NCBI GenBank assembly: GCA_964527425.1
Contig: CAZGOA010000001.1
Location: forward strand, 98,435-162,434
Direction: 5' to 3'
Length of the DNA: 64,000 bases
Origin: an uncultured Gammaproteobacteria bacterium
Lineage (GTDB): Bacteria > Patescibacteriota > Microgenomatia > UBA10105 > UBA927
The notes below the pieces were generated by a model. That model was not told the origin of the DNA and did not search any database. It saw only the letters and a list, made by a program, of their open reading frames with translations. The translations under genes were made by a program, and so were the position numbers. This document shows, piece after piece, positions 1 through 64,000 of this stretch (the stretch's first letter is position 1; each line of letters begins with the position of its first letter).

Positions 1-282
1 TATTTTTTCTATTTCTGTTTTTAATTGATCTGTTATTACTTCATCTATGTCAATGTATAAAATCCAATCATTTGTTGCTTTTTGAGCTCCTGCCATTCTT
101 AATTTAGAAAAATCTTTATCCGGAATAGATACAACTGTAGCCCCAAATTGCCTTGCGATGTTAACACTACTATCCGTTGATTCATTATCTACAACAATAA
201 TTTCATCGGCCCATTCTAATTGCTGCAGACATTTCATTAATCGCTGTTCTTCATTTTTAATGATAACAATAGCTGACAACAT
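1..282 (-). CDS. Glycosyltransferase family 2, N-terminal part (the gene continues past the window start)
   Basis: I translated the minus strand from the ATG at 280-282 myself: MLSAIVIIKNEEQRLMKCLQQLEWADEIIVVDNESTDSSVNIARQFGATV... This is a typical GT-A/GT2 N-terminus with a DxS/DxD region. The ORF runs off the window edge. Confidence 0.65.
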   Translation of the reverse strand, partial: MLSAIVIIKNEEQRLMKCLQQLEWADEIIVVDNESTDSSVNIARQFGATVVSIPDKDFSKLRMAGAQKATNDWILYIDIDEVITDQLKTEIEKI

Positions 283-290
283 ATTCTCTA

Positions 291-1202
291 TTACTCCTTT
301 TTCTTTCCCCACCTACCTAATAAAGCATCTGTAATTGCTTTTTTTTGAGTATCAGAACCACTACCAAACATTCTCAATGCTTCTTTGCATAATGCAATCA
401 CTGTTCTCGTTGATCCATACCTATATCCAAATAGCAATCTATTTCTCGTCATGTAATATTCATGAACTTTGTTTCCTGGTCCACCTGTTGATCCTGCATT
501 TTTATGCCATATCTTTGAAGCAGGTACATATATTACTTTGTAACCAGCATGTGTTACTTTTTGACAAATATCCATATCTTCTAAATATGCAAAATACTTG
601 TTATCAAATCCACCAGTTAACTCTAAACATTGACGAGTAATCATCATTGAACATCCAGTAACAAATGCTGTTTCTTCTTCAGTGTCATACTGACCCGTAT
701 CAACTTCATCAACACCCCTATGACTTCCATAAATATTCTTCCAATCTATTATTCCTCCTGCATACCAAAGCACTTTGCCTAATTCATGTGAAGCATAACG
801 TGATTTATGATACTCATGATGCTTCATAAAATATATTTTTGAACCTGCAACACCAACAGATGGATCATGAAACGTTTGCAACAAAAACATTAAGGACTTA
901 GAATCGACTATCGTATCATTATTTAAAAACCACACGTACTCAGACTCGTTTTTAAAAGCCTCTAATACCCCTATATTATTTGCACCTGTAAATCCTTCAT
1001 TTTCAACTAAAGAAATAATACTAACTCCAGGAAAATGCTTTTTTATTTGTACAACTGAATTGTCTTTTGATGCATTATCCACAACGATAATATCTAAATC
1101 TACTTGCGGATGTTCCAAGACTGAGATTGATTGCAGACATTTCAGTGTATCGTGATAACTATTCCAATTAACCAATATAATTGATATTTTTGTCGTTTTC
1201 AT
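291..1202 (-). CDS. Glycosyltransferase family 2 (WbbL/rhamnosyltransferase-like)
   Basis: 303 aa. SIILVNWNSYHDTLKCLQSI...VVDNASKDNS and a later YLEDMDICQKV motif (the ED/DxD region of GT2). Its start abuts the preceding GT2 gene, as in an operon. Confidence 0.8.
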   Translation of the reverse strand: MKTTKISIILVNWNSYHDTLKCLQSISVLEHPQVDLDIIVVDNASKDNSVVQIKKHFPGVSIISLVENEGFTGANNIGVLEAFKNESEYVWFLNNDTIVDSKSLMFLLQTFHDPSVGVAGSKIYFMKHHEYHKSRYASHELGKVLWYAGGIIDWKNIYGSHRGVDEVDTGQYDTEEETAFVTGCSMMITRQCLELTGGFDNKYFAYLEDMDICQKVTHAGYKVIYVPASKIWHKNAGSTGGPGNKVHEYYMTRNRLLFGYRYGSTRTVIALCKEALRMFGSGSDTQKKAITDALLGRWGKKKE

Positions 1203-1206
1203 ATAT

Positions 1207-1815
1207 TTATTCAGTAGTGAGGATTATTCGAGCATTATGAAGCACGGCTTCATACCCCATCGTTGATTTCATCATAACTCTATATGTTTTTTTTCCTTCT
1301 TCTAAATTAATTATAGCTTCTCTCTTTGTTACGGTATTTGTTTCCATTTTTACTTCACTAAACCATACATCTCGCTTATCTGTTGCATTCACAAGCTTTG
1401 CGTACGCAAACCCGTTGGCAGTGGGAATTGAAAGAAATACTTCAAATACTACTTTTTTGATGTTAGGATAATTCCCTGTATCGATCGTAATTTCTGCTCC
1501 AGGAATTTCTTTCCAGTCAACTGAAATTGTAGATCCAGAACCGAGAGTTAAAATAAATTCTTTTGGAGTTGCTTTTTTCTCATAGAATGGTGTACTTACA
1601 ACCATCTGTGTTGGTGTGCGATCTGAAAAATCTTCAGTTAGTATATTCTGACAGGTATCATCACACACATCTATTCCAGAATCGTTTGTAATTATTACCC
1701 TTGATTCTTCTTCTGCCCTACTTGATGCTTTAAGTACAAACAAATTAATAATTGTTACGTTTAGTACTAACAATAACGTAAGAAAAAACATACCAGTTTG
1801 AACCAAATTATTCAT
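1207..1815 (-). CDS. Hypothetical N-terminally membrane-anchored extracytoplasmic protein
   Basis: 202 aa with one N-terminal TM helix (FFLTLLLVLNVTIINLFVL) followed by a soluble domain. No recognisable motif. Embedded between GT2 genes. Confidence 0.35.
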   Translation of the reverse strand: MNNLVQTGMFFLTLLLVLNVTIINLFVLKASSRAEEESRVIITNDSGIDVCDDTCQNILTEDFSDRTPTQMVVSTPFYEKKATPKEFILTLGSGSTISVDWKEIPGAEITIDTGNYPNIKKVVFEVFLSIPTANGFAYAKLVNATDKRDVWFSEVKMETNTVTKREAIINLEEGKKTYRVMMKSTMGYEAVLHNARIILTTE

Positions 1816-1821
1816 ATACCA

Positions 1822-2721
1822 TTATATTAATTTTCTTTTCAGCTTTAACATCATTTTCATGAAGGGGTTAGTGGATGCTATTATCATTCTAGTCAATCTC
1901 CAATATGATAGTTGTTTTGAAGCGTATTTAAATTCTTCCTCAAGCATATGAGAAGATATCTCTTTTTCAATAAACTTGTGTTTTTCCCACAGTTTTGCAA
2001 ATACAACAAATGAATACATACTTTGAAAAAGTGCAAGGACTAATCCATGAAGTCCATCTTCATAACCCTTCTTGGAAAAATATATAGAGAAAAAATCAGC
2101 AAGAGGATAACGAATTGCATCATGCCAATGCAGCTTGTATCCATTTCGAAATTTTAGTTCTACTTCATTTTCAGTATATAGTGTATTTAATTTTGTTAAA
2201 TATTGAGAAACTGACTGATAATTTTCGTGGACAAAAGGTGTTTTTAATTCACTAATCGTACCTTCAATTTGAATATATTCATGTACGTGTATACATGGGA
2301 ACTTGCCCTTATTTTTTTTAAATAACCGTATTTGATAATCTGGCCACCATAAACCGTTTTTAATCCACTTGCCAAAAATAATATTTTTTCTTGGAATTCT
2401 GTATCCTTCAGAAGCAGATTCTGAACGAATAGTGTTAAGTATTTCTTCTTTAAGATTGACGGGTATGCGTTCATCTGCATCAAGATTTAAAATCCAATCG
2501 TGACTAGCATGGGTAAATCCAACATTCTTATTTATGTTTAGCATTGCCTTATTAGGTTTTGTTATGACTTTTGCTCCAAGTGAACGCGCTATTTCTTTTG
2601 TTTTATCTGTAGATTGATTATCAACAACTATGATTTCATCAGCCCAATCTACAGAGCGTAAACACTCACCAATCATGTGTTCTTCATTATAAGCAGATAT
2701 AACAACTGATAATTTACTCAT
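1822..2721 (-). CDS. Glycosyltransferase family 2
   Basis: 299 aa. LSVVISAYNEEHMIGECLRSVDWADEIIVVDNQSTDKTKEIA...LNLDADERIP. Canonical GT2 N-terminus with a DxD motif. Confidence 0.8.
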   Translation of the reverse strand: MSKLSVVISAYNEEHMIGECLRSVDWADEIIVVDNQSTDKTKEIARSLGAKVITKPNKAMLNINKNVGFTHASHDWILNLDADERIPVNLKEEILNTIRSESASEGYRIPRKNIIFGKWIKNGLWWPDYQIRLFKKNKGKFPCIHVHEYIQIEGTISELKTPFVHENYQSVSQYLTKLNTLYTENEVELKFRNGYKLHWHDAIRYPLADFFSIYFSKKGYEDGLHGLVLALFQSMYSFVVFAKLWEKHKFIEKEISSHMLEEEFKYASKQLSYWRLTRMIIASTNPFMKMMLKLKRKLI

Positions 2722-2724
2722 AGT

Positions 2725-4170
2725 TCATCTCTTTCTAAATGCAAATAGTAATGCTTTGATTTGATCCTTACGAACATACCAAACAATACCTGAATAAATA
2801 GCCATTCCTAACATACCAACTAAAATCAGTGGTAGTATGGTATGGGGAACACGATTTATTAAGAGAACCAATACGATAGCTTGTGTTAAAGCAGCAATAG
2901 ACTGTACAGAAATTTGAGGGAGAAATGAAATAGGTATATATCTTTTTATAACTGCTACTACAACAATTACAGTCCAGGATATTACCATTAATGCCATAGC
3001 AAATCCATGATAGCCAATTAGCTGAACGAATGTCAGTACTAAAACCCATGTAAACACTATCCACATTAGCATTAACCCTAGTGTGATTTTTACTTTTCCA
3101 ATAGCATTTAAAGCATTTGTTAAGGGAGTAGATAAACTAGCTGCAATTGATGTAATACATAAAAAATAAAATGACAATAAAGCACCTTCCCACTTTTGAT
3201 ATTTTGGTACCACTTCCATAAACGGACGTATAAAAAATATCATATTGATATACAGAGGAAAAACTATTAAAGCAATACCGAATGTTGCTTTTTCTAGGGC
3301 TTTTACTAATAATGCGGTGTCATGTTGTAAACGGGAAAACGCCGGAAACGTCACACGCATAACATTATCCATTACAGTCCGTAAAGGCAACTCAGCTAAA
3401 CGCTTTGCCAGAAAAATAAATCCCATTTGATCTAATGTTAATAACCTTCCTAACACAAGAAACAGTAAATCATCTTTAATTAAGGCTAATAAAGAGTTTG
3501 ATTGAAAGGGTATACCAAATCGAAACAGTGATTTTGCAACTGACAATGAAATACCGATTTGGAATCTCCAAGGTGCAATAACATACAAACAGATAAAACC
3601 TACTACTCCTCTGAGTAAAACAGCCCAAGCAAAACTCATTATGCCGTATCCTTGTATTGCAAGCACTACGGCTACAAGATTAAACACTACTGTCTCTAGA
3701 ATTTGTGGAATTATGAGTTTTTGAAATTCTAGTTTTCTTTCCAACAATATTGAGGGGATCGTCTTTAAAGATGAAAACACAAAAGAGACTAAGAGCGCCC
3801 AATATAGCCCTGTGCTTGTGCTGTCTAATCCATAGAACCTCTGAATAACAGGAGTAAGGATCAATCCTATACATATGAGACATACGACTAGTATTTGTTG
3901 AATAGTAAAGGTTGTTTTTAAATCTTCTCCTGTTAATGATTCTTTTTTCTGAATCAGCGCTGCTGCTAAACCAATATCAGAAAAATACGCAAAAAATCCA
4001 ATAACTGCGTTTACAACACCAAATACACCAAATATTGAAGACTCTAAATAATAGGCTAAAACAAACGTGGAAATGGCACTTATTATCTGAAGTAAAAAAC
4101 TACGTTGAACAAGAGCAATCATGCCTCTTGTTGATCGGCTTATTATTTGAGTAACATCTAATTCACTCAT
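2725..4170 (-). CDS. wzx: Wzx-type oligosaccharide/polysaccharide flippase (MOP superfamily)
   Basis: 481 aa and polytopic (about 12-14 TM helices). The N-terminus, RSTRGMIALVQRSFLLQIISAISTFVLAYYL...GVFGVVNAVIGFFAYFSDIGLAAALIQ, is characteristic of polysaccharide biosynthesis protein (Wzx/RfbX) N-termini. Confidence 0.7.
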   Translation of the reverse strand: MSELDVTQIISRSTRGMIALVQRSFLLQIISAISTFVLAYYLESSIFGVFGVVNAVIGFFAYFSDIGLAAALIQKKESLTGEDLKTTFTIQQILVVCLICIGLILTPVIQRFYGLDSTSTGLYWALLVSFVFSSLKTIPSILLERKLEFQKLIIPQILETVVFNLVAVVLAIQGYGIMSFAWAVLLRGVVGFICLYVIAPWRFQIGISLSVAKSLFRFGIPFQSNSLLALIKDDLLFLVLGRLLTLDQMGFIFLAKRLAELPLRTVMDNVMRVTFPAFSRLQHDTALLVKALEKATFGIALIVFPLYINMIFFIRPFMEVVPKYQKWEGALLSFYFLCITSIAASLSTPLTNALNAIGKVKITLGLMLMWIVFTWVLVLTFVQLIGYHGFAMALMVISWTVIVVVAVIKRYIPISFLPQISVQSIAALTQAIVLVLLINRVPHTILPLILVGMLGMAIYSGIVWYVRKDQIKALLFAFRKR

Positions 4171-4904
4171 GATTTATGAAGCTGTTGCCAAGGTCGAGTG
4201 AAAAAAAGGCGCCAGAGACCTTCTAAATCTCCTTGTGCTGTTTTTATCACACGAACAGTAGAACCGGGATTATCGATCCACGTTACTGGCTCTTCATAAA
4301 TTCGATATCCTGACTTTTCAGCAACCATTAACAACTCAGTATCAAAAAACCATTCGTTATCTTTTACAGAGGGTATAATATTTGTTACTACTTTGCGGGT
4401 TACTGCCTTAAATCCACATTGTGCATCAGAAAAATGTACAAAGAAAAATAACTTAATCAGGAAAATATATCCCTTTGAAGTAATAGTCCTTAATAATCCA
4501 CGTTTATACACTCTGCTTCCTGATGCGTTTCTTGTTCCTATAGCTATATCATAGCCTCTTAATAACGATCTTACTAATGAGGGAAAGTGCTTTAAATCTG
4601 TAGACAAATCAACATCCATATAGGCTAAAATATCATGATTGCAGTTAGTCCAGACTTTCTTTACAGCTCTTCCTCTACCTTTTTTATCAATATGAATAGC
4701 CTCAACATTTGCTAAATTTTTACTTAATCTTTTTGCTATTGCCAAAGTTTGATCGGTAGAGGCATTATCTGCAATACTAATTGTCCAGTTAAAATCCTCT
4801 AGATGTAACCGCAAATACTCAGCAAGAGTTTTCACACTATCTTCAAGCTCTAGTTCTTCATTATATACAGGGATAACAATGTTAAGAGATGGTTTTTTTG
4901 CCAT
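4167..4904 (-). CDS. GT2 polyprenyl-phosphate sugar synthase (DPM1/GtrB-like)
   Basis: 245 aa. LNIVIPVYNEELELEDSVKTL...ISIADNASTDQTLAIAKRL...YMDVDLSTD. DPM1-like GT2 with a 4-bp overlap onto the downstream flippase gene. Confidence 0.75.
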   Translation of the reverse strand: MAKKPSLNIVIPVYNEELELEDSVKTLAEYLRLHLEDFNWTISIADNASTDQTLAIAKRLSKNLANVEAIHIDKKGRGRAVKKVWTNCNHDILAYMDVDLSTDLKHFPSLVRSLLRGYDIAIGTRNASGSRVYKRGLLRTITSKGYIFLIKLFFFVHFSDAQCGFKAVTRKVVTNIIPSVKDNEWFFDTELLMVAEKSGYRIYEEPVTWIDNPGSTVRVIKTAQGDLEGLWRLFFTRPWQQLHKS

Positions 4905-6540
4905 AAATGTATATTAATACTACCACGAAGACGAAGCTGATCAAATTACCTATTGTTCGAATTGGAGTGTTGGTAAATTTTGCTTCCAAGGTGCTAAAAT
5001 CCCTTGGGATAGTAATCACTGGTTTACCACCATTAAGTATAATAGGCTGCTCTTTTCCATTTACAATATAAATCCATCCCGGAAAATGAACCATCTGCAA
5101 CGTAATTTGTGTTTCGTTCTGGGCCCTAAATTCATACTTCTTAAACGTTTCCTTTTCTGTTATTTGTTTATGAGTAAATATTGGGTTCTCAATAATCGTT
5201 GTGTTTGCAATATCCTCAACTCTCGTTGGCTTCATAAAATCAGGCGGTAAATACTCATCTGATATTTTTGAAACTCTAAATTTTAATTCTTCTTGAGTTT
5301 CAAATTCCGAAACATTTCTATCATATATATATTGTGGACGAGCTAATTCATTACCTTTCCAGTAGATTAACGCTAAAACAATCACTAACAACAACAGTTT
5401 AATTAGTTTCTTTTCAGACAGCATCACTATTCCACCTGCAATAAACGCCATTGGTATCATCATTAATGTCAAAAACCTCCAAGGATACTGAAGATATTCA
5501 AACCTCGGTATTATTTCCCATACAGGTAGTGATATTGAAGTCATTAGGAATAATGAAATAATCCAAATTCCTCCAGCAATAAAAAGAAACTGCTTATGTT
5601 GTGAGAGAGTTGCTTTACTAAATAATATAACTCCCCCTAGTAAGCTTATAATGATAAATGCTTTTCCTAAAGCAAATGATAAACCATCTTGACAGCCTAA
5701 TTGAGAACCTCCAAATCCCCATTGTGAATACCATAATTGAGATAAACATACAAAATGATCACGAAAATCTGCAGTACTACTTACTTGCCCACTTACTGAT
5801 GTATAGTGCATTTCAAATAATGCAGGCATCCAAAAAAATGAAGATATTCCTAAACCAATAACGATGCCCCATAAAATCGTAAAACTAAAATGTGTTAGTT
5901 TAGATGATTTATAGATAGAGAAAAGAAAAACACCTAGCAAATACAACAACAGAATGATTAACGTTACATATCCAAGTAAGGTATGAGACAAAATCGTACC
6001 TGCTAAACCTACGCCTATGAGCAATCTGCTTAACCAATTTTTATGCTTAAAGGATTCATATATTCCTAAACATATTAATGGTAAAAAAATACTAGCCCAA
6101 TATTCTCCTATTGCCCCTCTTACGTATAATTGCACAGAATGATAGGGCATATATACATAAAACACACCTGATATTAATCCACCCATTTTCCCAAATATTC
6201 GAGATGCACACCAATACATGATATATGCTGCAGATAGTATTCCAATTCCAATCATAATTTTAGTAGCAATAAGTCCTGAAAATCCGAAGGAATAAAGAAG
6301 TCCACCAACATAATAAGGAAGAGGACCATAAAAATTAAATAAAGGGTAACCGTATCCATAACCTAAATCACTTACCCAACGCACAGGAAATTGTCCGTTT
6401 CTTAACGCTTTCCCCATAGCAACTACCCTTCCTACCTGTGTATCATCGTGCATAGGAAAAAATCCTGGTGTTGTTAGTATTCTAATTTGCGTCATTATTG
6501 TGAAACAAATAAGAATAAACGCAATAATATGTGTCTTCAT
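4882..6540 (-). CDS. Polytopic membrane protein, GT-C-like glycosyltransferase candidate (paralog A)
   Basis: 552 aa with more than 10 TM helices. The first extracytoplasmic loop carries acidic residues (FFPMHDDTQVGRV) and the motif GQFPVRWVSDLGYGYGYPLFNFYGPLPYYVGGL, which is shared with the next gene. A C-terminal soluble domain follows. Confidence 0.45.
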   Translation of the reverse strand: MKTHIIAFILICFTIMTQIRILTTPGFFPMHDDTQVGRVVAMGKALRNGQFPVRWVSDLGYGYGYPLFNFYGPLPYYVGGLLYSFGFSGLIATKIMIGIGILSAAYIMYWCASRIFGKMGGLISGVFYVYMPYHSVQLYVRGAIGEYWASIFLPLICLGIYESFKHKNWLSRLLIGVGLAGTILSHTLLGYVTLIILLLYLLGVFLFSIYKSSKLTHFSFTILWGIVIGLGISSFFWMPALFEMHYTSVSGQVSSTADFRDHFVCLSQLWYSQWGFGGSQLGCQDGLSFALGKAFIIISLLGGVILFSKATLSQHKQFLFIAGGIWIISLFLMTSISLPVWEIIPRFEYLQYPWRFLTLMMIPMAFIAGGIVMLSEKKLIKLLLLVIVLALIYWKGNELARPQYIYDRNVSEFETQEELKFRVSKISDEYLPPDFMKPTRVEDIANTTIIENPIFTHKQITEKETFKKYEFRAQNETQITLQMVHFPGWIYIVNGKEQPIILNGGKPVITIPRDFSTLEAKFTNTPIRTIGNLISFVFVVVLIYIYGKKTIS

Positions 6541-8150
6541 GCTCTTCTATTTTTAAATACTTTTCTTACTTTTTTTGTACGCTCATGAGGAGATTCATGC
6601 ATTAACATAACTACTTCTTTACGAATCTTCATTTTAATAGACAATGGGATTAGCATTGCTGAAACATATAATAATCCACTAACTATCGATATCATCGTTG
6701 CAATAAAGCGTGGAACTGTTTCTCTAAACTCTGTAATAAGTCTAAATTGTCCTTTAGGAACCGGAAACATAACAACGCCTTTAGGATTATCATAAGTAAT
6801 TGTTACTGGTACTCCGTTTAAAAATACACCCCATCCAGGATAATAAATACTATTGATCTGAATCACACTATCTTCAATTGTTTCGATATTTGCTATCACT
6901 TTATTCGTCGTTATTACAGCATCTTTTATCACTCCTTTACCACTAAAAAACTCGATTTCTGACGACGCTCTTTGACTAGGAAATTCCCTTACCCATCTAG
7001 GCATATATTCATTCGCAACCGTAGTTGATGCTTCATTCGTAGTATAAAATGTTTCTGGCTGATTTGTTCTTTTGATATTTCTATATGTATTAACAAGTGA
7101 TGGTATGAGTAAGACAATACATACAACAATAAATAATTGTTTAAACGGTTTTTGAAGTTTATCAATAGTAATAGCCGTTAGTAATGACCCAATTAGTATA
7201 AGAAGACTTAAGAATCTATATGGGAACTGAAAAAGTCTAGTAAAAGAATCAACTGACCATAGAACTGAAGTAACAGGTAAACTAAGAAATAGTAAAAAGA
7301 CAAAAGAGACAATTAAAAAACGGTATGTAATAGTTTCTTTTTTCCAGTTGAACAATAACACAATAGCCGCTATTACATGTGAGATAGTTATGAGTATCCA
7401 CTGTGAATTTATAGAAAAATACTGAAATGGATCAGAAACGCTAATGGTATCAAAACGAACATATCTTCGCTCAATTAATGCTGGAATCCAGAAAAAACTT
7501 GTTATACCTAGTGCAAGTATTGTTGATATAAAAACGTGAATTCTTCCTCGTACTAATCCATATAAAAAAATAAAAGGCATTGATATTATTGCTACAGAGT
7601 TATGACTTAGAATTAATATAGAAAGAGCCAGAGTAAATAAATGTTGTTTTCGACTTTCTATTGCATACAAAGACATAGATGCCATTGCGATTGCAAGCAC
7701 CTCACCTACAGATCCTCTGCGAAATAAATCAAAACCTAAATAGGGTGATAATAAAAAAGTCAACACACCTACTAAACTTGCAACACTTGTCGTAAATCGT
7801 TTTAACCACAAAAACAAAGCAATACTTGCTATAAGGACAGATCCGATCAAGATTATTTTTATTGTTTCAATAAAAGGAATCCCCAGCACATGAATAAATG
7901 AACCAATGTATAAAAATCCTGGATACAAAAAATTCGCTACAGGATATCCGTAACTATAATTTAACCTTCCTAATAACCGTACTGGAAACTGACCTTCTCT
8001 AAAACTCTGATAAAATGCAGATAGACGTATAATCATCCAATCACCATCATCTGTTTCGATGAAACCTGAACGGAAAAAAGGCCATACTAGTAAGAGACTA
8101 AAACATACTATTAATAATATATATAAAACCAGTTGTTTGGATAACTTCAT
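6537..8150 (-). CDS. Polytopic membrane protein, GT-C-like glycosyltransferase candidate (paralog B)
   Basis: 537 aa. Same architecture and motif as the previous gene: ETDDGDWMIIRL...GQFPVRLLGRLNYSYGYPVANFLYPGFLY. Overlaps the paralog by 4 bp. Confidence 0.45.
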   Translation of the reverse strand: MKLSKQLVLYILLIVCFSLLLVWPFFRSGFIETDDGDWMIIRLSAFYQSFREGQFPVRLLGRLNYSYGYPVANFLYPGFLYIGSFIHVLGIPFIETIKIILIGSVLIASIALFLWLKRFTTSVASLVGVLTFLLSPYLGFDLFRRGSVGEVLAIAMASMSLYAIESRKQHLFTLALSILILSHNSVAIISMPFIFLYGLVRGRIHVFISTILALGITSFFWIPALIERRYVRFDTISVSDPFQYFSINSQWILITISHVIAAIVLLFNWKKETITYRFLIVSFVFLLFLSLPVTSVLWSVDSFTRLFQFPYRFLSLLILIGSLLTAITIDKLQKPFKQLFIVVCIVLLIPSLVNTYRNIKRTNQPETFYTTNEASTTVANEYMPRWVREFPSQRASSEIEFFSGKGVIKDAVITTNKVIANIETIEDSVIQINSIYYPGWGVFLNGVPVTITYDNPKGVVMFPVPKGQFRLITEFRETVPRFIATMISIVSGLLYVSAMLIPLSIKMKIRKEVVMLMHESPHERTKKVRKVFKNRRA

Positions 8151-8153
8151 AAG

Positions 8154-9662
8154 CTACTGAGCAGGTTCATATCCTAATAATTTATACAATCGTAGACTAA
8201 TTGTTGGATTATTTGGTTTAGGATATTCGGCAATGAGTTCTGTTTTCCATTCTTTAGATGTTATTCCGTTTACATTCATAAGTAAAAAGGTTGGTTTTTG
8301 ATTTAACTGCTCCATCATATCTTCAGATGGTACTTGTGGCATAGGCCATACTCCTTTTACATACAAATTTGGATTATTCCCGTGATAGATTTCTATTGCA
8401 TAAGGTAGTAAGCCAAAAGTTCCATCGGTAAATACAGCAATACTTCCTTTTTCTAATTCTTGACGAATAATCTCATTTACTTCGTTTATTCCGTAACCAG
8501 ATGGCCAATCACTAATTAGTTGCCCTTTATCAGCATACGGAAGCGGAGCATATATTGGTTGAAATAGTATGTAGTATGAAGATCGGATTGAAGAAATTAC
8601 AATTGCTGCTATTAATAATATACTCCGGATCTGTTTTCCCCAATGATTTAGGATAGCATGTATAGCATAAGCACTCAGTGTAAAAAGGGGCACTATCATA
8701 AACAAAATATATCGAGGATACAACACTTTCCCAAAGTATGCCAATCCAATCATTGGGAAAATACACCAAAAACTAATAAGCAATTTTTCTCTCCATTTAT
8801 TCTTCCCGCTTACCAAGCCAACTATCATAGAAAGAACAATTGGAATAGTAAGGTACGTTATAAACCAATCCAAGATTCCGTTCATATTTCCTTTAAAAAA
8901 TCTCCAGGTGTAAAATACTTGACTAAACGGATACACAAATACAGAATCTTTTTGCGCAATCATGTGAAAATATGGTGAGAGTCGTAATACGCCATAGATA
9001 ACTTGAGATACAATCGCTGCAATAATTACATACCCAGTCCATTTTGTTAACTTTCGAATCCTTTGAGAATCTTTCCAATTAAAAAGAATTAATGTTAAGG
9101 GAAGGAGGTAAAGACTCAAAAAACCGGATGTTTTATTTATCATCCCAAATCCCAGTACCATTCCTAATAACAATGCTATATCAAGCTTAACTTCTCTTAC
9201 TAACCGAATTGCAAAGTAAAGTGACCAAACCGAAAATGTTGTAGATAAAGAATCATATAAAGCTAAACGGTCATACATGAGTGTAAATGGCGAAATAATA
9301 TACAAAATAGAAGTAATGACAGTAATCCGTTGAGATTTAAAAAGTAATCTGGTTAAGAAAATAAGTCCAATAAGAGTAGCAAAACCAGCGCCGACTGATA
9401 CCATTCTCCCTGCAATAAGCGGATCTGAAAAAATACGTAAAGACACCATTGTAAACCAGGTATATAAAGGTTGTTTTCCATCTGTTAATGAAATAAACCT
9501 CCAGGAAGCATCATTACCCCCTATTTGTGACCATCGAATATATATAGCTTCATCGGTAAAAATTGGAAGAATATCAAGATTAATCAGCCTTGTAAATCCA
9601 TACCCAATAATCAATAACAAACCTATGAGTATTAGCTTCCAGTGCTTAAGTAGAGAATTCAT
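8154..9662 (-). CDS. ArnT/PMT-like GT-C glycosyltransferase (GT39/GT83-like, polyprenyl-P-sugar dependent)
   Basis: 502 aa and polytopic. The first loop has the PIFTDEAIYIRWSQ motif (DE motif of ArnT/PMT family transferases). A C-terminal soluble domain is present. Confidence 0.65.
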   Translation of the reverse strand: MNSLLKHWKLILIGLLLIIGYGFTRLINLDILPIFTDEAIYIRWSQIGGNDASWRFISLTDGKQPLYTWFTMVSLRIFSDPLIAGRMVSVGAGFATLIGLIFLTRLLFKSQRITVITSILYIISPFTLMYDRLALYDSLSTTFSVWSLYFAIRLVREVKLDIALLLGMVLGFGMINKTSGFLSLYLLPLTLILFNWKDSQRIRKLTKWTGYVIIAAIVSQVIYGVLRLSPYFHMIAQKDSVFVYPFSQVFYTWRFFKGNMNGILDWFITYLTIPIVLSMIVGLVSGKNKWREKLLISFWCIFPMIGLAYFGKVLYPRYILFMIVPLFTLSAYAIHAILNHWGKQIRSILLIAAIVISSIRSSYYILFQPIYAPLPYADKGQLISDWPSGYGINEVNEIIRQELEKGSIAVFTDGTFGLLPYAIEIYHGNNPNLYVKGVWPMPQVPSEDMMEQLNQKPTFLLMNVNGITSKEWKTELIAEYPKPNNPTISLRLYKLLGYEPAQ

Positions 9663-9702
9663 AGTCGAATTATATCGTAATTTTGTTTATGAGATTTGTA
9701 TT

Positions 9703-10845
9703 TCATGATATTACTCTTTTTCTCAATAAAATACCCAGACTTATTACGATACCGAGTGTAAAAAATCCATATATCAAGCTTTGTTGAATACTCAAACCTC
9801 TTGCTGTATATGTACCTATATACAGTAGTGGCGAGTAACTCAGTACCAATCCTACTGAAACAAAAAATATGATTATTTGTAATACTCTTGCATTAGGAAT
9901 TAAACTTGAAAATGGAATAATCCATACGAAATACCATGGTAAAAATTCTCTCCGCAGTAATACGGCTCCAAGACCTGTAAGCAAAGCTCCAACAGCTAAC
10001 CATCTTTTCCATCCGATAAAAAGTAAGAAAATCAAAGGAAATGTCATCAATTTTATTGCAACAGAAAGAGCAAGGAAAAATAAAGCAGTATATTTTTTAT
10101 GTAACAAATAGAAATGATAAGAAAGGAGTGCAAACATCATCATAACGATATCGTTATGACCACTCACTACACATTCAATAATTATTAATGGATTTAGTGC
10201 GAATAATACCGTTCCTAATAAAGCGTGTTTCTTATCTTTTATCATCAAGATACTGTTAATGACATGAATAGATACGATGTACGAACTTACAGCAATCATT
10301 TTAATTGTGAAAAGAGATAACAATAAACTGTTAAAACTGAATAGATACAACGGAATGGTAAGTATTATCCATAAGGGCGGATATGCACTCGGCAAATGTG
10401 TCCATCGCATAAAAGAAAGCATTGAATCTATACCTTGGAAATGGAGTGGTGTCATTGCATACGGATTCGTTTTGTACAACACAACTGTCTTTGCGGTAAA
10501 AATGTAATTAAAAATATCATATGAGAAAGCTGCTGGAAAAGAAAAGAATACTACAAACGTCGTTATACCAATAATGATATAAAGTTGTTTTCGATTTATT
10601 TTATTGTTGTACACAGCATACAGAAGTAAAAAAAACTGAATGCATAATCCAAGCACATTTCCTAAAAACCAGACTGTCGCAATGGGTCTCTGATAAAATC
10701 CAACATGCTGAAACACTGATTGTATATCTTTAGCAATACTTTGTTGTGATAACGTGAGATTTAAATCAACTTGTGTGTAAGAAAAAAACAATAGGGAAAG
10801 AGATATTAAGATTGAAAAAACTATACTTGTTCGAAAATAATTCAT
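9703..10845 (-). CDS. Integral membrane protein, possible GT87/DUF2029-type polyprenyl-P-mannose-dependent glycosyltransferase
   Basis: 380 aa with about 10 TM helices and an NPLIIIECVVSGHNDIVMMM motif. It lies immediately downstream of a DPM1-like GT2. Confidence 0.35.
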   Translation of the reverse strand: MNYFRTSIVFSILISLSLLFFSYTQVDLNLTLSQQSIAKDIQSVFQHVGFYQRPIATVWFLGNVLGLCIQFFLLLYAVYNNKINRKQLYIIIGITTFVVFFSFPAAFSYDIFNYIFTAKTVVLYKTNPYAMTPLHFQGIDSMLSFMRWTHLPSAYPPLWIILTIPLYLFSFNSLLLSLFTIKMIAVSSYIVSIHVINSILMIKDKKHALLGTVLFALNPLIIIECVVSGHNDIVMMMFALLSYHFYLLHKKYTALFFLALSVAIKLMTFPLIFLLFIGWKRWLAVGALLTGLGAVLLRREFLPWYFVWIIPFSSLIPNARVLQIIIFFVSVGLVLSYSPLLYIGTYTARGLSIQQSLIYGFFTLGIVISLGILLRKRVIS

Positions 10846-10857
10846 ACATAGGTACCA

Positions 10858-11610
10858 CTACCCACTTCTCTTATATGTTCCTTTCCATGCGTTAAGTCTA
10901 ATCCGTACTATATCCATTAAACCGGCAATAGAATCTTTAATCGGATTTACTCTTCTCGTTTCTACATAATGCCATTCAACTGGTACCTCTTTTATAGAGT
11001 AACCTAATCTTTTTGCAATAAATAATACTTCAATATCAAATCCCGCATTGACACTTGCACCAGATACTATTTTTTTATTCCAATGATCTTTTAAGGTATT
11101 AAAAATAATATGACCTACTTCTTTTTTAAAAGCTTTAAAACCACATTGTGTATCTGTAATTCCTTCCAAACCCAATACGGTGCTTCTTAAGAACATAAAA
11201 CCCTGGGCCATTAACTTTCGTGTGAATGGTGCACCTTCTCTTTTTTTGTTTCTTGAACCAATTACTACATCATATCCTTTTTTAAACCATGGAATTATTT
11301 TTTCCAGCTCACTTAAAGGAGTTGCCTGGTCAAGATCACTGAACAGTATGATGTCACCTTTCGCTTTCATTATTCCACTGATGACTGTACCTGCTTTTCC
11401 TAAATGCGGATTAAACTGAATATGATATTGAGTATTTTTTTTAGAAAATTGTTCAAGTAATTGCTTTGTTGAATCTGTTGAGCCATCATCAACGATGATA
11501 ACCTCCCAGGAAAATTGTTGCTTTTCTAAATATCGAGCAACCTTATCAAGCGCCCCGAGGCGAATATTTATTTCTTCATTATATGCAGGTATGACAATAG
11601 AAATATCCAT
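10858..11610 (-). CDS. GT2 polyprenyl-phosphate glycosyltransferase (DPM1/GtrB-like)
   Basis: 250 aa. ISIVIPAYNEEINI...VIIVDDGSTDSTKQLLE...FSDLDQATP. Classic Dpm1-like GT2. Confidence 0.8.
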   Translation of the reverse strand: MDISIVIPAYNEEINIRLGALDKVARYLEKQQFSWEVIIVDDGSTDSTKQLLEQFSKKNTQYHIQFNPHLGKAGTVISGIMKAKGDIILFSDLDQATPLSELEKIIPWFKKGYDVVIGSRNKKREGAPFTRKLMAQGFMFLRSTVLGLEGITDTQCGFKAFKKEVGHIIFNTLKDHWNKKIVSGASVNAGFDIEVLFIAKRLGYSIKEVPVEWHYVETRRVNPIKDSIAGLMDIVRIRLNAWKGTYKRSG

Positions 11611-11624
11611 AAATGTATCTACTA

Positions 11625-13238
11625 TTATAGTTTATTCTCGATTAATCCACTTACTGTAGCGTCTTTCTCATCATAATGGACAAGCTTATAGAGCATAACT
11701 GGGAAAACATATTTTTGCTCTACTATTTCGGCTCTTCCAAATCCTGCTACCTCCCAAAGTGAGTTTCCAAGCGGCTCACAAGAAGGATTCTCACACATTA
11801 CAATGAGTTGATCTGTTACTGTTTTTCGCTCTGGATCAGCGGCAATTTGTTCAATCGTTACTGGAGCTCTATCTTTTATTTCAAGAAAATATCTGTATGC
11901 ATGATCAGAATTCGTCGCAGTTATAAAAGCGAAATTAAATGGTTCTTCGCCAGCCATTTTTATAACTTCTTTGGCAACATTACGAGTTTGCTGTACTTGA
12001 TTGTTTGGCTGATATACAAATGGTCTACCTTGCCAATTATAAAATACTAAACCTAGAAACATTGCACTTGCCATCACTGTTCCTGCTTTTGATCTCATTG
12101 ATTGCCACAAAATTAATCCTACAAGTATAAATGGAGCGGTGTTAAAAATTCCAAAATAATAATCGTATATACCTCTTCGATAAAATCCGAATAATAAGAT
12201 AGAAACACCCATCCATATAAACAGTAATATTGAGGCTTTCCATTGTTCTTTTGAAAGAGAAAATCGCTGATGTAATTGCATAAAGAGTATCTTTTTTTTC
12301 CGTGTGCTATTACTCAAGATAAATGATACTAACAATGCACTTGATACTAACAGAACAGTTCTAATGATTATGACCAGAGTCGTAATAAATGTATCTGAAT
12401 ATTGATTCCACACTTCATAATTTGGCATTCGAAATAATAGTCTTCCAAAACTTCTAAATAATACATCAGCAACAGTACTTACAAATCCTTGAGGGGTGAA
12501 ACCAGTTTCATTCCCTGTAGCTATAAAGCTGAACATAGCTTTAATATTTTGAAAATTATGAATTAATTCAAACAAAATAAACGGACTAAAGGAAATAATA
12601 AACCCAACTACAACAGCAGCGTAGTGTTTTATTAACTGTAAAGGTCTTGCAAATGTAATTAACCAAATACCGCTTATAATGATGAGGAAGGAAAATAAAT
12701 AATGAAACTGTATTCCTAGTCCCCAAATAATACCAATAAAAAAATAATCAAGAAGTTTCTTGTGCAGAGCGCTGCGCCACAAAATAAACATTAATAACAA
12801 ACTAAAAAATGGTACGATATTAGGGTTCCACGAGGAACGAGAGTATGCAATAACGACAGGTGATACCGCATATAATAATGATCCCGTTAAACCCACTATT
12901 GGATGAAACCATTTTGAACCAACGTAGTAGACTAAATATACTGTTGCAATTCCAAATAACGCAACCATAATTGCGGGTCCCACAGGATCATATTGCCACA
13001 ACCACAAAAAAGGAGTCATAAAATAGTAATACATCGGTCCCAAGAAAAATCCTCCGACAGAAGCAGTAGGTCCAAGTAATATAATATCCCCATCTACCAG
13101 CATTCGCTTAATTCGTAGTACATCTCTTCCTTCATCACCTAAAAAAGTTTGGTATTCAGCTATCCTATATAAACGCAAATATGAAGCGAGTATTAGAATG
13201 AGTATTATTGATATTGTAATAAACCATTTTCGATTCAT
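11625..13238 (-). CDS. ArnT/PMT-like GT-C glycosyltransferase (GT39/GT83-like)
   Basis: 537 aa and polytopic. LRLYRIAEYQTFLGDEGRDVLRIKRM carries the DE motif in the first periplasmic loop. The C-terminal soluble domain is about 130 aa. Confidence 0.65.
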   Translation of the reverse strand: MNRKWFITISIILILILASYLRLYRIAEYQTFLGDEGRDVLRIKRMLVDGDIILLGPTASVGGFFLGPMYYYFMTPFLWLWQYDPVGPAIMVALFGIATVYLVYYVGSKWFHPIVGLTGSLLYAVSPVVIAYSRSSWNPNIVPFFSLLLMFILWRSALHKKLLDYFFIGIIWGLGIQFHYLFSFLIIISGIWLITFARPLQLIKHYAAVVVGFIISFSPFILFELIHNFQNIKAMFSFIATGNETGFTPQGFVSTVADVLFRSFGRLLFRMPNYEVWNQYSDTFITTLVIIIRTVLLVSSALLVSFILSNSTRKKKILFMQLHQRFSLSKEQWKASILLFIWMGVSILLFGFYRRGIYDYYFGIFNTAPFILVGLILWQSMRSKAGTVMASAMFLGLVFYNWQGRPFVYQPNNQVQQTRNVAKEVIKMAGEEPFNFAFITATNSDHAYRYFLEIKDRAPVTIEQIAADPERKTVTDQLIVMCENPSCEPLGNSLWEVAGFGRAEIVEQKYVFPVMLYKLVHYDEKDATVSGLIENKL

Positions 13239-13265
13239 GGAGTAGTTATAGTATACCTTGAAGTG

Positions 13266-14375
13266 TCACTTCCATATCACCCTTGAATACATAATATAAT
13301 TCCACATTAACCCAATACTCACACCTAAGAGATAAAACACTCTATATGTTTGATCTCCTGCTAAGTGCGTACCAACCCAAATCGTACTTGCTTGAATAAT
13401 TATTGCACCGACAGAGGTCATATTAAATTGTAAAAACTTATATATTCGTTGTTCTCGTCCTATTCGACGATCCCTGAATGTCCATCTATTATTGAAAAAA
13501 TAGTTCGATATTATCGCACACTCCGCTCCAATAATACTTCCAATTTCTGGGATTGTCCCAATTCCATGAACAAACAACTCTAATACGAGTGTATTTATAA
13601 TAAATCCCAGTAATCCCACAAGTGCAAACTTCTTAAAAGGTCCATGCATTAGTCTGTGAACTCTATTCGTAATAATAAATTCAAAAATGTCTTTTATATA
13701 TTCTCCTACAGCAATTTTTGATTTTCCAAATCGACGATCAGTAAAATGAATTGGAACTTCATGCACTTTTGCACCTTGTCTTATTGCATTATATAAAAAT
13801 GCAATTTGAAACACATACCCGGTATATTGCATGAGTCTATCTTTATTTTGTAAAAAGTATTCTTTTTTTAACGCTCGATATCCTCCAGTCCAATCATGAA
13901 CCTGAAGATAGCCTAGTCCAAATCGCACAATACTATTTCCTACTATACTATAAAGTTTTCTCCGTACACCCCAATTATCGGGTATTGCACCACCTTTAAT
14001 ATAACGACTACCAACAACAAAGTCGTATCCATCATCTATAGCTTTTACAAACTTGTGAAGTACAAAAGGATCATGTGAGAGATCAGCATCCATTTGTATT
14101 AATATTTCTGCATCCAGATTTTCTACACTATAATTCATTCCCCTTAGTAAAGCTCTTCCTAGACCTTCTTTTTTCCCTGTTAAAACATGAACTCTTTTAT
14201 GACTAGATGCATATTCCTTTACAGCCTCTCCCGTTCCATCCGGAGAATTATCATCTACAACAAGGTAATGCACTGTATGTTGAGAGAATGAAGATAAAAC
14301 CTCACGAGCTTGGTCTAGAAGAACGAGAATTGTATCCCGCTCATTGTATGTGGGCAGTATTAGTACAACATTCAT
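13266..14375 (-). CDS. GT2 polyprenyl-phosphate sugar synthase fused to a C-terminal GtrA-like domain
   Basis: 369 aa. N-terminus VVLILPTYNERDTILVLL...VVDDNSPDGT...QMDADLSHDP matches Dpm1/GtrB. The C-terminal four TM helices, FALVGLLGFIINTLVLELFVHG...AECAIISNYFFNNRWTFRD, match the GtrA family signature. Confidence 0.8.
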   Translation of the reverse strand: MNVVLILPTYNERDTILVLLDQAREVLSSFSQHTVHYLVVDDNSPDGTGEAVKEYASSHKRVHVLTGKKEGLGRALLRGMNYSVENLDAEILIQMDADLSHDPFVLHKFVKAIDDGYDFVVGSRYIKGGAIPDNWGVRRKLYSIVGNSIVRFGLGYLQVHDWTGGYRALKKEYFLQNKDRLMQYTGYVFQIAFLYNAIRQGAKVHEVPIHFTDRRFGKSKIAVGEYIKDIFEFIITNRVHRLMHGPFKKFALVGLLGFIINTLVLELFVHGIGTIPEIGSIIGAECAIISNYFFNNRWTFRDRRIGREQRIYKFLQFNMTSVGAIIIQASTIWVGTHLAGDQTYRVFYLLGVSIGLMWNYIMYSRVIWK

Positions 14376-14399
14376 ACTTTGAGCAGTTATTATACTCTT

Positions 14400-15377
14400 T
14401 TATACCCGCTCACGCCAGTAATTTAAGAGATCATTCATCGTTTTTTCGAAAGATATTTCTGGTTTCCAACCTGTAGCTTCTACAAATTTTGTATTATCCC
14501 CAATTAATACTGGAACATCAGAAGGTCTCATTCTGGCTGGATCTTCTTGAATAGTAACTTTTACTTTTGCCAATGAAATAAACATATTCAAAACATCACC
14601 AATTTTTTCTGCATGGCCAGTACAAATGTTATAAACCTCACCTGGAGTACATTTTTCTACCGATAATAAATATCCTCTTACCATATCTCGAACATCAGTA
14701 TAATCACGTTTTGCTTCTAGGTTACCGACTCTAATAATTGGTTCTTGTTTCCCTTTTTCAATGAGCGCGACCTGTTTTGCAAAATTAGATTCTGCGAATG
14801 TATCACCTCTTCTCGGTCCAGTGTGATTAAAACCTCTTGTTCTGATAATTTTTAGACCATAGGATTGATGATACTGATATCCCAGAAAATCCATTGCTAA
14901 CTTTGAAACTGCATACGGAGAAAGAGGTCTTAGTGGATTTGTTTCACGGATTGGAAGTTCATCTTCATATACCATTCCATATTCTTCTGAGGAGCAGGCA
15001 ATTTGTATAACTGTATTTAATTTTGCCTGTTTTACTGCTTCAAAAAGATTAGCTGATCCAACGATATTTACATCTAATGTAACAGCAGGCGATACCCAGG
15101 ATGTAGGAACGAATGATTGCGCAGCTAAATGAAATATGTAGTCTGGCTTTATCTTAGTGATCGTTGAATATAAACTATGTGAATCTAATAAATCTGCATC
15201 TTCTAGATGAAGCTTGTTAACAATACCTTCTAAATGATCCATTTTAGTTCTCGGTCTTGTTAATCCATACACTTCGTATCCTTCTTTAAGAAGCAATTCC
15301 GCCATGTGGCTTCCTACGAAACCTGCTATACCAGTGATCAATACAACTTTATTTGCCATATACCCCCTTAATTCCAA
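14400..15377 (-). CDS. NAD-dependent sugar-nucleotide epimerase/dehydratase (Gmd/Rmd-like, GDP-deoxyhexose pathway)
   Basis: 325 aa. VLITGIAGFVGSHMAELLLKEGYEVYGL is a Rossmann GxxGxxG motif, and YAVSK is the catalytic YxxxK motif. The true start may be the internal Met (MANKVVLITG). Confidence 0.8.
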   Translation of the reverse strand: MELRGYMANKVVLITGIAGFVGSHMAELLLKEGYEVYGLTRPRTKMDHLEGIVNKLHLEDADLLDSHSLYSTITKIKPDYIFHLAAQSFVPTSWVSPAVTLDVNIVGSANLFEAVKQAKLNTVIQIACSSEEYGMVYEDELPIRETNPLRPLSPYAVSKLAMDFLGYQYHQSYGLKIIRTRGFNHTGPRRGDTFAESNFAKQVALIEKGKQEPIIRVGNLEAKRDYTDVRDMVRGYLLSVEKCTPGEVYNICTGHAEKIGDVLNMFISLAKVKVTIQEDPARMRPSDVPVLIGDNTKFVEATGWKPEISFEKTMNDLLNYWRERV

Positions 15378-15466
15378 AATTGTTAATTAATATGCGTTTG
15401 CAAATTAATATCGTCCATCTATTGTATCAAAAACATCGGGACAATATATACTATTAACTTTTACGA

Positions 15467-16765
15467 TTACATTCTACCTACACCATAATACGTGTATCCA
15501 AGTTTTTTTACCTGTTCTGGATCATAAATATTTCGTCCATCAAAAAGCACTCGTTCTTTAAGCGCTTTTGCTAGTTTCACCAAGTCTATCTGTCTAAATT
15601 CATTCCATTCTGTAATGACTGCAATTGCATCTGCATCTTGTGCAGCATCATATGCGTCTTTTGCATATCGAATATCTTTTGGAAGAATTGGTTTTGCGTT
15701 TTCAACAGCTATTGGATCATATACACTTACTGTTGCCCCTTGTTTTAATAATTCTAAGATAATCGTAATTGACGGTGCTTCTCTCATATCATCGGTATCA
15801 GGTTTAAACGATAAACCGAGAATTGCAATTTGTTTCCCTTTGAGATTTCCATTGAAGTGGTTTGAAATCTTAGACACAAACCGTTTTCTCATAGAAGCAT
15901 TTATTTCATCTACAGCTTTCAGCAATGTAAAATCATATCCTGCTCTATCGGAAAGGGCAATTAACGCTTTTACATCTTTAGGGAAACAACTTCCACCGTA
16001 TCCTACTCCTGCATATAAGAAACTTCTACCTAATCTGTTATCAAGACCTACTCCTTCTAGTACTTTTTCCGCATCTGCACCAACTTTTTCTGCCACTATA
16101 GCAATAGCATTTGCAAACGATATTTTCGTGGATAAAAGAGAATTGGAAGCATATTTAATTAATTCTGCTGTTTCTACATTACATAATACTAGTTCAGTAT
16201 TAATTGGTTTATGAAGCTCAACTAATAAATTTCTTGCACGATCAGAAGTCGTACCAATAACGACACGATCTGGCCTCATTGTATCGGAAATAGCCGAACC
16301 TTCTCTTAAAAATTCTGGACAAGAGGCAATCGCAAACGAAGAACCAGCTGGTTTATGTTTATTTAATAATTCTCCGACTTTTTGATTAGTACCTGGCGGA
16401 ACTGTACTTTTCGTAACGACTACTTTATATCCTGTTAAATTTTTAGCAATTTCTTCTGTTGCTGCAAAAACATTTGTTAAATCCGCTTCTCCATTTGATT
16501 TGGGTGGTGTACCAACAGCAATAAAGATGATTTCAGAAGGTACTACAGCTTCTTTATAATCAAGTGTAAAAAGTAATCGACCTGCATCTACATTTCGTTT
16601 TACTAACTCAGATAATCCTGGCTCATAAAACGTAGCGATTCCTTTTTTTAAGGTGTCAATTTTTTCCTTCGTTCTACCAACTACCCAAACAGTATTTCCC
16701 AAATCAGCAAATACTGCTGCTGTTACTAAACCAACATACCCGTGTCCGATAAATGATATTGTCAT
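15467..16765 (-). CDS. ugd: UDP-glucose 6-dehydrogenase (UDP-glucose/GDP-mannose dehydrogenase family)
   Basis: 432 aa. MTISFIGHGYVGLVTAAVFADLG...IAVGTPP...GGSCFPKDV carries the catalytic Cys. Full-length three-domain UDPGDH architecture. Confidence 0.9.
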   Translation of the reverse strand: MTISFIGHGYVGLVTAAVFADLGNTVWVVGRTKEKIDTLKKGIATFYEPGLSELVKRNVDAGRLLFTLDYKEAVVPSEIIFIAVGTPPKSNGEADLTNVFAATEEIAKNLTGYKVVVTKSTVPPGTNQKVGELLNKHKPAGSSFAIASCPEFLREGSAISDTMRPDRVVIGTTSDRARNLLVELHKPINTELVLCNVETAELIKYASNSLLSTKISFANAIAIVAEKVGADAEKVLEGVGLDNRLGRSFLYAGVGYGGSCFPKDVKALIALSDRAGYDFTLLKAVDEINASMRKRFVSKISNHFNGNLKGKQIAILGLSFKPDTDDMREAPSITIILELLKQGATVSVYDPIAVENAKPILPKDIRYAKDAYDAAQDADAIAVITEWNEFRQIDLVKLAKALKERVLFDGRNIYDPEQVKKLGYTYYGVGRM

Positions 16766-16783
16766 AGATTGATATAGCCTACC

Positions 16784-17653
16784 TCAGATTTCATTCGCTT
16801 TCAAGAGTGATAACCCTTCTGAAAATGATCGGGGTATTATTCCTAAGTGTTGAATCTTAGCATTGGAAATACGTAATTTTAGAGCGCGCGGAGCTTTATC
16901 CTTATAATAATCACTCGCTGTTGTAGATCGCACTAGTGTAGAATCATATCCAAATGTTTGAGCAATAATTAGGGATGCTTCAAAAGACGTTAGAGGTTGA
17001 CTACCCACTAAGTGATATATTCCAGAGGCATTCTTTTCTATTATCTTTTTTATTCCTATTGCAATGTCTGGCATATATGTAGGAGTGAACACTTGATCTG
17101 TTGGAGCTGAAATGGGCTGATTTGCTTCAAAACGTTCTCGAAGTTTCCCTACAAAATCTTTCTTGGCACCTGTGGTGTGTCCGTAAGGAAACGATAATCG
17201 AACAATGACACCCTGGTCTTTTAGCGTTTGAACACATTTTTCTCCTTCATATTTTGTAATCGCATACCAACCTATAGGTGAAGGAGTATCATCTTCTGTG
17301 TAGATGCGGTCACCTCCAGGAAAAACGAAATCAGTAGAAATATATAGTAATTTTTTATTATATATTTTACATGCGTCTACTAAAATTTTTGTAGCTCCAA
17401 CGTTTACCTTCCACGTACTACTATTTTCACCTTCTGAACGTTCTTTTTCTGCCTCATCAACATCTGTTTTTGCTGCAAGGTGAATAATCCAATTAGCTTC
17501 ACTTTTTGAAACATATGTATGCACTGTATCTGGTTTAGTTATATCCACACCAACTTCTAAACTCAAATTCTCAAATATATACTCATTTTTTAACGTATCA
17601 ACTAGTATACTTCCTACCATTCCTGATAGACCTGTTCCAAGTATTGGTTTCAT
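16784..17653 (-). CDS. rmlD: dTDP-4-dehydrorhamnose reductase (RmlD-like)
   Basis: 289 aa. KPILGTGLSGMVGSILV (glycine-rich Rossmann motif) and YAITK (YxxxK). Size and context next to rmlB support the call. Confidence 0.7.
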   Translation of the reverse strand: MKPILGTGLSGMVGSILVDTLKNEYIFENLSLEVGVDITKPDTVHTYVSKSEANWIIHLAAKTDVDEAEKERSEGENSSTWKVNVGATKILVDACKIYNKKLLYISTDFVFPGGDRIYTEDDTPSPIGWYAITKYEGEKCVQTLKDQGVIVRLSFPYGHTTGAKKDFVGKLRERFEANQPISAPTDQVFTPTYMPDIAIGIKKIIEKNASGIYHLVGSQPLTSFEASLIIAQTFGYDSTLVRSTTASDYYKDKAPRALKLRISNAKIQHLGIIPRSFSEGLSLLKANEI

Positions 17654-17659
17654 AACTAT

Positions 17660-18697
17660 TTATTCCTTCTTCCCATATTGTTCTTCATAAAATTCTTTAT
17701 ATTCTCCTGATTTTACCCGCTTCCACCAATCTTGATTTTCTATATACCATTGCACTGTTTTCTCAAGCCATTCATCAAACGTATGAAGTGGTTGCCAACC
17801 CAACTCTGTATGGATTTTTGACCAATCAATAGCATATCTTCTATCATGACCAGGTCGATCTTTTATATATTCTATCTCATCTATACTTTTTCCCATTAAC
17901 GATACTATTTTCTTGACAATGGTAATGTTGTTAATGTCTTCTGTTACACCACCAACGCAATATGTTTCTCCGATTGTACCTTTAGTTAGTACTGCATCAA
18001 TTGCCCTGCAATGATCTTCTACGTATAACCAGTCACGCACATATAATCCATCACCATATACCGGAACTTTTTTCCCTTCTAAGATATTGGTTATAGCTAA
18101 CGGTATTAACTTTTCTGGAAACATGTAGGGTCCATAATTATTTGAACAATTAGTAATTGTTATGGGCAGATTATAGGTATAATAATAGGCACGTACTACA
18201 TGATCTGAAGCCGCTTTGCTAGCTGAATATGGACTTCTAGGATTATAGGGAGTTTTTTCATTAAAGATATGTTTTTCATCAAGTGACAATGATCCAAACA
18301 CTTCGTCGGTTGATATGTGATGAAACCGTTTTACGGCATGACTTTTAGCAGCTTCAAGCAATACCTGAGTCCCTAATACATTCGTTTTGATAAAAGGTGA
18401 TGGTTCATGGATAGAACGATCTACATGACTTTCAGCAGCAAAATGAACGATAACATCAACTCCCTCCATAGCTTCATTAACCTGAGCGGCATCGGTAATA
18501 TCACCTTTGATAAATGAATAGGATGGGTTGTTGGATACCTCTTTTACATTTTCTAAATTACCGGCATAAGTAAGCACATCATAATTAATGACACTATCTT
18601 CACCATGATTTGTTAACCAATACCTAATAAAGTTAGAACCAATAAAACCAGCACCACCAGTAACTAATAGTTTCATAATAATAGTATACTGCCCCAA
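17660..18697 (-). CDS. rmlB: dTDP-glucose 4,6-dehydratase (RmlB)
   Basis: 345 aa. MKLLVTGGAGFIGSNFIRYWL...HISTDEVFG...YSASKAASDH. The likely true start is the internal MKLLVTG, 7 codons downstream. Confidence 0.9.
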   Translation of the reverse strand: MGQYTIIMKLLVTGGAGFIGSNFIRYWLTNHGEDSVINYDVLTYAGNLENVKEVSNNPSYSFIKGDITDAAQVNEAMEGVDVIVHFAAESHVDRSIHEPSPFIKTNVLGTQVLLEAAKSHAVKRFHHISTDEVFGSLSLDEKHIFNEKTPYNPRSPYSASKAASDHVVRAYYYTYNLPITITNCSNNYGPYMFPEKLIPLAITNILEGKKVPVYGDGLYVRDWLYVEDHCRAIDAVLTKGTIGETYCVGGVTEDINNITIVKKIVSLMGKSIDEIEYIKDRPGHDRRYAIDWSKIHTELGWQPLHTFDEWLEKTVQWYIENQDWWKRVKSGEYKEFYEEQYGKKE

Positions 18698-18750
18698 GCA
18701 GCATGTTTATTGGACCGAGTGAATAGTACTTCTCCAGCTATCCAATAGTG

Positions 18751-19488
18751 TTATATCCTTCCATCTTTTGCCATTTGAGCCACATCAATATTAGCCCTAA
18801 GAAGCTCATCATATGATGTTCCAGCATCAACCCACCAATCTATTAATTCACAATACAGAGTACCTTGTGACAAATATGTATTGTTTAAATCTGTAACTTC
18901 GAGCTCTCCGCGCTGTGAAGGCTTTAATTGGTGAATATATTGAAATACGTTTGAATCATACATATATATACCCGTTTGAGCGATGTCTGATTTAGGCGAT
19001 TCAGGTTTTTCTTCAATTGAACGTACTTTTCCGTCATTATCCATTTCTATCACTCCATACTGACGAGAATCAGTATCTTTATGAACACCAAAAATCATTG
19101 CTCCTTCTACCCGTTCATTAAACCGTTTAACAGATTCACTTAAAGGAAAAGAAAATATATTATCTCCTAATAAGACTAAAACACTTTCATTTTTTGCAAA
19201 GTCTTCGGATAACAAAATAGCATCAGGAATCCCACCTTTGGGATTTTTTTGAATAGCATAATAAAGCGTTAAATCAAAATCTTCTCCACCTTTTAATAAA
19301 CCTGCAAATTGACCTACAGATTCTGGTGTAGTGGTTACAAGCACTTCTTTAATACCAGCCTTTACCATTGCTTCCAATGAATAATAAATCATCGGTTTGT
19401 TATAAATTGGCAATAAATGCTTATTTGTAACCAATGTTAGAGGTCTAAGTCGAGTTGCAAGCCCTCCTGCGAGTATTACACCTTTCAT
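18751..19488 (-). CDS. rmlA: Glucose-1-phosphate thymidylyltransferase-like sugar nucleotidyltransferase (short RmlA form)
   Basis: 245 aa. MKGVILAGGLATRLRPLTLVTNKHLLPIYNKPMIYYSLE is the canonical G(x)GTRL nucleotidyltransferase motif. Confidence 0.8.
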   Translation of the reverse strand: MKGVILAGGLATRLRPLTLVTNKHLLPIYNKPMIYYSLEAMVKAGIKEVLVTTTPESVGQFAGLLKGGEDFDLTLYYAIQKNPKGGIPDAILLSEDFAKNESVLVLLGDNIFSFPLSESVKRFNERVEGAMIFGVHKDTDSRQYGVIEMDNDGKVRSIEEKPESPKSDIAQTGIYMYDSNVFQYIHQLKPSQRGELEVTDLNNTYLSQGTLYCELIDWWVDAGTSYDELLRANIDVAQMAKDGRI

Positions 19489-19490
19489 AA

Positions 19491-19763
19491 TTAAACGAAG
19501 AGCACTGTATAAAGCAACACAAGCCCTACAGCTGCTACGGATACATATTCTACTATGACTCGGGGGTATAAGTCACGTTCTATCACATGAAAAATTATTC
19601 CCCATAACACATATGATAATGCACAGACAAATCCAATTAAGAATTGCAAATCTCGTTTTCCATTTAACACAACAAACGTTACGAGACTCAATCCCAATAT
19701 TATCCCCAACACAATCATATGAAGATGCTTATGGGAGACAATATGTTCTTTTTTATGTGTCAT
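19491..19763 (-). CDS. Small two-TM membrane protein (hypothetical)
   Basis: 90 aa with two hydrophobic helices. Its stop overlaps the upstream gene by 4 bp. Confidence 0.3.
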   Translation of the reverse strand: MTHKKEHIVSHKHLHMIVLGIILGLSLVTFVVLNGKRDLQFLIGFVCALSYVLWGIIFHVIERDLYPRVIVEYVSVAAVGLVLLYTVLFV

Positions 19764-20737
19764 AAGATACTACCTCGCAATACAACATTCATACTTACTA
19801 TCATTATTCCAAAGAACAACATATGGGCAACAGATGATCCTACAGCACGGATTGTTCTTTTTTTCATAGCAACATACATATCTACTAACATAATTCCTAT
19901 TAAGACTCCAGCAAAAGCCATACTAATATCGCGCCTCAATGCTACAATATCAAATTTAGGTGCAATCAAAACCGAGCTAAATGCAGGGAATATTCCAGAA
20001 TTAGGCTGTACTTCTGTTACAGAAGCAACTTCTGGAATAACTACAGGTGCTTGCGTTACTATTGGTGATATTTCTGGTGCTTGAGCTAGCACTGGTGGTA
20101 TAACCTCTTGGGCAATTGGTTGTTGGGAAACTTCTGTTGCAGGTGATGGTTCTGCAGCAACAACAACTCTTCCATTCGGTTGCGATCCAAACATCTGCAC
20201 AACTAAGGTCGTTTCTTCACCTTGAAGTGTGCCATTTACTACAGCAAATCCGACTTCTTTATAATTTGGTTTTAAAAGATTTTCTTTGTGACTTGGAGAA
20301 TTCATCCAGGCATTTACAACACCGTTACTATCTTGAAAATTTTTGGCCAGATTTTCACCAGCGACACTGTACTTATATCCAGCACCATTAATAAAATCCC
20401 ATGGTGTTTTACCGTCTGGAGAAACATGCGCCCAATAATTTTTACCAAACATATCAGAAGCTTTTCCGGCAGCTGCCTGAGAAAGCTGAGGATTAAGACT
20501 TAATGCAGGCAAACCTGCCTCTGCCCTTTTTGCATTGGTTTCGGCAAGTAATTGCTGAACATGAATATTCGTTGCGTACCCTAAAATATCTGGATGATTA
20601 ATGCTAATAACTCTTGTTGCTACATTAAAAATAACAAAGGCAAATGCATAGACAAACATCGCATCGATATGTAATGCTTTTGCTCTGTGATTATTTGAAT
20701 GATGCGGTACGAACCAATGTTTAAGTGTATGAAACAT
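19760..20737 (-). CDS. CAP/SCP/PR-1 (YkwD-like) domain protein with a C-terminal membrane anchor
   Basis: 325 aa. An N-terminal TM helix, then LLAETNAKRAEAGLPALSLNPQLSQAAAGKASDM...YWAHVSPDG...GENLAKN...WMNSPSHKENLL, which is the CAP-domain signature. A Pro/Val-rich linker and C-terminal TM helices follow. Confidence 0.7.
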   Translation of the reverse strand: MFHTLKHWFVPHHSNNHRAKALHIDAMFVYAFAFVIFNVATRVISINHPDILGYATNIHVQQLLAETNAKRAEAGLPALSLNPQLSQAAAGKASDMFGKNYWAHVSPDGKTPWDFINGAGYKYSVAGENLAKNFQDSNGVVNAWMNSPSHKENLLKPNYKEVGFAVVNGTLQGEETTLVVQMFGSQPNGRVVVAAEPSPATEVSQQPIAQEVIPPVLAQAPEISPIVTQAPVVIPEVASVTEVQPNSGIFPAFSSVLIAPKFDIVALRRDISMAFAGVLIGIMLVDMYVAMKKRTIRAVGSSVAHMLFFGIMIVSMNVVLRGSIL

Positions 20738-20786
20738 ACTCTATATTTCATACTAAAGAAGTAAAGTGAAAAAAACCAGAGTCAAA

Positions 20787-21344
20787 TTATACTGGCTTTG
20801 CAAAAACAACCCGACGTTTCTGATCAAAACTACCTTCACACGTATACAATGTTAATTGATCCTCTTTGGATAAAATCACGTCAACATCCGTGGGTTTAAC
20901 CGTTCTTGATTCTGTAACGATGTAGGTATGTTTATTGTTGTTTTGATCTACTTCAATGACATCTCCAGGAGTCAGCTTGTATAAATCTGCCCATAATTGT
21001 TTTCTGTTATGAGCATACAATATAACATTACCTTCTCCTGGAACAGATGATGTTGAAAGCCAAGCGACTGAAGCATCAAACATATCCCACTGATTATCAT
21101 GCACGAGGGCGGCTTGGATAGGTAAATTTTTATTAATTTTCGGAATATAAATACTGGTAGGCTGCTGTTTTGTTACAGGAGTTACACGTATACTTACTGC
21201 TGAAGTTCCAGCCGGATCTATAACCGGCATTTCATTCTTTTTTTCTCTGAAAATATAAAATCCCGCTAGTACAACAAAACCAACAACAACAGAAACTACC
21301 AACGTTTTGATACTCTTAATTATTAATGAAGCATTAGGAACCAT
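20787..21344 (-). CDS. Sortase (transpeptidase)
   Basis: An N-terminal TM anchor, a catalytic His region (VILYAHN) and the TLxTC catalytic cysteine motif (LTLYTCEGSFDQKRR). The start is taken at the internal Met (MVPNAS, codon at 21342..21344) so that it does not run 55 bp into the upstream gene. Confidence 0.7.
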   Translation of the reverse strand: MVPNASLIIKSIKTLVVSVVVGFVVLAGFYIFREKKNEMPVIDPAGTSAVSIRVTPVTKQQPTSIYIPKINKNLPIQAALVHDNQWDMFDASVAWLSTSSVPGEGNVILYAHNRKQLWADLYKLTPGDVIEVDQNNNKHTYIVTESRTVKPTDVDVILSKEDQLTLYTCEGSFDQKRRVVFAKPV

Positions 21345-22440
21345 GAGTTGCTCTGCGGAAATACACAACTCCTGATATAAAGGCTGCAATAATTGCAGTC
21401 ATCCAGGCTATAAATACATTTCGATTATAACTACCCGTTGCTGCTAATACATCAGTTGAAGCACCGAGCACCTGACCTTGACTTGTTGAAACGCCAAGTA
21501 CCTGTCCTCCACTGGTTGAACTCTCTGAAGAAGCATCTCCAGGAGTACAGTCATTAACTGCTCTGACAATAAAAAAGTAGTTAGCGTTAGGATCAAGTCC
21601 TCCAACAGTATAGATAGTTACGTTTCCTGTAGAAGGTACGCCGTATTGATAATTTCCTGAACTCGTTCCGTAGGAAATAGCATAACTTGTAGCATTGCTT
21701 GCTTGTGTCCAGGTTAGTTGAACAGTAGAACCACTTGTTCTTTGCACTGAGGTAATGCTTGGAGTACCCGGTTTTGATGCGGTACATGGTGTTGGTTGAC
21801 TATTGTTTACAGTACTTGAGCTGCCACCACCATTGTTGTTATTATTTCCCGGTGTTGGAGTTGGAGTAATAATTCCAGTTGGTGTTGGTGTTACCGTCAC
21901 TTCCGGACAAGATTCTCCTTGGGTTATACGTACTCCGTCAACATCATAGCCGTCTGCAGTATCATCAACGAAATTATCTGGACTGCTGATATCTGTAATG
22001 CGTACGTATCGAACACAAACGGATGATTCACCCTGAGATAATTCTCCAGTTTGGGTAACTGAACCTAAATTGGTCCATGTTGCATTATCTGAAGATACCT
22101 CAACTTGAGCTTCTTCTGAAGGATAGCCAGGGTTGGTTGATTCTACGACAACAACTCCACCCATAACTGGATTATTAAATTGAAGTTTAATCGTCCCACC
22201 AAATCCTAAAGAAAAAAATGTTCCATCGACAATCGTTTCTTCTGCAACGCCAACTGCCTGACTTGCATCACTGCGTATTCCTGGAACTGGACTCCCATTT
22301 TTCATGAGTCCTTGAGAAGAACTTACAACACTATCAGCCCATGGACCTGATCCATCAGGGGCTGCTGCTAAAGCAGTTGTTGCCGACAAAGAACAAATAA
22401 CAAAAAGAACAAAGGTTAAAAATCCCGTATATAATTTCAT
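21334..22440 (-). CDS. Secreted cell-wall-anchored protein: unknown N-terminal domain, fibronectin type III domain, and a LAATG sortase sorting signal
   Basis: 368 aa. Signal peptide MKLYTGFLTFVLFVICSLSATTALAAAP. A shared ~170-aa N-terminal domain. A Pro/Thr/Asn/Gly linker. An FN3-like module (TSVQRTSGSTVQLTWTQASNATSYAISYG...YFFIVRAVN). C-terminus LAATGS + hydrophobic helix + FRRATHGS, which is the classic sorting-signal architecture. Confidence 0.6.
   Translation of the reverse strand: MKLYTGFLTFVLFVICSLSATTALAAAPDGSGPWADSVVSSSQGLMKNGSPVPGIRSDASQAVGVAEETIVDGTFFSLGFGGTIKLQFNNPVMGGVVVVESTNPGYPSEEAQVEVSSDNATWTNLGSVTQTGELSQGESSVCVRYVRITDISSPDNFVDDTADGYDVDGVRITQGESCPEVTVTPTPTGIITPTPTPGNNNNNGGGSSSTVNNSQPTPCTASKPGTPSITSVQRTSGSTVQLTWTQASNATSYAISYGTSSGNYQYGVPSTGNVTIYTVGGLDPNANYFFIVRAVNDCTPGDASSESSTSGGQVLGVSTSQGQVLGASTDVLAATGSYNRNVFIAWMTAIIAAFISGVVYFRRATHGS
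21855..22365 (-). repeat. Duplicated ~0.5-kb coding segment (copy 1), encoding the shared N-terminal domain of the two secreted paralogs
   Basis: Long stretches of nucleotide-level identity with 22793..23303. For example gcagcccctgatggatcaggtccatgggctgatagtgttgtaagttcttctcaagg in gene 1 matches gcagcgccagatggattaggcccatgggctgatagtgttgttagttcttctcaagg in gene 2. Confidence 0.55.
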
Positions 22441-22556
22441 AATTTTTATAGATTTATAATATATCTATGGGATATTATACAATATCTCATAATTATTAAC
22501 AAGCGCTCTAGTATAACCCCTTATTGAGAAGACTGAAGGCATGTATTCCTCTAGAT

Positions 22557-23384
22557 TTAGTTCCCTCCAATAACAACCTGTATATTTCCACTATCGCAAC
22601 AGCCACAACCTGTTAAGGCATTATTGCCACCCAACACAGTAACGTTAGTTTTTGCTTTCGCATTTCCTGTAACAAAACTATTTGTACCTCCTACTGTATT
22701 TTTTATTTTATTTTTTCCAGTTTTAGCTTTATTTACTATACTATTTCCCACATTTGTTACAGACGCTTGTGAAACAGTACATGTAGAACTTTTGTTAATT
22801 ATTACTGTACTAGAGCCACTATTCCCTCCACCTTCGGGAGGTGAGCATGGTGTTCCATCTACCGTTTTTACACCATCTACATCATATCCATCAGCAGTAT
22901 CTTCAGCGAATTGTTCTGGATTACTCGTATCTGTAATTCTCACATATTTAGCACAAGGAACTTGAGATGGCATAGATACTTGACCATCAGTTGTTACACT
23001 CCCTGCTGTAACCCAAGTTGATCCATCTGCAGATACCTCAACTTGTGCAGTTTCGTTGGGATATCCAGGATTGGTTGCCTCAACTGCTATGACTCCGCCG
23101 GAAACCGTATTATCAAAAGATAAAGTAATTGATCCTCCAAATCCTAAAGAATAGAATGTTCCCTCAATAGTTGTATCTTCTGCAACACCCAATGCTTGAC
23201 TTGCATCGCTACGTATTCCAGGAACTGAAACACCATTTTTCATGAGACCTTGAGAAGAACTAACAACACTATCAGCCCATGGGCCTAATCCATCTGGCGC
23301 TGCTGCGTAAGCACTGGAAGAACAAAAGAATACGAACGCTCCCACAACAGAGAGCAATGTTAACTTGGGCAGTAGTTTATTCAT
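22557..23384 (-). CDS. Secreted protein paralogous to the N-terminal domain of the preceding sortase substrate, with no anchor
   Basis: 275 aa. Signal peptide, then AAPDGLGPWADSVVSSSQGLMKNG...ADGYDVDGV, which is highly similar to the 21334..22440 N-terminus. The C-terminus is Gly/Asn/Thr/Lys-rich and ends in a CGCC motif. Confidence 0.5.
   Translation of the reverse strand: MNKLLPKLTLLSVVGAFVFFCSSSAYAAAPDGLGPWADSVVSSSQGLMKNGVSVPGIRSDASQALGVAEDTTIEGTFYSLGFGGSITLSFDNTVSGGVIAVEATNPGYPNETAQVEVSADGSTWVTAGSVTTDGQVSMPSQVPCAKYVRITDTSNPEQFAEDTADGYDVDGVKTVDGTPCSPPEGGGNSGSSTVIINKSSTCTVSQASVTNVGNSIVNKAKTGKNKIKNTVGGTNSFVTGNAKAKTNVTVLGGNNALTGCGCCDSGNIQVVIGGN
22793..23303 (-). repeat. Duplicated ~0.5-kb coding segment (copy 2)
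   Basis: Same as copy 1. This indicates a recent tandem gene/domain duplication. Confidence 0.55.
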
Positions 23385-23454
23385 ACCTTATATATATAGG
23401 AAGATACCTTCAAGAAACAAGCACTAAAATATCCCGTATTAAAGGGATATATAA

Positions 23455-24573
23455 TCAAGTAGTTTTTATATACTTTACTGCGATTGAAGACAATATTGTG
23501 GATATAGGAACACCTAATACTAATCCAAAACTACCAGATAACGTTCTGACTACTTCTTCAGCTATAAACTCACTATTGAAAATTACCCATGCTGGTTGAT
23601 TTTGCGGATTAAGCACAAAGAAAATAAATAAGGGAAAAGAAACACCTGCATAAGCTAAGACTAACGTATTTACCAAAGAAGCAATGTGTTCTCGTCCAAG
23701 TGAAAAGCCTCTCACAATTAAATCTTTTACTGAAAGTTGTCGGTTTTCTTTATATAAAGCAAATAGTGCTGCAACTTGACTTGTGGTTACATCATCCAAT
23801 ATACCCAAAATACCTAAAATCATTCCTCCTAATAATAGTCCGCGTAAATTTAAATCAGGCAATTGTCCTACTTGTAACAAATACGCTTCTTCTGATCCTG
23901 TCCCTGAGAGCATTAATACCGATACAGCAATATATGAAATACATCCTGCAATAAGAAGAGTGAAAGCCGTTGCCACTAATGAAACAGCTGTCTGCCATTT
24001 AAATCCATGTGCTAAAAACATAGTGACTACTAACATGACTATAGCTCCAAGAATAGATACCGTTACAGGGTTTGCTCCATTTAAAATCTGAGGAACTACA
24101 AATTGCAAAATAACAATCGCACTAACAAGTAACCCAATTAATGATCCTAATCCTTGCTTTCCAGCTATAATAATAACCAAAATAATAAATAAGATTGTAA
24201 ATACTCTAAGACCAGGTAATCTATATCTATCGATAATTCGAAGTTGCTCTTTATTTTCTTGACTTATATCTCTTTGCAAAACAACACTGTCATTTACTGT
24301 TAATAATTGATCGGAACGTAATGTTTGATCTGTACCATAATCTACAATAAATTCATTATCTTTCCGCTCACCTTGCATAACTCGTACTTTTAATCTCTGA
24401 TATGGTTGTTTTTGTTCTAAAACTGTTAACTCTCCACTATCTATTATTTGTACGACAGAAACAGGCAAAAATTCTTCAGAAGAATTACTACTCTGAGGCA
24501 TTATTCTCAATAATCCCCAGAGACTAATTATTAACACTACAATCAGAAACAACTGTTTCCTTAAAGATTTCAT
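23455..24573 (-). CDS. YibE/F-like polytopic membrane protein
   Basis: 372 aa. An N-terminal TM helix, a ~120-aa extracytoplasmic domain, then about 7 Gly-rich TM helices (LLGGMILGILGILDDVTTSQVAALFALY), which is the architecture of the YibE/F family. Confidence 0.45.
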   Translation of the reverse strand: MKSLRKQLFLIVVLIISLWGLLRIMPQSSNSSEEFLPVSVVQIIDSGELTVLEQKQPYQRLKVRVMQGERKDNEFIVDYGTDQTLRSDQLLTVNDSVVLQRDISQENKEQLRIIDRYRLPGLRVFTILFIILVIIIAGKQGLGSLIGLLVSAIVILQFVVPQILNGANPVTVSILGAIVMLVVTMFLAHGFKWQTAVSLVATAFTLLIAGCISYIAVSVLMLSGTGSEEAYLLQVGQLPDLNLRGLLLGGMILGILGILDDVTTSQVAALFALYKENRQLSVKDLIVRGFSLGREHIASLVNTLVLAYAGVSFPLFIFFVLNPQNQPAWVIFNSEFIAEEVVRTLSGSFGLVLGVPISTILSSIAVKYIKTT

Positions 24574-24647
24574 TGATGCATTATACCACTAGGTTCAATT
24601 TGATGAGCTCCAGACAACAAATTGTATTTTCATAGTCATATATAGAA

Positions 24648-25910
24648 TTAATGTTGTACTGTAAATGACTTTAACTTTGAAAGTAATCCTTGTATAGAAT
24701 ATAGTATTTTTTCAATAATATTCTTGGTTGGTCTTATAACTGTAATATTTCTAATCTCTATTTCTTTAGAGAGTCCTAATTCAAAAGTATGTGCTTGAAA
24801 TTCATCATTTTTAGATACTTCAATTTTTGTCAATGTCCCAGGCAATGGAAGAGAATATCTTCCTTCTTTATCTGTGTATCGAACTATTGATCCTTCTAGT
24901 GCAGAAATTTTTGCATTGCTAATTCTATTACCAAATTGATCTGACACCACACCTTTAAGCTCTGGACTATTGAAAAATGAATGAATTACATCTACAGCTC
25001 TTTTAGGCTGTAATGTTTTCTCATCAAATAAGGTTGTACTGCCACCGAATGCAGTCCAATAATTAACACCTTGAACAATATCTCCTAATGCGACAACTTT
25101 TGCCAGATTTTCTTGAATGTATGAAGATTGCTGGGTTTCTGTGAATGTTCCATGAATATCTGGAATTGGAGCCCCAAATTCTCCTAATACTATGGGTGCA
25201 TCGTATTTTTCGTGTAGTGATTTGATATCAGCAATTAATTGATCTGATGTTTTTACAAAGTGATCTATAACAACCACATTACCTGTTTTCTTAACCATCT
25301 CTTTCGTAAATATCTCGCGAGCGATATCCCCATTAACAGAGTAGTATCCACATATTATTTTTATATTTATTATTTCTGCTGCTTTTAAACACGTATCGTA
25401 TGACTCAATAAGAAATTCTCTGAATGCTTGTGCTTTAACAGAACTTCCTCTTGGATCGCCTGGTCCACCATTTTCTGCTTCTGGCACTGGTGTAAAAATA
25501 TCCCCATCTTTAAATAACTCTGGATGAGTAGTTATAAATTCAAACGTTTTACGATGATGATCTTTGGGATCTTTAAATGTTTCATATCCAAACCAACCTT
25601 CCCATTCTGACCAATTTCCTCGATACCAAATATTCATCCCATATTTTCTTGCCTCATTTACCCAAGTTGATAAGACTGAATAAAATTCTTCGTTGTACGG
25701 TGTTGCCACGACAATATGCGTTGGATCCATACTTGCTACTAAGTTTACCCACGTTGGAATTCGCTCGTTTACATCCGGTTCTCTAGAAATATCCCGAGAA
25801 TATTTCATTGTATCTATAGACTGAATTGGCCAAAATGCTACAGCAGATATGCTAGTGGTAGGTATACATAATAATATCCATCCAATAATGAGAATAACTC
25901 CATTTCTCAT
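24648..25910 (-). CDS. Secreted TIM-barrel glycoside-hydrolase-like protein with a C-terminal CarbopepD_reg/Cna-B-like beta-sandwich
   Basis: 420 aa with a signal peptide. NIWYRGNWSEWEGWFG and VPEAENGGPGDP resemble the clan GH-A catalytic acid/base (NEP-like) region. The C-terminal GVVSDQFGNRISNAKISALEGSIVRYTDKEGRYSL is typical of carboxypeptidase-regulatory-like domains. Confidence 0.35.
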   Translation of the reverse strand: MRNGVILIIGWILLCIPTTSISAVAFWPIQSIDTMKYSRDISREPDVNERIPTWVNLVASMDPTHIVVATPYNEEFYSVLSTWVNEARKYGMNIWYRGNWSEWEGWFGYETFKDPKDHHRKTFEFITTHPELFKDGDIFTPVPEAENGGPGDPRGSSVKAQAFREFLIESYDTCLKAAEIINIKIICGYYSVNGDIAREIFTKEMVKKTGNVVVIDHFVKTSDQLIADIKSLHEKYDAPIVLGEFGAPIPDIHGTFTETQQSSYIQENLAKVVALGDIVQGVNYWTAFGGSTTLFDEKTLQPKRAVDVIHSFFNSPELKGVVSDQFGNRISNAKISALEGSIVRYTDKEGRYSLPLPGTLTKIEVSKNDEFQAHTFELGLSKEIEIRNITVIRPTKNIIEKILYSIQGLLSKLKSFTVQH

Positions 25911-25912
25911 AA

Positions 25913-27499
25913 TTAATCCCTTCTCTTAAACACTAAAATGTCTGGAGAGGTATACACTTTATCAAAATGAGCATATAGTCTGGCTTCAATTTCAGGTTTT
26001 TCTAGCATTGCATTCCATATCGCATCACTTTTCTGCAAAACAATCCATCGAGCATGTTTTTCCGGAGTAACCAGTGATTCTTCCCAATATGGCTTAGTAC
26101 CAATATAAATAATTTTTTTCATGGGTATTCCACTTCGAACGACACTAACAGTGCGTGCATAATCATCAAACAGTACTAATCCACCGTCATAATTATGATA
26201 CATCCATTGTTCAGCATCTGGCTTTTTAGCATGAGATAAACCTTGTATTCCATCGATATAGCTAATTGCTTTGGAGTATCCTACTCCATAAAAAAAGTAT
26301 TGCAGACAAAATAAACTGATTATCATTAGTTTACCTAACCGCTGTACTTTAAAAAACAAATAACCTACAAACACAGCAACTACTGGAATCATCATCACAC
26401 CATATCTTACATTGAATAATCTCCATTCAAAATCTTTTGGTGTAATGTGAGGAATAAATATTACCGATTGACCGACGTATAATGTAATGACATAGAACAA
26501 AAATGGAGCAACCATCAATCCACCTATCATGAGTCTTTCAATACGGTTTTCTCTTTTAAAGGCAAAACGGAAAAAACCAACAATACTTAAGAAAAAAAGG
26601 AGAAATCCACTGTTGCTCATAGAAGTCGTAAAGTAGTATAAAAATGAAAGCCAGATATCTTTATATGCGGGAAGTTGGCCTTTAGCAAGCCAAGCTTGCT
26701 GCTGTGTTCGAGCACTAAATTCACTTTGGGTAAAATAGAATGCATTTCCTAATATAAGTTGTCCCCACAATAACCACAGAAATATTCCAAAAAAAGCAAA
26801 TGTACAAAATATAACTACAGATCCTTCAATTTTTTTCCAGGGTGACTTCTTAAGGAGACCTAATATAACAATAATAGCCGCCTGCATCATTACCAAGAAC
26901 CATCCATCGTATCGACTTAATACTGCCAAAAATCCAAATCCTGCAGATAATATTAGAGACTGCATTGCTTGAATATTTTTTATGTAACGGATAAAAAAGT
27001 AACTTGATAAGATGAAAAAAGCAATCAATGGTAATTCTGTCATTGCAGTTGACTGTAGATACAAAATATTAGGATTTAACATGAAAATCCAAGAAGAAAC
27101 AACAGATGCTGTTCTGTTTTTCGTAATTAACATTACTAATTTGTAAAGTGTAATAGTCGTAATTACGTAACAAAACCCAGAAACAATAGAACCTGCAAGT
27201 CCTGTTCTCCACAAAAAATCAGACCAAATAAAAGGAAGCATCATAATATGTGGAACTGGAAGCCATATTCCACCCAATTGTGCTGCCCCCGGAGTAAGAC
27301 TTGTTACTACACGTTTAGCAATGTTTAAATGAGATTCAGTATCTCCATAAGCAACTAATTCACCCTTACTAAAAAATATTCCAGTAGCAATAATTGCAAA
27401 AGCTATTGATGGAACTATCACTAAATATACCCAAGGCACATTGGTAAACCATTCTATTATTTCTTTTATTTTTTGTGTTGGTATTGTAATACGAATCAT
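25913..27499 (-). CDS. GT-C-like polytopic membrane glycosyltransferase candidate (PMT/ArnT-like)
   Basis: 528 aa with more than 10 TM helices. The acidic first loop (VAYGDTESHLNIAKRV) resembles a DE motif. A C-terminal soluble domain is present. Confidence 0.45.
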   Translation of the reverse strand: MIRITIPTQKIKEIIEWFTNVPWVYLVIVPSIAFAIIATGIFFSKGELVAYGDTESHLNIAKRVVTSLTPGAAQLGGIWLPVPHIMMLPFIWSDFLWRTGLAGSIVSGFCYVITTITLYKLVMLITKNRTASVVSSWIFMLNPNILYLQSTAMTELPLIAFFILSSYFFIRYIKNIQAMQSLILSAGFGFLAVLSRYDGWFLVMMQAAIIVILGLLKKSPWKKIEGSVVIFCTFAFFGIFLWLLWGQLILGNAFYFTQSEFSARTQQQAWLAKGQLPAYKDIWLSFLYYFTTSMSNSGFLLFFLSIVGFFRFAFKRENRIERLMIGGLMVAPFLFYVITLYVGQSVIFIPHITPKDFEWRLFNVRYGVMMIPVVAVFVGYLFFKVQRLGKLMIISLFCLQYFFYGVGYSKAISYIDGIQGLSHAKKPDAEQWMYHNYDGGLVLFDDYARTVSVVRSGIPMKKIIYIGTKPYWEESLVTPEKHARWIVLQKSDAIWNAMLEKPEIEARLYAHFDKVYTSPDILVFKRRD

Positions 27500-29121
27500 A
27501 TTTTAATCCTTAATTTTTTGCTCACAAACCGTAAACCTTTTCGAAGATAAAAAAATTCTGGAAAATGGTACCCTTCTGGTCTTTGCGTGATACTTTCTAT
27601 TAACAGTAAAATGAATACAGTTGTATTGATTATTGCTAATAATACAGCTCCATATTGAGACAACGTAATACTATTGCTGAACCATTCTTTATACGCGAAA
27701 ACTCCCGTTTTCCCTTCAAATAAATAGAATAAATTAGCAATGTAGTTATACTGTAATCCTAAAGGTATACCTTCAACTTTTGGTGGAATAACATTTGTCG
27801 TCAATACTCCTAACACAGAAATAGCAGTTGAAAAAATAAAAAGTGGAATAAATACGAATCTCCCTACCCAAGGCAGAAAAAATTTGTGAAGAAATATTCC
27901 AACAAATAGTGAAATAAATGCCATCCCCGGAATTAAATATCTTGGTCCATATGCCCATCCCCCCCAAGGATCTCCAAAACTGGCATACAATAAAATATTA
28001 ACTATACATAATGAAATAAGAATATTTTGTTCAAAAGGGTTATATTTCTTTTTGAAAAACCAAGCAATAATTCCAAGTATTAGAACAGGTGAATAAAAGA
28101 ATAAACCACGATCATTAGCGTATGTAAGTGACTCCAATCCCCTCACAACTCGCTCTTCATCGAATACACTAAAAGGATTTGATGTATTTCGACTTGTTTG
28201 TAAAGTACCCGAAATTGTTGCCTCAGCTTCTTTCAATGCTAATTTTGCTTCATATTTTTCTTTCCCTTCGTAGCGAGAAAATGATTGACCAATTTTTTTA
28301 TAATCCCCAAAAGCTATATGATTATAATATCCATGAGCTGCTACCAAAACGATAAAAAATACTGAAGTGAAAATAAAAGCTGGCCTAATTGTGAGAAATT
28401 GTTTTTTATTGTTATCTTCAATATTCAATGAAGAAAGAAAAAAGTAAAACATTATTGGTAATCCTAAAAAAACACTCGGAAAATCTATAAACAAACCGAC
28501 ACCATATGAAAACCAAACCAATGCTGCCCAAAAAAAAGATAAGAATTTTTTTTGTCTAAATCTCCACGCGGCATAAAAAGATAACAACAAAAAGAAAGTT
28601 ATTGGAATATGTTGATATATAGTAACAGCATAACTCCAAGACGTTGTTGCAAATGCCCAAATAATTGGCACGATAGCAGATATCGCTATAGATAAATTCA
28701 ATATTTGTCTACTAATGAAGTATAGAATAACAATACTACCTATTGCATACAAAGAAATTGAGGCATATGAAATTACTTGTGAAAGCTCATAATATTTTCC
28801 AATAGTATAAAATGGATATAGTATAAATGACACTCCAGGTGGAAAAAGAATAAAATATTTACCATTAGTAATACCAACATCTGGTGAGCCGAATTCTGCC
28901 AATTCTTCACTTAAATTTATTTGTTTATTATTAACAATTGATAGTAATAAAGCATATGGAGCACGCTCATGTGATGATTCAAAAGGCATACCAATAGATG
29001 TAAAACGCTTACCTGATGTATGATCAATATCACCCCTGACACCACGAACTGTAGCGCTATAGAGCACTATTGAAATTATTACAATAAAAACTAAACTAAC
29101 AAAGGAAAATAAAGTCCGCAT
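27496..29121 (-). CDS. Polytopic membrane protein, possible GT-C glycosyltransferase
   Basis: 541 aa with more than 10 TM helices and a central soluble loop. No definitive motif. Overlaps the downstream GT-C-like gene by 4 bp. Confidence 0.35.
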   Translation of the reverse strand: MRTLFSFVSLVFIVIISIVLYSATVRGVRGDIDHTSGKRFTSIGMPFESSHERAPYALLLSIVNNKQINLSEELAEFGSPDVGITNGKYFILFPPGVSFILYPFYTIGKYYELSQVISYASISLYAIGSIVILYFISRQILNLSIAISAIVPIIWAFATTSWSYAVTIYQHIPITFFLLLSFYAAWRFRQKKFLSFFWAALVWFSYGVGLFIDFPSVFLGLPIMFYFFLSSLNIEDNNKKQFLTIRPAFIFTSVFFIVLVAAHGYYNHIAFGDYKKIGQSFSRYEGKEKYEAKLALKEAEATISGTLQTSRNTSNPFSVFDEERVVRGLESLTYANDRGLFFYSPVLILGIIAWFFKKKYNPFEQNILISLCIVNILLYASFGDPWGGWAYGPRYLIPGMAFISLFVGIFLHKFFLPWVGRFVFIPLFIFSTAISVLGVLTTNVIPPKVEGIPLGLQYNYIANLFYLFEGKTGVFAYKEWFSNSITLSQYGAVLLAIINTTVFILLLIESITQRPEGYHFPEFFYLRKGLRFVSKKLRIKI

Positions 29122-29142
29122 AATCGTAATATATAACCTATA

Positions 29143-29171
29143 ATTATATACTATAAATAGTTTCTCGGCAA
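29143..29171 (-). promoter_or_regulatory. Putative sigma70-type promoter for the operon starting at 29121
   Basis: Minus-strand reading gives TTGCCG, then 17 bp, then TATAAT (perfect -10 at 29143..29148; -35 at 29166..29171). It sits in a 153-bp intergenic gap where base composition changes. Confidence 0.3.
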
Positions 29172-29274
29172 TGCTTACTTACTGCTTAAAAAGTCTAATT
29201 TGCATTTATTACTCTATCTTTAAGCTAATAATTTTCAGTTTAGAAAGTGTACCATGACTAATTTAGTATATTGA

Positions 29275-30570
29275 TTATGCATTTGTATGATTTAGTGAAG
29301 ATTTTGGTGAGCTAAATACTGTTCTTAATACTTCTATGTTGTTTTTTGCTTTATGGAGATATGCAGGGAGTGATTTTTTTAGTACTTCTCTATATAACTT
29401 TCTCCCATTTACTAAATTGTTAAAAGTATAGTCTAACGTATCTAGTGACACTTGATTTATTGGAATAACCCACTCACTTAAATTTAAATCTTTCATAATT
29501 CCAATAGTTTTATTCTCATAGGCTATTGCAATTGTAGGGACATACCCGGTTAGTGCAAGAATAGCTGAATGCATACGAGTAGCAACTAAATAATTTGCAG
29601 ATTCATATAGAGATTTAATTTCATATGTCGATAGTTCTTCTTTAATAACAATAACTTTGTCTGGTGATTTTAGCTTATTAATTAATGTATTAATTACTTT
29701 GCTGTCATCATCATTATGTAAAGTAGATGTACATTGAGGTACTAATACTACCTGGATATTGTTATTTAACAAAAGCTTTTCGATAAATAACTGTATAGAT
29801 TTTAAATAATATGAATAAATTGGTTCTTTTAAACGCTTAACAGTAATCATTACAACAGTTTTTTTTGTATTTATTCCAAATCTATTAAATAACATTAAAG
29901 ATGAAAATTTTATAGTGGATTTAAAAAGAAATGCCGCATCTACAGATCGATAAATAATATTTGGTTTAACTCCGATTTTTTTTAGATACGACATAGATAT
30001 ATCTTCTCTGACTAGAATTGCTTGAGTAAAATTTAAGATATATGATACATACCATTCTTGTAATTTTGATTTAAATGAACCAATAGATTGTGAGTATAAA
30101 CATACAGGTTTTCTGAGTATTTTTGCAAGTAAAAATACATGTAGATGAAGTATGAGAGTTATATAGGTATTTATCGATTTATCACCTACTAAATATCCTC
30201 CACCTGTTCCAATAACTAAATTAGATTTTTTTAACTTTAATAAAAATGTATTTAATTCTGCTGAAAAAAGAAAATAAATATTTATACCAATAAACTTATT
30301 AAGCAAAGCCCAAATGAGTGTGTTTGAGATTAGATAGCATGTTTTTATAAATCTTAAAATACTATTACTATGCTTATAAATCGCTTCATAAAAAATAGAA
30401 GTCAATAATAAGACTTCTTTATCTATTTTAGATTCTTCTAAACCTGCCATTGAAGATATCGATACATTTACATTTGGATATACTTTCCTTAACTGTGCGA
30501 TTAGACTGATGAGGATTGCAGCGTCTCCTTTATTTTTATTAGAATAATAGTTAGTAATTAATACATCCAT
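29275..30570 (-). CDS. Polysaccharide pyruvyl transferase (CsaB/WcaK family)
   Basis: 431 aa. The N-terminal LITNYYSNKNKGDAAILISL matches the GxxNxGD motif of PS_pyruv_trans. The C-terminal VATRMHSAILALTGYVPTIAIAYENK matches the conserved RxH...G.P...Y..K block. Confidence 0.6.
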   Translation of the reverse strand: MDVLITNYYSNKNKGDAAILISLIAQLRKVYPNVNVSISSMAGLEESKIDKEVLLLTSIFYEAIYKHSNSILRFIKTCYLISNTLIWALLNKFIGINIYFLFSAELNTFLLKLKKSNLVIGTGGGYLVGDKSINTYITLILHLHVFLLAKILRKPVCLYSQSIGSFKSKLQEWYVSYILNFTQAILVREDISMSYLKKIGVKPNIIYRSVDAAFLFKSTIKFSSLMLFNRFGINTKKTVVMITVKRLKEPIYSYYLKSIQLFIEKLLLNNNIQVVLVPQCTSTLHNDDDSKVINTLINKLKSPDKVIVIKEELSTYEIKSLYESANYLVATRMHSAILALTGYVPTIAIAYENKTIGIMKDLNLSEWVIPINQVSLDTLDYTFNNLVNGRKLYREVLKKSLPAYLHKAKNNIEVLRTVFSSPKSSLNHTNA

Positions 30571-30571
30571 A

Positions 30572-31669
30572 TTAATTACCTTTCACAAACTGGAGATAGG
30601 AAGAATATTGTTCTGTTACCGTATCCCAAGAAAATTGACTTGAAATCCCCATACAATTTCTTTTCAATACGTCTCTTAATTTTTTGTTTTTAATTATTTC
30701 TACAATATTATGGCCCAGTTTAAATTCATCAAAGGGCTTTGTCTTTATAGAGACTTTATTACTAAGCCACTTAAGGCCATCAATATCAAAACAAATTATT
30801 GGCGTAGCTGAAACGATAGATTCTATAGCTGTTAGACTTTGTCCTTCAAATCTAGAGGGCATTAGTAAACAGATTGCATTACTCAGCAATTGTTGTTTAT
30901 TCTTTCCTTTTACATAGCCAAGTAATTTTACATTTGATTCTAAATCATATTTTTTTACTAGTTTTTTTATTATTTCGGTATCTTGCTCTGAACCTGTTCC
31001 AGCTATATACAACATCGTTTTACATTTTTTTACTACATTAGAAAAAGCAGGAATCAACAAATCTAATCCTTTTTGTGCTATTTCCAATCTACCCATAAAT
31101 AAAACATAATTTTCTTTAGACTTTGAAATCTTTTTTATGGGTACTAGATCCGTTGCATTGGAAATTACTTTTACATTACATGACTTATTTATTTTCAGTA
31201 TTTTTTCTTTCTGGTTTTCTGTAAGTGCAATTATGTATTTATATTGTCTTATACCTAGCCTCTCAATCCATGTAAATGGTAGTTTATATTGTTTTGATTT
31301 CTGTTCTGCATCTAGAAAATGAGTCACTCCAATTACCGGTTTTTTTGTAAAAATAGGTAAAAAGGAAGTGGTAAAAGGCGGTGTAAAACTCTCAATCCAA
31401 ATATCATGTTTTTCAATTAATACATAAAAAGGAAGTATTACAGAATAAATTAATTGTCCAATTTTAGGTCCAAATATGCTTGTAGAAATGAATTTATACT
31501 TAACACCATTTATTATTCTTGATGATTGAACACCCGGATAAGAACCAGTAATTACTATAACATCGTTATTTTTGCTTAACACAGAAGAAACTTTATTCAT
31601 AACAACAGCACCGCCACCACTATAATATGGGTTTTTTATACTGTCGTATGTAGAAATTAATAGTTTCAT
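30572..31669 (-). CDS. Glycosyltransferase family 4 (GT-B, RfaB-like)
   Basis: 365 aa. FMGRLEIAQKGLDLLIPAF...LYIAGTGSE...LLMPSRFEGQSLTAIESIVSATPII is the GT4 E-x7-E region. Confidence 0.75.
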   Translation of the reverse strand: MKLLISTYDSIKNPYYSGGGAVVMNKVSSVLSKNNDVIVITGSYPGVQSSRIINGVKYKFISTSIFGPKIGQLIYSVILPFYVLIEKHDIWIESFTPPFTTSFLPIFTKKPVIGVTHFLDAEQKSKQYKLPFTWIERLGIRQYKYIIALTENQKEKILKINKSCNVKVISNATDLVPIKKISKSKENYVLFMGRLEIAQKGLDLLIPAFSNVVKKCKTMLYIAGTGSEQDTEIIKKLVKKYDLESNVKLLGYVKGKNKQQLLSNAICLLMPSRFEGQSLTAIESIVSATPIICFDIDGLKWLSNKVSIKTKPFDEFKLGHNIVEIIKNKKLRDVLKRNCMGISSQFSWDTVTEQYSSYLQFVKGN

Positions 31670-31671
31670 GT

Positions 31672-33510
31672 TTAAAATAAACTTTTTTTTGTAGAATTAA
31701 TAACTTGCCACTTAAGAGGAAAATTATTATATTCTTTTCTAGCTTTATACTTTGAATATACTCCGACAATAAAACTTAAGAGACTGGGTAATGGCTTTTT
31801 TATTAATTCAATAAGCTGTGAAGTATACAAATAAAAAATTGGTAATTCATATTCTTCATTAACCAAATTGCCAAAATTTTTCTTTAATAAATGTTTATTC
31901 ATATTGTTACGAGAATTCCATTGAATATACTCAAATAACGTGCTTGGGAAAATGAAATAACCAACAGCTGCACGAACATGCTTATATGTGAATCCGAACT
32001 TTATACAGGATAGATATAAATAACTATCAACATTACCTAATTCTTCTTTGCTTACTATTCCAGATTTTTTTATAAAATCGTTAGATAATACTAGAATTTT
32101 GCCATCGCAAGTATATTTATTATCACCATTGCGATAGAGATATCTTGCTCGCTCATATGCATTAAATGAAGCAAGACACGCTCTTTGAATAAAATTTTTT
32201 GTACCTAAAGGCTGAGGATTTCCACTTACAAGTCCTACATTTGATTCTGATCTAAAAGGTTTTATAAGTTTGTTTAAAAAATTTTTGTCTTTTATTAGGA
32301 CGTCATCATTGATCAATACAAAAACATCAGACTTATTATTTATAATTAATTGTTTAAAAGCTCCCTGAAAACCTAAGCGTTCTTTACCTTCGATAATTCT
32401 TAATTTATTTTTTTTAATTTTTCTCAAAAATTCAAGCGTTGAGTCAGTACTTTTATCACAATAAACAATAATTGATTTATATTTAAATAAAGTAGTTGAC
32501 TGGTTTATAAGAGAATGGACTAAATTTTCTATATTGTCTTGATTATTATAAGTTGGTATTCCAACAGTTAGAGAGAGCTTTTTAGTACTTTTTCTTTCAA
32601 TACTTACTACAGGTTTTTTGGTGGAACTAGATATATGCCAAATCCCATCATTATTTCTATTTATTCTCTTATAAAACTTTGTGTAAATTAAAATAATTAT
32701 ATAGCTTATTAAATGAATAGGTTTTAAAAAAGAATATTTTACTAACATTTTACCTATTGGGACTAGTGGCATATTATATTCCTTTTCAATATCGTTTCCG
32801 AAAAACTTTTTCATTCCATTAACAGAACTCTTAAATCTACTACTTTGTTTTAGATGATCTAAAAAATTATCTGGAAGTCTGTAATATATTTTCGTCCCAG
32901 TAAAATATTCAACATCCATTTTTTTTCTTTTTGCGAAAAAATAAATGTATGCATCAGTTCCAACAGTATTTGGTATATTTATTTGTTTATATAGATTTTT
33001 TTTCATCACTAGAAGCGCCCCTCTAAACGCGTAAACATTTTTACCTTTTCTAAAATTTCTTATGACGAATTCTTTAATTTCTACACTTGTAGAAAGCATC
33101 TTTTCAAAAAAACTGTTAGGTTTGACTGGCATTGCTTGAACTGATAACAATGAAATACTATTGTTATAGTTCAATTTATCAATAATTTTAAAGAGCGTAT
33201 CCTTCCTAAGAAAACAATCAGCATCAACTAGAATAACAAAGTCAGATTTACTTTTTTTAAATATTTGATTCAGTCTATAATATTTTCCTTTTCTTTCTTT
33301 TCCGTTAATTAAATGAATTTTATTGCTTTTGAATGATTTGATTATGTTAACTGTTTTATCAGTGCATCCATCTGATGCAATAATAATCTTATCAAGTACA
33401 TAATTACCAGTTTTTTGATTTAAAATGGCTGAAATAATATTTCCAATATTGTTCTCTTCGTTATATGCAGGTATGCCAATTGATAATGTAACTCTATTTA
33501 TTTTTTTCAT
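31672..33510 (-). CDS. Tandem double-GT2-domain glycosyltransferase
   Basis: 612 aa. Domain 1 is LSIGIPAYNEENNIGNII...IIASDGCTDKT...VDADCF. Domain 2 is LTVGIPTYNNQDNIENLV...YCDKSTDST...INDDVL. That gives two complete GT-A folds in one polypeptide. Confidence 0.75.
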   Translation of the reverse strand: MKKINRVTLSIGIPAYNEENNIGNIISAILNQKTGNYVLDKIIIASDGCTDKTVNIIKSFKSNKIHLINGKERKGKYYRLNQIFKKSKSDFVILVDADCFLRKDTLFKIIDKLNYNNSISLLSVQAMPVKPNSFFEKMLSTSVEIKEFVIRNFRKGKNVYAFRGALLVMKKNLYKQINIPNTVGTDAYIYFFAKRKKMDVEYFTGTKIYYRLPDNFLDHLKQSSRFKSSVNGMKKFFGNDIEKEYNMPLVPIGKMLVKYSFLKPIHLISYIIILIYTKFYKRINRNNDGIWHISSSTKKPVVSIERKSTKKLSLTVGIPTYNNQDNIENLVHSLINQSTTLFKYKSIIVYCDKSTDSTLEFLRKIKKNKLRIIEGKERLGFQGAFKQLIINNKSDVFVLINDDVLIKDKNFLNKLIKPFRSESNVGLVSGNPQPLGTKNFIQRACLASFNAYERARYLYRNGDNKYTCDGKILVLSNDFIKKSGIVSKEELGNVDSYLYLSCIKFGFTYKHVRAAVGYFIFPSTLFEYIQWNSRNNMNKHLLKKNFGNLVNEEYELPIFYLYTSQLIELIKKPLPSLLSFIVGVYSKYKARKEYNNFPLKWQVINSTKKSLF

Positions 33511-34675
33511 ATTTATTCATCCAATTATTTAATGACTCAGCTACACTTCGCCATGTGTGATGTTTTGTGTACTCAATGTTATTTTTCTGAATTACATCCA
33601 TTTCTTTTTTATTCGATGTATTCATTACATACTTAATTTTGTCTGCAAGGGTTTTGCTATCGTTGGTATCTACTAAATATCCATTCACTGCATCTTTCAC
33701 TAAATATTTTAGTGCTGTATTGTTTGCTACAATTACTACTTTTCCTTGACTCATTGCTTCATGTACTACATTGCAAAAACTTTCCCATCGTGCCATATGC
33801 ACCATCATTTCACTGTTGCGAATAAGATAAAATTTATCATCCCCTCTTACTACACCTACGAAGTGAACTCTATTAGTTAATCTTAAAGAGGCAATCATTC
33901 TTTTTAATTTTTCTAAATAATAATAATCACCTATGGGACCGGCTATTACATAATGAATATGTTGAGGAAGTGCTGCTAAAGCTTTTATTGTTGTTTCGTA
34001 ATTTTTAATGGTATAAATTCTTCCAATTTGGATGATATATGGTTTCCAGGAAGCAACATCTTTTATTAACTTATTGTTTACGATACTATCTTTTTCAATA
34101 TATCCTTCATCTTCTATACCATTAGGAATAGTTATAACGTTAGATTTACGTACACCATGTTTAATAATTTCATGTCTTTCCCATTCAGAAACTGCTCTCA
34201 CACTATTTACTGTTGAATTAATCAATACTGTGCCAACTGTATAGTGGTATATCTTCTTAAACAACTTGGTTATTGGTGAAAAAATTTCCCAGTCTGGAGT
34301 AAATCCACCATGAGGAATTAGAATCAGTTTGGGTGTGGGTAAATGAAATAATCTTCTTATTCCAACATATGCCATAAGAAATGCATGAGGAACAATATTA
34401 AAATTATGAAGTGCAACAATATCAGCACCACCCCAGGAAATACTTGGCCAAAAACCATACCACTTCCACAAATAGCGTTTAATTGAAAGGTTTCTTAATT
34501 GTTCTTTTCTTTTTAGAATATTTATCTCAGTTAAAGTATTTGTTGATGTATGTATTACAACATTCCAATTTTTTTCTGCTAATACACTATATGTTTCTAA
34601 CATATTTGTTTCTATGCCTGCTGCCACAGGATAAAAATATTTAACTATAGCATGTACTGTTTTTTTGCTACGCAT
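33494..34675 (-). CDS. Glycosyltransferase family 4
   Basis: 393 aa. FVGVVRGDDKFYLIRNSEMMVHMARWESFCNVVHEAMSQGKVVIV is the GT4 EX7E-type motif. Confidence 0.75.
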   Translation of the reverse strand: MRSKKTVHAIVKYFYPVAAGIETNMLETYSVLAEKNWNVVIHTSTNTLTEINILKRKEQLRNLSIKRYLWKWYGFWPSISWGGADIVALHNFNIVPHAFLMAYVGIRRLFHLPTPKLILIPHGGFTPDWEIFSPITKLFKKIYHYTVGTVLINSTVNSVRAVSEWERHEIIKHGVRKSNVITIPNGIEDEGYIEKDSIVNNKLIKDVASWKPYIIQIGRIYTIKNYETTIKALAALPQHIHYVIAGPIGDYYYLEKLKRMIASLRLTNRVHFVGVVRGDDKFYLIRNSEMMVHMARWESFCNVVHEAMSQGKVVIVANNTALKYLVKDAVNGYLVDTNDSKTLADKIKYVMNTSNKKEMDVIQKNNIEYTKHHTWRSVAESLNNWMNKYEKNK

Positions 34676-35468
34676 ATATTTCTCCTACAATTTTCTTGAT
34701 TGTCCCTCTTACGGCTGTAACTGTTGGAGATGCAAGAACTTTGAATTCTTTAAGTGTGTGACTTCCATCTACACCAATTCTTGGGATTGCAAATTTATTT
34801 GTGTTATTCGTGATGGAGCCATCATCCATAGAAAAAGCTACTTTATATCCTGATTTCGCAACTAACTCAAGAATCTGGTTGTTATACATACCCTTTGGAT
34901 AACAGAAAGCACTGACAGGTTTCCCAATGATTTTTTCAAGTTGTACTTTTGCGCCAATAATTTCTTTATTTAATGATTCTTTATTGCACTGTGTTAATAC
35001 TGGATGTGTTGCTGAATGACAGCCTATATCCCATAGTTCTCCTAATGCTTTTAACTTTTGAGGTGACAGCAAGGTAAGGTTTGTATTTAATACTGATCTA
35101 TTTGCGTTATTAGGATCTGATAATACAAATACCAATGGTTTAATACCTAATTTATTAAGTAAAGGTTTTGTAGAATATATATTTTCATATCCATCATCAA
35201 ACGTAATAAGAAAAGATTTTTCTTTTAATTCTTTTTTCCCAGTAACATATTCATATATATCTTTATATGAAATAGGATTACCCCAATGTACTAATACTTT
35301 CATCTGTTGCTCAAATGATTTTAAAGAAACTGAATAGCGCCAGTTGTCATTAGAAATACTGTGATAACACAAAACAGCAATTCTTGCTTGTCTATTTAAC
35401 ACTGAATCAATAAATGATGCTCCCTGATACACTGTATTACGAATAATATCTATTGGTTTTGCGTTCAT
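34668..35468 (-). CDS. Polysaccharide deacetylase (NodB/CE4 family)
   Basis: 266 aa. RIAVLCYHSIS...ITFDDGYENIY (TFDDG motif)...LVFVLSD...GCHSATHP (H-x-x-x-H-like). These are canonical CE4 motifs. Confidence 0.75.
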   Translation of the reverse strand: MNAKPIDIIRNTVYQGASFIDSVLNRQARIAVLCYHSISNDNWRYSVSLKSFEQQMKVLVHWGNPISYKDIYEYVTGKKELKEKSFLITFDDGYENIYSTKPLLNKLGIKPLVFVLSDPNNANRSVLNTNLTLLSPQKLKALGELWDIGCHSATHPVLTQCNKESLNKEIIGAKVQLEKIIGKPVSAFCYPKGMYNNQILELVAKSGYKVAFSMDDGSITNNTNKFAIPRIGVDGSHTLKEFKVLASPTVTAVRGTIKKIVGEIYA

Positions 35469-36391
35469 ATGTTTTTAGTGCTGACAGCACTCCAAGTATC
35501 TACCTGTTTTTTTATATTCACGGTTACTATCCGAAGCCATGAAAAAATAAATATATACAAGAATGTTTCTAGAGGATGTGTAATTATCAGCATACCTGCT
35601 CTAAAGGCAGCTTTAATTACCGTAATTATTGAAATATTGAATTCTTTGTTAACTAAATCAGAATCAAACACAGTAGTCATTAATTGCTTTGCTTCTGCAT
35701 ATCGAATACTTTGTTTTGTATGATCACTCATAGTACTAGGTAAACGATAAATTACTGACGCATCTACTACATACGAAAAACGCATTCTCCTTGAAATACA
35801 TGAAAAATATGAATACATATCTTCACCTTCATTCATTTCAAATCTAAATTGTGAATACAGTTTTTTTGAAAAGGCTCTGATAGGTCCGTGACAGTGATAC
35901 ACATTACTTCCCTCATTATGAGTTGCAAAAAGAATTGCTTTTAATTTCATGCTCACACTTAAAATATTTTCTAATACTGTTCTTGGTTGCGACTCAAGAA
36001 TTGCACCAGAAGTAAGATCTGCTTGGCGTTTCTTTACAGGTAAAACAATTTTTTCTATCGTTTTTTTGTCAATAATACGAACATCTCCATCAAGTAACAC
36101 GAGTGCATCTGTTGAACTCATTGAAAACAATTCATTTTGTCTAATAGCTTTTCCTAATCTTATTGATCGTTCAACTATATGTATTCTTGGATCTTTAACT
36201 GCTTTTGCTTCTTTTACTGTATTATCTGTACTCCCGTCAGAAATTATTAAAATAGATCTTATGTCTACTGAATCTAATTCTTGATTAAGGATATCTTGTA
36301 TAAGAAGTCTAATAGACTTAGCTTCATTGTAGGCAGGTATTCCAATCGTAACAGTAAATTTTCTCATACTTTTTTTATTGCCTTTACACAA
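35465..36391 (-). CDS. Glycosyltransferase family 2
   Basis: 308 aa. FTVTIGIPAYNEAKSIRLLIQDILNQ...IISDGSTDNTV...LLDGDV. Confidence 0.8.
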   Translation of the reverse strand: MCKGNKKSMRKFTVTIGIPAYNEAKSIRLLIQDILNQELDSVDIRSILIISDGSTDNTVKEAKAVKDPRIHIVERSIRLGKAIRQNELFSMSSTDALVLLDGDVRIIDKKTIEKIVLPVKKRQADLTSGAILESQPRTVLENILSVSMKLKAILFATHNEGSNVYHCHGPIRAFSKKLYSQFRFEMNEGEDMYSYFSCISRRMRFSYVVDASVIYRLPSTMSDHTKQSIRYAEAKQLMTTVFDSDLVNKEFNISIITVIKAAFRAGMLIITHPLETFLYIFIFSWLRIVTVNIKKQVDTWSAVSTKNI

Positions 36392-37068
36392 GTAACACAG
36401 GGAAAATTTGGATCATTAAAATCTAATTCTTCTTTCGTAAGTTCTTCTTGACTCATTCCTACCCAAAAACATTGTCCGCTATATACATTCCCAAAAGTCT
36501 GAATAGTAACATTTTCATTCTTAAATATTTTTTCGAATAATATTTTTGCACCACCTGGCATAATTCTCCAGTTACCAGAGTTTCCTTCAAAAATAGGAGC
36601 AAAGCAGGCGTTCGTTACTAACGCTACTCCACCGGGTTTTAATATTCTATGAATTTCTTTTACGGCTGCAGGTAAATCATTAATTAGACCCAATACATGA
36701 GTTAAAATAATTGTGTCAAATGTATTATCTTTAATATCTACTAAACTTTGTAAATCGCCGTATATCGTAGCTTTTTTATTATCACGATTAATGTCAAGAA
36801 TTTCTCTTTTTGTTACGTGTTCATTACCGAACTGTTTGGTGTATCGATCGTCTCCAATTTCAAGACAAACACCTTTAATAACATTTTTGTGTTTTCGTAT
36901 GAATGACTCAATCCAATATCGATCAATAGGAGTCCCTCTATCGTATCCAAATTTTGTACTTAAAGGTTTTAATTTTTTGGTAACTAAGGGGTATTTATTA
37001 GCTGGATTGATTCTTAATAAAATAACTGCGCGAATGTTAGAAAGTAATATTAATAACTTGTCTTTCAT
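36364..37068 (-). CDS. Class I SAM-dependent methyltransferase
   Basis: 234 aa. VCLEIGDDRY is motif I (E/DxGxG-like), and ILTHVLGLINDLPAAVKEIHRILKPGGVALVT is motif II/III of Methyltransf_11/12 type. Overlaps both neighbours. Confidence 0.7.
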   Translation of the reverse strand: MKDKLLILLSNIRAVILLRINPANKYPLVTKKLKPLSTKFGYDRGTPIDRYWIESFIRKHKNVIKGVCLEIGDDRYTKQFGNEHVTKREILDINRDNKKATIYGDLQSLVDIKDNTFDTIILTHVLGLINDLPAAVKEIHRILKPGGVALVTNACFAPIFEGNSGNWRIMPGGAKILFEKIFKNENVTIQTFGNVYSGQCFWVGMSQEELTKEELDFNDPNFPCVTCVKAIKKV

Positions 37069-38936
37069 AATGAAACTCCTTTTGTGCTAAAGGATTGAAA
37101 GGCACCTAATTGTGATCCAATATCTAATACTGACTGATATCTCAATCTACTTTTGGGATGTGAATTAGTCATCAAATTTTGTAGTGAACAGTTAATCATA
37201 AGACTGGCAATTGGTAGTTGTAAGTTTCTTTTATAACTCTTGGCTAATAATGATTTGAGCAACATTGAAGCCACAGTCAGATTTGTTTTTCGGCTTGATA
37301 TTGATGCAATTACATCATAGTGAGGATAGGTTATTCTCATTTGTTCACAATCAATAATGCCAATATATCCTTTTCCTAAAAATATATTTTCACCATGTAA
37401 ATCCCCATGGGTAAGTACATATTCTTTTTCATTGAGCAATGAAGGAACACCACGCAGCAACAATCCAATTACCCGAATAAACAAAAAGATTTTCTTAGGA
37501 CTCTTTTTGATTAAAACAACTATTACCAATGGCAAGAACAAAAGAAAATGTTTTAGCGTTCTTTGTCCAATAATATATTTTTCTTCCTGTGTTAGATGGT
37601 TGGTTAATTCCTGTAGAAAATCAATTACAGTCTTTACACTTGTTAACTGTGCTTTGGGACTACTAAATGATAGTGTTTCTCTGCCTTCAATATATGAACG
37701 CATTAAGATAAGTCTATTTTGTTGTTCATTATAAGAAATAAATGACGGCAACAATACTTTGCTATTTTTTAATGAACTTGTAACACGTCTAATAGCTTTT
37801 GTTAACACTTGATATACAGCAATTTCATGTCGCAAATTAATATAAGAGAGTGTTTTTCGTTTGCCTTCCCATAGTTTAACAATAACTCGTTCATGTTTTT
37901 TATTCTGGTATACACCTACTGATATATTTGTTTGTTTGTTTGATGAAAGTACATCAACTAGTGCATAACCAGATATTCGTTTTGGTAATCTTGATAGGTG
38001 TTCTTGATTAATTCCGAAGATGACTTCCCTTAGCGCAATACAAATTTTTTTCATAATAGATACCTGCGGTATATACTTGTATTCAGTCGGAATTTTATCT
38101 ATCTCCAATAAAAACTTTATAACACTCTTTCTCATTCTGATTTTTAGATTTCTATCGGTTAAAAAAAGTGTTGCAATAAATATTCCTAAAGAAATATGAT
38201 AATTCGATAGAGTTTTATATTTTAATAAAACCTTTCTCATTTTTGCGTCATCCCATCGGTTAATTAAGAGCATAAGGAAATCCCAATCTTTTACAGTAAA
38301 AGCGGCATATGGCCAATCAACAATTACTTCTTTTTTTCCATGCTTTAGTATGTTTTTGAGGTGTATATCTCTGTGGGCAAAGTATGAAGCTTGTTCTTGA
38401 AATAATTGAATTGCACCATTAATAAATATCTTTAAACTGTGAAAGTAAAGAAAAAATAATTCTGGAAAAGCTATAAGTGCTTTGATTAAGATATATGGAT
38501 AACTCAATACTAATAACCAACCTGGCCTTGAAGGTATTACAGAATTTTTTTTATTTTCTAACTTTTTTGTTAAAGAAGAAATATTTGTAAGCATTCGTAA
38601 TACAGTAGTTATTTTAGTTTTTTGTGAAAAATGAATAAGTTCTTTTGAAGATATATATGGAAACAAAACGATAAATCTCCATTTTTGTTTAACCACACCT
38701 ACAACAGGTAACACAAAGGAGAATTTGTGTTTTTCTAGCAGCTGTAAAATTGCAACCTCTCGTTCTAGCAGTAATCTTTTTTTAGATCGCTGACTTCCAG
38801 AATACCCTTTAGCAAAAAATTTTTTACCATGTTTATCTTTATAAATTGCATAGACATATGCTGTTTGATTTATATATGAAAACCGATTCACAAAATAAGA
38901 ATTATCAATTTTTTCAGGGAATATTGGATCAGTCAT
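37065..38936 (-). CDS. Tandem protein-kinase-like / aminoglycoside-phosphotransferase-like (PKL-fold) double-domain protein
   Basis: 623 aa. Module 1 has FFAKGY (beta3 Lys), HRDIHLKNIL (catalytic loop) and VIVDWPY (DFG-equivalent). Module 2 has VIVKLWEGKRK, HGDLHGENIF (Brenner motif) and IIDCEQM. Two kinase-like catalytic cores in tandem. Confidence 0.5.
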   Translation of the reverse strand: MTDPIFPEKIDNSYFVNRFSYINQTAYVYAIYKDKHGKKFFAKGYSGSQRSKKRLLLEREVAILQLLEKHKFSFVLPVVGVVKQKWRFIVLFPYISSKELIHFSQKTKITTVLRMLTNISSLTKKLENKKNSVIPSRPGWLLVLSYPYILIKALIAFPELFFLYFHSLKIFINGAIQLFQEQASYFAHRDIHLKNILKHGKKEVIVDWPYAAFTVKDWDFLMLLINRWDDAKMRKVLLKYKTLSNYHISLGIFIATLFLTDRNLKIRMRKSVIKFLLEIDKIPTEYKYIPQVSIMKKICIALREVIFGINQEHLSRLPKRISGYALVDVLSSNKQTNISVGVYQNKKHERVIVKLWEGKRKTLSYINLRHEIAVYQVLTKAIRRVTSSLKNSKVLLPSFISYNEQQNRLILMRSYIEGRETLSFSSPKAQLTSVKTVIDFLQELTNHLTQEEKYIIGQRTLKHFLLFLPLVIVVLIKKSPKKIFLFIRVIGLLLRGVPSLLNEKEYVLTHGDLHGENIFLGKGYIGIIDCEQMRITYPHYDVIASISSRKTNLTVASMLLKSLLAKSYKRNLQLPIASLMINCSLQNLMTNSHPKSRLRYQSVLDIGSQLGAFQSFSTKGVSL

Positions 38937-41466
38937 TCCATCCTCCTTGAATTACCATTGATCTCTTTCTCTTTTTTTCTAAAGCTAGTTCGTATGTTGT
39001 TCTCATAACATTTATTAACGTATCTACACGTTCATTCCAGTCAAAAGTTGAAGCCCATTGTTTTGCTTCTTTAGACATACGATTGCGCTCTTTCGAATTT
39101 CGAATGAGTTTCATTATTGCTCTGGCAAAAGCATTTACATTTCCAGAAGATACAAGCATTCCTGTTTTACCTTGCACAATTGAATCTTTTAACCCGTTTA
39201 CATTACTGCCAATGACCGGTGTACCAAATGAATTTGCTTCAATTACGGTTATTCCCCACCCTTCTATTGAAGATGGATGGACAGCAACCCAAGCTGAAGA
39301 AAACAATTCTGATTTTTTGTCTTCTGGGATATGACCTAAAAACTCAACATATTCCTGAATGTTTAATTTTTTTGCAAGTTGTTTTAGATGTCTGCCATAT
39401 TCTCCGTGTCCTGCTATTACTAGCCGTGAAGTGGGAATTAATGGATGAACCTTGGCAAATGCTTTTATAATCACATCTACTCTTTTATATGCTTTTAATC
39501 TTCCAAAATAGAGAATGCTTGGAAATTGAGACTTTTCAGAAATTAGTTGTTCTGAAGGGTTTATGATCCCTGGCTCAATAACAGTTACTCTTTTAGATTC
39601 AGCAAATTTATGCTTCACAATTTCTTTTTTTGATGACTGAGAAACAGTTACTAATAAAGAATCTTTATAGATCCAGGGCATTAGCTTCTTCTCAAGAAAC
39701 ATTGCAACATATGAAAAAGGAAACCATAAATGTTTTTGAAATACGTCTTGATGAACATGATGCACAACTAATACAACAGGAATTCTTGCATAAATGGGAG
39801 AAAAGAAAGGAATCCCATTTTCACAGTCAATAATCATGTCAAATTGACCTCGAAAAGCAAATAAATAATATATAGATGCCCATATATATACGGTATAAAA
39901 ACCACCTCTTCGAACCATTTGCACCCCATCAATTACTTGATTACGTACTGATCGTTGATCATTTCCACAAAACATCGTTACTTTATATCCTCGATCTACT
40001 AACCGTTTTGCAATTTCATGCAAATAAACTTCTGACCCTCCTGCCCACACATGTTTTGTATCTCTCCAGTTTAAAATTAATACTGATGGTTTAGTCTTTT
40101 CTTCTCTAGTTAAGGGGGTTAAAAAGCCCTCAACAGCATCTCGTAAGTTTCGTAATACAGTATCTCCAAATTGTTTATATTTATGTGTAAATATAATTCC
40201 TAATAGATAAAGAATTGCGGTTATTGAAACAACTAAGACAACATCACCCATAGTATTATGTCTAAAACTAATACCAATAAGCATTAGCATTGAAAACAAA
40301 AATCCAACTATAGAAAATAAATGCTGATCTTTTGACTGATAATACGCAACTATCCCGCTAGCAAGTGCAAGACATCCCATCGCAAATGTATACAGACTTG
40401 TATAGGGAGCTACGATCGATAGCAAACCTTCTTTATCCATAAAAAAGAGTGTTGTTTGACTAAATACTCCAAATGTAATCCAGCCAAAGATATTAATTAC
40501 AAATGTAATAATCATTATTGGGAAAATAATGTCTTTATCGTTTCTTCCTTCGCCTTTTCTTTTACTAATTAATGGATTTAAAAATTGAGTAAATAACACC
40601 CCGAGAAAATAAACAATTTTACCTATAAACGACAAGAAAACGTATTGACCTGCTTGTTCAGGAGACAAAAAATGTTTTGCTAATAACACATCGAGGTTTA
40701 AAAAAATAACAGAAGAAAATTTACTTAATAACGAACTAGCTATAAATGTTTTTGACAATGCAGCCTTATTAGATACTTTATTTTTCTTGATTTTTCTTGA
40801 AATACCGAGTGCGATGTACCAACAAAAAAGAAATGAAGTAATTGATGATATTGGAATTGCTATATAAAACCATGCAGATAAACGCATTTCTATAAGGATT
40901 ACCGTAAGCAGTAACTTAACTAGTACTTCTACAATTAATGAAATTGCAATTGCTCTAAATGCTAATACTCCTGATAAGAATCCAGAATCAACTGCAGCAG
41001 TAATACCTATGAGCCATAAAGGTGTTAACAGAATAAAGGGTAATAACCTATCTGTTTGAAAAAATGCTGCTAAAAAAGGTATAGATACTAGCCATACTAT
41101 ACTTATTGCAATCGCTGGAGTAATACTTTTTCTTCGTAATTGTCTCCAAAAATCTACTGGAGGAAACCCATGTTTGCCTAATTGATATGCAGTTGCATGA
41201 ACAATTGATCGTGAATAGGCTGATAATGGAATTTGAGCGATATTTAACAAACTACCTATTAATCCAATTACTCCAAATTCTGCTACTGAAATAACATCTG
41301 ATCGAACAAGGTAAACGCTATATAGCAAATTACAGATGTTTGCAAACATTGAAGCAAAAACAAGAAATATGCCGCTTTTCCAACTTTTTGAAGATTTTAT
41401 ATTTAGAATTAATGATTGAAGTAATACGATCATACCACCTATTGCGTAACTTGAAGTATGTCGCAA
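38929..41466 (-). CDS. Fusion of a Wzx-like MOP flippase membrane domain and a C-terminal GT4 glycosyltransferase
   Basis: 845 aa. The N-terminal ~430 aa is polytopic with the Wzx-type start FASMFANICNLLYSVYLVRSDVISVAEFGVIGLIGSLLNIAQIPLSAYSRSIVHATA. The C-terminal ~400 aa is GT4 (SVLILNWRDTKHVWAGGSEVY...HPSSIEGWGITVIEANSFGTPVIGSNVNGLKD). Confidence 0.6.
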   Translation of the reverse strand: MRHTSSYAIGGMIVLLQSLILNIKSSKSWKSGIFLVFASMFANICNLLYSVYLVRSDVISVAEFGVIGLIGSLLNIAQIPLSAYSRSIVHATAYQLGKHGFPPVDFWRQLRRKSITPAIAISIVWLVSIPFLAAFFQTDRLLPFILLTPLWLIGITAAVDSGFLSGVLAFRAIAISLIVEVLVKLLLTVILIEMRLSAWFYIAIPISSITSFLFCWYIALGISRKIKKNKVSNKAALSKTFIASSLLSKFSSVIFLNLDVLLAKHFLSPEQAGQYVFLSFIGKIVYFLGVLFTQFLNPLISKRKGEGRNDKDIIFPIMIITFVINIFGWITFGVFSQTTLFFMDKEGLLSIVAPYTSLYTFAMGCLALASGIVAYYQSKDQHLFSIVGFLFSMLMLIGISFRHNTMGDVVLVVSITAILYLLGIIFTHKYKQFGDTVLRNLRDAVEGFLTPLTREEKTKPSVLILNWRDTKHVWAGGSEVYLHEIAKRLVDRGYKVTMFCGNDQRSVRNQVIDGVQMVRRGGFYTVYIWASIYYLFAFRGQFDMIIDCENGIPFFSPIYARIPVVLVVHHVHQDVFQKHLWFPFSYVAMFLEKKLMPWIYKDSLLVTVSQSSKKEIVKHKFAESKRVTVIEPGIINPSEQLISEKSQFPSILYFGRLKAYKRVDVIIKAFAKVHPLIPTSRLVIAGHGEYGRHLKQLAKKLNIQEYVEFLGHIPEDKKSELFSSAWVAVHPSSIEGWGITVIEANSFGTPVIGSNVNGLKDSIVQGKTGMLVSSGNVNAFARAIMKLIRNSKERNRMSKEAKQWASTFDWNERVDTLINVMRTTYELALEKKRKRSMVIQGGWND

Positions 41467-43745
41467 TATGATGGCAGGTGAGATATATTTTTGTTATTTT
41501 TATTTGTAAAGGTATATTGTTCTAATACATGTTTAAATCCATCTGACTGATTCTCTTTTTTAAATTTATGTGTTTTTTTAATACGTTGTTTATGCTGTAA
41601 ATGAAATCCATGAACTGTTTTGCTCCAATAAAATGGGCGGTATATCATTTCAAAGAGAGATCGCCATGCAGCAATACTCATAGCTAGCCAATATATAGGT
41701 GTTAATAATGCATATTTAATGAGTTCATAGTATCCACGCTTTACACAACCAATCATATATATATACATATACATAAAATTTCCGAATACTAGAGAAAACA
41801 CTCCTAAATACAAAACAGGACCAGGGTAAAATGACTCAATAGTAGGACCTATAACGGATCTAAAAGCAAAATAAGAAATTGTAATTAACCACATAAATGG
41901 ATTAATTAACATTGATAATACTTTTCCGCCAACTATTAAATGAAAGAGAATTCCATCAGGTTGTGTTACGGTACTTGTAAACTTATGAGAATCTCTAACA
42001 TGCACTAAATAGGTTTGAATATATCCTTTTATCCAACGACTTCGCTGACCATACCAGTTCCAGGCTTTACTCGTTGCTTCTTCCATAGTTGTAGAATCGA
42101 TTACTGCAGTTTTCAATTTTCGCTTTGATAAACGCATTCCCAAATCACAATCTTCTGTTACATTAAATGCATCCCAGCCTTTTAGATCATGTAAATCACT
42201 AACTCTAAAATGATTTGAAGTCCCTCCTAAAGGGATTGGAGCGCCTATCGATTGAAGACCTGGCAATATTAAATCAAACCACAACGAATATTCGGCAGTG
42301 AACATGCGTGTAATAATATTTTGCTGTGGATTATAAAAATTTAGTTTTGCTTGCAAACATACAACATCACTTGAAACTTTATTAAAGGTTATTACTGATT
42401 TTTTTAACTGTAATGGATCTGGAATATCTTCTGCATCATATATCACTGCATAGGTTCCTTTTGCGCGTGATAGACCATAATTAAGAGCTTTTGGTTTAGT
42501 TTTTGGTTTACTATCAGGAACGAGTAATACTTCCATGTATTTTGGAATTGTCATTTTTTTTATATTCTCGATTGATTCAGAATCATCTTCCTCTAATAAC
42601 AGTAGTACTTGAAGTTTATCTTTAGGATAATTCATTTGACTCATTGCCCTAATAAATTGAGGCAGAACTCTCCATTCTTTATAGAGAGGACAAAAAATTG
42701 TATACGTAGGCCAAATATTATCTGGTTGTGAAATTATTTCTTGATCTTTAATATGATACTCATGCTGTGTAGAAAAACTTCGTGATACAAGAAATGCTTG
42801 AAAAAGCACATCTGCAAAATAAAAAAAAGTGAGTACTGCAATCAATATTACAAGTGTTGAGTGCCAAGAAATAATAAACCCGATCGTAAGAAGGAGTATA
42901 AGACCTATTAGTATTACTCCTTGATTAAATGTTAAACGCAGAAACGCTGATTCGGTAAAATCTAACTCTGTATGATGAATATATTCTTTTCCTTTGTGTG
43001 TAAATCCTTTCCCATATTTCTTTTGCTTTTCGGGATGAAAAGGAATTATGTGATTACCTAATAACTTAATGAGTATGGCATCAATAGCCATTGATATACT
43101 TGCCTTCAGTATATTAATCTTTGGTTTACCTGAAAAACGCTTTTCAAATAATATTGGATGAGACGTTAATATATACCCTGCATTTTTTGCTCTATATAAA
43201 AAATCTAAATCAAATTTCCATCCCTTACCTTGAGGTTTAATATGTTCAAGTACACTTTTCCTAAATACTTTTAATCCAGATTGAGCATCAAGCGAAATAT
43301 TAAGTAACTTTTTTACAAAAAAGATACGATACGATTTACTAATGATCGAACGAAGAATTGTAGTATTTCTCTCTTTGCGTTCTGCTATTACTATATCGAC
43401 TTGATCATGTATGAGTGTTTTGACCATTGCAGGAATAGCTTCAGGGGGATATTGTAAGTCAGCATCAATCATTGCAATTATCCCGTTGTTCACCTTAGAA
43501 AAACCGATAAGTAACGATTCTGCCTTGCCACTGTTTCCTAAGTTATCAATAATTTTTATCGGATATGTTTTTGCAAGTCGTTGTATTATAACTTTCGTAT
43601 TATCTGTTGAATGGTCGTTAACGAATATTATTTCATAACTCAGATTAGCTTTTTTGCATGAATTATCAATACGAACGACTAGTGGTTCGATGTTATTTTC
43701 TTCATTAAACGCAGGAATGACAATAGAAATTAAAGGTTGAGACAT
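41439..43745 (-). CDS. Dual GT2 protein: N-terminal DPM1-like GT2 plus a membrane-embedded processive (cellulose/chitin-synthase-like) GT2 with a QxxRW motif
   Basis: 768 aa. Domain 1 is ISIVIPAFNEENNIEPLV...FVNDHSTDNT...IDADLQYPP. TM helices follow. Domain 2 has YDAEDIP (DxD), VTEDCDLG (TED) and GQRSRWIKGY (QxxRW), and ends in C-terminal TM helices. Confidence 0.65.
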   Translation of the reverse strand: MSQPLISIVIPAFNEENNIEPLVVRIDNSCKKANLSYEIIFVNDHSTDNTKVIIQRLAKTYPIKIIDNLGNSGKAESLLIGFSKVNNGIIAMIDADLQYPPEAIPAMVKTLIHDQVDIVIAERKERNTTILRSIISKSYRIFFVKKLLNISLDAQSGLKVFRKSVLEHIKPQGKGWKFDLDFLYRAKNAGYILTSHPILFEKRFSGKPKINILKASISMAIDAILIKLLGNHIIPFHPEKQKKYGKGFTHKGKEYIHHTELDFTESAFLRLTFNQGVILIGLILLLTIGFIISWHSTLVILIAVLTFFYFADVLFQAFLVSRSFSTQHEYHIKDQEIISQPDNIWPTYTIFCPLYKEWRVLPQFIRAMSQMNYPKDKLQVLLLLEEDDSESIENIKKMTIPKYMEVLLVPDSKPKTKPKALNYGLSRAKGTYAVIYDAEDIPDPLQLKKSVITFNKVSSDVVCLQAKLNFYNPQQNIITRMFTAEYSLWFDLILPGLQSIGAPIPLGGTSNHFRVSDLHDLKGWDAFNVTEDCDLGMRLSKRKLKTAVIDSTTMEEATSKAWNWYGQRSRWIKGYIQTYLVHVRDSHKFTSTVTQPDGILFHLIVGGKVLSMLINPFMWLITISYFAFRSVIGPTIESFYPGPVLYLGVFSLVFGNFMYMYIYMIGCVKRGYYELIKYALLTPIYWLAMSIAAWRSLFEMIYRPFYWSKTVHGFHLQHKQRIKKTHKFKKENQSDGFKHVLEQYTFTNKNNKNISHLPSYCDILQVTQ

Positions 43746-43918
43746 GGAGAAATTTTTATCTGTATAATATTTTTTATAGGTTTATAATATACCAATTTGT
43801 ACGTGTGATGTCAATCACGATATAGGAATTAGTATCAATAAAATAAACAAAATTAAGTAAGTAAATTGGAGAATTTAGACAATAATACTTATTATTAGTC
43901 ACAACCTTTGTAAATCTT

Positions 43919-44800
43919 TTACACCTGGAAAGATAGTCTTCTTCGGGAAGAGATATGTTGTGGTTTTGTTGCTTTATTCGCTTTTAATAGTGCGAATTCG
44001 AATAGGTGAATTGATCTAAGGAGAGAATACACCACTACAGATAAAGGATTTGCAATAAATTCCAGGAATAACCGCGTGTAAATATAATACCTTCTTGAAT
44101 GATGTTCTAGTTTACGAATATCTTTATATTGCTGATAAAACTGAGTAAATGAACAATCTGGACGAATATATCCGAAAAGGCTGGTCGTATACTTTATTTT
44201 ACTCTGTGTTTTTTTAATTCGTTTAAACATAAACATTGATGAGACAAGCCTATTTAAAGAAAGTTTATGTACAAAATTGCTGTTTTTTATTGAATAAACG
44301 CCACTAACCATACATAAGGGAATTTGTGTAATATCATAGTATTTTCCAATTACTTTAAAGGCACTTAATCTGCCTGCGACCAAACTTCCGAGTATTGTAG
44401 TTGGATCTTCTGCTTCACATCTTCCTAATACCATGCCTATATCTTTTCTCTCAAATAAGGGATGAACCAATGAGTTTAAGCCTTCTGTGCTAATTCGGCT
44501 TAAAGAAACAGGCATTATTGCGAAAGCATCTGTTTTATATAACCATTTTGAGGCTGAACATTCTTTAAGACTTAATCGTGTGAACTTATCTGGTTGAGAA
44601 TATGGTCGATCATACACCCTGACTTTGGCTTCTGGTGAACGTGAAGATACGTTAATAATACGGTTGACGATAACGTCAGGAGACTGCTCCAGCGCTTGCT
44701 TAATCATCATTAAATGACGATTTCGCAAGTACCCACCGTAAAAAACTAGCGTTACCTGCTTTTTTTCACAAAAAACAGTACTTATTAGATTAATATCCAT
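43919..44800 (-). CDS. Hypothetical basic protein at the edge of the glycan island
   Basis: 293 aa, Lys/Arg-rich in the C-terminal third. No motif recognised. It is separated from the upstream operon by a 173-bp AT-rich gap. Confidence 0.3.
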   Translation of the reverse strand: MDINLISTVFCEKKQVTLVFYGGYLRNRHLMMIKQALEQSPDVIVNRIINVSSRSPEAKVRVYDRPYSQPDKFTRLSLKECSASKWLYKTDAFAIMPVSLSRISTEGLNSLVHPLFERKDIGMVLGRCEAEDPTTILGSLVAGRLSAFKVIGKYYDITQIPLCMVSGVYSIKNSNFVHKLSLNRLVSSMFMFKRIKKTQSKIKYTTSLFGYIRPDCSFTQFYQQYKDIRKLEHHSRRYYIYTRLFLEFIANPLSVVVYSLLRSIHLFEFALLKANKATKPQHISSRRRLSFQV

Positions 44801-44888
44801 AAGCAGATGACTACTATATCACAATATTGCAGTACGTCAAATTTATACGAAGAGTGACATATGTTAAAAAATAAGGGATACTATCGTT

Positions 44889-45218
44889 ATGCTTACTCAG
44901 AAACATTGTGTTCCATGTGAGGGTGGAACTGCCCCGCTAAAAGAAGACGAGATACAAACGTTTTTACCTCAAACACCAGGGTGGACGAGTATTAATAATA
45001 GTATGGCTATCGAACGACAGTTTCGCTTCAAAAACTTTAAAGAAGCCCTAGAATTTGTGAATATTGTGGGAGAATTAGCCGAAAGTGAAGGGCATCACCC
45101 AGATATTAACCTTCAAAACTGGAATACAGTAACGTTAACTCTTTCTACTCATGCCATTGGAGGGTTATCAGAGAATGATTTTATTCTTGCAGCAAAGGTT
45201 AATGAGATTCTGGAATAA
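44889..45218 (+). CDS. Pterin-4-alpha-carbinolamine dehydratase (PCD/DCoH)
   Basis: 109 aa. CVPCEGGTAPL...GWT...FKNFKEALEFVNIVGELAESEGHHPDI...W is the canonical PCD signature, including E-x-x-x-HHP. Confidence 0.85.
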   Translation: MLTQKHCVPCEGGTAPLKEDEIQTFLPQTPGWTSINNSMAIERQFRFKNFKEALEFVNIVGELAESEGHHPDINLQNWNTVTLTLSTHAIGGLSENDFILAAKVNEILE

Positions 45219-45222
45219 TTTA

Positions 45223-45426
45223 TCAACGTCGAAAATTACTTTTTAAATCTTCATAATCCTCTAAAATTGTTGCTAAATCTCTCACAGGAGTACGAGTATG
45301 AGGATTAGCTTCCAAAGTACGAGGTTCTGGTGATGGTACATAGAATGACTCATAAACATCTACAATTGATTGTCCGTTAGGCACCCCAAAACCCGGCAAA
45401 CTTTTTTGTTCTATTGTATTAGACAT
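45223..45426 (-). CDS. Small hypothetical protein
   Basis: 67 aa, acidic and Pro-rich, with no motif. It is convergent with the PCD gene. Confidence 0.25.
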   Translation of the reverse strand: MSNTIEQKSLPGFGVPNGQSIVDVYESFYVPSPEPRTLEANPHTRTPVRDLATILEDYEDLKSNFRR

Positions 45427-45459
45427 TTAAGAAATAATACTACTATAAGTCATTCTTTG

Positions 45460-45840
45460 TCAAGGTTTTGTGCTTAATTTCCATTTATCTTCACCATACT
45501 CTATTTGAGGTAAACTCCCAGGAGGCATTGCATTGATAGGAATGTTGAGTAATGCAGAGAGTGTTCTTGCAATTGCAGCTCCGACTCTAAGCCCTGTAAA
45601 AGAACCTGGACCAGTATGAATTGATATTTCCGTAATATCATTTACTGTTTTTTGTTGTTCAGTTAAAAAATCTTCTAGTTCTGGAAGTATCATTTGAGCT
45701 CGATTTTGGACTCCATCTATCTTTTTTTCACTTTTATTTACTCCGTCATCGAGACGAAGAAGCAATTCTGTTGATTTTGAGGAATCTATATACAATGTAA
45801 GCATATTATTTTTACATTCTTGGTATTTTAGTAATTCCAA
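45460..45840 (-). CDS. tsaB: tRNA t6A biosynthesis protein TsaB (YeaZ), unusually short form
   Basis: LTLYIDSSKSTELLLRL is ASKHA-fold N-terminal strand 1. EISIHTGPGSFTGLRVGAAIARTLS is the conserved TsaB GPGSFTGLR motif. Only ~115-126 aa. The start is probably the internal Met (MLTLYID at ~45804), which avoids overlap with tsaE. Confidence 0.6.
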   Translation of the reverse strand: MELLKYQECKNNMLTLYIDSSKSTELLLRLDDGVNKSEKKIDGVQNRAQMILPELEDFLTEQQKTVNDITEISIHTGPGSFTGLRVGAAIARTLSALLNIPINAMPPGSLPQIEYGEDKWKLSTKP

Positions 45841-46267
45841 TAGTATGTCCCTTTTCGGTAATCTGCATCTGAATATCTATTCGGTTTGAAGGTAAAGAAA
45901 ATCCCAATCTATCTGCCCATTCTATGGCAATAATATTATTTGCATCTGTTATTAATTCTTGAAAAGAAATAGATCTGAGTTCTTCTAGTGAAGTGATTTT
46001 ATATAAATCCATGTGGTAAAACATACGATTTTGAGCTAATTCATATAAACGCATTAGCACAAATGTAGGAGATAATAGTCTATCGTTCAATCCTAAACTT
46101 CTGGCGAATCCTTGCAATAATGTAGTTTTTCCGCTCCCTAACTCTCCATATAAAGCTACGATTCGGGCACCATCTACCTGCTGTTTTTGAATGTATGTTC
46201 CTATTTCGTAACCCAAGCTTTGAGTTTCTTCGGGATTCTCGGTAATAAAAGATTGAGGGAAATCCAT
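45812..46267 (-). CDS. tsaE: tRNA t6A biosynthesis ATPase TsaE (YjeE)
   Basis: 151 aa. TQSLGYEIGTYIQ...RIVALYGELGSGKTTLLQGFARSLG is the TsaE P-loop. HMDLYKI and EW motifs are present. Confidence 0.8.
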   Translation of the reverse strand: MDFPQSFITENPEETQSLGYEIGTYIQKQQVDGARIVALYGELGSGKTTLLQGFARSLGLNDRLLSPTFVLMRLYELAQNRMFYHMDLYKITSLEELRSISFQELITDANNIIAIEWADRLGFSLPSNRIDIQMQITEKGHTIGITKIPRM

Positions 46268-46599
46268 GCAAATCCTGCTCCAATTCCATCAATTATAACA
46301 TCTCTTATATGACCTTCACGTGTTGGAACAAATGTTTGATGTAATTCATCAGAGAGACCATATAATACACAGATTAAAAAACTATATATACCTATCCGGG
46401 CTTTATTAACCGTACTTCCGTATGAAAATGCTCTATACGTAAGTACAAAAAGGGTTGCGTATTCTATGACATGCAGTGTTTTAAAAAATACAAAATTCCA
46501 GGCGTATGTTTCTGATACAGAAATCCGTTGTCTGGTTGATAAAAGAAAAATAACTGAAATCAACAGTAATACAGGAATCCAATACTTAATTTTATTCAT
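46201..46599 (-). CDS. VanZ-like membrane protein
   Basis: 132 aa with four TM helices. LSDELHQTFVPTREGHIRDVIIDGIGAGFAW is the VanZ family signature DE.HQ...P.R...D...D..G. Confidence 0.6.
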   Translation of the reverse strand: MNKIKYWIPVLLLISVIFLLSTRQRISVSETYAWNFVFFKTLHVIEYATLFVLTYRAFSYGSTVNKARIGIYSFLICVLYGLSDELHQTFVPTREGHIRDVIIDGIGAGFAWISLNLLLPRIPKKLKAWVTK

Positions 46600-46646
46600 G
46601 CGATACTATTATTCCTTTTTCTCTCAAGTTCGTAAAGCATTTATCT

Positions 46647-47453
46647 TTATACATCTTCGTGTTTTCTGTTACTGATTTGTAAAACTGAAAATAATGAAAG
46701 TATCCCTGCACCTAAGCCAACCAATCCAAACGGAATGATCATATATGCTTTCTGTTGCACCTGGACTGAAGGGGATGCTTCTGTAAATAATACACTACTT
46801 GGAGTAGCATACTGTTGAATATATTCGCCCAATACTGTTTTTTCATTATTTTTATCAGTTACGGATACTTTTAATGGTAGTGTGGTACTTTGTGTTCTGG
46901 ATGGAATTGGAATTTGTGTATTTACGGCAGTTGGTATTAGTGTGGGTGTTTTACTTGGAGATAGAGTAGGTACAGGAGTATTTGTGGGAACATTTGTAGG
47001 TGTTGGTAAGGGTTTTTCTAAATCTATAGATGCCACTGTTTCTGACCAACGCACACTCGATATATCTCCATCTGATGCAAGTGTATAAAATCCTATTTTG
47101 AATTTATAACTGCCATTATCTGTAAATCCAGAATCACTATAATCTGATTTTACAACTAATGTTCCGTCCCACTCTCCTATTATTACCTTACGCTGATTTT
47201 TTGTTGCAATACTATTTTTTATCCAGGTATCTCCATATTTTGTATAGCCAAAATAATTACTCGATCCTTCTTTAAAGAATGCACCTTTGATATACAGAAT
47301 TTCCTCTGGAGTAAATCCAGATGGTGAAGCTATAACGATCAATTCTTGTTCCCCTTCAAGTAGATCAGTTGAAAGAGTAAACGTCATCGATTTTGCGTAA
47401 ATGACTAAGGGTTGTACAAATAATACTAAGATAACGACAAACCATTTCATCAT
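46647..47453 (-). CDS. Secreted surface protein with a Pro/Thr linker and a C-terminal TM anchor (hypothetical)
   Basis: 268 aa. A signal peptide, a beta-rich domain, a PTPTNVPTNTPVPTLSPSKTPTLIPT linker, and a C-terminal hydrophobic helix plus KHEDV tail. No LPXTG motif. Confidence 0.4.
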   Translation of the reverse strand: MMKWFVVILVLFVQPLVIYAKSMTFTLSTDLLEGEQELIVIASPSGFTPEEILYIKGAFFKEGSSNYFGYTKYGDTWIKNSIATKNQRKVIIGEWDGTLVVKSDYSDSGFTDNGSYKFKIGFYTLASDGDISSVRWSETVASIDLEKPLPTPTNVPTNTPVPTLSPSKTPTLIPTAVNTQIPIPSRTQSTTLPLKVSVTDKNNEKTVLGEYIQQYATPSSVLFTEASPSVQVQQKAYMIIPFGLVGLGAGILSLFSVLQISNRKHEDV

Positions 47454-47532
47454 TACTATAAGTGTAATAATGAAAGATTAAAAAAATATTAAATAATTAT
47501 TCTTTCTATGAGAAAGGACGCAGAGTTTTGAT

Positions 47533-48792
47533 TTACACTCTCGTATACGTTACAACATCAATGATATTTCCAATAGAGTAGTAATCTAAATAATTTAGAT
47601 TATATCCTTCCCAAGGATCGTTCATAATATAGCCATTAGAACCTTTAGAGGTGAGTACTAAAAAATGTTTTCCTTCTGAATTATTAGTTACAATTATTTC
47701 TACAACGACAGGTCTTCCTTCAGATAGTTCACTATCAATTTTACTTATATTTCTACCATATTTCGTCCATTTGAACCCTGATTGTGCAGGCCAAGGAATT
47801 AACATCCAAGATCTAAAAAAATATTGGGGTTGTTGAGCTATTACGCCTGGATTTGTATCAGAACCATTTTTTTTATGTAACATAGCTACTGAAGTTACTA
47901 AACATCCATATTGCCACATAAAACTTGGACTGTTACTCCAACAAGAAGATCCAATACATTGACTTCCCCATCGTTCATCGCGCTGATTAAAATACCAACC
48001 GTCTGGCTGAGGCTGAGCAGGTATAATTCCACCTTTACCTTTTCCTGTAACGAACGCCCGAAAGGCATTTTGTTGTGCCAATGCTTGAGCGAGCAATCGT
48101 TGATAGGTTGCAGCGTCATTTTTGGTTTGTGTAAGTAGTGTTTGTTTTGCTCTTTTTTTTAATTCTAATTCTTTACTTTCTTTTTCTAAATCTATTTGCA
48201 GCTGTTCTTGCTGTTGTTTTTTAGTTTCTCTTAAATCTTTTCTTTCTGAGAAATTATTTTGTGTTGCTTTTAGTTGAAATAATAATTGCGCATCGTCTTC
48301 TTGAACATTGCTGATATATTTTATTCGATGAAGCATATCTGAAAAATTTTCACTTAATAGTACATTTCCAAATTGCGGTGTTTGTGCCCGTTTATAACTC
48401 TCAGGAATACGACGTATCACTAATTCTGAACGTCTCGTTAAAATGGATTCTAATCGCACAATTTCTCCAGCAAGCTCTCCTATTTCATTGTTTATTTTGT
48501 CTATGGCTGATTTAATGGATTCTATTCGAAGCTGAGTAACACTCATTTGTGAGTCTAATAAACCAATTTCGGAAGAAAGCGAATTTTGCTGACCTTGTAA
48601 TTCGGTAATTTTTCTTTGCAACTCTGCAATGTTTGCTTGTGATGATGATGTGGGTGTAACACTAGCTGATGGAGTAGCTGTTTGCGCATGAACTTTACCA
48701 ATCTGCAGGCTAACAGCGAATACAAACGCACCTATCAACCCGATTAAAACGAGGCAGAGAGTCTTATTATTCTCATAAAATTCAACATTCAT
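47533..48792 (-). CDS. PcsB-like peptidoglycan hydrolase: N-terminal coiled-coil plus C-terminal CHAP/NlpC-P60-like cysteine peptidase domain
   Basis: 419 aa. A signal/TM helix, then ~200 aa of heptad-rich sequence (ELQRKITELQGQQNSLSSEIGLLDSQMSVTQLRIESIKSAID...). The C-terminal domain has a candidate catalytic Cys (GCLVTSVAML) and downstream His/Asp residues. It lies directly downstream of ftsE-ftsX. Confidence 0.55.
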   Translation of the reverse strand: MNVEFYENNKTLCLVLIGLIGAFVFAVSLQIGKVHAQTATPSASVTPTSSSQANIAELQRKITELQGQQNSLSSEIGLLDSQMSVTQLRIESIKSAIDKINNEIGELAGEIVRLESILTRRSELVIRRIPESYKRAQTPQFGNVLLSENFSDMLHRIKYISNVQEDDAQLLFQLKATQNNFSERKDLRETKKQQQEQLQIDLEKESKELELKKRAKQTLLTQTKNDAATYQRLLAQALAQQNAFRAFVTGKGKGGIIPAQPQPDGWYFNQRDERWGSQCIGSSCWSNSPSFMWQYGCLVTSVAMLHKKNGSDTNPGVIAQQPQYFFRSWMLIPWPAQSGFKWTKYGRNISKIDSELSEGRPVVVEIIVTNNSEGKHFLVLTSKGSNGYIMNDPWEGYNLNYLDYYSIGNIIDVVTYTRV

Positions 48793-48793
48793 C

Positions 48794-49690
48794 TTACATT
48801 TTAAGATATCTATTTACTGCACTATAGCTTCCTATACATCCTAACAAATATCCAAATGTTGTAAGTACTGCAAAAAAACCTAATGCTGATAGTATAAATA
48901 ACGATCCTGAAGGATTACTTAATAAAGCATTCATTACAGGAACTACTCCTAAAAAAGTTAATAATGCTTCTCTAGCATACAAAACAAGTGCAATAATCAC
49001 AAAAAAGGCAATCATTCCTCCCAGCGCCCCATAAAATCCTCCTTCTATTATAAACGGAGAACGAATATACCACCTTGAGGCACCTACTAATCTTAATATT
49101 TCAATTTCTTCTTTACGCAGTGCAATTTTCATACTTGTTATGGTTAGAATGATCAATACAGCATTTACCGCTAATATTCCCACTAATGCGCCTAAAACAA
49201 TTCTGATTCCACGAGTCCATTTTAGGAGTGATTCAACCACGTCACGCTGGAATACTACTTCTTCTACACCTTGTGCCTGTTTTATTATTGGTTCGATTTC
49301 CGTTAAGTACTCAGGAGCAAGCGGCATAATTTCTAGTGATGCAGGTAAAATATCTGCTGTAACCATTTCCAGTAACAATGGATCATTTTTATTTTGCTCT
49401 TGATACAGTAATAATGCGTCCTCTTTAGAAATAAATTTTGTATTGCTTACCATTCCCGTTTGTTCTAACGTTGCAACCAGGGCATCTGCTTCTGTTTTTC
49501 CTGCTCTATCAGCAAAAAATACGGTAATCTGTGGTTTTCCCTCAAAATATCGCAGCATTTCAATTGATGCCATTGATGTAATCCCAAAAATACCAGCAAG
49601 TAACAGAGTAATAAACATCGTTAAAACAGCTCCTATTGTTTGATAGGGTGATCGTCTTATATGTTTCCAGCTTGTTTTAAATGCTTTCAT
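48794..49690 (-). CDS. ftsX: Cell division permease FtsX
   Basis: 298 aa. An N-terminal cytoplasmic segment, TM1, a large extracytoplasmic loop, then three C-terminal TM helices. RLVGASRWYIRSPFIIEGGFYG is the conserved FtsX motif. Confidence 0.8.
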   Translation of the reverse strand: MKAFKTSWKHIRRSPYQTIGAVLTMFITLLLAGIFGITSMASIEMLRYFEGKPQITVFFADRAGKTEADALVATLEQTGMVSNTKFISKEDALLLYQEQNKNDPLLLEMVTADILPASLEIMPLAPEYLTEIEPIIKQAQGVEEVVFQRDVVESLLKWTRGIRIVLGALVGILAVNAVLIILTITSMKIALRKEEIEILRLVGASRWYIRSPFIIEGGFYGALGGMIAFFVIIALVLYAREALLTFLGVVPVMNALLSNPSGSLFILSALGFFAVLTTFGYLLGCIGSYSAVNRYLKM

Positions 49691-49712
49691 AAGAATGTTG
49701 ATTGCTGACTAA

Positions 49713-50402
49713 TTAACGCTTTTTGATTTCTGTATATTTCCCCTGTTGTTCATCTTTTATGATTTTTCCGTCATGTATAGTAATAGTACGCTTTTTTAGA
49801 AGATTAACGAGTTCTACATTATGGGTGGTCATAATAATCGTTGTACCTAATTTATTAATTTCTTGCAGAATTGTTAGTACATTCCATGCATTTTCTGGAT
49901 CTAAATTTCCGGTTGGCTCATCGGCTAGTAAAATTTTAGGACCCATCACCATTGCGCGAGCAATACTGGTCCTTTGTAATTCGCCGGCTGATAACTGTAT
50001 TGGGAATTTATTTGCTTTATCTGTCAAACCTACAAGCGATAATGCATCAGCAACTTCTTTTTTGACCGAGTTTGGTTTTTTGCCTAAAATTTCTAACGCA
50101 ATCGCCACATTTTCATACACTGTTCTATCTGGAAGTACTTTAAAATCTTGAAAAATCATCCCAACTTTCCGTCTTAAGTGATGAATTTTGTGTCTTGGTA
50201 ATTTATGAAGCTCCCAATCATCAATAATTACTTTGCCTGCTGAGGGGATCATATCTCTAATCATTAAACGCAAAAGAGTAGTCTTTCCTGCTCCTGATGG
50301 TCCGATAAGAAAGACAAAATCACCGTCTGGAAAAGTGACAGTTATATCAGAAAGCGCCGCATGGGTCGCGTAATGTTTGGAGACGTTAATAAATTGAATC
50401 AT
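49713..50402 (-). CDS. ftsE: Cell division ABC ATPase FtsE
   Basis: MIQFINVSKHY...GPSGAGKTTLLRL (Walker A)...LSAGELQRTSIARA (signature)...LLADEPTGNLD (Walker B). The start is chosen at MIQF, giving an ATGA overlap with the upstream gene. The longer ORF start at 50468 is less likely. Confidence 0.85.
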   Translation of the reverse strand: MIQFINVSKHYATHAALSDITVTFPDGDFVFLIGPSGAGKTTLLRLMIRDMIPSAGKVIIDDWELHKLPRHKIHHLRRKVGMIFQDFKVLPDRTVYENVAIALEILGKKPNSVKKEVADALSLVGLTDKANKFPIQLSAGELQRTSIARAMVMGPKILLADEPTGNLDPENAWNVLTILQEINKLGTTIIMTTHNVELVNLLKKRTITIHDGKIIKDEQQGKYTEIKKR

Positions 50403-50896
50403 TCCGTTTGAACTTTCCCTACATCCATGAACCAGGAAACATTGCGGGCTGCCATTGTCTGACCCCACACTGTTACCTTTTGTCCAATAAATTCGTCTAA
50501 ATCAACAACTGATGAAGTCATATACATAGTTTGAGAAGGTCCACCTTCTCGAATAAGCTTATGTGTTCCCTCTCCATCAAAACCCCCAGCTTCTACTATT
50601 CCCGTAGCTGAATCTGAAAATGTTTCACTATCTGAAATACCTACAGTCTTTTTACCATCTGCTGTTTCAGTTACGGAAACACCTGTGTTTGTTTGAGCGG
50701 TAGCGCCATTTCGAGACAGTACATATCCAGTAATCACACCAAACACAACAAGAACAATAAATATTCCATATACAACCGGCTTAATTTCTTTTTCCTCTTC
50801 TTTTTCTTCATCTAAAGAACGAACTGGGTCTAGCTCACTATCTGACAGTTGCGCAGTATTCTCAGGAGGCTGTTTAGTTACGTTTTTGGGTACCAT
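50399..50896 (-). CDS. Hypothetical membrane-anchored protein
   Basis: 165 aa. An acidic N-terminus, one TM helix (VVYGIFIVLVVFGVITGYVL), and a Thr/Gly/Ser-rich extracytoplasmic tail. Confidence 0.3.
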   Translation of the reverse strand: MVPKNVTKQPPENTAQLSDSELDPVRSLDEEKEEEKEIKPVVYGIFIVLVVFGVITGYVLSRNGATAQTNTGVSVTETADGKKTVGISDSETFSDSATGIVEAGGFDGEGTHKLIREGGPSQTMYMTSSVVDLDEFIGQKVTVWGQTMAARNVSWFMDVGKVQTE

Positions 50897-50913
50897 ATAC
50901 CCATTATGCGTAA

Positions 50914-51966
50914 CTATGACATCAGTTTCAAGTATGCCAAGATGAAATCTTCAATATTGCCATCTAGGACGCGATCTGAGTTACTTGTTTCATGCTCCGT
51001 CCGCGTATCTTTTACTAAATGATAAGGATGAAGTACGTATGAACGAATCTGGTTTCCCCATCCTGGAGTTTTATACTCACCCCGCATGTGTTTTTCTTGT
51101 TTTAATCGTTCTTGTTCTGCAATTTCCCATAATTTTGCTCTCAGCAGCTTTAATGCAGATTCTCTGTTTTGTCCTTGCTGTCTTTCTGCCTGGCTCGTTA
51201 CAACTAAGCCACTTGGTTTATGTCTAAGACGCACGGCTGTAGACACTTTGTTGACGTTTTGTCCGCCTTTTCCACCACTTCTATAGAACTCCCATTCTAA
51301 TTCATCTTCTTTAATACTAACGCCTGCATTATCATCAACTACCGGTAACACTTCCACCATAGAAAATGATGTCTGCCGTAAATTATCTGCATTAAATGGA
51401 GATTGTCTTACTAATCTATGAACCCCCGCTTCTGCTTTTAAAAATCCATAGGCATATTCTCCAGTGACTGTAATTGTGACACTTTTAATGCCTGCCTCTT
51501 CACCTGGTGTGTAATCTATTTCTTCTTGTGTCCATCCTTTTTGCTCGATGTATCTAGAATACATTCTAAATAACATAGAAGTCCAATCCATCGCTTCTGT
51601 CCCACCTTGTCCAGCATGAAGGGCTAATATTGCATCTCCACTATCGTATGGTCCAGATAAATACAAGGCAAATTCCATTCTCTCTAACTCTTTTATTACC
51701 TCGTCTTCATTTCCTTCTTCTATCATAAGTTGCAGCATTTCAGCTTCTTCTATTTGTTTTTGAAGATTTGCAATTCTTTTCATTACTTTTGCAGCCTGTT
51801 CATGTGCTTGCCAGAACTCTGGTTTACTACTTTCAATTTCTAAATCTTGAACCGTACGACGCTTTCCTTCTGGATCAAGCTTATGTAATACTGCAAGAGC
51901 TCTTGTTTTAATTTCCTCAGTCATGGGATAATTGTAGCATAGGATCAATCTTTCTGACTGACCCAT
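50914..51966 (-). CDS. prfB: Peptide chain release factor 2
   Basis: SPF tripeptide (RQSPFNADN), which is RF2-specific. GGQ motif (SGGKGGQNVNK). LHAGQGGTEAMDW. The reading frame is continuous, so there is no programmed +1 frameshift. The likely true start is MTEEIKT at ~51924. Confidence 0.85.
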   Translation of the reverse strand: MGQSERLILCYNYPMTEEIKTRALAVLHKLDPEGKRRTVQDLEIESSKPEFWQAHEQAAKVMKRIANLQKQIEEAEMLQLMIEEGNEDEVIKELERMEFALYLSGPYDSGDAILALHAGQGGTEAMDWTSMLFRMYSRYIEQKGWTQEEIDYTPGEEAGIKSVTITVTGEYAYGFLKAEAGVHRLVRQSPFNADNLRQTSFSMVEVLPVVDDNAGVSIKEDELEWEFYRSGGKGGQNVNKVSTAVRLRHKPSGLVVTSQAERQQGQNRESALKLLRAKLWEIAEQERLKQEKHMRGEYKTPGWGNQIRSYVLHPYHLVKDTRTEHETSNSDRVLDGNIEDFILAYLKLMS

Positions 51967-52016
51967 TTACGCAGATATTCATTTAGGAATACTATGATAG
52001 AAGAAGACCCATATTT

Positions 52017-53228
52017 ATGTTGTATTTATCAGAACTGCTCGGTAAAAAAGTCCGTGTGTTGGATAGTAAACTTGTTGGTACATTAACCGACCTTATTTTT
52101 GTATCTTCTGAAGTCCCCTATATCACCAAAATCCAAGTAAAATTCTCAAAAAAAGGTACAGCTCTCTATCCGATTAGTGCCTGGAAACGAATAAATGGAA
52201 CAATAGAAATAGAAAAAACTGAAGATGTTCCTTTGGGAGAAAACGAAGTATTTATGGGGATGAATTTGCTTGATCAACAAATTATTGATATTAAAGGTAA
52301 TAACATCGTTCGAGTCAATGATGTACTTATTCAGGAAAAGCCGACATTTGTTATTTCTGGAATTGATATTGGATGGACTGGAATATTACGATGGTTTGGG
52401 CTTGAAGATAGGCTATCGAGCATCATAAAAAAACCCCTCCCTCACAAGCTTCTCCCCTGGGCAGAAATCCAACCACTTGAACTAGCCAGAGGAAAAGTTG
52501 TTCTTAACAGAGAAGAGAATAAATTAAAATCAATCGCACCAGAAGATCTTGCAGATTACCTTGAAAAAACAACTATTCATAATGCTATTAAAATACTTTC
52601 ATTGGTTAACCAAGAAACAGCAACTGAAGTTATTCAAAATTTGAATATTAACTATCAGACACAAATTTTTCGACAAATGACACCTGAATCTGCTGCACAA
52701 ATTGTAACCTATGCAGATCCTGATGAGGCGACAGATCTGTTACTGACTGCATCTGAGGAAAAAAGAGAACATATACTTACATTATTAAATCCTGAAAAAA
52801 AGAAAGAATTAACATTTTTATTATCTCATGCAGAAAGTGCCATCGGTGAGTTAATGACGACAGAATTTTTAACATTTACACCAGAAGATACAGTTAGGAC
52901 GGTAGTAGACCGGATTAGAAAAGAATCAAGTGGGTACGAAAGCTTTCCATATGGTTATGTGATTAATAAAAAAAATGAATTAATCGGTGTTTTTAGTCTG
53001 CACGAACTATTACTTCAGCCAGAAAATTCTCAGCTTATGAAATTTATGAATCAAAATGTCACTATTATTCATTTAACGACTCCTAAGATACTGGCCATCA
53101 AACGTATGCTTAAATATAAATTACGAGCTGTTCCTGTTATTGACCAACATCGACAAATATTAGGGATAGTAACATTCGATGATGTTATCGAACCGTTACT
53201 AGAACGTTTAACTGAACAAACAGTATGA
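52017..53228 (+). CDS. Cytosolic PRC-barrel + MgtE-N + tandem CBS domain protein (MgtE-like Mg2+ sensor module with no membrane domain)
   Basis: 403 aa. The N-terminal LGKKVRVLDSKLVGTLTDLIF resembles a PRC barrel. The helical MgtE_N region is PEDLADYLEKTTIHNAIKIL...ESAAQIV...DEATDLL. A CBS pair is present (LMTTEFLTFTPEDTVRTVVDRIR...VPVIDQHRQILGIVTFDDV). There are no TM helices. Confidence 0.7.
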   Translation: MLYLSELLGKKVRVLDSKLVGTLTDLIFVSSEVPYITKIQVKFSKKGTALYPISAWKRINGTIEIEKTEDVPLGENEVFMGMNLLDQQIIDIKGNNIVRVNDVLIQEKPTFVISGIDIGWTGILRWFGLEDRLSSIIKKPLPHKLLPWAEIQPLELARGKVVLNREENKLKSIAPEDLADYLEKTTIHNAIKILSLVNQETATEVIQNLNINYQTQIFRQMTPESAAQIVTYADPDEATDLLLTASEEKREHILTLLNPEKKKELTFLLSHAESAIGELMTTEFLTFTPEDTVRTVVDRIRKESSGYESFPYGYVINKKNELIGVFSLHELLLQPENSQLMKFMNQNVTIIHLTTPKILAIKRMLKYKLRAVPVIDQHRQILGIVTFDDVIEPLLERLTEQTV

Positions 53229-54484
53229 AACTTAGAACAATAAAACACTCATTCCAAAAAATGAAACTGAATATCATGCTCATGCTTGCTGTACTAGGGC
53301 CTGGGTTAATTACTGCATTTGCAGATAATGATGCGGGTGGTGTGGCAACCTATACCTCTGCTGCTGCAAAATTTGGATACTATTCACTAATTACGCTTAT
53401 TCCAATCACTATTGTTTTGGCTGTTACACAAGAAATTGGTGCCAGAATTGCTATTGTAACGGGTAAAGGTTTAGCAGATTTAATTAGAGAACGTTTTGGA
53501 GTAAAAACTGCAGTATTTGTTTTCATGACGCTTTTCGTAGTTAATTTTGGCGTCATCTTACAAAATATCGGAGGTTTGAGATCTGGACTGGAATTATTTT
53601 CTATTGATTACCGGATATTTCTACCGATAGTTATTCTTTTTCTTTTTTTCATTATTACGAAATCGAATTATAAAAAGTTACAACAATTCTTTTTTGTACT
53701 TATTTTCTTTTATTTAGCATATTTAGTATCGGCTATTCTTGCAAAACCAAATTGGGTACAAGCAACTCGTGCATTAGTAATTCCTGAAAAAATGCCGTCA
53801 TTTGATTTTCTATTCACTTCTATTGCTGTTCTTGGCACGACAGTAACGGCTTGGGGACAGTTTTTTATTAATAGTTATATTAAAGATAAAAAATTAAAGG
53901 TTGATGACTTACGTTTTTCAAGAATTGAAATTATTTCTGGTGCGATTTTTACCAACTTATTTTCCTTTTTTATGATGGTTGCAGTAGCTGCAACAATTTT
54001 TACCTACAATATTCCCATTAACACTGCATCTGATGCAGCTCGTGCTATGGAACCATTGGCAGGAACTTTTGCGTCTTCTTTGTTTGGATTTGGATTATTG
54101 GTGGCAGGATTTTTAGGATGTGCCATTGTTCCTTTGGCAACAGCGTATGCTTTTTCTGAATTTTTTGGATATCAAGGAACATTAAATGATGACTTTAAGA
54201 AAAGCAGATTATTTTATAGTTTTTTTATCATTCAAATAGTATTGGGTGTACTTATTACATTTATCCCATCAATCTCACTTTTTAATATTACCTTGATTGC
54301 AGATTTTATAAACGGAATGATGCTCCCAATAATTTTTTATTACTTATACAAAATTGCAAACAATGAAGAACTCATGGGTCACTATAAAAACTCTACTTTA
54401 CAGAATATTCTTTTAGTCAGTTCTGGCTTTATTATCAGTATTGGTACCGCTCTGGGAGGATTCGGGAAGCTGTTCGGATTGTGA
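53225..54484 (+). CDS. NRAMP/SLC11-family transporter with non-canonical metal-binding residues (NRMT-like)
   Basis: 419 aa. LAVLGPGLITAFADNDAGGVATYTSAAAKFGYYSLI aligns with the MntH segment [23 protein letters not shown]...FGYQLLW, but DPGN is replaced by DNDAGG. TM6 reads GAIFTN where MntH has GATIMPH, so the Met and His are lost. It overlaps the upstream MgtE-like gene by 4 bp. Confidence 0.7.
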   Translation: MKLRTIKHSFQKMKLNIMLMLAVLGPGLITAFADNDAGGVATYTSAAAKFGYYSLITLIPITIVLAVTQEIGARIAIVTGKGLADLIRERFGVKTAVFVFMTLFVVNFGVILQNIGGLRSGLELFSIDYRIFLPIVILFLFFIITKSNYKKLQQFFFVLIFFYLAYLVSAILAKPNWVQATRALVIPEKMPSFDFLFTSIAVLGTTVTAWGQFFINSYIKDKKLKVDDLRFSRIEIISGAIFTNLFSFFMMVAVAATIFTYNIPINTASDAARAMEPLAGTFASSLFGFGLLVAGFLGCAIVPLATAYAFSEFFGYQGTLNDDFKKSRLFYSFFIIQIVLGVLITFIPSISLFNITLIADFINGMMLPIIFYYLYKIANNEELMGHYKNSTLQNILLVSSGFIISIGTALGGFGKLFGL

Positions 54485-54850
54485 CTTTGAGTTTGTAGAG
54501 AGTGATTGACTTAATGCTTCGAGTATTTTCTGTTGTTGTTCTTCAGGTAGTGAACCAAATTTTGAAATAATAAGTCGTGCAGCATGAGTAACGACAATAT
54601 CTGTTGCATAGTTTTTTATCATTTGAATTCCACTGTCTTTTACATTCTGAGGAGACAACGCCATCACAGACTGTTCATTTGATACTCCTAATACATTTGC
54701 TGCTTGTTGTCCAAATGCGGTAGAACGAACAAATGTATTAACCCCTTCAAGCACCTGCGGTCTTGGTGCAGTAGAAAACCGTGACCACGATAGCGATACC
54801 CCAACTATTGCCAACACTACAACGAAAAACACTAAGAAAAAACGAATCAT
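54413..54850 (-). CDS. Hypothetical N-terminally anchored/secreted protein
   Basis: 145 aa. An N-terminal hydrophobic helix and a Gln/Ser-rich tail. It overlaps the 3' end of the convergent NRAMP-like gene by 72 nt, so its true extent is uncertain. Confidence 0.25.
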   Translation of the reverse strand: MIRFFLVFFVVVLAIVGVSLSWSRFSTAPRPQVLEGVNTFVRSTAFGQQAANVLGVSNEQSVMALSPQNVKDSGIQMIKNYATDIVVTHAARLIISKFGSLPEEQQQKILEALSQSLSTNSKSQSEQLPESSQSGTNTDNKARTD

Positions 54851-54862
54851 ACCACTACAATA

Positions 54863-55276
54863 TTACCCTCTATTTTTTCGAATGAATAGTATTATTCCAC
54901 TTATTAAGGTTATTACAATATATGCAAAAATAATTGATAAAATTGACAACACTGTCCACCAAACCTCAAATGTATTAAATGACACCTGTTGTAAAGCATT
55001 TAATAAATGCACAGATAGAAATGATGGAAGTCCCAAAGAAATTAAAAGTAACTGCTCATACGGTTTAAGTAAACTTGCCCATACTAACGGAGAAATGCAT
55101 GCATCACGGGATGGATAAAAACAGAGCATATACAGCAAACTTGAGAGCAATAAACTGCTCACTATTCCCCAAATCATTGCTAATACAGGACGAAGCAACA
55201 CAGTCTTTGGTGCAATATGCTGTTTATGCGCATTAGTTGTCTTTTTTGTATACCTAACTGTTTTGGATTTTTTCAT
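54863..55276 (-). CDS. Hypothetical membrane protein
   Basis: 137 aa. A basic N-terminus followed by 3-4 TM helices. Confidence 0.3.
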   Translation of the reverse strand: MKKSKTVRYTKKTTNAHKQHIAPKTVLLRPVLAMIWGIVSSLLLSSLLYMLCFYPSRDACISPLVWASLLKPYEQLLLISLGLPSFLSVHLLNALQQVSFNTFEVWWTVLSILSIIFAYIVITLISGIILFIRKNRG

Positions 55277-55321
55277 ATACCCCCCTTAATACATAGTACG
55301 ATACTGTGATATAACACTTCC

Positions 55322-55798
55322 ATGGTTATATTAGGTATTGACCCTGGATATGCAACAATAGGGTGGGGTGTTATACAAAAAAAGGGAACGACAATTTCTT
55401 TTTTGCAATGTGGCTCAATACTAACACCAAAAAATCTTATTTTTGGAGAACGGTTACATATGGTATCTAGAGGTCTTGATACTCTTATTATGAAGTATAA
55501 ACCAGACCAAGTTGCAATAGAACAATTATATTTTTCTAAGAATACTAAAACTGCATTGGATGTTGCTCATGCCAGAGGAGTTATACTATTAAGTTGTTAT
55601 CAGCATAATATTCCAGTTGCATCTTACGGTCCCCTTACGGTAAAACAAACAATAGCAGGTCATGGTAAGGCTGATAAAGAACAGGTACAAACTATGGTAA
55701 AAAGGTTGTTGAAATTGTCTGCCGTACCCAAACCTGATGATGTTGCTGATGCAATTGCTATAGCACTCACTCACGCTTACAGAAACGATGCCGTATAG
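55322..55798 (+). CDS. ruvC: Holliday junction resolvase RuvC
   Basis: 158 aa. MVILGIDPGYATIGWGVIQ (catalytic Asp) ... AIEQLYF ... DVADAIAIALTHA is the RuvC signature. Confidence 0.85.
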   Translation: MVILGIDPGYATIGWGVIQKKGTTISFLQCGSILTPKNLIFGERLHMVSRGLDTLIMKYKPDQVAIEQLYFSKNTKTALDVAHARGVILLSCYQHNIPVASYGPLTVKQTIAGHGKADKEQVQTMVKRLLKLSAVPKPDDVADAIAIALTHAYRNDAV

Positions 55799-55806
55799 TT
55801 ATACAT

Positions 55807-56379
55807 ATGATCTCTCAACTTAAAGGAATTTTGATTGACAATACAGAATCACAAATTACCATTGATATTCATGGTGTTGGGTATGGTGTATATACAACTG
55901 AGCAGTGGCGCACACAACATCAATTGAACGATGAATGTAATGTATATATTTATACCCATGTGAAAGAAGAAGCATTAGAGTTATTTGGATTTGAATCTAA
56001 GCAAGAAAAAAGATTATTTGAGTTATTACTTTCGGTATCCGGAATAGGACCAAAGACAGCTCTTGCCATACTGAATAAAGGTGTAAGTAATGTTGAGGGG
56101 GCAATTATACAAGCTAATGTATCTTTTTTTGGAGGTATCCCTCGAATTGGCAAAAAAAATGCACAAAAAATAATTATTGAATTAAAAAATAAAATTGGAA
56201 GTGTAAATGAACTTAATCTCAATGAAGAGCCAGGAATGGAACAGGATATTGTTGTAGCACTTTCTCAAATGGGATTTTCACGCCAAGAAATAAAACACGT
56301 ACTACAACAGCATTTTGATGCTACTCAGTCAATCGAGCAAAATATAAAAACAGCATTAAAACAATTATCCAGCTCATAA
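55807..56379 (+). CDS. ruvA: Holliday junction DNA helicase RuvA
   Basis: 190 aa. MISQLKGIL...IDIHGVGYGVYT is the OB domain. FELLLSVSGIGPKTALAIL is the HhH motif. Confidence 0.85.
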   Translation: MISQLKGILIDNTESQITIDIHGVGYGVYTTEQWRTQHQLNDECNVYIYTHVKEEALELFGFESKQEKRLFELLLSVSGIGPKTALAILNKGVSNVEGAIIQANVSFFGGIPRIGKKNAQKIIIELKNKIGSVNELNLNEEPGMEQDIVVALSQMGFSRQEIKHVLQQHFDATQSIEQNIKTALKQLSSS

Positions 56380-56382
56380 TTT

Positions 56383-57387
56383 ATGAACGATCCAGTAATT
56401 ACCACATCTGTTATTCAACCAACTGTTCTTTCAACTGAAGAAGAACCACTCTTTACTAATTTAAGAGCTAAATCCTGGCATGAATTTTTAGGGCAAGAAC
56501 CTATTAAAAAAACGCTGCGCATTTCTATAGATGCAGCAAGAAAACGAGCTGAAGCATTAGAACATGTATTACTGTATGGGCCTCCTGGTCTTGGTAAAAC
56601 CACTATGGCACATATTATAGGAAAGGAATTAGGAGTAAATGTTCGTGTTACATCAGGACCGGCATTAGAACGATCTGGAGACTTGGCCTCTATTCTCTCT
56701 AATTTAGAACATCATGATGTTTTATTCATTGATGAAATTCATAGAATAAATAAAGTAGTTGAGGAATCATTATATTCTGCAATGGAAGACTACTGTCTTG
56801 ATATTATAATTGGAAAAGGGCCTGCTGCGAGAACCGTCCGTTTAGACCTTCCTCATTTTACTGTAATAGGTGCGACAACAAGAATTGGTATGCTCTCTTC
56901 TCCACTTAGAGATCGATTTGGGGTAATAAGCAGAATGGAATTCTATACTGCTTATGAATTAACACACATTATTAAGCAGGCAGCTGACAAACTTCATATT
57001 TCTATTAGTCAGTCTGCAATAAAAGCACTTTCTACTCGAAGCAGAGGAACTCCACGTATCGCTCTTAGATTATTAAAACGTGTAAGAGATGTTGCTGAAG
57101 TAGAGGGAGAAGGAAATATTACCGATGCTATATTGGAGAAAGCGCTTCATTTAATGGATGTTGATCATAAAGGACTGGATTTGTCTGATAGACGATATTT
57201 ATTAACTATTTTACAAAAATTTGATGCAGGACCAGTTGGTATTGAAACACTTGCAGCTTCTTTATCAGAAGATATTGGGACGCTTGAGGATGTTATTGAA
57301 CCATATTTGCTTCAGATTGGGTTTATTAAACGTAGTCCAAGAGGCAGAGTTATTACAGAAACTGGTAAATTACATATTAAAAAATAA
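56383..57387 (+). CDS. ruvB: Holliday junction DNA helicase RuvB
   Basis: 334 aa. [13 protein letters not shown]...[18 protein letters not shown] (Walker A)...[11 protein letters not shown] (Walker B)...GATTR is the sensor region. Confidence 0.9.
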
Positions 57388-57427
57388 TAAACTCTCAATA
57401 AACTAATATACCAATCCGCAATAAAAA

Positions 57428-57457
57428 GGAGAGTATTGATATACTCTCCTTCTGTTT
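57428..57457. terminator. Bidirectional rho-independent terminator between ruvB and the convergent dsbA-like gene
   Basis: Perfect 9-bp inverted repeat GGAGAGTAT-tgat-ATACTCTCC (57428..57449), then TTCTGTTT on the + strand and an A-rich run on the other side. Confidence 0.55.
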
Positions 57458-57470
57458 AAAATTGATACTT

Positions 57471-58223
57471 TTATCCGTTTAGCAGTGCATCAATTTCTGT
57501 TTTCATTTGTTCAAGTGGATATGCACCAGGAATTAATCTGGTTTTTCCAGTTTTTGTATTTAAAAGAATATTACCCGGTGTACCCGTAACTCCAACTGCA
57601 GTCCCACCAGACATTTGATCTTCGACTTTTTGAGCAAATTTTCCAGAATCGAGACATTCTGTAAAGCTAGCTTCATTGAGTCCAATCTCTTTTGCGAGTG
57701 GTGCTAACTTATCAAGAGCAAAACCTGTTCCTGTAGCTGTCGTTCTTTCAAATATTGTATCTACATATTTCCAAAACGCATCATTTCCACCCAGTGAACC
57801 GGCACATTCTGCAGCTTCTGCTTCTTTTTGGGCGTTAGCATGAAATGACAACGGATAATGTCTAAATACCCACATTAATTTGCCATCGTAGTCTTCCACT
57901 AATTGTTCAGCGGTAGCATGAAATTGCTGACAAAATGGACATTCTAAATCTGAATATCCTATCAGCGCAATTTCTGCATTTCTATCTCCTCTAACCCAAT
58001 CTTCTGCTGTTGGTCTTTCTACGTCATCTGCTGTTTGTGGTGGAACTGGCTGTGGAGCTTGAGCTGTTGGCTGGCCTGCAGATCCTCCTACACCAGTTCT
58101 TAGTACTTCTACTTCTTTTGTTAACCTACCCAAGAAATACGCACCTCCGATTAAAATGATTACCATTGCCAGTTGCAATGGCCCCATGGTTATTTGCAGA
58201 TTTCTTTTTGACATTTTTTCCAT
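57471..58223 (-). CDS. Membrane-anchored DsbA/BdbD-like thiol-disulfide oxidoreductase (thioredoxin fold)
   Basis: 250 aa. An N-terminal TM helix, a Pro/Gln-rich linker, then IGYSDLECPFCQQFH (CPxC active site) and the cis-Pro region TGTPGN. Confidence 0.7.
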   Translation of the reverse strand: MEKMSKRNLQITMGPLQLAMVIILIGGAYFLGRLTKEVEVLRTGVGGSAGQPTAQAPQPVPPQTADDVERPTAEDWVRGDRNAEIALIGYSDLECPFCQQFHATAEQLVEDYDGKLMWVFRHYPLSFHANAQKEAEAAECAGSLGGNDAFWKYVDTIFERTTATGTGFALDKLAPLAKEIGLNEASFTECLDSGKFAQKVEDQMSGGTAVGVTGTPGNILLNTKTGKTRLIPGAYPLEQMKTEIDALLNG

Positions 58224-58420
58224 GTAATCCCCCTTTTTACTCAGTTTAGTATATAACTCATTCTACCTGATGTAAAAAAAGTAACAAGAATGAATTCTGT
58301 AGTCAAGTTAACTTCACTAAAACGTTGTGCTTGAAACGAACTATCCTGCAATACCACTAACAATACATTACTCATATTCTCATAGCTTAGCTAATTCAAT
58401 AATTCCGATATTACAATTAC

Positions 58421-58457
58421 TTGACATTTTTTAGCAGTCGTTGTATAAGAGTGCTAG
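58421..58457 (+). promoter_or_regulatory. Sigma70-like promoter overlapping a CIRCE-like (HrcA operator) inverted repeat upstream of hsp20
   Basis: TTGACA (58421..58426), then 17 bp, then TATAAG (58444..58449). The motif TTAGCAGTC-N9-GAGTGCTAG (58431..58457) matches the CIRCE consensus TTAGCACTC-N9-GAGTGCTAA at 16 of 18 positions. AGGAGG is the RBS at 58468..58473. Confidence 0.5.
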
Positions 58458-58480
58458 ATACTATAAAGGAGGTGAATTCT

Positions 58481-58885
58481 ATGGCGATTGATCTAGTACC
58501 TACATCATTTTGGAGATTTCCTGTATCAAGATCGGTATGGGATGATGAAGATGATATATCCATGATGTCCACTCCGAGTGGAATATCTATTTCAGAAGAT
58601 GAAACACACGTATATGTAGAAGTAGCGCTCCCTGGAGTAGACCCTAAAGACGTTGACATTACATTTGATAAAGGAACACTTTGGGTTAAGGGGGAAGCAA
58701 AGGTAGAAGAAAAAAAGAAAAAATTCTATCGTAAAGCTACAAGTTCATTTTCATATAGAATTGCTGTCCCTGGTGAAATTGATGCTCAGGTAGACCCAGA
58801 AGCATCTGCTAAGCATGGTGTAATGACAATTACGTTTGCGAAATCAAAATCAACCTTGCCAAAAAAGATTTCTATTAAGGCATAA
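58481..58885 (+). CDS. Small heat shock protein (Hsp20/alpha-crystallin family)
   Basis: 134 aa, taken from the ATG with an AGGAGG RBS 8 nt upstream. The supplied ORF starts 60 nt earlier and has no RBS. ETHVYVEVALPGVDPKDVDITFDKGTLWVKGE...FSYRIAVPGEIDAQ...KHGVMTITFAK is the alpha-crystallin domain pattern. Confidence 0.8.
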   Translation: MAIDLVPTSFWRFPVSRSVWDDEDDISMMSTPSGISISEDETHVYVEVALPGVDPKDVDITFDKGTLWVKGEAKVEEKKKKFYRKATSSFSYRIAVPGEIDAQVDPEASAKHGVMTITFAKSKSTLPKKISIKA

Positions 58886-58903
58886 CAGGGATAAACTGAC
58901 GAA

Positions 58904-58938
58904 AAAGCCCCGTGATTTTCATGGGGCTTTTCTTTTAT
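58904..58938 (+). terminator. Rho-independent terminator downstream of hsp20
   Basis: AAAGCCCCGTGA-ttt-TCATGGGGCTTT hairpin (about a 12-bp stem including one G·U pair), followed by TTCTTTT. Confidence 0.65.
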
Positions 58939-58939
58939 A

Positions 58940-60526
58940 ATGAGATACACTATGAGATTCATTAAGCGTTCAAAGTCGGGAATGACTTCTACAATAAAAA
59001 GGCGAAGAATTGTAAGTAGAAGAAGGATACTACTTATGCAACGAAATATTGTATTGTTTCTTTTGCTTTTTAGTATTTTTGCCTATCTTACAAATCCATT
59101 TAATCGTATAAATGTAGTACGGGATCCTGTTAGCATCATGCTGGAAAGTGGTTATATTACACCTACGTATACTGGAAAATTATTTCTGTTTGATAACGCA
59201 GGAGCTCGATTATTAGGTAACTTTAAAGCTGGCTGGCATATATTAACGAATCATTTCTCTGGAGGTGGAAAACCATCTAGTGCTACAACATTGGATGGCA
59301 TTATCGATGATATTCATGCTCTTAGGTTCAATGCTAATGTGCCATTTTTAATTTCAGGAGACCATTTTAGTGTGTTATATCCTCGTTCATTGGGTATTTT
59401 TTATCACTCTGCACTTGATCCAAGAACTGCACGAAATCAAAAAGACTGGTCACTTCGTCAACAGATATATATGAAGACACTTATCTATGCGTTAGAAACG
59501 TATGAGCGATCAAAACGTCTTTCAACAACAATTATTCCAATAGGTCCTCGATCTGTTACTATTACTAACTACTTTGATCCTCCTTCAGATACGATGTTTA
59601 GCTTGCTCTATGCATTTCGAACTCTTATGAGTACGAAAGAAATAACCTCCATTAATCGATTCAATACGGTTGATACTCCAGTTTATGATTTAGAAACTAC
59701 TAAAGCCGCAGAAAGCTTACTTTCTGAATATAGAGATGTTTTGAGAAGGCACTTTCAACTGTATGTTACTGAGGTTACGGATCCTTCTACAGGATTAGTC
59801 AGAAAAGACATATCACTATCTGGTACGAAAGATTCAGTAAGAAGAAAAAGCAGTTTTTATGACAATGTTATCTTATGGAAAACTCATCAATTAGCACAAG
59901 AACTAGAACTCGTTGAAAAAAATGATGTGTTTTTAGATCAATTAAAATCTACAATTCTTTCTACATTCTGGTTACCTGAGCATGGATACTTTCTCGAAGA
60001 ATTAACTGATAGAGCAATACACAATCGTCATTACTCTTCAGATTGGGTTATTGCTTATCAAACCGGTTTTCTCGATCCCAGAAATGAAAATGAACAACAT
60101 TATTTCACAGAAAGTATTGAGTTTATCAAACAGCAAGGATTAGATCGTCCGTTTGGGTTAATGTACGAACCAGAATCTCAAAAAGCAACGTTACATTGGA
60201 TTCTCTCTGTTGCTGCAAAAAAATATGGAACACAGGCTATATGGAGTAATTTCGGCATGGAATATGCCAAAATTCTAACATCACTTTACCAGGGAAATTG
60301 TGATTCTGCATACTTACAGGAAGCACGATATCAAATAGATAAATATACTGACAATATTGTTACGTATAGAGGGTATCCTGAGGTATACAATGCAGATGGA
60401 AGACCATTCCAAACACCCTTTTATACAAGTATTCATAGAACAGGATGGGTTGTTACCTATGAACAAGCAAAACAAATGTTAGAGTATACTGAAAAACATA
60501 CGCAACGTTATTGTCCTACTACTTAA
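58940..60526 (+). CDS. Membrane-anchored protein, possible (alpha/alpha)6-barrel glycoside-hydrolase-like (GH63/GH15-like) enzyme
   Basis: 528 aa. A basic N-terminus plus one TM helix, then a large soluble domain rich in aromatic residues (FYDNVILWKTHQLAQ, EHGYFLEEL, GFLDPRNENEQHYF). The assignment is tentative. Confidence 0.3.
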   Translation: MRYTMRFIKRSKSGMTSTIKRRRIVSRRRILLMQRNIVLFLLLFSIFAYLTNPFNRINVVRDPVSIMLESGYITPTYTGKLFLFDNAGARLLGNFKAGWHILTNHFSGGGKPSSATTLDGIIDDIHALRFNANVPFLISGDHFSVLYPRSLGIFYHSALDPRTARNQKDWSLRQQIYMKTLIYALETYERSKRLSTTIIPIGPRSVTITNYFDPPSDTMFSLLYAFRTLMSTKEITSINRFNTVDTPVYDLETTKAAESLLSEYRDVLRRHFQLYVTEVTDPSTGLVRKDISLSGTKDSVRRKSSFYDNVILWKTHQLAQELELVEKNDVFLDQLKSTILSTFWLPEHGYFLEELTDRAIHNRHYSSDWVIAYQTGFLDPRNENEQHYFTESIEFIKQQGLDRPFGLMYEPESQKATLHWILSVAAKKYGTQAIWSNFGMEYAKILTSLYQGNCDSAYLQEARYQIDKYTDNIVTYRGYPEVYNADGRPFQTPFYTSIHRTGWVVTYEQAKQMLEYTEKHTQRYCPTT

Positions 60527-61164
60527 CGTTCTGCTTGTGAATGGTCTTTTACGGTTGGGCTGATCCGTTCAGTTTCAATCACTTTCATATTTGGTTCTAA
60601 TACTACTCTCCACGCTTCTCCACGTAATAAATAGGTATCTTTCTTTAATTCATCAATTGTAGCTGTTTGTTTTCCTTCGTGATGCAATGCATCAACTAGA
60701 AACGCAAGTGGATCTCCATGACTTACCAGACAAATTATGCCCTGTTTATACATCTGCATTGCTTCTTTTACTACTTTTATCATTCTTTCTGCCTGTTTAC
60801 TTTCTGGTTCAAGCTGATAATGAAACTGTTCACCAAATTCTTTTTTATATGGATTCCCTAACCTTCTTGCCCAATCAAGAGGTCTACCCACATACCCAAT
60901 TGAGTCCGATTCTTTTAACTCGTCTCGGTAATGTACTATTGTTTTAGGAAAAACACGCAATACTTGTTCTGTTGATTCAACTGTTCTTTTTAAGGGACTG
61001 GAAAATATGGCGTTGGGATTTTCTTCTCGTTCTTTTATACTTTCTGCTAGAGAGTGTATTTGGAGTTTACCTCGGATTGTTAACTCGATATCTCTTACTC
61101 TTCCGTATGTAATATTTAGCGGATTATTTACTTCTCCGTGACGTATAAGATAAAACGTAATCAT
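60523..61164 (-). CDS. Histidine phosphatase family protein (phosphoglycerate-mutase-like)
   Basis: 213 aa. MITFYLIRHGEV is the RHG catalytic motif. LVSHGDPLAF is the second His region. Confidence 0.7.
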   Translation of the reverse strand: MITFYLIRHGEVNNPLNITYGRVRDIELTIRGKLQIHSLAESIKEREENPNAIFSSPLKRTVESTEQVLRVFPKTIVHYRDELKESDSIGYVGRPLDWARRLGNPYKKEFGEQFHYQLEPESKQAERMIKVVKEAMQMYKQGIICLVSHGDPLAFLVDALHHEGKQTATIDELKKDTYLLRGEAWRVVLEPNMKVIETERISPTVKDHSQAER

Positions 61165-61197
61165 AATAATAAATACTTCGAACTAAGTATAGCGTAC

Positions 61198-62409
61198 TTA
61201 TTCATACCTGAGTGCATCAATTGGTGATAAACGTGCAGCACGTCTTGCTGGATATAATCCAAAGATAATACCAACTATCGTGGATACACCTACTGCTATA
61301 AGAATGGCTGGTATACTAACGATAAATGGTACACCGAATAGTATAGAAATAATAAAAGCACCACTTATTCCCAAAAAAATTCCCACTAATCCACCTATGA
61401 GCGTCATAACGATTGATTCAAAAAGAAATTGAGTTAATATATCTCGATCTTTTGCCCCTATTGCCTTTAATAACCCGATTTCTTTCGTTCGTTCAGTAAC
61501 GGATACTAACATAATATTCATTACACCTATCCCCCCCACTAATAGTGAAATCCCTGAAATAGCTGATATCATAGCGGTTAGTAGACCAGTAATTGTTTGT
61601 GCTGTTGTTAATATATCCTGAGCACTTGCTATTCGAAAATCATTATCGTCTCCCTCTTCTAAGTTATGACGATCACGCAACAATGTTTCAACGTCTTCTA
61701 TAGTTTGATTTATCTGATCTGTGTCATGAACACTGATATCAATTTCCTGTAATCTTTCTTCACCAAGTATTTCGTTAATTACAACATTGATCGGTACAAA
61801 AATTGCATTATTAATAAATCCTCCTGCAAGTACACTGGAAGATTCAACAACACCAATTACTTGAAATGTACGATTACTTATTTGAATAGTTTCTCCAACA
61901 GGAGAAGCATCTTCTCCAAAGAAAGTTTCTGAAGCCTCTGCACCTAATACAACAACTCGCTGAGAAGAATCTACATTCTCCTCTGTGATAAATTCACCTG
62001 AGGTAACATCGGGTCGAAGAATTTCTAAAATTTCTGGAGTAATACCATACGTTAACAACTCTTCTTCTTCATTGTTTGCAGCAACAACGACTGATGCTAA
62101 CGCTACAGGTGCAATGCTTTTAATATTTGTTAATGTTGTATCATTTTTTATGGCTTCTAAATCTTCAAATGTTAGTGCATTTGAACCTGCAAATGTACTG
62201 ACCTGACTTGATCCTGGATTAATTTGAAAATAATCGGTACCAAATGATGCGAGTTCATTTGTAATAAATGCAACTGCTCCCTGTCCTATTGAATAAATGA
62301 GGATAACCGAAGTTATACCAATGATAATTCCAATCATGGTGAGTGAAGTTCGCAGAACATTACCTTTTAATGCTTGGAGCGCTGATACAATTATTTCTCT
62401 GTAATTCAT
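61198..62409 (-). CDS. ABC transporter permease, MacB/FtsX-like
   Basis: 403 aa. N-terminal TM helix, large periplasmic domain, then three C-terminal TM helices. LRTSLTMIGIIIGITSVI is typical of MacB/LolE-type permeases. Confidence 0.8.
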   Translation of the reverse strand: MNYREIIVSALQALKGNVLRTSLTMIGIIIGITSVILIYSIGQGAVAFITNELASFGTDYFQINPGSSQVSTFAGSNALTFEDLEAIKNDTTLTNIKSIAPVALASVVVAANNEEEELLTYGITPEILEILRPDVTSGEFITEENVDSSQRVVVLGAEASETFFGEDASPVGETIQISNRTFQVIGVVESSSVLAGGFINNAIFVPINVVINEILGEERLQEIDISVHDTDQINQTIEDVETLLRDRHNLEEGDDNDFRIASAQDILTTAQTITGLLTAMISAISGISLLVGGIGVMNIMLVSVTERTKEIGLLKAIGAKDRDILTQFLFESIVMTLIGGLVGIFLGISGAFIISILFGVPFIVSIPAILIAVGVSTIVGIIFGLYPARRAARLSPIDALRYE

Positions 62410-62410
62410 A

Positions 62411-63106
62411 TTATTTTTTTTGATTTTCTACTATTTGACCATCTACTATTCTGATAATTCTTTTTGCAAACTCTGCTATTTCCGATTCATGTGTAATTAA
62501 TATGATAGTTCTTCCTTTATTATTCAAAGAAGCAAAAATCTCCATAATTTCATGCGAAGTTTTCGTATCTAGATTACCTGTGGGTTCGTCTGCCAATATA
62601 ATTGAGGGATTCATAATCATGGCTCTTGCAATTGCGACTCTTTGAATTTGACCTCCAGAAATATGGTTAGAAATATTCTGCGCTTTATCAGCAATACCTA
62701 CCAGTTCTAATGCTTCCATTGCTCGACTTTTTCGTTCTGATTCTGGAATTGAAGCATAAATCATCGGTCTTTCAACATTCTGTATAACTGTCATTCGAGG
62801 AAGTAAATTAAAGGCTTGAAAGACAAATCCAATTTCTTTATTTCGAATTTCTGCTAACTGATCACTTGAATAGCTGCTGATATCTTTTCCCTTAAATAGA
62901 TATTTCCCACTGGTTGGAGTATCTAGTGCACCTATGATATGCATCATTGTCGACTTACCACTTCCGGATGGACCCATGATGGCACAAAAATCCCCGTCAT
63001 GAATTGTAAGATTAATTCCATTTAACGCTTGATAATATGCACCATCTGCAAGAGGATATCGTTTAATTACATTATCCAAACGTATAATAGGATCTATAGA
63101 CTTCAT
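62411..63106 (-). CDS. ABC transporter ATP-binding protein (MacB/LolD-type)
   Basis: 231 aa. GPSGSGKSTMMHII (Walker A), LSGGQIQRVAIARA (signature), ILADEPTGNLD (Walker B). Confidence 0.85.
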   Translation of the reverse strand: MKSIDPIIRLDNVIKRYPLADGAYYQALNGINLTIHDGDFCAIMGPSGSGKSTMMHIIGALDTPTSGKYLFKGKDISSYSSDQLAEIRNKEIGFVFQAFNLLPRMTVIQNVERPMIYASIPESERKSRAMEALELVGIADKAQNISNHISGGQIQRVAIARAMIMNPSIILADEPTGNLDTKTSHEIMEIFASLNNKGRTIILITHESEIAEFAKRIIRIVDGQIVENQKK

Positions 63107-63109
63107 TTG

Positions 63110-64000
63110 TTAGTTTCCAAAAAGCCCTGAACGTTTGAGCTGATCATTAGAAAGAGAAGTAATTATCATCTGACCTTCTTCTATTCCACTAAGAATTTGT
63201 GTTTTCTCTTTTCCCTTAATTCCAATTTCAACAGGTACATAGGTAACATCTTTTGATTTTGGATCTGGTATTCTGACTGCCCGTTTCCCTTGATATGGTT
63301 TTATTGCCGCATTCGGAACTGCTATGACATCTGTCACTTTATTGGTTGTAATTGTGGCGTCTGCTTTCATACCAGTTCTGAGTTGTTCGTCTGCATTGCG
63401 TATTTCAATATAAATGTTGTATCGAATAACACCCTGAACATTTGTTCCGATAGTATCAACCCTTTTAACAATTCCCTCATAGGTATGACCATTTAAGACA
63501 TTTACATCAAGAACTACCTCCTGGCCTTCTTTAATTTTGGTAATATCTGTTTCGCTTACTGATATCACTACTTCTGCATGAGCAATACCCGCAATAACAA
63601 CTAAGGGCGATACTGCAGAGGCTACCGTCTTAACCGAACTTCCCCGATCAACTGAGAGATTAGCTATAGTTCCATTTGATGTCGCTTTTACCGTTGCATT
63701 TTGCGTTGATTCATAGAGTAAATATGCATTATGAACCGCGATTTGAGCTTGAGATATGACAGCTTGCTGTTTTTTATAGTTGCTTTCTGCGGCAAACCAA
63801 TCTTTTTGAGCAATATGAAATTCTGGAAGTTCGCGCTGTTCTGTTTTGGGTGTTCCGTCAGATTCTTCGTATTTATCACTTTCTGCTAACTGTTTATAAA
63901 TATCCCATTTTGAAAACAAGGCTGATTGTAACGAATGCAGTGTTGCTTGTGCTGTATCTAGTGTATTTTTTGCTGCTAAGTATGCTGCTTGTGCTTGAGC
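63110..64000 (-). CDS. Efflux periplasmic adaptor (HlyD/MacA family), C-terminal part (the gene continues past the window end)
   Basis: The frame stays open upstream of the listed Met to the window edge (…AQAQAAYLAAKNTLDTAQATLHSLQSALFSKWDIYKQL…), and the N-proximal part is coiled-coil-like. Beta-barrel and MP domains are present (GMKADATITTNKVTDVIAVPNAAI). Operonic with the ABC ATPase and permease. Confidence 0.7.
   Translation of the reverse strand, partial: AQAQAAYLAAKNTLDTAQATLHSLQSALFSKWDIYKQLAESDKYEESDGTPKTEQRELPEFHIAQKDWFAAESNYKKQQAVISQAQIAVHNAYLLYESTQNATVKATSNGTIANLSVDRGSSVKTVASAVSPLVVIAGIAHAEVVISVSETDITKIKEGQEVVLDVNVLNGHTYEGIVKRVDTIGTNVQGVIRYNIYIEIRNADEQLRTGMKADATITTNKVTDVIAVPNAAIKPYQGKRAVRIPDPKSKDVTYVPVEIGIKGKEKTQILSGIEEGQMIITSLSNDQLKRSGLFGN

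Follow-up and report, generated by a model that had tools for sequence, protein, structure and literature searches.

The locus analysed here raises the question of whether a secreted protein encoded directly behind ftsE and ftsX is a cell-wall hydrolase under the control of FtsEX, and to which family its catalytic domain belongs. The original prediction had described ftsE and ftsX followed by a PcsB-like protein with a coiled coil and a head resembling CHAP or NlpC/P60 peptidases. The window, that is the whole stretch of DNA analysed, is 64,000 nucleotides long. We consider it probable that the locus encodes an FtsEX module for cell-wall hydrolysis in a small-genome bacterium of the Microgenomates (Patescibacteria), with peptidoglycan cleavage and FtsX binding as its presumed activities. 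FtsEX-controlled wall hydrolysis is a central division mechanism, so far elucidated only with partners of the LytM, CHAP and NlpC/P60 types.

An ORF check placed ftsE, ftsX and the ORF of 419 amino acid residues on the minus strand, in the order and at the positions predicted. The ftsE gene, encoding the 229-aa ABC ATPase of the division mechanotransducer, spans 49713..50402. Its start codon is the ATG at 50402; the GTG of the listed ORF lies 22 codons too early, since the alignment with TIGR02673 begins at residue 23 of that ORF. The ftsX gene (48794..49690) encodes the permease-like partner of 298 aa. Only 1 nt separates the ftsX stop codon from the start of the 419-aa ORF (47533..48792), which encodes a secreted coiled-coil protein with a C39-like cysteine peptidase domain, the presumed FtsEX-controlled cell-wall hydrolase. 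Immediately upstream of ftsE is a gene for a conserved single-pass membrane protein of 165 aa, here called TM165 (50399..50896, minus strand), and the ftsE start codon shares the sequence ATGA with the stop codon of this gene. The conserved gene run begins with a peptide chain release factor gene (50914..51966, minus strand), which matches Pfam PCRF and RF-1 and is of the RF2 type, with the SPF motif visible in its translation. A programmed frameshift in this gene was rejected, as one ORF covers all its domains and the region near the start shows no CTTTGAC motif. Downstream of the 419-aa gene lies a gene for a membrane-anchored, Pro/Thr-rich surface protein, found in only some of the related loci. 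A scan for operon promoters and terminators gave counts at or below those of shuffled sequence. No second coiled-coil paralogue was detected within the window by tblastn.

FtsE passed the equivalog cut-off of NCBIfam TIGR02673 (275.2 bits, cut-off 264.85) and matched Pfam ABC_tran with an E value of 1.4e-33. Its nucleotide-binding motifs are intact: Walker A GPSGAGKT, the signature LSAGE, Walker B LLADEPT and the H-loop. From these motifs FtsE is predicted to be an ATPase-competent ABC protein. FtsX passed the Pfam thresholds of FtsX_ECD (57.3 bits) and FtsX (33.6 bits). A hydropathy scan gave four hydrophobic segments, with an extracytoplasmic domain of approximately aa 47-159 between helices 1 and 2. 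The NCBIfam FtsX models matched with E values of about 1e-48, yet the score of 165 bits was under the curated equivalog cut-offs of 225-255, which marks the FtsX of the window as divergent.

The 419-aa protein contains one N-terminal hydrophobic segment (aa 8-34, by hydropathy scan) followed by VHA/Q, the predicted cleavage site of a putative signal peptide of aa 1-36 (48685..48792, minus strand). Most of 44 homologues likewise have an N-terminal hydrophobic segment and then A-Q. The predicted coiled coil of about 200 aa was borne out by the AlphaFold2 model of the protein (pLDDT 86.7). In the model, aa 48-251 (48040..48651, minus strand) form three helices at aa 48-137, 150-223 and 227-251. 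The first two are long and antiparallel, so that most of the helical region is a two-helix hairpin, and the third helix has 25 aa. The tip of the hairpin, at approximately aa 133-159, bears the invariant residues Tyr133 and Tyr159. When the coil was searched with Foldseek, the top match was EnvC in the V. cholerae FtsEX-EnvC complex solved by cryo-EM (8tzl_E, E 1.4e-4). PcsB (4cgk) and EnvC bound to the FtsX domain (6tpi) were also among the top matches, and RipC of the FtsEX/RipC complex (8idc_E) was a weak structural match at rank 23 (E 0.05). The model and these matches indicate that the hairpin is of the PcsB/EnvC kind.

Profile searches located the same region. Pfam CC_PcsB matched aa 112-181 of the window protein at 22.1 bits, below its threshold of 27; at the level of the family, it matched 33 of the 44 members (E<=0.01). 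The NCBIfam models of EnvC and PcsB gave weak matches over aa 39-240. The EnvC model (NF008644) scored 31.1 bits against a cut-off of 270 and covered the coil alone, while the PcsB model (NF046104) scored 29.6 bits against a cut-off of 450. The 419-aa protein is therefore not a PcsB orthologue. Thus the PcsB-like architecture and gene order of the original prediction hold for the coil and for the position behind ftsX, and orthology with PcsB does not.

Coiled coils yield many spurious low-level matches, here with DotF, spanin, ATG16 and SMC, and the protein might accordingly be an unrelated surface coiled-coil protein which merely neighbours ftsEX. Conservation of the locus makes this reading highly improbable. 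Relatives of the 419-aa protein were found in 366 species-level genomes, and those with informative names are Microgenomates; many of the relatives are named 'CwlO-like' in the JGI annotation. Of 73 related loci with enough flank to be informative, 69 have ftsX directly upstream (<=300 nt) and 3 others have it upstream within 1.4 kb, or 72 of 73 in all, which indicates that the arrangement of ftsX and hydrolase is not due to chance. The synteny spans many candidate phyla of Microgenomates, and the full gene run from the release factor gene is kept in 55 of the 73 loci. The 1-nt spacing in the window, the structural matches with proteins solved in complex with FtsX and the recurrence of CC_PcsB in the family argue in the same direction.

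The remainder of the hydrolase is a compact domain of approximately aa 260 to 419 (47536..48015, minus strand), modelled by AlphaFold2 with pLDDT above 90. Of the original description of this head, the peptidase fold and the catalytic residues stood, while the resemblance to CHAP or NlpC/P60 did not. No match to NlpC/P60 was detected in the window protein with Pfam at E<=0.1, and none to Peptidase_M23. C39 had been listed as one option for the profile comparison, and Pfam Peptidase_C39_2 (PF13529) matched aa 286-394 at 27.8 bits, above the gathering threshold of 24; the head is neither CHAP nor NlpC/P60. The same profile matched 43 of the 44 homologues. Peptidase_C39 proper (PF03412) scored 16.5 bits, below its threshold of 22.

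The motif GCLVTSVAML occupies aa 296-305. Within its invariant G-C-L is Cys297 (codon 47902..47904), the presumed catalytic cysteine. His376 (codon 47665..47667) is the presumed catalytic histidine and is matched by the His in the C39 peptidase domain of ComA; Asp392 (codon 47617..47619), in an invariant D-P, is presumed to be the third catalytic residue and aligns with the DP of ComA. The codon positions of these three residues, all on the minus strand, were verified, and the matches with ComA residues come from the profile alignment. Gln270 (codon 47983..47985, minus strand) lies in an invariant QRD..W motif and is a candidate for the oxyanion-hole residue, a role assumed by analogy with the Gln-Cys-His-Asp pattern that C39 and papain peptidases show. 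None of the four residues varied among the 44 diverse homologues. Judged from its sequence and fold, the head is assigned to the papain-fold cysteine peptidases of the C39-like group (Peptidase_C39_2), with the catalytic set intact.

This invariance bears on another reading, in which the head, like the degenerate LytM domain of EnvC, has no catalytic activity and acts as a regulator that switches on a separate hydrolase. In its favour, the coil has its best structural match in EnvC, and FtsEX partners can be activators instead of enzymes (PMC11627006). However, EnvC has lost its metal ligands (PMC11627006), whereas the window protein and its homologues retain all four residues. We regard a purely regulatory head as very unlikely and the head as probably catalytic.

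The closest solved fold of the head is the C39-type cell-wall lysin PeiR, and a B. anthracis C39-like peptidase (3erv) and C39 bacteriocin peptidases are also among the nearest; sequence identity with the PeiR and 3erv structures is only 18-20%. Toxins, CdiA-CT for example, are close in fold as well. Among viral structures, the best matches bore the names tail tape measure and phi29-type morphogenesis hydrolase, and a tblastn search of deposited phage genomes with the head gave a single weak match. Those C39 peptidases among the matches that have been characterised biochemically cut Gly-Gly leader peptides. With these peptidases and toxins among its neighbours, the fold alone leaves the substrate undecided. 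An exhaustive profile search found the same C39-like subfamily in multi-domain proteins beside Phage_lysozyme2, Glucosaminidase and NlpC/P60. A word-indexed search for the head fused to peptidoglycan-binding domains found none and returned short or stand-alone C39_2 proteins only.

Comparison of the related loci showed that the head is exchanged between lineages. On a coil very similar to that of the window protein, the heads of close relatives at this locus are either M23 or of a second C39 type. In locus L081 the slot is filled by an M23 head, and L013 has M23 and C39 heads in tandem; in the M23-headed relatives the HxxxD and HxH motifs are intact. A sliding-window comparison placed the crossover at approximately aa 220-250, and the conserved segment TKNDxATYQ.LL.QA is the predicted junction. 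The higher the FtsX identity, the higher was the coil identity and the lower the head identity, and coil and head identity were negatively correlated (Spearman correlation -0.57, p 1e-7). The window protein is a mosaic of a vertically inherited, FtsX-matched coil and a head like that of distant Microgenomates genomes. The catalytic head is an exchangeable cassette, swapped between lineages as M23 and two C39-like types. A simple unequal deletion between tandem M23 and C39 paralogues was rejected as the origin of the gene. The tandem C39 copy of L013 is of the other subtype, with 31% identity to the window head, so the window head must derive from a type A lineage.

These swaps bear on what the head cuts. 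The head could be a protease that processes proteins or peptides outside the cell, maturing a surface protein, a pilin or a Gly-Gly leader, tethered to FtsEX and cutting no peptidoglycan. Among the matches, the C39 domains of bacteriocin type (ComA, PCAT1) belong to ABC exporters, in which they work on the cytoplasmic side, whereas the window domain is secreted on a coil of the PcsB/EnvC type. Moreover, Peptidase_C39 proper stayed below threshold, close relatives fill the same slot with M23, a family of cell-wall endopeptidases, and the subfamily of the head co-occurs with lysozyme, glucosaminidase and NlpC/P60 domains. A processing protease is thus unlikely, though of the alternatives it is the least so.

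Somewhat less probable still is an offensive lysin directed against the wall of a host or neighbour cell, and not a division hydrolase. This would fit the epibiotic lifestyle of some cultivated Patescibacteria, and the exchange of heads recalls the modular turnover of lysins and toxins. Structural neighbours include cysteine proteases of contact-dependent inhibition or type VI effectors (8ssm, 9l5u, 9jdd). However, the gene is nearly always within the ftsEX operon, and its coil and FtsX vary together. An immunity-like gene is not evident at the locus. The downstream surface-protein gene is present in some loci only. A cell-wall hydrolase controlled by FtsEX is the most probable reading.

Such a hydrolase would work as follows. 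FtsE and FtsX would together form the mechanotransducer known from other bacteria, and the hairpin would dock on the extracytoplasmic domain of FtsX through its conserved tip. Either the coil, against which the head would rest, or the third helix (aa 227-251) may keep the head inactive. ATP-driven movements of FtsEX would then free the head at the division site, where it would cut the peptide stems or cross-links of peptidoglycan and allow the daughter cells to separate. The combination of a vertically inherited coil with heads swapped between M23 and two C39-like types supports a generic activation by FtsEX, in which the head is released whatever the chemistry of the enzyme. The head swaps are thus a natural experiment on FtsEX activation.

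TM165 is a possible extra component of this system. Its gene lies between the release factor gene and ftsE in most of the related loci, L081 included, and the protein is highly conserved in a C-terminal domain of about 80 aa. TM165 matched no Pfam or NCBIfam family, and its family profile found no relative among PDB sequences. More tentatively, and with more doubt than belief where all parts are taken together, the C39-like endopeptidase on its PcsB/EnvC-type coil would be a fourth class of FtsEX client, with which Microgenomates carry out cell separation, the M23, C39 type A and C39 type B heads would be freely exchanged by recombination at a conserved junction, each coil remaining matched to its own FtsX, and TM165 would be a further subunit. 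The locus shows the same FtsEX scaffold combined with a different catalytic family throughout the large uncultivated lineage Microgenomates. For the study of division in very small cells, it offers the coil tip, Cys297 and TM165 upstream as targets.

Among known systems, the FtsEX partners given in a review of FtsEX have LytM, CHAP and NlpC/P60 domains only. A literature search on FtsEX with C39, Patescibacteria or the candidate phyla radiation returned nothing relevant, and we did not find a C39-like head described as the catalytic domain type of an FtsEX partner. C39-type domains are known from other settings. PeiR, a provirus-encoded pseudomurein lysin with pseudomurein-binding repeats, is an experimentally active cell-wall lytic enzyme with a catalytic domain classed as C39 (PMC6189367). 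Domain N5 of mycobacteriophage lysin A matches the same B. anthracis C39-like peptidase (PMC3314691), 3erv, which is a putative peptidase. Unlike the window protein, PeiR, N5 and 3erv have no coiled coil or FtsEX link in their cited descriptions. The C39 domains of ComA and PCAT1 belong to ABC exporters and cut Gly-Gly leaders, whereas the window protein is secreted and is not fused to an ABC transporter; compared with them, its head has about 15 extra residues inserted between Gln and Cys.

FtsEX-EnvC of E. coli, V. cholerae and P. aeruginosa, with AmiA/AmiB, is similar in its coil (8tzl_E, 6tpi), and the short third helix after the window hairpin occupies the position of the EnvC restraining arm. 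EnvC has a degenerate, inactive LytM domain and acts through amidases (PMC11627006). In contrast, the window head retains its full catalytic set, as the M23-headed paralogues in relatives retain HxxxD/HxH. FtsEX-RipC of M. tuberculosis and FtsEX-CwlO of B. subtilis are alike in joining a coiled coil to a cysteine peptidase head, which FtsEX controls directly there. Their heads are NlpC/P60, unlike the C39-like head of the window protein, and the long Pro-rich linker of RipC (PMC11627006) is absent from the latter. FtsEX-PcsB of Streptococcus pneumoniae is alike in that the secreted partner has a coiled coil at the N-terminus and a cysteine hydrolase of papain fold at the C-terminus, and PcsB interacts with FtsEX directly via its coiled coil (bioRxiv 10.1101/2025.05.23.655736). 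The match of the window coil with 4cgk agrees with this likeness, and the CC_PcsB match falls on the hairpin tip. PcsB proper differs in its CHAP head, the window protein being C39-like and under the PcsB equivalog cut-off. As in the PcsB model, the window enzyme itself, and not an activator, would be the client of FtsX.

Six closely spaced, co-directional ORFs lie on the minus strand of the window, and comprise a release factor gene with an RF2-type SPF motif (50914-51966), the gene of a 165-aa single-pass membrane protein (TM165; 50399-50896), ftsE (49713-50402), ftsX (48794-49690), an ORF encoding a 419-aa protein (47533-48792) and, after a gap of 80 nt, the gene of a 268-aa Pro/Thr-rich protein (46647-47453). 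The GTG start listed for ftsE is too early; the alignment to the FtsE model begins at residue 23, at an ATG (50402) that overlaps the TM165 stop codon. FtsE scored 275 bits, above the NCBIfam equivalog cut-off of 265, and its Walker A, signature, Walker B and H-loop motifs are all intact. FtsX exceeded the Pfam thresholds for both FtsX_ECD and FtsX, and four hydrophobic segments were found in a hydropathy scan. It scored under the curated NCBIfam FtsX cut-offs and is therefore divergent. The gene of the 419-aa protein starts one base past the ftsX stop codon, directly downstream of ftsX as in the original prediction.

The 419-aa protein has a hydrophobic N-terminal segment (aa 8-34) followed by VHA/Q, which looks like a Sec signal peptide. 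In an AlphaFold2 model run with 44 homologues (mean pLDDT 86.7), helices at 48-137, 150-223 and 227-251 are followed by a compact domain whose pLDDT exceeds 90. Searched against the PDB with Foldseek, the model matched EnvC of the V. cholerae FtsE/FtsX/EnvC complex (8tzl_E, E 1.4e-4), PcsB (4cgk), EnvC bound to the FtsX periplasmic domain (6tpi) and, more weakly, RipC of the FtsEX/RipC complex. The Pfam CC_PcsB match spans the hairpin tip (aa 112-181) and scored 22.1 bits, under the threshold of 27; this model was found at E≤0.01 in 33 of 44 family members. Tyr133 and Tyr159, on either side of the tip, are invariant in the homologue alignment.

The C-terminal head (aa 260-419) is a member of Pfam Peptidase_C39_2 (27.8 bits, threshold 24), as are 43 of 44 homologues, and it does not belong to the bacteriocin-processing C39 family proper. 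The C-terminal domain had been likened to CHAP/NlpC-P60 peptidases, with a comparison to C39 proposed; the cysteine-peptidase head and the C39 comparison held, while no CHAP or NlpC/P60 match was obtained at E≤0.1 in the Pfam search. With the head sequence profile, the ComA C39 peptidase domain (E about 4e-3), 3erv and PeiR were matched in the PDB, and Foldseek aligned the modelled head with the PCAT1 C39 peptidase domain, a papain-like toxin and the C70 protease AvrRpt2. His376 and Asp392-Pro393 align with the catalytic His and Asp-Pro of ComA. Gln270 (QRD..W motif), Gly296-Cys297-Leu298, His376 and Asp392-Pro393 show no variation across 44 sequences with identity down to 33%, and the head thus looks catalytically competent. 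Cys279 and Cys284 (47941-47958, minus strand) form a C-I-G-x-x-C pair within an insertion separating the conserved Gln from the catalytic Cys. The pair occurs in heads of the window's subtype (type A) that share this longer insertion, whereas most others lack it; a disulphide between the two cysteines of the secreted head is possible.

With one genome per species scanned, relatives of the 419-aa protein turned out to be encoded in 366 genomes. The best 80 are metagenome-assembled genomes, and the informative names among them are Microgenomates (Woese-, Levy-, Gottesman-, Roizman-, Shapiro- and Amesbacteria). Many of the related records (L001-L080) carry generic or evidently wrong titles, such as 'uncultured Gammaproteobacteria' or 'Pseudomonadales', which look like placeholder or wrong taxonomy; gene order and protein similarity fit Microgenomates genomes. 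At the 73 loci with sufficient upstream sequence, ftsX lies immediately upstream (≤300 nt) of the hydrolase gene in 69 and within 1.4 kb in three more, and only L068 is without ftsX nearby. The predicted gene order with ftsEX is thus held in relatives, and at 55 of the 73 the run is complete, from release factor through TM165, ftsE and ftsX to hydrolase.

Judged from sequence comparison, the 419-aa protein of the window is a mosaic, with a head that is exchanged as a cassette. In the first protein search, its coil (aa 48-251) was 50-65% identical to coils of Peptidase_M23-headed proteins, and the whole protein was no more than about 35-47% identical to most coil-plus-C39 proteins. The closest relative (L013, FtsX 62% identical) has tandem coil-M23 and coil-C39 genes after ftsX (4654-7179), with very similar coils and a C39 head of the second subtype (type B), and another close relative (L081, FtsX 59% identical) has a coil-M23 gene alone at that place (6001-7170). 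The HxxxD and HxH motifs are intact in the M23 heads of relatives. The nine closest C39-bearing genomes share 51-62% identity with the window in FtsX, 38-60% in the coil and 31-35% in the head; their heads are of the second subtype, with the motif CNDWGCYYNQRDSQW. The corresponding values for loci L001, L002 and L003 are 38-40%, 32-33% and 56-64%. In a sliding window the identity switches at about aa 220-250, where the segment TKNDxATYQ.LL.QA is kept in all variants. At 72 loci taken together, FtsX identity to the window correlated with coil identity at rho +0.37 and with head identity at rho -0.27, and coil and head identities were anticorrelated (rho -0.57, p 1e-7). Full-length homologues (P0001-P0006) share 65-81% identity, which shows that the mosaic recurs within a small clade and did not arise from misassembly.

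All evidence on the substrate of the head is indirect. PeiR is a methanogen cell-wall lysin with experimentally shown activity and a catalytic domain classed as C39 (PMC6189367). The B. anthracis C39-like peptidase 3erv is also matched by domain N5 of mycobacteriophage lysin A (PMC3314691), and Peptidase_C39_2 figures in surveys as one of the enzymatically active domains that phage lysins carry (PMC8223927, PMC13284279). An exhaustive search of 1.84 billion cluster representatives with the head profile gave 104 at E≤1e-30, a number that rose to 1704 at E≤1e-10. Within the best 150, 109 measure 370-525 aa and end in the domain, consistent with the coil-plus-head architecture, and 10 are longer than 1000 aa. 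Two of four scanned long proteins contain three copies of the C39-like domain together with other wall hydrolase domains: Phage_lysozyme2 in P0454 (3691 aa), and Phage_lysozyme2, Glucosaminidase and NlpC/P60 in P0497 (1905 aa). Proteins of 4200-5500 aa with 3-4 copies were also retrieved. The viral proteins with the best structural matches are named as a tail tape measure and a phi29-type morphogenesis hydrolase.

TM165 consists of an acidic N-terminal tail, a single membrane helix and a strongly conserved C-terminal domain of ~80 aa with the invariant pattern EGTHxLxRxGGPSQT..SS..DLD..W..T..W.MDVG; no relative was found in Pfam, NCBIfam or PDB. Its gene sits between the release factor gene and ftsE in most related loci, and a role as FtsEX cofactor, on the lines of SweC/SweD in B. 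subtilis, is possible for TM165. The 268-aa protein, encoded directly downstream of the hydrolase gene, is secreted; it has a linker rich in Pro/Thr and is anchored to the membrane at its C-terminus. It is kept in a subset of related loci only; the equivalent position in L081 encodes a 285-aa product with a weak lamin-tail-domain match.

Further downstream are genes for VanZ (46201-46599) and TsaE (45812-46267), which share 67 nt (minus strand, region 45460-46599), a short TsaD-family fragment and a pterin dehydratase. The fragment, a 126-aa ORF after TsaE, matches only positions 29-84 of a TsaD/TsaB-family profile with 264 positions; this points to a TsaB-like protein of very small size. MgtE-N/CBS, Nramp, RuvCAB and DsbA-like proteins are encoded upstream on the opposite strand. 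Positions 1-44000 (minus strand) form one co-directional run of about 44 kb, in which surface-glycan synthesis genes predominate: rhamnose-pathway-type enzymes, UDP-glucose dehydrogenase, more than ten GT2/GT4 and two PMT_2 glycosyltransferases, a flippase-type protein, a polysaccharide deacetylase and an APH-family kinase-like protein. At 28-34 kb the GC content drops to 0.28, compared with 0.33-0.39 elsewhere.

If the solved FtsEX-EnvC and FtsEX-RipC complexes and the PcsB model (PMC11627006) are a guide, the hairpin tip would bind the extracytoplasmic domains of FtsX, and the coil or the third helix would keep the head inactive. ATP binding and hydrolysis by FtsE would then free the head, whose targets at the septum would be peptide stems or cross-links. 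A release mechanism independent of enzyme chemistry fits the observed pattern, in which the coil follows FtsX and heads of unrelated chemistry take each other's place.

Membership in the PcsB, EnvC or NlpC/P60 families was ruled out by failed equivalog or domain tests. A 2024 review of FtsEX lytic partners describes LytM, CHAP and NlpC/P60 heads without the term C39 (PMC11627006), and full-text literature searches combining FtsEX with C39, Patescibacteria or candidate phyla radiation returned nothing relevant. Relatives are named 'CwlO-like' (JGI) and 'C39 family peptidase' (NCBI); these names point to both halves, so the proteins have not gone unnoticed. Coil-plus-C39 proteins appear to be undescribed, though named in databases. 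The likeness to FtsEX-PcsB, -CwlO and -RipC would lie in the enzyme itself being the direct client of FtsEX. EnvC shares its coil fold with the 419-aa protein, but its LytM domain is degenerate (PMC11627006), whereas the head encoded in the window is seemingly competent for catalysis.

Follow-up and report, generated by a model that had tools for sequence, protein, structure and literature searches.

The system closest to the locus presented here is that of Shin et al. (2014, PLoS Genet 10:e1004429), who were the first to report that most nrmT genes adjoin a gene for the cytoplasmic domain of MgtE and speculated about “cytoplasmic feedback regulation of transport”. Mg2+ transport was shown for Ca_c0685 and Ca_c3329 of C. 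acetobutylicum, and the Clostridium NrmTs do not need the partner for it. One pair was tested, ACP2976/ACP2977 of A. capsulatum; co-expression of ACP2976 with ACP2977 gave no further improvement of the rescue, and the transporter seemed to prefer Mn2+. We found no later literature on the function of the partner.

EleNRMT from Eggerthella lenta is a proton-independent Mg2+/Mn2+ transporter which was purified as a monomer (Ramanadane 2022, eLife 11:e74589). The NRMT signature DxxG in TM1 and TxxA/T in TM6 replaces DxxN and AxxM. Thr224 is needed for recognition of Mg2+, and Gln379 is conserved and functionally important, so that its mutation strongly compromises transport. The study deals with the transporter alone; a search of its text for operon, genomic context and CBS gave no adjacent MgtE-like gene, and where MgtE is mentioned it is the channel.

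With its two genes the locus analyzed here belongs to the mgtE-fragment/nrmT operons of Shin et al. (2014), a type which is widely conserved and not new. An earlier note on this DNA knew of no description of the combination; the 2014 report is one, and as the arrangement was published then, the gene pair by itself adds little. As in the operons of Ca_c0685, Ca_c3329 and ACP2976/ACP2977, the NRMT gene is found immediately 3' of a gene for a soluble MgtE cytoplasmic domain. The present locus differs from the systems of the 2014 study in coming from Patescibacteria and in having a single gene for the partner, which is divided over two in C. acetobutylicum. The N-terminal PRC-barrel module of the partner is not mentioned in that paper (“PRC” and “barrel” occur 0 times). 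What can be added to the 2014 description from sequence comparison is the retention of the Mg4, Mg6 and Mg7 ligands, the loss of the ATP-stacking Phe, an architecture common to PRC-MgtE channels, the lack of convincing fusions and, in this Microgenomates subclade, an Asp at the Gln379 position.

The locus and its soluble gene product

The window, i.e. the whole stretch of DNA which was analyzed, is 64,000 nucleotides long. Its source genome is a Microgenomates-like member of the Patescibacteria. The features of the locus are the following:

52017..53228, + strand: ORF1, soluble NRMT-associated partner, 403 aa (PRC barrel, second beta domain, MgtE_N, CBS pair)
52017..52232, + strand: PRC-barrel domain, ORF1 residues 1-72 (Pfam PRC, AF2, Foldseek)
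52239..52496, + strand: beta-rich domain without annotation, ORF1 residues ~75-160 (conservation, motif)
52524..52835, + strand: MgtE_N helical domain, ORF1 residues ~170-273 (Pfam, alignment to 2yvy)
52845..53225, + strand: CBS pair, ORF1 residues ~277-403 (two Pfam CBS matches, residue mapping)
53225..53228, + strand: ATGA, overlap of ORF1 stop and ORF2 start (direct reading of the sequence)
53225..54484, + strand: ORF2, NRMT-type permease, 419 aa (Pfam Nramp, match to EleNRMT)

Both genes lie where the earlier note had placed them, with the overlap of 4 bp it had given; the overlap reads ATGA and may couple the translation of ORF2 to that of ORF1. The divergent prfB which the note had placed upstream is also there, as an RF2 gene whose product has the domains PCRF and RF-1. 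An MgtE membrane domain immediately upstream, which the note had considered as an argument against its own reading, was looked for, and none was called within ~5 kb on either side of the gene pair. A consensus scan for promoters and terminators from 51700 to 54900 gave sites that were fewer or no more numerous than in shuffled sequence.

The ORF1 product is soluble and follows the cytosolic regulatory part of MgtE in its fold and in the order of its domains; a PRC barrel and another conserved beta domain precede this part. The MgtE_N model of Pfam matches residues 175-273 (66.9 bits) and is followed by two CBS matches reaching residue 393. Among PDB sequences ORF1 matches MgtE cytosolic domains (2oux, 8gps and 2yvy, E 1e-23 to 1e-25), and Foldseek aligns its AF2 model with structures of these domains (E~1e-18, TMt~0.7). 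No membrane segment was found in ORF1, where the maximum Kyte-Doolittle value over 19 residues is 1.18. TIGR00400 (mgtE) scores under its cutoff, the match being limited to positions 24-257 of a profile of 450. The earlier description of the gene product as a free-standing MgtE-type cytosolic module is borne out by these data, and ORF1 is not an MgtE transporter since it has neither PF01769, which is the C-terminal membrane domain of five helices in MgtE, nor a hydrophobic segment and there is no ORF for an MgtE TM domain nearby. The start codon is supported by the invariance of M1 and Y3 in 41 homologs.

The PRC barrel was assigned from a Pfam match to residues 2-70, which scores 25 bits in the whole protein, just over the cutoff, and 20.4 bits when the domain is taken alone. 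It is modelled with a pLDDT of 78-92, and Foldseek finds PRC-barrel proteins (CdpB1/B2 8qzo/8onw, the reaction-centre H subunit, MTH1859 and RimM) at TMt~0.7 with weak E-values of 7e-3 to 0.1. The following domain, residues ~75-160, is better conserved than any other part of the protein and carries the motif LLDQQIIDIKGNxIVRVNDV...GxDIGxxGILRWFG. In an alignment of 71 partners, columns at least 90% identical make up 14 of its 86 positions; the CBS pair has 6 such columns in 124. It has no Pfam match, and the AF2 confidence is moderate to low. A second PRC barrel at this place was considered and rejected, as it has no support from Pfam and hhalign against the first PRC domain gave a Prob of 2.7%.

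The metal and nucleotide sites were mapped onto ORF1 through the alignment to 2yvy and the list of Mg sites in PMC5882242. E59, D91 and D95 of TtMgtE correspond to E204, D236 and D240 in the MgtE_N domain, and D247 (Mg4) corresponds to D389 in the CBS pair. By this mapping the acidic ligands of Mg4 (D236/D389), Mg6 (D240) and Mg7 (E204) are retained, as in the MgtE cytosolic domain of Thermus thermophilus (2YVY/2YVX) and its relatives (2OUX; 8GPS/8GPV), to which ORF1 corresponds in sequence and fold over the N domain and the CBS pair. Among the 71 partners D240 is Asp in 67, D236 is Asp or Glu in 57 and E204 is acidic in 55. Unlike MgtE, ORF1 is detached from a membrane domain and has ~165 extra N-terminal residues in the form of the PRC barrel and the second beta domain. 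The Mg5 ligand D226 is replaced by K368, and Mg2 and Mg3, the sites of the plug helices, have no conserved counterpart because ORF1 ends there. The ATP-stacking F227 has become L369 and is Leu, Ile or Val in all 71 partners, while the position of MgtE N203 is variable; MgtE-type regulation by ATP is therefore probably not retained. The net charge of the MgtE part of ORF1 is -10.

The permease and its predicted binding site

On the evidence of its alignments ORF2 is an NRMT, a branch of the Nramp/SLC11 Pfam family that stands as a sister or outgroup of SLC11 within PF01566; the members of the branch which have been characterised, NrmT of C. acetobutylicum and EleNRMT, import Mg2+ (and Mn2+) and are not coupled to protons. 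The Pfam Nramp model, which has 357 positions, is matched from 1 to 356 with 253 bits, and ORF2 has about 10-11 hydrophobic segments. EleNRMT (7qia) is matched over residues 12-409 with E=1.2e-84 and 288 bits; the best canonical Nramp/MntH reaches 73 bits (E=2.9e-19), and the NCBIfam models fall far under their cutoffs (MntH 99 vs 430, nramp 53 vs 272). The earlier note had called gene 2 SLC11/NRAMP-like and had set it beside the NRMTs; both are borne out, its place being in the NRMT branch and not among the Mn/Fe Nramps.

By alignment the predicted binding site consists of D36, G39, T205, T208, W210 and D360. The position of the canonical DPGN in TM1 reads D36-A-G-G39, and the replacement of this motif stands as it had been proposed. 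The HMMER alignments to DraNramp and EleNRMT give G204-T-T-V-T-A-W210 for TM6, with Ala replaced by T205, Met by T208, Pro by A209 and His by W210. The earlier note had read FTN at the Met/His position; this was a misreading, as FTN (residues ~250-252) falls in TM7. The canonical residues are nevertheless absent, and the loss of the soft Met ligand which the note had inferred holds, but through T208 and not through the residues it had cited. With D36, G39, T205 and T208 the protein has the published DxxG-TxxA/T signature of NRMTs. Assignment as a canonical Nramp/MntH transporter of Mn2+/Fe2+ was rejected on the same positions, DAGG and TTVTAW standing instead of DPGN and AxxMPH. Among 80 relatives of ORF2 all keep the D, the G and the T, and Thr is found at the Met position in 78.

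The homology to EleNRMT (7QIA/7QIC) is full-length, D36, G39 and T205 corresponding to D55, G58 and T224. In both proteins a small or polar residue stands for the Met, and a Trp occupies the TM6b His position; W210 aligns with W229 of EleNRMT and with the His of DraNramp, the sole position of the proton pathway which was checked in detail. ORF2 differs from EleNRMT in having T208 for A227, which is within the A/T signature, A209 for P228, N114 for E133 and D360 for Q379. At this last position, the Gln of alpha10, 33 of the 80 relatives have Q, 32 have D and 10 have N. Judged from these sequences the Asp is a variation of a subclade and gives no ground to exclude ORF2 from the NRMTs; since the Microgenomates subclade has it at a position so important in EleNRMT, substrate and kinetics may differ from those of EleNRMT.

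Conservation of the pair, probable origin of the partner and riboswitches

The persistence of the pair in relatives, on which the earlier note had made its reading depend, is found at about 74 of 80 NRMT loci, where a partner of ~395-460 aa matching both halves of ORF1 lies directly upstream on the same strand. With start codons chosen heuristically, the two genes overlap or are separated by at most 20 nt at 63 of 76 loci, and the identical ATGA overlap is present at 18 of these 76. Order, orientation and tight spacing are conserved across Patescibacteria, Chloroflexota, Acidobacteriota and Bacillota, while the flanking genes vary from locus to locus. A few NRMTs (L057, L068) have no adjacent partner, and at L062 the partner is downstream.

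Proteins of ~600 aa in which PRC, the second beta domain, MgtE_N and the CBS pair are found in the same order, followed by the MgtE-TM domain, match ORF1 residues 1-400 at 28-30% identity (P0318, P0351, P0372 and P0387); they have the motif LLDxQIxD...RVND, and ORF1 differs from them in lacking the membrane domain PF01769. No literature on these full-length PRC-MgtE channels was found. The architecture of ORF1 most likely derives from such a channel through loss of the membrane domain. A function of the PRC module as a docking adaptor specific for NRMT is made less plausible by the finding that full-length MgtE channels carry the same N-terminal module. A search of 1.84 billion representatives with the concatenated ORF1 and ORF2 as query gave no convincing partner-NRMT fusion of ~820 aa. 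Two candidates were rejected: P0346 is a 343-aa fragment explicable by an indel of 1 nt, and the locus of P0296 looks frameshifted.

Upstream of ORF1 there is no M-box: Rfam gave no match at E<=1 between 50500 and 55500, and none at gathering in the 64,000-nt window. The aptamer, which takes 169 nt, would not fit into the ~50 nt between the genes. In Bacillota, M-box riboswitches scoring 151-164 bits precede the partner-NRMT operon at L073, L078 and L084, and at L068 one precedes a lone NRMT; among the loci scanned they were found in Bacillota only. The A. capsulatum pair also has no M-box (Shin 2014). The element is present in many members of the partner-NRMT group and is not a defining feature of it.

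Possible functions of the partner

We hypothesize, with slightly better than even confidence, that the locus is an operon of the Shin type in which ORF2 is a Mg2+ importer and ORF1, descending from a PRC-MgtE ancestor, is a Mg2+ sensor which gives feedback control. The two-polypeptide Mg2+-gated transporter of the earlier note is the same proposal as that of 2014 and is a reasonable hypothesis. In the model ORF2 would import Mg2+, and the ATGA overlap would tie the synthesis of ORF1 to that of ORF2. ORF1 would bind cytosolic Mg2+ at the interface of the N domain and the CBS pair, at the equivalents of Mg4, Mg6 and Mg7, and the compact Mg2+-bound form would associate with the cytosolic face of the transporter and slow or block the uptake. 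The result would be a post-translational feedback on an otherwise uncoupled uniporter. Being proton-uncoupled importers of Mg2+, NRMTs should need some brake, and in a lineage without an M-box riboswitch control at the protein level could be the main regulation.

Some observations speak against gating. The only published experiment, that with ACP2976 and ACP2977, gave no sign that the partner regulates or helps; the sensor of MgtE acts via covalently attached plug helices and Mg2/Mg3, which ORF1 does not conserve; and no convincing fusion was found among the representatives searched. The geometry of gating in MgtE is not simply transferable either, because MgtE is a dimer and EleNRMT a purified monomer.

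A more detailed version of the feedback model, which we consider less likely than not, postulates that a detachable PRC-MgtE_N-CBS sensor of Mg2+, taken from PRC-type MgtE channels, gates a LeuT-fold NRMT uniporter non-covalently, that residues ~75-160 form the surface for docking and that the Asp of alpha10 in this subclade tunes the handling of Mg2+. KtrA/TrkA RCK subunits are soluble ligand sensors encoded beside the transporter KtrB/TrkH. The NRMT pair would resemble them in having a separate cytosolic sensor adjacent to the membrane subunit and in the proposed gating, although folds and ligands are unrelated. If the model is true, a LeuT-fold carrier would be controlled in trans by a soluble Mg2+ sensor, a type of regulation of which the superfamily has so far given no demonstrated example, and one sensor module would serve two unrelated membrane folds. 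That Patescibacteria with their small genomes keep the pair without a riboswitch suggests that control by the protein is of importance in its own right; for biochemical work these compact systems would be a reasonable choice.

The pair might instead handle another divalent metal such as Mn2+, the selectivity of ORF2 being altered and ORF1 sensing that metal. EleNRMT also transports Mn2+, the window locus has no M-box, and the subclade has D for Q379, A for P228 and N for E133 of EleNRMT. We consider this unlikely: the full NRMT signature D..G/T..T is present, including T205 which corresponds to T224 of EleNRMT, the soft Met ligand favouring transition metals is absent, the extra carboxylate of D360 is a hard ligand and no argument against Mg2+, and relatives in Bacillota are under Mg2+ riboswitches. 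Rather improbable, in our judgement, is a partner that does not gate and serves as a cytosolic Mg2+ chaperone or buffer to which the transporter passes the ion, or assists in the assembly or stability of the transporter. “Metal chaperone activity” was offered as an alternative by Shin et al. (2014), and in their heterologous hosts the partner is dispensable for transport. The net charge of the MgtE part and the missing plug-helix gating sites would agree with such a function. Free Mg2+ is, however, already millimolar, and we know of no described Mg2+ chaperone; a retention that is specific for the interdomain sensor sites Mg4, Mg6 and Mg7, and not one of general acidity, better fits a conformational switch.

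ORF1 could also be independent of ORF2, a Mg2+-responsive regulator acting elsewhere whose adjacency reflects co-regulation only. That the same cytosolic architecture works with another membrane domain in PRC-MgtE channels, that full-length NRMT fusions were not found, and that a few NRMTs have the partner downstream or not adjacent at all would be expected from this hypothesis. It is nevertheless very improbable in view of the same-strand adjacency, often with overlapping codons, which is seen at most of the loci in distant phyla; because this tight adjacency persists across phyla while the flanks differ, ORF1 and ORF2 resemble subunits of one system. The last hypothesis, that ORF1 is a functionless mgtE remnant decaying after loss of the membrane domain, could appeal to the lack of a TM domain and to the name “magnesium transporter” in some databases. 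It is contradicted by the conservation data and effectively refuted at the sequence level: the 815 homologs found at E<=1e-10 are full-length proteins of ~400 aa with the same Pfam architecture, invariant residues are spread over the entire ORF1, and the gene is kept beside NRMT in several phyla.

A practical point concerns annotation. The name “magnesium transporter” is frequent for ORF1 homologs in the databases and misfits these proteins, which have no membrane domain.

The gene pair and its permease

The locus holds ORF1, coding for a soluble protein resembling the cytosolic part of MgtE, and ORF2, coding for an Nramp-fold permease. The features referred to are:

50914-51966, minus strand: RF2 gene (prfB), the divergent neighbour upstream of ORF1
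52017-53228, plus strand: ORF1, 403 aa
52239-52496, plus strand: unannotated beta-rich domain of ORF1 (residues ~75-160), motif LLDQQIIDIKGNxIVRVNDV...GxDIGxxGILRWFG
53225-53228, plus strand: ATGA, shared by the stop (TGA) of ORF1 and the start (ATG) of ORF2
53225-54484, plus strand: ORF2, 419 aa

The junction reads ACAGTATGAAACTT, so the stop of ORF1 and the start of ORF2 have four bases in common; the ORF listing and this junction bear out the two-gene coordinates and the 4-bp overlap of the earlier note. Pfam finds in ORF1 the families PRC (residues 2-70; 25 bits, marginally over the cutoff of 21.2), MgtE_N (175-273) and two CBS domains, and no hydrophobic segment is present, in agreement with the proposed PRC, MgtE_N and CBS protein lacking a membrane domain. 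ORF2 matches Pfam Nramp over its full length (253 bits) and has ~10-11 hydrophobic segments. The divergent prfB is upstream as described, and no gene with an MgtE membrane domain was called within ~5 kb around the pair.

The closest solved structure to ORF2 is that of EleNRMT, the Eggerthella lenta NRAMP-related Mg2+ transporter (7QIA, E=1.2e-84, residues 12-409); canonical Nramps match at ~1e-19 or worse, and the NCBIfam MntH/Nramp models score far under their cutoffs. Alignments to DraNramp and EleNRMT place D36-A-G-G39 in TM1 and G204-T-T-V-T-A-W210 in TM6, where the Ala/Met/Pro/His positions of Nramps are T205/T208/A209/W210. The FTN earlier taken for the TM6 Met/His lies in TM7. NRMTs are defined by a DxxG-TxxA/T site replacing DxxN-AxxM (Ramanadane et al., 2022), and the ORF2 site reads DxxG-TxxT. 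In 80 related loci from species-representative genomes (39-71% identity; Patescibacteria, Chloroflexota, Acidobacteriota and Bacillota) the D, the G and the first T never vary, and Thr is found at the Met position in 78. Judged from this site and its conservation ORF2 is an NRMT, and the earlier assignment to that branch stands.

Three more residues set the subclade of ORF2 (for the most part Microgenomates-type Patescibacteria) apart from EleNRMT: A209 for P228, N114 for E133 and D360 (codon 54302-54304) for Q379. The last is of note because mutation of Q379 strongly compromises transport by EleNRMT (Ramanadane et al., 2022); of the 80 loci, 33 have Gln here, 32 Asp and 10 Asn. Asp or Asn occupies the site in the Microgenomates-type subclade (loci L005-L050), which also has Ala at the place of Pro228; the other subclade has Gln and Pro, as in EleNRMT.

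Domains, MgtE-type metal-site residues and probable origin of ORF1

The top matches of ORF1 among solved structures are exclusively MgtE cytosolic domains (2OUX, 8GPS, 8GPV, 2YVY; E 1e-23 to 1e-25). In an AF2 model made from 41 homologs (mean pLDDT 75.7), residues 1-66 and 77-153 form two beta domains; a disordered linker joins these to a helical domain (164-272), and the CBS pair follows. The model resembles MgtE cytosolic domains with Foldseek E~1e-18 and TM~0.7. The first beta domain is a PRC barrel: it matches CdpB1/B2, the reaction-centre H subunit, MTH1859 and RimM with TM~0.7, at E values of only 7e-3 to 0.1, and its Pfam match is weak. Pfam gives no match to the second beta domain, and no similarity between it and the first was detected. 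This second domain is the most conserved region of ORF1 over 71 partners, with at least 90% identity in 14/86 columns vs 6/124 in the CBS pair.

The Mg2+ sites of Thermus thermophilus MgtE (TtMgtE; PMC5882242) were carried onto ORF1 via alignment and then onto the 71 partners.

Table. TtMgtE Mg2+ sites, their ORF1 equivalents and state in the partner family
Mg4 (D91/D247): D236/D389; conserved
Mg6 (D95): D240; Asp in 67/71
Mg7 (E59): E204; acidic in 55/71
Mg5 (D226): K368; Lys replaces Asp
Mg2/Mg3 (plug helix): no equivalent; not conserved, ORF1 stopping at this point

In MgtE, ATP stacks on Phe227 (PMC5529423), in place of which every one of the 71 partners has Leu, Ile or Val. These residues suggest that the MgtE-type interdomain Mg2+ switch is plausibly kept in ORF1, and that the ATP modulation probably is not.

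Proteins of ~600 aa (P0318, P0351, P0372 and P0387, from the fusion search described below) carry a PRC barrel and second beta domain before MgtE_N, followed by CBS and the MgtE membrane domain, and match ORF1 residues 1-400 including the motif of the second beta domain. They look like an uncharacterised MgtE subfamily, likely ancestral to the NRMT partner. By sequence the architecture of ORF1 is that of the cytosolic half of such a PRC-type channel, and loss of the membrane domain would be the simplest history. Since the full-length channels have the same N-terminal PRC/beta module, this is not NRMT-specific. It should be noted that public names of the membrane-less ~400-aa homologs of ORF1 ('magnesium transporter', 'Mg/Co/Ni transporter MgtE') claim more than the sequence supports.

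Pairing, precedent and possible action of ORF1

In ~74 of the 80 NRMT loci an ORF of ~395-460 aa lies directly upstream on the same strand and matches ORF1 both in its first 165 residues and in its MgtE part. Among the exceptions, L013 is a contig end, no partner was found in L057 and L068, several partners are cut off where their contigs stop, and L062 and L029 have the variant arrangements given below. With start codons assigned heuristically, partner and NRMT overlap or are spaced by at most 20 nt in 63 of 76 pairs, 18 of which have ATGA; the flanking genes vary from locus to locus. The objection entertained in the earlier note, that the two genes might not be co-conserved in relatives, fails in view of this pairing, the tight spacing and the differing flanks. 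In L062 the partner (5349-6608) is downstream of the NRMT. In L029 it is split into two ORFs, 51-854 (PRC and part of MgtE_N) and 858-1325 (CBS), which recalls the split partner of C. acetobutylicum (Shin et al., 2014).

The combination, of which the earlier note knew no description, was in fact published by Shin et al. (2014; PMC4072509). They showed Mg2+ transport for Ca_c0685 and Ca_c3329 of C. acetobutylicum, where the adjoining MgtE-like gene is split in two, and found that most NrmT genes adjoin a homolog of the MgtE N-terminal cytoplasmic domain. As speculative roles of the partner they named 'cytoplasmic feedback regulation' and, alternatively, 'metal chaperone activity'; the central idea of the earlier note agrees with this speculation. 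A PRC-barrel module is not mentioned. Ramanadane et al. (2022) studied the transporter alone; all their mentions of MgtE refer to the channel, and no text on operon, genomic context or CBS was found there. Our search found no later literature on the partner. The locus is genuine and well conserved and of an operon type already described, here from a candidate-phylum lineage. What is added here to the knowledge of mgtE-fragment/nrmT operons is modest. It comprises the likely derivation of the partner from PRC-type channels, the surviving and lost Mg2+/ATP site residues, a beta domain that is conserved though unannotated, Asp in place of the alpha10 Gln, and the finding of no fusions.

The two genes, an MgtE-type cytosolic protein and an NRMT, are conserved together and tightly coupled genetically. 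ORF2 would import Mg2+, and ORF1, made alongside it, would sense cytosolic Mg2+ through the kept sites at the N/CBS interface; Mg2+-bound ORF1 would then restrain ORF2, giving post-translational feedback on a carrier without proton coupling. Against such restraint counts that the sole published co-expression test, with the A. capsulatum pair, gave no further rescue (PMC4072509), that the plug-helix coupling elements are absent from ORF1, and that oligomeric states differ (MgtE dimer vs EleNRMT monomer). The lack of fusions counts in the same direction: ORF1 and ORF2 concatenated were searched against 1.84 billion representative proteins, and none of the best 150 matches (down to 173 bits) is an ~820-aa fusion, all being separate partners or NRMTs. 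A fusion of at least ~30% identity over both halves would rank well over 173 bits and should have shown. Two junction-spanning proteins are unconvincing as fusions, P0346, a fragment of 343 aa, and P0296, whose locus looks frameshifted.

One rival is a different metal specificity of the pair; the A. capsulatum transporter seemed Mn2+-preferring (PMC4072509). The NRMT family is tied to Mg2+ by M-box riboswitches (RF00380, 151-164 bits) at four Bacillota loci, upstream of the partner-NRMT operon in L073 (2298-2463), L078 (159-323) and L084 (2323-2494), and directly upstream of an NRMT without adjacent partner in L068 (3577-3743). Around ORF1 and ORF2 the Rfam search gave no match, and an M-box cannot fit upstream of ORF1, since the intergenic space is ~50 nt and the aptamer 169 nt. 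ORF1 may alternatively be a chaperone, a buffer or an assembly factor, or function independently of ORF2; the kept Mg2+ sites count against the former and the tight pairing against the latter. That ORF1 is a pseudogene remnant is excluded by its conservation.

Surroundings of the locus

Rfam at gathering score gave no tRNA, rRNA or riboswitch over the whole 64 kb. Many TPA_asm MAGs (L006-L082) are labelled 'uncultured Gammaproteobacteria bacterium', and their NRMT and partner are 55-67% identical to those of Microgenomates; the naming of the organism in these records seems untrustworthy.

All ORFs of at least 200 aa over 291-51966 are on the minus strand, and at the divergent point between prfB and ORF1 both the orientation and the sign of the GC skew flip (~-0.2 to ~+0.05), which may be linked to replication or may only reflect the coding strand. 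A 145-aa ORF (54413-54850, minus strand) runs toward ORF2 and shares 72 bases with the 3' end of that gene; it has no Pfam match, the adjoining ORF at 54863-55276 likewise has no family match, and both are called as genes in public assemblies. In many bacteria the RF2 gene contains a programmed +1 frameshift. Here it has the SPF motif and the PCRF and RF-1 domains, and is a single unbroken ORF across the frameshift region (...AVLHKLDPEGK...).
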